Part shown: positions 1 through 207 of the stretch, piece after piece
Layout of the letters: the number at the start of each line of letters is the position of its first letter
How positions within the stretch are numbered: the stretch's first letter is position 1
NCBI RefSeq assembly: GCF_003334255.1
Contig: NZ_QOWU01000283.1
Direction: 5' to 3' (one strand)
Length of the DNA stretch: 207 nt
Origin: Escherichia coli
GTDB lineage: Bacteria; Pseudomonadota; Gammaproteobacteria; Enterobacterales; Enterobacteriaceae
Notes under the pieces: model-generated
What the model saw: only the letters and a program-made list of their open reading frames with translations
Database searches by the model: none
What the model was told of the DNA's origin: nothing
Translations under genes and position numbers: made by a program

Positions 1-207
1 CGTGCTGACTTATCTGATGGAACTTTACCAGATGGATTTTGCTGAACTTTCTGAAGCAGTATCCACACACTATCCCAGCCACAAGGGGGTGATCATGACG
101 ATAGCAGAGCAACTGGAAGAGAAAGGTCTGGAGAAAGGTCGTGCTGAAGAGCGCTCCAGATTAGTGCTCATGATGAGACAAAAGGGAAAATCTCTGGAGG
201 AAATCAA
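1..207 (+). CDS. Partial CDS (internal fragment, codon phase starts at base 2): C-terminal region of an Rpn-family (YhgA-like, PDDEXK_7/Transposase_31) recombination-promoting nuclease; paralog not assignable
   Basis: Frame starting at base 2 is open across the window (68 codons), translating to VLTYLMELYQMDFAELSEAVSTHYPSHKGVIMTIAEQLEEKGLEKGRAEERSRLVLMMRQKGKSLEEI. + strand frames 1 and 3 hit stops early (TGA at 43-45 and 42-44). The MTIAEQL start followed by a charged tail with G-spaced repeats (EEKG-LEKG-R) matches the Rpn C-terminal tail as I recall it. Family assignment is from memory, not from a database search. Confidence 0.7.
83..91 (+). promoter_or_regulatory. Internal Shine-Dalgarno / ribosome-binding site for the ATG at 95
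   Basis: AAGGGGGTG differs from the consensus TAAGGAGGTG core at one position (G for A, still able to G-U pair with the anti-SD). It is the only SD-like purine run in the window placed correctly before an ATG. In the host frame it encodes K-G-V. Confidence 0.45.
95..207 (+). CDS. Candidate nested in-frame small ORF (RpnS-like intragenic antitoxin / C-terminal tail protein), 3' end beyond window
   Basis: In-frame ATG at 95-97 is preceded by a strong SD (AAGGGGGTG, 83-91), leaving about 5 nt between the AGGGGG core and the ATG. Product would begin MTIAEQLEEKGLEKGRAEERSRLVLMMRQKGKSLEEI. Internal translation starts producing small tail proteins are described for E. coli rpn genes. Whether this start is used cannot be shown from sequence alone. 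Confidence 0.4.
   Translation, partial: MTIAEQLEEKGLEKGRAEERSRLVLMMRQKGKSLEEI
119..142 (+). repeat. Tandem direct repeat, 2 x 12 bp (GAGAAAGGTCTG / GAGAAAGGTCGT), in-frame, encoding EKGL-EKGR
   Basis: Seen directly: positions 119-130 and 131-142 are identical at the first 10 of 12 bases. Each unit is four codons in the coding frame, so a unit gain or loss would keep the reading frame. Confidence 0.6.

Follow-up and report, generated by a model that had tools for sequence, protein, structure and literature searches.

A Candidate Internal Start Site for an RpnS-Type Antitoxin in an Rpn-Family Gene Carried by an Integrating Conjugative Element of Escherichia coli

Results

The Window and Its Genomic Setting

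The stretch of DNA analyzed here, 207 nucleotides from Escherichia coli and hereafter called the window, has one forward frame that stays open from end to end (frame 2), and inspection of its ORFs showed forward frames 1 and 3 to be closed by stops. The features of this frame are collected in table 1. A 100% identical sequence is found on the chromosomes of E. coli 2015C-3121 and STEC2018-553, and 13 more E. coli chromosomes carry a 99.5% identical one, the sole difference being a change from ATC to ATT at base 93. These two kinds of match lie in coding sequences of different extent: The exact match (locus L001, 6001-6207) falls within a CDS at 5927-6295, whereas the 99.5% match (locus L002, 6001-6207) falls within a CDS at 5360-6295. 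In the 99.5% copies, the frame-2 ORF corresponds to residues 215-282 of a 311-aa protein, the RpnL discussed below; in the exact-match genomes, it makes up residues 26-93 of a 122-aa remnant ORF in a downstream partial copy.

The gene was present in 53 of 5426 complete E. coli genomes. At the eight loci inspected it is situated between ssb and pilL of an integrating conjugative element (ICE), of a type with traD and genes of the PFL_4669, STY4534, and TIGR03759 families. Searches with the window gave no match in a plasmid collection and none in a phage collection. Together with the protein family assignment presented below, these matches identify the window as the 3' part of a predicted Rpn-family nuclease-toxin gene of E. 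coli residing on an ICE.

An Rfam search of the window returned no RNA family, and its RNA fold was no better than that of shuffled sequences (z = 0.57), so that the window does not appear to be a structured RNA element. An antisense ORF at 70-207 was also considered and found no support.

Table 1. Features of the window (positions are those of the window)
Feature	Position	Strand	Remarks
Open reading frame, frame 2	2-207	+	Open for all 68 codons
RpnL linker between PD-(D/E)XK/Transposase_31 and C-terminal domain	2-94	+	PF04754 match ends at residue 205; linker variable
Extended Shine-Dalgarno sequence, AAGGGGGTGATC	83-94	+	12 nt complementary to 16S rRNA 3' tail, with one G·U pair
ATG, internal translation initiation site (predicted)	95-97	+	Met246 of RpnL, Met1 of 66-aa RpnS
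First 37 codons of RpnS-type small protein (predicted)	95-207	+	Covers long helix 1 and start of helix 2
Two 12-nt direct repeats, GAGAAAGGTCTG and GAGAAAGGTCGT	119-142	+	Encode EKGL and EKGR; start at residue 9

The Full-Length Gene Belongs to the Rpn Family

The 311-aa protein containing the 99.5% copy, as found in strains such as S19-651, scores 115.7 bits against TIGR01784 (cut-off 52.1) and matches PF04754 (Transposase_31, YhgA-like) over residues 12-205 with an E value of 3.4e-59. The host ORF is thus Rpn-like, as had been suggested in a sequence-only reading of the window. The window itself lies downstream of the Transposase_31 domain, and the exact-match partial copy is without that domain. 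Against the RpnA equivalog model NF007361, the protein reaches 201.7 bits and so stays below the cut-off of 583 bits, which indicates that it is not an RpnA ortholog but a distinct paralog; it is not orthologous to any Rpn protein of K-12. Outside its own cluster, the closest relatives are 77% identical, and the next ones no more than 49%.

Four residues are essential in RpnA, namely D11, D63, E82, and Q84 (Kingston et al. 2017, PMC5350276). They align with D13, D65, E85, and Q87 of the ICE-borne RpnL, and these positions are invariant in 24 homologs; with the essential residues present and invariant, the RpnL of the ICE is probably an active nuclease.

The Pfam domain DUF4351 (PF14261) gave no match to the protein at E ≤ 10; an annotation of rpnSs as DUF4351 is reported for some species only and is therefore not strictly defining (Zhong et al. 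2023, PMC10400941). A match to DUF433 was weak (E 0.018), and PF27070, which most homologs carry, is absent from this clade. No PADLOC model matches RpnL, the small protein giving only a spurious weak match to DpdH, and a full-length phmmer search against the PDB produced noise only. The linker segment at 2-94 would double as the 5' leader of an mRNA for the small protein.

A Strong Shine-Dalgarno Sequence Precedes an In-Frame ATG

The sequence-only reading had described a near-consensus Shine-Dalgarno (SD) sequence about 5 nt before an in-frame ATG in the middle of a continuous ORF, and this is what the sequence contains: AAGGGGGTG at 83-91, followed by an in-frame ATG at 95-97 (ATG95). The complementarity is longer than that description had it. 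It comprises 12 pairs at 83-94, as 12 consecutive bases of the 16S rRNA 3' tail (5'-GAUCACCUCCUUA-3') pair with AAGGGGGTGATC. The GGGGG core of the SD occupies 85-89, which leaves 5 nt to the A of ATG95, and the energy of the duplex is -17.5 to -19.6 kcal/mol, varying with the stretch that was folded. Verified family members have SD energies of -7 to -12 kcal/mol, compared with about -18 to -20 here. Over-long SD pairing can slow the clearance of ribosomes from the start site and does not always raise output; we therefore do not assume that output scales with the strength of the SD.

Three tests confirmed that the combination of SD and ATG95 is more than chance. Within the full gene, the anti-SD site before ATG95 ranks first of 305 in-frame positions. 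Synonymous recoding of the six codons upstream (SHKGVI) reaches the energy of the SD in only 1.7% of cases (p = 0.017). The third test used as controls 73 long ORFs in 131 kb of sequence from E. coli K-12: Not one of the 674 in-frame ATGs in their interior follows a site with an anti-SD energy of -10 or lower, and none of the 30,390 internal codon positions reaches the -14.8 of the window. This control also upholds the premise that SD-like sequences of such strength are depleted inside coding regions; the reason that had been offered for the depletion, the stalling of ribosomes, did not fare as well, being contested.

ATG95 Is in Register with a Verified RpnA Start

In all five rpn genes of E. 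coli K-12, an internal initiation site yields a small C-terminal protein, RpnS, by which the toxic full-length RpnL is neutralized, and differential RNA sequencing (dRNA-seq) places transcription start sites inside all of these genes (Zhong et al. 2023, PMC10400941). The combined substitution K240R+E241D+M244L in RpnA abolishes the small product RpnAS (Zhong et al. 2023, PMC10400941).

In the ICE-borne protein, Met246, encoded by ATG95, aligns with RpnA Met244 (HKGVIMTIAEQL vs HKESLMTIAERL), and K242/G243 of RpnL align with RpnA K240/E241. The nucleotide sequences leading up to this Met are CAC AAG GGG GTG ATC ATG in the window and CAC AAG GAG AGT TTA ATG in rpnA. The register of the SD is common to the window, the five K-12 rpn genes, and ypaA, with AAGGAG in rpnA, rpnB, rpnE, and ypaA, GGGGAG in rpnC, and AGGGAG in rpnD. 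The crystallized RpnA-S chain (PDB 7TH0) likewise starts at the Met aligned with ATG95. This Met is invariant in 24 homologs of 38-81% identity, and so is the motif M-T-x-A-x-x-L, which reads MTIAEQLE in the ICE protein. The resemblance to the published Rpn internal-start arrangement, already proposed from the window, extends to the position of the verified RpnAS start.

The Predicted Small Protein and Its Repeats

Initiation at ATG95 would give a small product whose full length is 66 aa: MTIAEQLEEKGLEKGRAEERSRLVLMMRQKGKSLEEIKDFLDLTDEQLLQALDYVPVQRNGALNQD. The change in the character of the protein that had been remarked on at this Met falls where the linker gives way to the C-terminal domain, which is predicted to have three helices. 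Modeled with AlphaFold2, the 66-aa product shows a long helix at residues 3-29 and two short ones at 34-41 and 45-53, with a mean pLDDT of 76.8. Among 350,542 PDB chains, the top Foldseek match to this model is RpnA-S in 7TH0, at weak scores (E 0.57, TM 0.39/0.52), and a single-sequence phmmer match of the small protein to RpnA-S is similarly weak (E 0.53). The modeled fold is consistent with that of RpnA-S, without being decisive. A profile search of the PDB was discarded: Its match to 7TH0 is circular, since RpnA-S is itself in the profile, and its top matches, designed repeat proteins and PPR proteins, reflect artefacts of repeats and low complexity.

Gene calls for exactly this 66-aa protein exist on at least 12 contigs. 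Three metagenome scaffolds with such calls were inspected and have N-gaps in the tandem-repeat region; the calls in question were thus taken to be assembly artefacts and excluded as evidence.

A direct string search found GAGAAAGGTC at 119-128 and again at 131-140, whereas Tandem Repeats Finder returned nothing for the window, because two 12-nt units are too short for it. The length of the small protein differs between strains: At the eight E. coli loci, RpnS has 62, 66, 70, or 74 aa in combination with tail type 1 and 61, 69, or 77 aa in combination with tail type 2, and its lengths mostly step by 4 aa in 78 other loci. The four-amino-acid repeats described for the family begin 8-20 residues after the Met, vary between strains, and set the specificity of RpnL/RpnS pairing (Zhong et al. 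2023, PMC10400941). Judged from sequence, the units at 119-142 are this published hypervariable repeat of RpnS and RpnL.

A Downstream Partial Duplicate in the Exact-Match Genomes

In L001, the last ~115 codons of the full-length gene together with its intrinsic terminator (5506-5915) are tandemly duplicated at 5936-6356 with 97% identity, and the window lies inside the second copy, a duplicate of ~420 bp; STEC2018-553 has the same arrangement. The copy is annotated by PGAP as a 122-aa "transposase." As a truncated 3' duplicate, the exact-match copy consequently comes close to a small gene standing on its own, like rpnSs/ypaA, preceded by a vestigial ORF, and the copy represented by the window is most probably such a duplicated, stand-alone rpnSs-type copy. 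The notion of a gene within a gene, put forward for the window as such, consequently applies to the 99.5%-identical copies but does not hold for the exact-match copy.

The duplicate retains ~165 nt before the ATG and a terminator of its own, and neither the SD nor the 66-codon frame is disrupted. Across the eight loci, AAGGGGGTGAT[C/T]ATG is kept in every full or partial copy except one in NCTC9112, in which a 1-nt deletion upstream of the ATG closes the upstream frame and the PGAP CDS begins exactly at the ATG. There are no downstream copies in APEC E19035, one in most strains, and two in SCU-171, where all three small ORFs are identical at 70 aa. The same ATG also keeps an SD in front of it in downstream copies from Rahnella, Rouxiella, Azoarcus, and another Escherichia, where the upstream frame is closed 3-92 codons earlier.

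It might be argued that the exact-match copy is a silent and decaying partial duplicate, untranscribed, with an SD and ATG inherited from its parent, which serves at most as a donor for recombination of the 3' end. The copy directly follows an intrinsic terminator, and no good promoter is detectable, as scans for the sigma-70 consensus upstream of ATG95 gave only weak matches (e.g., ATGGCA-16-TATCGT, ending at window base 3). Moreover, PGAP recognizes only the "transposase" fragment, and strains differ in how many downstream copies they have (0, 1, or 2) and in the tail type of these, one copy having the 1-nt deletion mentioned above. Against this, the duplicate keeps its upstream ~165 nt, SD, 66-codon frame, and terminator at 97% identity, and an SD is also kept in the downstream copies of other genera. 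For the analogous ypaA of K-12 (rpnESs), annotated as a pseudogene, tagging has nonetheless shown that the protein is produced (Zhong et al. 2023, PMC10400941), and, given the transcription start sites inside the K-12 rpn genes, a duplicate of such length could carry one along. We consider a silent remnant unlikely. An internal promoter would be expected within 2-94 or just upstream, by analogy with the K-12 rpn genes.

In the exact-match genomes, the resident full-length gene has one repeat fewer than the duplicate, with an RpnS of 62 aa vs 66 aa for the stand-alone copy. Such mismatches between stand-alone copy and resident RpnL are seen in most carrier strains (62/66, 74/66, 77/61, and tail 1/tail 2); in S19-651, for instance, the tail of the downstream copy differs from that of the full-length gene. 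Going by the published RpnC experiment (Zhong et al. 2023, PMC10400941), the one-repeat mismatch (66 vs 62 aa) could prevent neutralization of the resident RpnL, and it follows from the published matching rule that a stand-alone copy mismatched in repeats or tail should not neutralize the RpnL of its own locus. The downstream copies might then form a cassette system, either as donors for recombinational switching of RpnL/RpnS specificity or as immunity against non-self Rpn toxins on competing conjugative elements. We regard this as improbable; if it were true, the donor role would amount to a form of programmed diversification.

The SD Is Conserved beyond the Requirements of the Amino Acid Sequence

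The SD-like run and the ATG could also be by-products of the amino acids H-K-G-V-I-M, with no internal initiation at all: AAG GGG GTG can encode K-G-V without any selection, and the Met and the MTIAE motif are possibly conserved for structure alone. To interrogate this, we turned to the choice of codons in 83 rpn genes, a set made up of 80 loci from one genome per species together with those of K-12 and the ICE gene. At codon -4 relative to the Met, Glu is encoded by GAG in 23 of 23 cases, Lys by AAG in 16 of 17, Gly by GGA or GGG in 40 of 40, and Arg by AGG or CGG; elsewhere in the same genes, GAG accounts for 39% of Glu, AAG for 39% of Lys, and GGA and GGG together for 31% of Gly. Before the Met, the anti-SD energy averages -7.23 kcal/mol, compared with -4.24 ± 0.27 under a synonymous null, in which none of 2000 resamplings reached the observed mean. 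The same holds for 12 representatives of less than 60% identity (-8.48 vs -4.76 ± 0.71, again 0/2000), and the position of the Met is the most SD-rich in the whole rpn gene alignment.

The amino acids at -4 and -3 vary (E, K, G, or R and D, E, or G, respectively), whereas the purine core GGAG/GAGG/AAGGAG is kept, which is what selection on an RNA signal predicts. A second, weaker SD-like dip at codons -20 to -22 was rejected as a candidate, as it reflects a Q-A-G-E motif whose Gly is encoded by ordinary GGC and at which no start is conserved. This Gly-Glu site, ~20 codons upstream in the same genes, served as an internal negative control and lacks the codon bias seen before the Met. The SD is thus conserved across the rpn family beyond what the amino acids require, and the check on synonymous positions among homologs that the sequence-only reading had called for came out positive. 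Considering also that control positions in K-12 never reach the strength of this SD and that the aligned RpnA site is experimentally verified, an origin of the SD and ATG as by-products of coding is very improbable.

Least credible, and in our estimate extremely so, is the proposal that AGGGGG, a hexamer shared with the frameshift stimulator of prfB, makes ribosomes pause inside the gene by anti-SD pairing or is a prfB/dnaX-like stimulator of frameshifting and not a start signal, for despite an out-of-frame TGA at 90-92 there is no slippery heptamer, both alternative frames reach stops within a few codons so that no extended frameshift product is possible, and the conserved partner of the SD throughout the family is an in-frame ATG at a fixed spacing.

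Discussion

The analysis supports the reading of the window as encoding an internally started Rpn antitoxin. As a whole, we consider it highly probable that the window is the 3' region of an ICE-borne Rpn toxin gene in which a start at ATG95 yields an RpnS antitoxin. By analogy with the family, ribosomes recruited to the extended SD at 83-94 would start translation at ATG95, in the frame of the long protein, and the product would be a 66-aa RpnS identical to the C-terminal domain of RpnL (307-311 aa). As in RpnA, RpnB, RpnC, and RpnP2 of E. coli, this RpnS would form a three-helix bundle, and its long first helix would pair with the same domain of RpnL and so block the toxic PD-(D/E)XK DNA endonuclease. 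The number of four-residue repeats at 119-142 would tune the fit between individual RpnS and RpnL proteins. The duplicate in the exact-match genomes would function on its own, as a small rpnSs/ypaA-type gene and not as a nested one. The system may serve in phage defense or in stabilization of the element, as family precedent suggests.

The RpnA L/S system (Zhong et al. 2023, PNAS, PMC10400941; PDB 7TH0) and the ICE paralog have in common the PF04754/TIGR01784 nuclease domain with equivalents of D11/D63/E82/Q84, the internal Met in MTIAE, an SD at codons -4/-3 (AAG GAG in rpnA, AAG GGG in the window), and a small helical C-terminal product, which for the ICE paralog is predicted. They also differ in several respects. 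The ICE protein is ~40% identical to the K-12 paralogs; RpnA-S has 49 aa and lacks the four-residue repeats, whereas the predicted ICE RpnS has 66 aa with repeats and a 13-residue C-terminal extension; and the SD of the ICE paralog is much stronger, with its 12-nt complementarity. RpnA is encoded at a chromosomal core locus, whereas the paralog is carried by an ICE.

For the exact-match copy, the comparison is with rpnE-ypaA (rpnESs) and rpnC-rpnCSs (Zhong et al. 2023), in which a 3' duplicate likewise lies directly downstream of a full-length rpn gene and keeps the SD and ATG. A difference of one repeat is seen in K-12 (RpnES of 56 aa vs YpaA of 61 aa) as it is in the ICE (62 vs 66 aa). However, ypaA has ~4 open codons before its ATG, compared with 59 in the ICE duplicate, and unlike the rpnSs systems, the ICE duplicate has its own copy of the terminator, a copy number of 0-2, and sometimes a different tail type. 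The plasmid-borne RpnP2 L/S (Zhong et al. 2023) is similar by description, as an Rpn on a mobile element, and is the one member of the family with demonstrated phage defense (Zhong et al. 2023, PMC10400941); it differs in its location on a plasmid, the ICE window being without a match in the plasmid collection.

It should be noted that the arrangement of a gene within a gene was already published in 2023; this ICE-borne paralog is a new, uncharacterized member and not a new kind of system. The RpnL/RpnS arrangement was nonetheless recognizable from 207 bases of raw sequence, and it is extended here to an ICE-carried paralog found in ~1% of complete E. coli genomes. The test on codon choice provides quantitative, family-wide evidence that the SD is maintained across changing amino acids; we found nothing equivalent to this synonymous SD test in the main text of Zhong et al. 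(2023). For annotation, it is relevant that these loci are labeled "transposase," "hypothetical protein," or "DUF433 domain-containing protein," and that the nested 66-aa product is unannotated within the full-length gene. Finally, that full-length and downstream copies differ in repeat number is relevant to the question, left by the 2023 work, of what purpose the separate rpnSs copies have.

Repeat Number and Tail of the Two rpn Copies

Within a single genome, the full-length rpn gene and the partial copy downstream of it usually have different numbers of four-residue repeats or different types of tail. Pairs with unequal repeats encode small ORFs of 62/66, 74/66, and 77/61 aa (full-length/downstream), and the K-12 pair rpnE and ypaA is likewise mismatched (56/61). 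Among the loci compared, only SCU-171 carries matched copies (70/70/70). One extra repeat has been reported to abolish neutralization (Zhong et al. 2023, PMC10400941).

In both the exact-match locus (L001) and the 99.5%-identical locus (L002), every rpn copy, full or partial, is closed by a GC-rich hairpin followed by a T-run, resembling an intrinsic terminator. As each copy has its own terminator-like end, the terminator is part of the duplication unit, which leaves the downstream copy flanked by two of them. In three ENA metagenome scaffolds (L094, L095, and L096), the gene call consists of the 66-aa ORF alone because the upstream sequence is broken by N-gaps; evidently, the tandem duplication of the rpn 3′ end breaks short-read assemblies at this locus.

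The downstream copy of NCTC9112 (L090 2683-2701) reads GGGGGGATT in place of GGGGGTGATT, a 1-nt deletion within or adjoining the Shine-Dalgarno (SD) sequence that closes the upstream frame; it could be a genuine mutation or a homopolymer sequencing error. The PGAP start of the 66-aa CDS in this strain ("DUF433 domain-containing protein") is exactly the internal ATG studied here.

Coordinates of internal start codons, terminators, and other features at the rpn loci (L001, exact match; L002, 99.5% identical; L090, NCTC9112)
Feature	Locus	Position	Strand	Remark
Internal ATG, full-length vs. downstream copy	L001	5665 vs. 6095
	L002	6095 vs. 6536
	L088	2236 vs. 2666
	L090	2236 vs. 2701
	L092	2236 vs. 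2666
	L093	2736 vs. 3166
Terminator-like hairpin + T-run	L001	5886-5906; 6327-6347
	L002	6327-6347; 6786-6813
"Restriction endonuclease" gene	L001	9686-10285		annotation
	L002	10149-10748		annotation
Antisense ORF	window	70-207	minus	45 aa, TTG start; opposite conserved coding frame

Family-Wide Features and Genomic Context

The family-wide anti-SD energy profile contains a second SD-like dip, which spans codons -24 to -21 as counted from the Met and arises from a conserved Q-A-G-E motif (e.g., CAG GCG GGA GAG in L008); the window itself has no such site. Since the Gly codon of the motif is mostly GGC in the family alignment, where no conserved start codon lies downstream of it, this dip is a by-product, and the site serves as a negative control for the SD analysis. 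The antisense ORF found no support as a gene.

A second precomputed Pfam domain, PF27070, is present in most Rpn homologues at ≤45% identity and absent from the clade of the Rpn described here and from its 49–77% relatives, which suggests that the C-terminal region of this clade falls outside the PF27070 model.

The conjugative element also contains, approximately 3.4–3.9 kb downstream, a gene annotated as a "restriction endonuclease", and may thus encode several nuclease or defence functions.

Follow-up and report, generated by a model that had tools for sequence, protein, structure and literature searches.

The stretch of DNA analysed here, 207 nucleotides of Escherichia coli (hereafter, the window), is open from end to end in a single reading frame. 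In a listing of its open reading frames (ORFs), the sole frame free of stop codons over the 207 bases is +2 (bases 2–205, 68 codons), and its peptide, VLTYLMELYQMDFAELSEAVSTHYPSHKGVIMTIAEQLEEKGLEKGRAEERSRLVLMMRQKGKSLEEI, is identical to the one quoted in a preliminary description of this DNA. The features placed on the window are the following:

2..205, plus strand: ORF in frame +2, no stop codon; 3' region of an rpn gene or an rpnSs copy, equivalent to residues 215–282 of the 311-aa RpnL of strain S19-651.
2..94, plus strand: segment before the internal translation initiation site, 31 linker codons, VLTYLMELYQMDFAELSEAVSTHYPSHKGVI; from sequence comparison of copies.
83..91, plus strand: Shine-Dalgarno sequence AAGGGGGTG, an 8/9 match to AAGGAGGTG, with 3 nt spacing to the ATG.
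94, plus strand: synonymous SNP, ATC vs ATT (Ile), that splits the genomes matching at 100% (downstream copy) from those matching at 99.5% (full-length gene).
95..97, plus strand: ATG of the internal translation initiation site, the start of the 66-aa RpnS/RpnSs; from alignment to RpnA and YpaA.
95..207, plus strand: RpnS codons 1–37, covering most of predicted helix 1 (residues 3–29) and the beginning of helix 2.
119..142, plus strand: tandem 12-nt units GAGAAAGGTCTG and GAGAAAGGTCGT (EKGL, EKGR), from RpnS residue 9.
143..154, plus strand: degenerate third unit, AEER, directly after the two 12-nt units.

The informative features of the window are the internal start, the Shine-Dalgarno sequence, and the 12-nt repeats, none of which the preliminary description mentions. 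Zhong et al. 2023 (PMC10400941) found such an internal start in every E. coli rpn gene and showed that the RpnS products act as antitoxins, binding the full-length toxic DNase, RpnL, and blocking it. In the full-length protein, segment 2–94 is the linker joining the nuclease domain to the tail; in a downstream copy, it is a remnant that has been kept and probably serves as a 5' leader or expression region. The second listed ORF (45 aa, TTG start, minus strand) is without any support, and an Rfam search of both window strands gave no match at E ≤ 1. An imperfect inverted repeat within the coding sequence, GAAAATCT...AGATTTTC (11 pairs, 8-nt loop), occupies window positions 186–207 plus 8 nt beyond (L001 8186–8215; also L001 7744–7773, the L-numbers denoting loci). 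It was flagged as terminator-like on the minus strand, is found in main and downstream copies, and is probably due to chance.

The locus is present in 53 of 5,426 complete E. coli genomes, always on the chromosome, and plasmid and phage collections held no match to it. The element that carries it is an integrative conjugative element (ICE) of the SPI-7/PFGI-1 type, in which it occupies the ssb–pilL interval; encoded nearby are the replication proteins STY4528 and STY4534, topoisomerase III, TraD, a PFL_4669 family protein, and the TIGR03747/TIGR03759 ICE proteins. Prophages, plasmids, and defense islands had been named earlier as frequent settings of such genes; the setting here is an ICE on the chromosome. 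A gene annotated as ‘restriction endonuclease’ (L001 11686–12285), conserved in L002, also sits among the genes for conjugative transfer, with an ICE protein gene on one side and traD on the other.

Taken by itself, the 68-aa peptide reaches Rpn profiles only below threshold, with E = 1.3e-3 and 18.7 bits against TIGR01784 (Rpn family; curated cutoff, 52.1 bits) and E = 2e-3 against the RpnA model. The Pfam match anticipated for this peptide did not appear, as the search returned no domain. The family assignment therefore rests on context. Scores on TIGR01784 are 115.7 bits for the full-length ICE protein carrying the window tail and 101.9 bits for the full-length protein encoded next to the tail copy, both above the cutoff of 52.1, while a 122-aa downstream ORF scores 31.6 bits, under it. 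The full-length 311-aa protein also matches Pfam PF04754 (Transposase_31/YhgA-like) at 3.4e-59 over residues 12–205. These matches of the carrier bear out the preliminary description of the peptide as an Rpn (YhgA-like) C-terminal tail. Because the window starts at residue 215 and PF04754 ends at 205, the window lies wholly past the nuclease domain; what it encodes is the antitoxin half (RpnS, from the ATG at 95–97), not the toxic nuclease.

The full-length ICE protein shares 36–39% identity with each of the K-12 proteins RpnA, RpnB, RpnC, RpnD, and RpnE, and, by this measure of sequence, is a distinct Rpn paralog. In an alignment, it has the D(V)L...IEHQS columns in common with RpnA/C/E, and these are the presumed catalytic positions of RpnA. 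Searched by sequence against the PDB, the full-length protein had no meaningful match. PADLOC 2023 had no model matching the full-length protein, and the sole match of the small protein in it was to DpdH, at chance level.

Only two complete E. coli chromosomes, 2015C-3121 and STEC2018-553, contain the window at 100% DNA identity. In both, it falls in a 5'-truncated copy that follows a complete rpn CDS of 307 aa at a distance of 74 bp and comes directly behind the intrinsic terminator hairpin of that full-length gene (GCCTGCCTTGTGCAGGCG plus a T-run, from a terminator scan); only 59 codons are open ahead of the ATG. This neighbouring full-length gene carries the window's tail type, minus one 12-nt unit and with three amino-acid differences. 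Thirteen other genomes match at 99.5%, differing by the single synonymous SNP at base 94, and here the window is the 3' end of a 311-aa CDS annotated ‘Rpn family recombination-promoting nuclease’. The PD-(D/E)XK domain, whose absence upstream was to count against the preliminary description, is present in the 99.5% genomes; in the two 100% genomes the window ORF, with its 59 codons before the ATG, has none, although an intact rpn lies 74 bp upstream. An identical 92-aa stand-alone gene call occurs on 193 contigs. Most probably, the window is a stand-alone, 5'-truncated copy (rpnSs) behind the terminator of a full-length rpn, a placement against the main gene that turns on one synonymous SNP and hence on thin evidence.

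The window Met (M246 in the ICE protein) aligns with the verified internal start of RpnA, M244, in a shared context, HK(E/G)xxMTIAE, and also with residue 1 of YpaA/RpnESs; this motif is common to all five K-12 paralogs. The Shine-Dalgarno sequence, strong and near-consensus, is encoded by conserved H-K-G codons (H-K-E in RpnA) and is kept in 21 of 21 copies examined. In RpnA, the K240R/E241D/M244L substitutions abolish RpnAS (PMC10400941). From the ATG, the ORF of the matching genomes is 66 aa long and opens with MTIAEQLE, followed by 4-aa repeats. By BLASTP, the small protein matches RpnAS weakly (E = 8e-4) and has no match to YpaA.

An AF2 model of the 66-aa product places helices at residues 3–29, 34–40, and 45–53, with a mean pLDDT of 76. 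The predicted layout is consistent with the crystal structure of RpnAS (PDB 7TH0), which has three helices, the first of them long (PMC10400941). Foldseek found nothing significant for the model in the PDB (best E of 0.65, HTH domains on top, and 7TH0 outside the top 50). In a PDB profile search with an RpnS alignment, designer PPR (pentatricopeptide) and other helical-repeat proteins ranked highest, an artefact of summed weak per-repeat matches to an EKG-rich, G-x-EE-rich helix, and the match to 7TH0 in this search is circular because RpnAS was included in the profile. Profile searches with Rpn tails should therefore be read with caution, as they can give apparently strong E-values to helical-repeat proteins.

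Within the predicted first helix, a repeat search identified an exact 10-nt repeat with a period of 12 (window 119–128 and 131–140), a two-copy 12-nt repeat that TRF did not report. The 4-aa repeats described for the family consist of one hydrophobic and three charged/Gly residues and start 8–20 residues past the Met, in the long first helix (PMC10400941); the window repeats, which begin at RpnS residue 9, fall inside this range. Across the 12 loci, the repeat region varies between two and nine four-residue units, and the number differs even within genomes, being unequal in the main and downstream genes of six of the nine loci with copies (2 vs 3, 5 vs 3, 7 vs 3). Since RpnCS neutralises RpnCL only at matching repeat numbers (PMC10400941), a 3-unit downstream copy, going by the RpnC experiment, would not neutralise an adjacent 2-unit RpnL.

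The catalogue of 12 loci includes three without a downstream copy (APEC E19035, TUM9803, GF60), eight with one (among them 2015C-3121 and S19-651), and one, SCU-171, with two. A small RpnS-type gene on the same strand, related to the locus's own tail, follows the main gene directly in 2015C-3121, STEC2018-553, 2013C-3033, SCU-171, NCTC9112, EC17CM2, VTB97420v, and GF4. The tails are of two types, A (that of the window, ending ...SRLVLMMRQKGKSLEEIKDFLDLTDEQLLQALDYVPVQRNGALNQD) and B (ending ...KKALEATYASVRRMSDMGMSTEVIKQALQLSDEQIREALHN). Together with the spread in repeat number, the two types show that tails do vary between copies, in keeping with the earlier statement on their variability. The 13 S19-651-type genomes combine both, with a type-A tail on the full-length gene and a type-B downstream copy (L002 8095–8721); in S19-651, the A and B tails are identical through the repeats (EKGLEKGRAEER) and diverge immediately after.

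What the downstream copies have kept and lost is informative about their product. All 10 retain the Shine-Dalgarno sequence, the ATG, and an intact ORF of 61–70 aa. Upstream of the ATG, the remnant of the main gene is cut at two independent junctions, ~168 nt or ~85 nt before it, the minimum retained by both junction types corresponding to window bases ~17–94; it amounts to 59, 28, or 13 codons depending on the lineage and is frameshifted by a 1-nt deletion in NCTC9112. Retention of the Shine-Dalgarno sequence, ATG, and ORF beside a remnant that is cut or frameshifted argues for the ATG-initiated small protein, and not the 122-aa ORF, as the conserved product. RefSeq start codons for the downstream copies vary, yielding products of 122, 117, 87, or 66 aa (L001 7927–8295; L002 8368–8721; L004 2701–2901), and so do the names given to the rpnS copies: ‘transposase’, ‘hypothetical protein’, ‘DUF433 domain-containing protein’, and ‘RpnC/YadD family protein’.

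Every unit ends in a common hairpin, GCCTGCC(A)TTGTGCAGGCG, with a T-run, and the flank past the last unit is identical in all loci, so the extra units were inserted right after the T-run. Between the T-run and the point where rpn homology resumes there is a filler, either 23 nt long (type 1, GGTAGTTTCTGGCAGTGACAGAT, L001 7914–7936) or 19 nt long (type 2, ATCAATCAGTCTGGTAAAT, L005 ~2569–2587), the latter holding rearranged pieces of the gene sequence GGTAAATCAATCA. Neither filler matches the native 3' flank. We considered a microhomology model of the duplication junction, based on ATTGAGCYG in the native 3' flank and in the gene, and set it aside as unsupported, the fillers being unlike the native flank. 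In SCU-171 (L003 3522–4356), the two copies have identical 126-aa ORFs with the same WP accession; a few SNPs set their tails and 3' UTRs apart, a pattern suggestive of one tandem duplication after another. Two further SNP patterns involve both gene positions: judged by its tail and 3'-UTR SNPs, the main gene of S19-651 is closer to the downstream copy of 2015C-3121 than to the main gene of 2015C-3121, and one SNP block upstream of the ATG is shared by the main gene of NCTC9112 and the downstream copy of S19-651. As sequence patterns, they point to exchange between the main and downstream positions.

Taken together, we read the window as the 5' portion of an antitoxin module of RpnS type, belonging to an Rpn toxin–antitoxin (antiphage) locus located between ssb and pilL of an SPI-7/PFGI-1-class ICE of E. 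coli, and put the probability of this reading at about 0.8. If its homologs RpnA, RpnC, and RpnP2 are a guide, the small protein would be translated on its own from the ATG. It would fold into a three-helix domain whose long helix 1 pairs with the identical segment of RpnL, and this pairing would block the PD-(D/E)XK DNase activity of RpnL, with the number of 4-aa repeats setting which RpnL is neutralised. An antiphage role of the locus is likewise presumed from its homologs. The variable tail is flanked by a conserved stretch, reaching to about window base 154, and by the common terminator, and recombination in these flanks could join a downstream copy to the nuclease gene; the window tail does sit on a full-length gene in genomes of the S19-651 type.

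Within this reading, the downstream copy itself may have one of three roles: that of an additional or non-cognate antitoxin, of an alternative tail kept in store, or of a relic. The last of these, a decaying duplicate or displaced old tail neither expressed nor selected, is doubtful but deserves the most weight among the alternatives. The copy follows a strong intrinsic terminator, a scan for the sigma-70 consensus detected no promoter in the gene interior or the remnant, and inspection of window 17–94 by eye gave none above 6/12. The repeat number is unlike that of the adjacent RpnL in six of the nine loci with copies, K-12 ypaA is marked as a pseudogene in RefSeq, and copy number varies from 0 to 2, which makes the copies dispensable. 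Tests of synonymous versus non-synonymous changes and of codon position in the pre-ATG segment had few substitutions to work with, too few to show purifying selection. Against a relic stand the Shine-Dalgarno sequence, ATG, and uninterrupted ORF of 10 out of 10 downstream copies, preserved next to a remnant that is variously truncated or frameshifted, and the detectable synthesis of the analogous YpaA/RpnESs (PMC10400941).

Alternatively, the window could come from the 3' part of a single full-length rpnL/rpnS gene and thus encode the RpnL tail with RpnS nested in it, as it does in the 13 complete genomes where it ends a 311-aa Rpn CDS, one synonymous SNP away. We regard this as unlikely, since both exact matches fall in the truncated downstream copy and, compared with the window, the main genes of those two genomes have lost 12 nt and carry a non-synonymous change.

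A wider proposal concerns what the stand-alone copies could be for, and we offer it as speculative and rather improbable. The units behind the ICE rpn, each made of a conserved 5' part, a variable tail, and a conserved terminator, might form a recombinational cassette store. Exchange of stored copies with the expressed gene, perhaps helped along by the Rpn nuclease itself, would reset the tail type and the number of repeats and so re-key toxin–antitoxin pairing, either under phage counter-defence or where ICEs compete. Stored copies that are mismatched would then serve as silent alternatives or act against the RpnL of related ICEs on arrival, neutralising it. Compatible with such a store are the occurrence of the window tail as a stored copy in some strains and as part of the expressed gene in others, the mosaic SNP blocks between positions, and the repeat mismatch in six of nine loci.

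Two other readings fare far worse. In 2015C-3121, STEC2018-553, SCU-171, and 2013C-3033, RefSeq annotates the downstream copy as a 122-aa, GTG-initiated ‘transposase’ (L001 7927–8295), and it is very improbable that this ORF is a real product acting in transposition. Its N-terminal extension is unconserved (59, 28, or 13 codons) and frameshifted in NCTC9112, and one copy is annotated in four different ways. The 122-aa product has no transposase domain: NCBIfam matches its Rpn tail only, and Pfam gave no significant domain, with only weak DUF433, MerR, and HTH matches (E ≥ 0.004). Rpn proteins have moreover been argued to be non-transposases, with no inverted repeats or target-site duplications for rpn genes (Zhong et al., PMC10400941). 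The 122-aa copy did not match PF14261 (DUF4351) either, a domain used for some stand-alone RpnS proteins (PMC10400941). That the signal stems from a non-coding RNA or minus-strand gene overlapping the window, as the 45-aa TTG ORF and the terminator-like minus-strand inverted repeat from position 186 might suggest, has a negligible chance, given the empty Rfam search (E ≤ 1) and a plus-strand frame backed by homology over five paralogs.

The short gene carrying four RefSeq labels is best read as a stand-alone RpnS-type antitoxin copy of an ICE-borne Rpn paralog, which is above all a correction of its annotation. The locus also provides a compact natural series, with zero to two stored copies, two tail types, and two to nine repeat units that are often mismatched within a genome. 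This series could serve to test two questions raised by Zhong et al., namely how the dodecamer repeats gain and lose units and whether downstream copies act as functional antitoxins, spare parts, or relics.

One of the closest known systems is K-12 RpnA (YhgA) with its nested RpnAS. The ICE locus shares with it the PF04754 N-terminal domain of the full-length gene, the aligned Shine-Dalgarno sequence and ATG (M244 vs M246), and the MTIAE start, together with a site of 4-aa repeat insertion early in helix 1; three helices, the first of them long, are predicted for it by the model. It differs in an overall identity of 37%, in a tail that can barely be aligned (E = 8e-4), and in its setting, since RpnA is a chromosomal single gene without a downstream copy, whereas the present locus is ICE-borne and carries zero to two extra tail copies.

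Stand-alone small homologs have been described downstream of rpnE (ypaA, or rpnESs, detectably expressed) and of rpnC (rpnCSs), and such downstream copies have been reported to disappear either through deletion or by becoming fused to the N-terminal region of rpn (PMC10400941). As in rpnE–ypaA and rpnC–rpnCSs, a second RpnS-type ORF with an MTIAE start lies directly downstream on the same strand at the ICE locus, and the pattern of deletion or fusion is seen here too, in S19-651 compared with 2015C-3121. K-12 ypaA begins 12 nt past the rpnE stop and has no coding remnant, whereas the ICE copies keep 85–168 nt of upstream rpn sequence, follow a terminator and carry one of their own, number up to two, and in one genome mix a type-A main gene with a type-B downstream copy. 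In RefSeq, ypaA (L009 3817–4002) is a pseudogene in MG1655, yet its tagged protein (RpnESs) was detected by Zhong et al. (PMC10400941).

The plasmid-encoded RpnP2LS is the member shown to protect against phages (PMC10400941). By description, the present locus resembles it as an Rpn toxin–antitoxin module on a mobile element with a presumed antiphage role; it resides on an ICE rather than a plasmid and had no match in the plasmid collection.

In cdiA and rhs loci, orphan toxin-tip/immunity cassettes lie downstream of the main gene. The resemblance is one of analogy only: 5'-truncated, variable 3' ends located downstream and bounded by conserved sequence that would allow recombinational replacement. 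In cdiA/rhs, the variation lies in the toxin tip, and immunity is encoded by a gene of its own, whereas here it is the antitoxin/oligomerisation tail, nested in the toxin gene, that varies. For rpn loci, RpnL itself has been suggested to drive rearrangements, and fusions were noted (Zhong et al., PMC10400941); the cassette store, even if true, would thus extend an idea already proposed there. The nested RpnS, the hypervariable repeats, the downstream rpnSs copies, and the fusions are all described by Zhong et al. 2023, and the locus fits their account. The departures from it are matters of detail: an uncharacterised, ICE-borne paralog whose downstream copies retain an upstream remnant and their own terminator, occur in up to two copies, and have tail types that can be mixed with that of the main gene.

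Follow-up and report, generated by a model that had tools for sequence, protein, structure and literature searches.

A chromosomal Rpn-family gene on an integrating conjugative element

The DNA analysed here, called the window below, is a 207-nt stretch of Escherichia coli. It covers the 3′ part of a gene for an Rpn-family nuclease, which resides on an integrating conjugative element of the SPI-7/PFGI-1 type. The window was matched in 53 of 5,426 complete E. coli genomes, on the chromosome in every case, and searching the plasmid collection with it gave no match. Positions 2–205 of the plus strand correspond to the C-terminal ORF of an Rpn-family protein or to a downstream 3′ copy of that ORF, as judged by the frame 2 translation and by genome matches at 100% and 99.5% identity. 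In strain S19-651 and 12 other genomes, the window (one mismatch, 99.5%) falls in the 3′ part of a gene of 312 codons, for which the annotation is Rpn family recombination-promoting nuclease. The only matches at 100% were found in strains 2015C-3121 and STEC2018-553, where the window lies within a 123-codon 3′ fragment. This partial copy is situated 73 nt downstream of a full-length rpn gene (locus L001, 3927–4295; locus L009, 2498–2866) and is followed in each case by its own terminator-like hairpin. Within the conjugative element the rpn gene is flanked by ssb and pilL, and its neighbours include an STY4534-family replication protein of such elements, a TIGR03759 protein and PilL2 of the PFGI-1 class. 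A TTG-initiated minus-strand ORF of 45 aa, antisense to the coding frame at positions 70–207 of the window, was taken to be a shadow ORF.

To place the gene within the family, the full-length protein of S19-651 was compared with protein family models. It matched Pfam PF04754 (Transposase_31/YhgA-like) at 3.4e-59 over residues 12–205; this nuclease domain is N-terminal in the full-length gene and lies outside the window itself. The protein also scored 115.7 bits against NCBIfam TIGR01784, for which the cutoff is 52.1. The S19-651 allele is thus a member of the Rpn family of YhgA-like PD-(D/E)XK nucleases as defined by PF04754 and TIGR01784. Among the NCBIfam models, the general TIGR01784 was the only one whose cutoff was reached, and no equivalog-level model was passed. 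An assignment as RpnA orthologue was rejected, with 201.7 bits against the cutoff of 583 of the RpnA equivalog NF007361. Passing the general model while missing the RpnA equivalog cutoff indicates that the gene is a distinct Rpn-family paralogue and not RpnA. A sequence search of the PDB with the full-length protein returned nothing significant.

An in-frame tandem repeat of 12 nucleotides

Frame 2 is open throughout the window and translates to VLTYLMELYQMDFAELSEAVSTHYPSHKGVIMTIAEQLEEKGLEKGRAEERSRLVLMMRQKGKSLEEI, which includes the stretch HKGVIMTIAEQLEEKGLEKGRAEERSRLVLMMRQKGKSLEEI. Two adjacent 12-nt units are found in this frame. Unit 1 at positions 119–130 is GAGAAAGGTCTG and encodes EKGL, and unit 2 at positions 131–142 is GAGAAAGGTCGT and encodes EKGR. 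They are identical at 10 of 12 bases and form a single exact 10-nt run at lag 12 that starts at position 119. Since frame 2 is open over the entire window, both units are in phase with an internal ATG at position 95. This agrees with the preliminary description, made from the letters of the window, which had pointed out two adjacent in-frame 12-mers downstream of this ATG, sharing 10 of 12 bases and encoding EKGL-EKGR. The 12 nucleotides that follow, GCTGAAGAGCGC (positions 143–154, AEER), look like a degenerate third unit when compared with GCTGAAGGCCGT (AEGR) in relatives. They mark the 3′ boundary of the variable tract, after which two types of tail, A and B, diverge.

The repeat was compared with randomised versions of the window. 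Exact runs of 10 nt or more at lag 12 arose in 6 of 20,000 dinucleotide-preserving shuffles; with every lag between 4 and 30 admitted, the number was 143 of 20,000. When codons were shuffled, 102 of 20,000 sequences contained such a run at a lag divisible by 3. These low frequencies make it unlikely, even when judged within the window, that the lag-12 repeat arose by chance. Tandem Repeats Finder with a minimum score of 30 reported no repeat in the window because two copies are too short and score too low. A general repeat search of the window did not list the lag-12 pair, which was verified by script. We give next to no credence to the reading that the two 12-mers resemble each other by chance, as products of a coding sequence rich in Glu, Lys and Gly: the region is purine-rich and Tandem Repeats Finder is silent, but the shuffles at lag 12 and of codons, together with arrays of up to 8 units in relatives, refute it.

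A putative internal start and a small RpnS-type protein

Genes of the rpn family have been reported to yield two products: RpnL, a toxic nuclease, and RpnS, an antitoxin that is produced from an internal start and forms a dimeric three-helix bundle (Zhong et al., PNAS 2023; PMC10400941). In the window, the ATG at positions 95–97 of the plus strand is a putative internal start of this kind. It is preceded by a Shine-Dalgarno-like AAGGGGG at positions 83–89, 5 nt upstream of the ATG, whose role is proposed by analogy with the internal start of rpnA (PMC10400941). In the two-unit allele, the putative RpnS-type protein starting here would comprise 66 aa. At sequence level, the 3′ part of this rpn gene therefore has the two features that mark an rpnS, an in-frame candidate start and a candidate ribosome-binding site. 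AAGGGGG and ATG95 are conserved in 10 of 10 aligned copies, fragments included, and the motif M-T-I-A-E-Q/R-L was present in 137 of the retrieved proteins. In strain NCTC9112, the fragment (locus L005, 3001–3294) carries a 1-nt deletion and stop codons upstream of the ATG, and the 66-codon ORF is intact. This small ORF is annotated as a CDS of a ‘DUF433 domain-containing protein’. Its integrity despite a broken upstream frame argues that the ORF is preserved independently of the longer frame. A promoter scan showed no consensus sigma-70 promoter upstream of ATG95, either in the gene or in the fragment.

The structure of the putative 66-aa protein was modelled with AlphaFold2, which predicted helices at residues 3–29, 34–41 and 45–53 with a mean pLDDT of 76. 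The long first helix corresponds to positions 101–181 of the window, and the repeat, with unit 1 at RpnS residues 9–12 and unit 2 at residues 13–16, is located within it in the model. A profile built from 35 tails starting at this Met aligned with PDB 7th0_A, the three-helix bundle of RpnAS, at E=3.3e-13, with positions 1–60 matching chain residues 1–47. This places the tail among homologues of that fold; significance was reached by the profile only, and the single 66-aa sequence gave a weak match to 7th0 (E=0.53). The top profile matches, to designed repeat proteins and PPR proteins, were rejected as multi-stretch artefacts of a low-complexity helical profile. A Foldseek search of the PDB with the AlphaFold2 model found nothing below E=0.7, and only generic helix-turn-helix folds were returned.

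The number of units varies from one to eight

The number of units was followed through the lengths of full-length rpn genes in the 53 complete E. coli genomes and through the members of protein clusters. In the lineage of the window, genes of 924 nt (n=3), 936 nt (n=13), 948 nt (n=1) and 960 nt (n=1) were found, corresponding to 1–4 units. In a sister lineage, which is ∼88% identical and carries a different tail, the lengths were 933 nt (n=2), 945 nt (n=2), 957 nt (n=7), 969 nt (n=23) and 993 nt (n=1), corresponding to 3–8 units in the full-length gene; over all copies with this other tail type the unit number ranges from 2 to 8. All length steps within each lineage are multiples of 12 nt. Second copies of the element, with genes of 945 and 993 nt, were present in two genomes. 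In these genomes the two element copies differ in the unit number of rpn: TUM1886 has 8 and 6 units (L006 and L012), and TUM9803 has 4 and 6 (L014 and NZ_CP135671.1, 922676–923644).

The succession of units was read off directly from 28 copies at 15 loci. One unit reads EKGR, two units EKGL-EKGR, three units ERGL-EKGL-EKGR and four units ERGL-KKGL-EKGL-EKGR. The five-unit string is EKGR-VEGL-EKGL-EKGR-AEGR, the six-unit string is the same with a second EKGL, and eight units read EKGL-EKGR-AEGL-AEGR-AEGR-AEGL-AEGL-AEGR. Protein P0133 has the tract EKGL-EKGL-EKGR. Alleles with 1, 2 and 3 units show no mismatch over the 150 nt that follow the tract, and between the 5- and 6-unit alleles, at 98.8% identity (957/969), the 12-nt gap is the sole difference. 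Steps of four residues also separate proteins within clusters at 90% identity, with lengths of 307 and 311 aa in one cluster, 306, 314, 318, 322 and 326 aa in a second, and 298, 302, 306 and 310 aa in a third. In the cluster representative P0001 (313 aa), EKGL-EGRRSG-AEER replaces whole units, and the residues of the tract do not add up to a multiple of four. A pair of indels or a sequencing error within the tract could account for this.

A fixed structural motif, in which two EKG[LR] turns of a charged helix are kept without copy-number dynamics, would account for the exactly two units in 13 of 18 genomes of the closest lineage and in nearly all downstream fragments. It is contradicted by alleles of that lineage with 1, 3 and 4 units whose sequences are otherwise near-identical, by 2–8 units in the sister lineage and by a one-unit protein, P0121, that is present on 327 contigs. 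With this ladder we regard the fixed motif as refuted, and it retains only a very small probability. According to the preliminary description, homologues should differ by whole units gained or lost, as a count of units in orthologous loci would show, and exactly two units in all homologues would speak against it. The count in the 53 genomes yielded 1–8 units, with 1–4 in the near-identical lineage and 2–8 with the other tail type, and alleles of 1, 3, 4 and up to 8 units are incompatible with a constant pair.

Two further statements of that description hold in part. The term hotspot is appropriate on an evolutionary time scale but not for fast change. Near-clonal sets of genomes (G1/2, G6/7 and G8; UCPROB-001/002; GPEC1209/1210) have equal gene lengths within each set. 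The rate of change is therefore not high, and the tract behaves as a hotspot in evolution and not as a switch for fast phase variation. The second statement was that any change in the repeat would alter the full-length and the small protein together. This applies to alleles of the S19-651 type, where the window lies inside the 312-codon gene, but not to 2015C-3121 and STEC2018-553, where it lies in the fragment and the small protein alone would be affected.

Partial 3′ copies downstream of the gene

On the element, up to two partial 3′ copies (0, 1 or 2) lie downstream of the full-length rpn gene, and every copy has a terminator-like hairpin of its own (for example L003, 3381–3761 and 3835–4215; L002, 4368–4721; L007, 3018–3266; and the copy in L001 given above). 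Copies that lie directly downstream of the full-length gene and keep the RpnS ORF correspond to the published rpnSs type, for which duplication is the reported origin and fusion a reported way of loss (PMC10400941). Some of the fragments are annotated as ‘RpnC/YadD family protein’. In strain SCU-171, two identical partial copies follow each other with a period of 454 nt. The 5′ junction of the partial copy lies ∼170 nt upstream of the internal ATG in one lineage and ∼85 nt upstream in the other, which suggests that the partial copies were duplicated independently in the two lineages.

Gene and fragment often differ in unit number. In 2015C-3121 and STEC2018-553 the full-length gene has 1 unit (…QLEEKGRAEER…) and the fragment has 2, and the gap in the alignment is a clean 12 nt that removes unit 1. 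Altogether, the numbers were unequal in 9 of the 12 loci where a gene is accompanied by one or more fragments (1/2, 4/2, 5/2, 6/2 and 3/4; L001, L004, L005, L007, L009, L010, L011, L012 and L015). A matching number of units in RpnS has been reported to be needed for inhibition of RpnL; this rule, like the antiphage function, is published for RpnC and RpnP2 only. One KGIE added to RpnC or to RpnCS alone stops inhibition, which returns when both carry the addition (PMC10400941). If this rule applies here, unequal numbers imply that the protein of the fragment is not the cognate antitoxin of its neighbour. The copies downstream could provide immunity against Rpn toxins of competing elements, or the mismatched copies may be relics. 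A third reading, that they are a store of silent cassettes with alternative tails from which recombination swaps toxin–antitoxin specificity, seems rather improbable to us.

How units are gained and lost

The observations are very probably best explained by dodecamer units in helix 1 of the Rpn C-terminal domain that are gained and lost by misalignment and by recombination, and whose number sets the pairing of RpnS with RpnL. In this model, the 24 nt at positions 119–142 are two units of a 12-nt repeat, and each unit encodes [E/A/V][K/E/R]G[L/R] within helix 1 of the C-terminal domain. This domain would be common to the full-length nuclease toxin (RpnL) and to the small antitoxin (RpnS) starting at ATG95. 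Adjacent near-identical units could misalign, so that whole units are gained or lost by replication slippage or unequal exchange. As a second route, the gene could recombine by homology with the partial 3′ copies downstream. Each added unit would lengthen helix 1 by four residues, which in standard helix geometry amounts to ∼6 Å and ∼40° of register. The unit number would then determine which RpnS pairs with which RpnL, by analogy with RpnC.

The first route is suggested by the units themselves. The 6-unit allele contains GAGAAAGGCCTT twice and the 5-unit allele contains it once, and the unit that was gained or lost is identical to its neighbour; the doubled EKGL in EKGL-EKGL-EKGR of P0133 is of the same kind. 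Synonymous sites are common to the units within a lineage and differ between lineages (GGT/CTG versus GGC/CTT). Identity of adjacent units and lineage-specific synonymous sites form the pattern expected of misalignment between adjacent units, whether by slippage or by unequal exchange, and we infer that slippage is the main mechanism of unit change.

The second route can be seen in one case. In strain APEC E19035, the gene looks like the 5′ part of a gene of the CM2 type joined to the 3′ part of a CM2-type fragment together with its flank, and no downstream fragment remains (L013, 1501–2445, versus L010, 1501–2839). With the fusion the fragment was removed and the unit count went from 3 to 4. 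One might thus propose that the count changes mainly by homologous recombination or gene conversion, with the 3′ copies or with alleles arriving on other elements, and not by slippage. Most loci offer 1–2 downstream 3′ copies, usually of a different unit count, and besides the clear fusion of gene and fragment in E19035, the exact joining of the tail types at the 3′ edge of the tract and the unequal counts in the two-element genomes (TUM1886, TUM9803) agree with such exchange. On the other hand, the 5- and 6-unit alleles differ by one internal unit that no fragment could have donated, a 2-unit fragment stands unchanged beside both, and counts of 6 and 8 are above those of any fragment seen. 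We consider it unlikely, if still a serious alternative, that recombination is the prevailing route, and misalignment of adjacent units complemented by recombination is the preferred reading.

The tails provide a further observation on the tract. Type A (RSRLVLMMRQKGKSLEEIKDF…) and type B (KKALEATYASVRRMSDMGMS…) are unrelated to each other, and each starts exactly where GAAGAGCG (AEER) ends, after an upstream sequence that both have in common (positions 143–154 of the window; L002, 4095 versus 4536). Judging from this junction, the tract may also be a point of recombination at which tails are swapped. Regarding the published dodecamers, the mechanism of expansion was given as unknown, with RpnL itself perhaps involved (Zhong et al.; PMC10400941), and a literature search for later work on the mechanism of the repeat found nothing.

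Comparison with known repeat systems

The dodecamer described for other rpn genes is a four-residue repeat in helix 1 of RpnS whose start lies 8–20 residues from the initiating Met. Its number differs between strains within a species, and the unit consists of one hydrophobic residue and three residues that are charged or glycine (PMC10400941). The repeat at the present locus has its first unit at residue 9, inside the predicted helix of residues 3–29, and varies from 1 to 8 units within E. coli. In composition EKGL conforms to the published unit, and EKGR and AEGR, with Arg at the fourth position, conform in part.

The closest likeness is to RpnC/RpnCS. Both belong to the same protein family and have a strain-variable number of units just after the internal start in helix 1, and both are accompanied by partial copies of the rpnCSs type. 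The units are nearly alike, KGIE in RpnC and, in another register, KGLE/KGRA here. The present gene differs in its location on an integrating conjugative element by ssb and pilL and not at the chromosomal rpnC locus. The effect on specificity is also experimental for RpnC, whereas for the present gene it would follow by analogy, as would the role of RpnS as an antitoxin, both taken from the literature. With RpnA/RpnAS (PDB 7TH0), the tail shares its profile alignment over the whole 49-residue chain and a predicted three-helix bundle with a long helix 1; it differs in belonging to a protein that is no RpnA orthologue by the equivalog score (201.7 against 583 bits). The crystallised RpnAS marks only the approximate position of the four-residue insertions of other alleles (PMC10400941). 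Another parallel, as it is cited in the same work, is provided by the TAEL repeats in HsdS of EcoR124I and EcoR124II, where the number of a four-residue helical repeat likewise retunes specificity (cited in PMC10400941). According to that citation, the repeat sets the length of the DNA-target spacer of a type I restriction enzyme, whereas here it is the pairing of toxin and antitoxin proteins that is proposed to depend on it.

Implications for the Rpn family

That four-residue units differ in number has already been published for rpn genes (Zhong et al. 2023). The present locus is a further, element-borne member of the family, and the preliminary description had read it correctly. Our data confirm for an element-borne rpn gene the published rule that these genes diversify by the addition and removal of four-residue helical units. 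They also provide a natural allelic series, in which 1–4 units stand in a near-identical context and the alleles of 5 and 6 units are equal in everything else; it could be used directly for relating unit number to pairing specificity. If the partial copies do act as cassettes, recombination with them would switch toxin–antitoxin specificity, and one such swap would be visible in APEC E19035.

Follow-up and report, generated by a model that had tools for sequence, protein, structure and literature searches.

The ATG at positions 95-97 of the window, by which we mean the whole 207-nt stretch of Escherichia coli DNA analyzed here, is preceded by the Shine-Dalgarno (SD) sequence AAGGGGGTGATC (positions 83-94, plus strand), and together the two are very probably the translation start of a 66-aa RpnS-type protein that corresponds to the C-terminal domain of an Rpn (YhgA-like PD-(D/E)XK) nuclease. 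Zhong et al. (2023, PNAS, PMC10400941) reported that every E. coli rpn gene has an internal translation start from which a small C-terminal protein, RpnS, is produced, and that RpnS is an antitoxin against the toxic long nuclease, RpnL. By homology, we infer that the window allele is translated and that its product has antitoxin activity and an anti-phage function. In the mechanism that we propose, 30S subunits would be recruited straight to the SD, whether the mRNA is the full-length rpn transcript or a shorter one, and the small protein, made separately, would bind RpnL through its long first helix and so block the toxic cleavage of DNA. The locus would then be a gene-within-gene toxin-antitoxin and anti-phage module, in which the number of four-residue repeats (encoded at 119-142) may tune which RpnL is neutralized. 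In the genomes that match the window at 100%, ATG95 would be the effective primary start of a stand-alone copy of the RpnSs type. The mechanism is already known, having been published in 2023, and no new question is opened by finding it here; the RpnL/RpnS arrangement is extended to an Rpn lineage that is carried by an integrating conjugative element (ICE) and is present in ~1% of complete E. coli genomes, and what appears to be a genuine gene-within-gene start was picked out from raw sequence alone.

The reading frame and its start codons

A single frame is open through the window, from position 2 to position 207 on the plus strand, and reads VLTYLMELYQMDFAELSEAVSTHYPSHKGVIMTIAEQLEEKGLEKGRAEERSRLVLMMRQKGKSLEEI; the remaining two plus-strand frames are closed by 3 and 7 stops within the 207 nt. 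What the open frame encodes is the C-terminal portion of a protein of the Rpn family. Genomes with 100% identity have it within a 122-aa stand-alone tail ORF (L001 4927-5295, L001 being the locus of strain 2015C-3121), and in 99.5%-identical genomes it corresponds to codons 215-283 of a 311-aa Rpn gene (L002 4360-5295, L002 being the locus of strain S19-651). The preliminary description had placed five ATGs at 17, 32, 95, 170 and 173 in one shared frame, and these coordinates are right, as are the upstream strings that it cited for the ATGs at 17, 32 and 170/173 (CTTATCTG, TTTACCAG and TTAGTGCTC, all exact); it overlooked the two in-frame GTGs, GTG89 and GTG164. From ATG95 the window holds the first 37 codons of the small protein (95-207, MTIAEQLEEKGLEKGRAEERSRLVLMMRQKGKSLEEI...), whose stop codon lies at L001 5293-5295. 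The end of the product falls 88 nt past the end of the window, and that the frame continues so far was beyond what the earlier reader could see. The only complete ORF listed in the window is a 45-aa antisense frame (70-207, minus strand), which begins with TTG and lies opposite the region coding for the small protein. An antisense ORF one unit shorter occurs in the other copy, and no evidence suggests that this frame is a gene.

The Shine-Dalgarno sequence at ATG95

For each possible start we calculated the duplex energy between the 20 nt upstream of the codon and the 9-nt 3' tail of 16S rRNA (ACCUCCUUA). ATG95 reaches -11.8 kcal/mol against this tail, compared with +0.6 kcal/mol at ATG17, -3.3 kcal/mol at ATG32 and +0.4 kcal/mol at each of ATG170 and ATG173, which agrees with the earlier statement that ATG95 is the sole ATG of the frame to bear an SD. 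Upstream of ATG17, 16 nt lie inside the window, and its energy is unchanged when the full genomic context is used. The in-frame GTGs give -2.1 kcal/mol (GTG164) and -6.4 kcal/mol (GTG89). GTG89 was tried as an alternative start and rejected, since the SD abuts the codon and leaves no spacer.

The sequence AAGGGGGTGATC is the reverse complement of GAUCACCUCCUU with one G.U pair replacing an A-U pair, so that 12 contiguous pairs can be drawn. It is encoded by the codons Lys-Gly-Val-Ile, and its GGGGG core (85-89) is separated from ATG95 by a spacer of 5 nt. Against a 13-nt tail the energy is -19.6 kcal/mol, a value that may overstate the effect of the SD, because the 12-bp duplex runs to position -1 and may be unable to form completely once the start codon occupies the P site. 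A background set of 50 annotated E. coli genes holds 324 internal in-frame ATGs, and not one of them reaches -11.8 kcal/mol (minimum -9.8, mean -2.6); only 4% of annotated true starts do so. When the peptide P-S-H-K-G-V-I was re-encoded by synonymous resampling under E. coli codon usage, an energy of -11.8 kcal/mol or better was obtained in 2.9% of draws (P = 0.029). The strong SD at ATG95 is more than chance. The accessibility of the mRNA is uninformative: the cost of opening at ATG95 is 9.2 kcal/mol, about one standard deviation better than the local mean, and it is similar to that at ATG170/173, from which ATG95 is not separated by this measure.

Homology with RpnA and the K-12 paralogs

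In a BLASTP alignment, the full-length (311-aa) protein is 37% identical to K-12 RpnA over 299 aa (E = 2e-65), and HKGVIMTIAEQL pairs with HKESLMTIAERL of RpnA. ATG95, which encodes M246 of the ICE-borne protein of 311 aa, is aligned exactly with RpnA Met244; the SD codons, K-G, correspond to RpnA K240-E241. At the level of DNA, AAG GGG GTG ATC ATG here falls on AAG GAG AGT TTA ATG in rpnA, and ATG95 is therefore the positional homolog of RpnA Met244. In both genes the SD occupies codons -4 and -3 and the small product begins MTIAE, with the 12-nt SD here at -11.8 kcal/mol against AAGGAG at -8.5 kcal/mol in rpnA. The combined changes K240R, E241D and M244L in rpnA abolish RpnAS (PMC10400941). 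The column of the start Met is invariant across all six lineages aligned, K-12 paralogs included, and in rpnA, rpnB, rpnC, rpnE and the rpnD pseudogene the homologous Met carries the best SD of its gene, at -7.4 to -10.8 kcal/mol.

The other in-frame ATGs behave as ordinary internal methionines, as had been proposed. All four are without an SD, and those at 17 (17-19), 32 (32-34) and 170 are unconserved in the K-12 paralogs; the first of these is unconserved even between near-identical copies, being Leu in the stand-alone copy of L002. At 173, RpnA, RpnB and RpnE have Met too, and the adjacent pair at 170-175 lies in the first helix of the AlphaFold2 model described below. The alignment with RpnA Met244, together with the conservation of the ATG and its SD, supports the earlier proposal of a designed internal start at ATG95 from which a single nested product would be made.

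The membership of the long protein in the Rpn family is clear from its domains. The full-length gene that carries the window at 99.5% identity (L002 4360-5295) scores 115.7 bits against TIGR01784, for which the cut-off is 52.1, and matches PF04754 (Transposase_31, YhgA-like) over residues 12-205 with E = 3.4e-59. The 122-aa stand-alone ORF is without the nuclease domain and aligns to TIGR01784 at positions 184-272 only, with 31.6 bits, under the cut-off. Residues D65, E85, H86, Q87 and S88 (D...IEHQS), known from the literature as catalytic residues of the nuclease motif, show no variation when aligned with RpnA, RpnB, RpnC and RpnE. Toward the C-terminus, the Pfam matches of the 311-aa protein are weak (DUF433 with E = 0.018, MerR-DNA-bind and HTH_68). 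DUF4351 (PF14261), which annotates the separately encoded RpnS genes of some species (PMC10400941), is not among the domains found with E <= 10 in the Pfam scan of this protein, a point in which it differs from those genes.

Conservation across species and among E. coli copies

A scan of species-representative genomes returned 80 Rpn genes with 35-44% identity, mostly from Enterobacterales and with a few from Betaproteobacteria; even the best relatives in the representative genomes of other species are only ~40% identical. An ATG is present at the homologous column in 79 of the 80, the exception being a truncated ORF, and in 55 of these 79 genes it has strictly the strongest SD of the gene, where 8.2 would be expected by chance. 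The mean SD energy at the homologous ATG is -7.4 kcal/mol, compared with -2.2 kcal/mol at 725 other internal ATGs (Mann-Whitney p = 9e-41, a value that overstates independence, the homologs being related). The residues encoded at codons -4/-3 vary (KE, GD, EE, GE, ED, EG, RE, QE, KG) while the purine run is kept, with a purine at each of positions -12 to -9 in 77 to 79 of the 79 homologs; where codon -4 encodes Lys, it is AAG 28 times and AAA twice. Judged from the aligned sequences, the pattern across homologs is one of apparent selection at the nucleotide level.

We also compared 12 copies of the region from six E. coli strains. All 12 keep AAGGGGG...ATG and an intact ORF from this ATG to the stop, and the products have 61, 62, 66, 70, 74, 77 or 85 aa and fall into two tail types. 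Upstream of the ATG, the full-length genes have 338 open codons in frame, compared with 59 in four of the six stand-alone copies and 13 and 28 in the other two. A small ORF that stays intact despite a broken upstream frame points to the unit starting at ATG95 as the target of selection. The exact 66-aa protein is already present in NCBI as an independent protein, and PGAP starts the stand-alone gene of NCTC9112 at the homologous ATG. In that copy (L088 1569-1593, equivalent to window 70-94), one nucleotide has been deleted from the SD spacer (AAGGGGGGATT ATG); the spacer is one shorter, the SD still reaches -11.0 kcal/mol, and the upstream frame is closed 13 codons before the ATG.

Genomic context

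Of 5,426 complete E. coli genomes, 53 contain a match to the window, and every one of these matches is chromosomal; a search of PLSDB plasmids, distant mode included, gave no match; the sequence also has no match in Rfam. The rpn locus lies between ssb and a PilL-domain gene (L001 1-10207), and nearby genes encode topoisomerase III, a STY4534-family ICE replication protein, a TIGR03759 protein, a restriction endonuclease and TraD. From topoisomerase III, the STY4534-family protein, TIGR03759 and TraD around the locus we conclude that the element is an ICE.

In S19-651 the window is matched at 99.5% identity as the 3' part of the 311-aa Rpn gene. Matches at 100% occur only in 2015C-3121 and STEC2018-553, where the window lies in the 122-aa ORF (L001 4927-5295) annotated as 'transposase'. 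The 3' end of the full-length rpn gene has been partially duplicated in tandem to give this ORF, which lies downstream of that gene and of the gene's intrinsic terminator (L001 4886-4906); the terminator occurs a second time after the ORF. What ATG95 is nested in, in the 100%-matching genomes, is a remnant ORF, not a working long gene. The tandem duplication spans L001 4886-5347 (the window being L001 5001-5207) and, at a further locus, L091 2381-3215, with a period of ~441-454 bp. In addition to the tail, the duplicated unit takes in ~170 nt left over from the upstream coding sequence, as well as the intrinsic terminator (ACGCCTGCCTTGTGCAGGCGT, then a T run), which is present twice.

The annotated GTG start of the 122-aa ORF lies 168 nt upstream of ATG95 and has no SD (-2.8 kcal/mol), compared with GGAGG (-10.2 kcal/mol) at the true start of the full-length gene; in a 100%-matching genome, ATG95 is thus the one start of the 122-aa ORF to be equipped with an SD. 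The annotated GTG starts of this ORF and of its 117-aa counterpart in S19-651 are probably longest-ORF artefacts, and the two 'transposase' annotations probably have the wrong start, the real product being one of 61-70 aa. Both GTGs (L001 4927, which is 74 nt upstream of window base 1, and L002 5368) are without an SD (-2.8 kcal/mol) and are found ~15 nt after the T run of the terminator. The names given to stand-alone copies vary and include transposase, hypothetical protein, DUF433 domain-containing protein and RpnC/YadD family protein. Upstream of ATG95, a sigma-70 consensus scan of 240 nt found 0 sites, and the best score of a PWM promoter scan of the same 240 nt was 6.9, less than the mean of 8.1 for shuffled sequence; these scans would miss a promoter that is weak or does not depend on sigma-70.

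The predicted small protein

The product read from ATG95 is the 66-aa protein MTIAEQLEEKGLEKGRAEERSRLVLMMRQKGKSLEEIKDFLDLTDEQLLQALDYVPVQRNGALNQD. An AlphaFold2 model built with 49 homologous tails predicts helices at residues 3-29, 34-40 and 45-53, followed by a disordered end, with a pLDDT of 75. RpnAS is a three-helix bundle in the crystal structure PDB 7TH0 (PMC10400941), and the three predicted helices with a long first helix agree with this description, as far as a model can. Against the PDB, Foldseek gave no match with E < 0.69, and 7TH0 was not among its top 50; its best partial matches are helix-turn-helix domains, with TM ~0.45 over ~33 residues. A phmmer comparison of single sequences gave only a weak similarity to 7TH0 (E = 0.53, residues 1-51 against 1-47), and a profile matches 7TH0 with E = 1.2e-14, a profile, however, that contained RpnAS itself. 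The top PDB matches of the profile (designed PPR, ankyrin and 'Pizza' repeat proteins) were set aside as artefacts of a repetitive helical profile, none having an individually significant stretch. PADLOC 2.0 has no model for the long protein and gave only a chance-level DpdH match for the small one.

The hypervariable four-residue repeats of RpnS begin 8-20 residues after the initiating Met (PMC10400941). In the window, two 12-nt units, GAGAAAGGTCTG and GAGAAAGGTCGT, occupy positions 119-142 and encode E-K-G-L and E-K-G-R, which begin at residue 9 of the small protein, inside the reported range. Within each of the two tail types, the lengths of the E. coli products differ by four-residue units at this site, the number of units ranging from one upward among the copies. 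Tandem Repeats Finder reports nothing at 119-142, because two 12-nt units are below its threshold.

Alternative explanations

It has been proposed that elongating ribosomes pause at strong SD-like sequences inside genes, and the SD here is unusually long, two points that could suggest a pause or frameshift-type element acting on ribosomes that translate the long gene. We consider such a role extremely improbable, given that the SD stands at canonical spacing from an invariant ATG and is retained in stand-alone copies in which no translation of a long protein passes through it; it is, moreover, followed by no slippery sequence or alternative-frame ORF, the other two plus-strand frames being closed. 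The SD-like run and the ATG could also be by-products of coding constraint on the conserved K-G-V-I-M-T-I-A, with no initiation taking place. The MT[IL]A motif is indeed conserved in the protein, and its Met could be structurally needed in the long form, but the variation of the residues at -4/-3 under a retained purine run, the choice of AAG for Lys against the usual preference for AAA, and the small fraction of synonymous encodings that are as strong all speak against this account. When the corresponding site of rpnA is mutated, the small protein is no longer made (PMC10400941). This account is very improbable and is already largely refuted.

More serious, and still unlikely, would be a silent copy with intact start signals, a decaying partial tandem duplicate without a promoter of its own, in which ATG95 and its SD are the fossil of the site in the full-length gene. 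The terminator directly upstream of the duplicate, the lack of any promoter candidate above chance, and the visible decay of the upstream frame in the stand-alone copies would all fit with such a fossil. Against it, the SD and the ORF from ATG to stop are intact in six of six stand-alone copies, two of which have a broken upstream frame, as expected if only the small ORF is under selection, and in SCU-171 the copy has been duplicated again. The analogous stand-alone copy of K-12, ypaA/RpnESs, has been detected as a protein (PMC10400941). A weaker-than-consensus promoter inside the duplicate is also plausible, because the rpn genes of K-12 have internal transcription start sites (PMC10400941).

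Comparison with known systems

With ATG95 read as the start of an RpnS-type protein, the nearest described counterpart is RpnAS/RpnAL of K-12 rpnA (formerly yhgA), with which the ICE-borne gene shares the families TIGR01784 and PF04754. In addition to the homologous internal start, a four-residue repeat region in helix 1 is common to the two small proteins, and three helices are predicted for the one described here. They differ in length, with 66 aa here and 49 aa in RpnAS, the protein described here having a 13-residue C-terminal extension of low model confidence; the long proteins are only 37% identical overall, and the window gene resides on an ICE, whereas rpnA occupies a core chromosomal site.

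The stand-alone RpnSs copies of K-12, ypaA/RpnESs downstream of rpnE and RpnCSs downstream of rpnC (PMC10400941), are the same kind of partial 3' duplicate and provide a second copy of the small protein. Each lies directly downstream of a full-length gene and clusters with its own upstream gene, and the 100% matches of the window are of the same kind. Unlike these, the duplicate here carries the ~170-nt upstream coding remnant and the terminator described above, the stand-alone copy is present once or twice, and its repeat number differs from that of the upstream gene in 2015C-3121, NCTC9112 and SF-088. Outside the Rpn family, Cas11d, produced from within cas10d (cited in PMC10400941), likewise is one of two in-frame products, the short one coming from an SD-equipped internal start and interacting with the long one. 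The proteins are unrelated, however, and the short Rpn product antagonizes the long one and does not complete a complex.

Repeat number and a possible exchange of tails

RpnCS blocks only an RpnCL of matching repeat number (PMC10400941), and the locus offers natural variants for this rule, in which the numbers match or differ and the spare copy is single or double. Two repeat units are found in the downstream copy of 2015C-3121, which holds the window, where the upstream gene has one. The products of the downstream and full-length copies have 66 and 62 aa in this strain (L001 5095-5295 and 4665-4853), 66 and 74 aa in NCTC9112 (L088 1594-1794 and 1129-1353), and 61 and 77 aa in SF-088 (L089 1581-1766 and 1151-1384). 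In SCU-171, which has two identical stand-alone copies downstream of the full-length gene, all three copies are identical, with 70 aa. The mismatched downstream copies may be non-cognate, by analogy with RpnC, because RpnCS blocks only an RpnCL of the same repeat number.

The tail of the full-length gene of S19-651 is identical to the stand-alone copy of 2015C-3121 (L002 4360-5721 compared with L001 3930-5295), and a second, different tail type, ending ...MGMSTEVIKQALQLSDEQIREALHN, lies downstream of it in S19-651. From its sequence, the pair S19-651 and 2015C-3121 looks like a case of tail swapping by recombination between direct repeats. It is a tentative possibility, and one that we would not favor at present, that the stand-alone tails are recombination cassettes that switch the repeat number and the tail type of toxin and antitoxin together. 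A deletion between the ~440-bp direct repeats would then fuse the nuclease domain to a new tail, and until that happens a downstream copy with another repeat number would remain non-cognate, if a cognate repeat number is needed as it is for RpnC.

A terminator scan also flagged an inverted repeat of 11 pairs, GAAAATCTTTGATTTCCTCCAGAGATTTTC then CCTTTTGTCT, which runs from window 186-207 to L001 5215 (minus strand). It lies inside the region coding for the small protein, in both copies, and is probably incidental, because only 3 of its pairs are G-C and its T run is poor.
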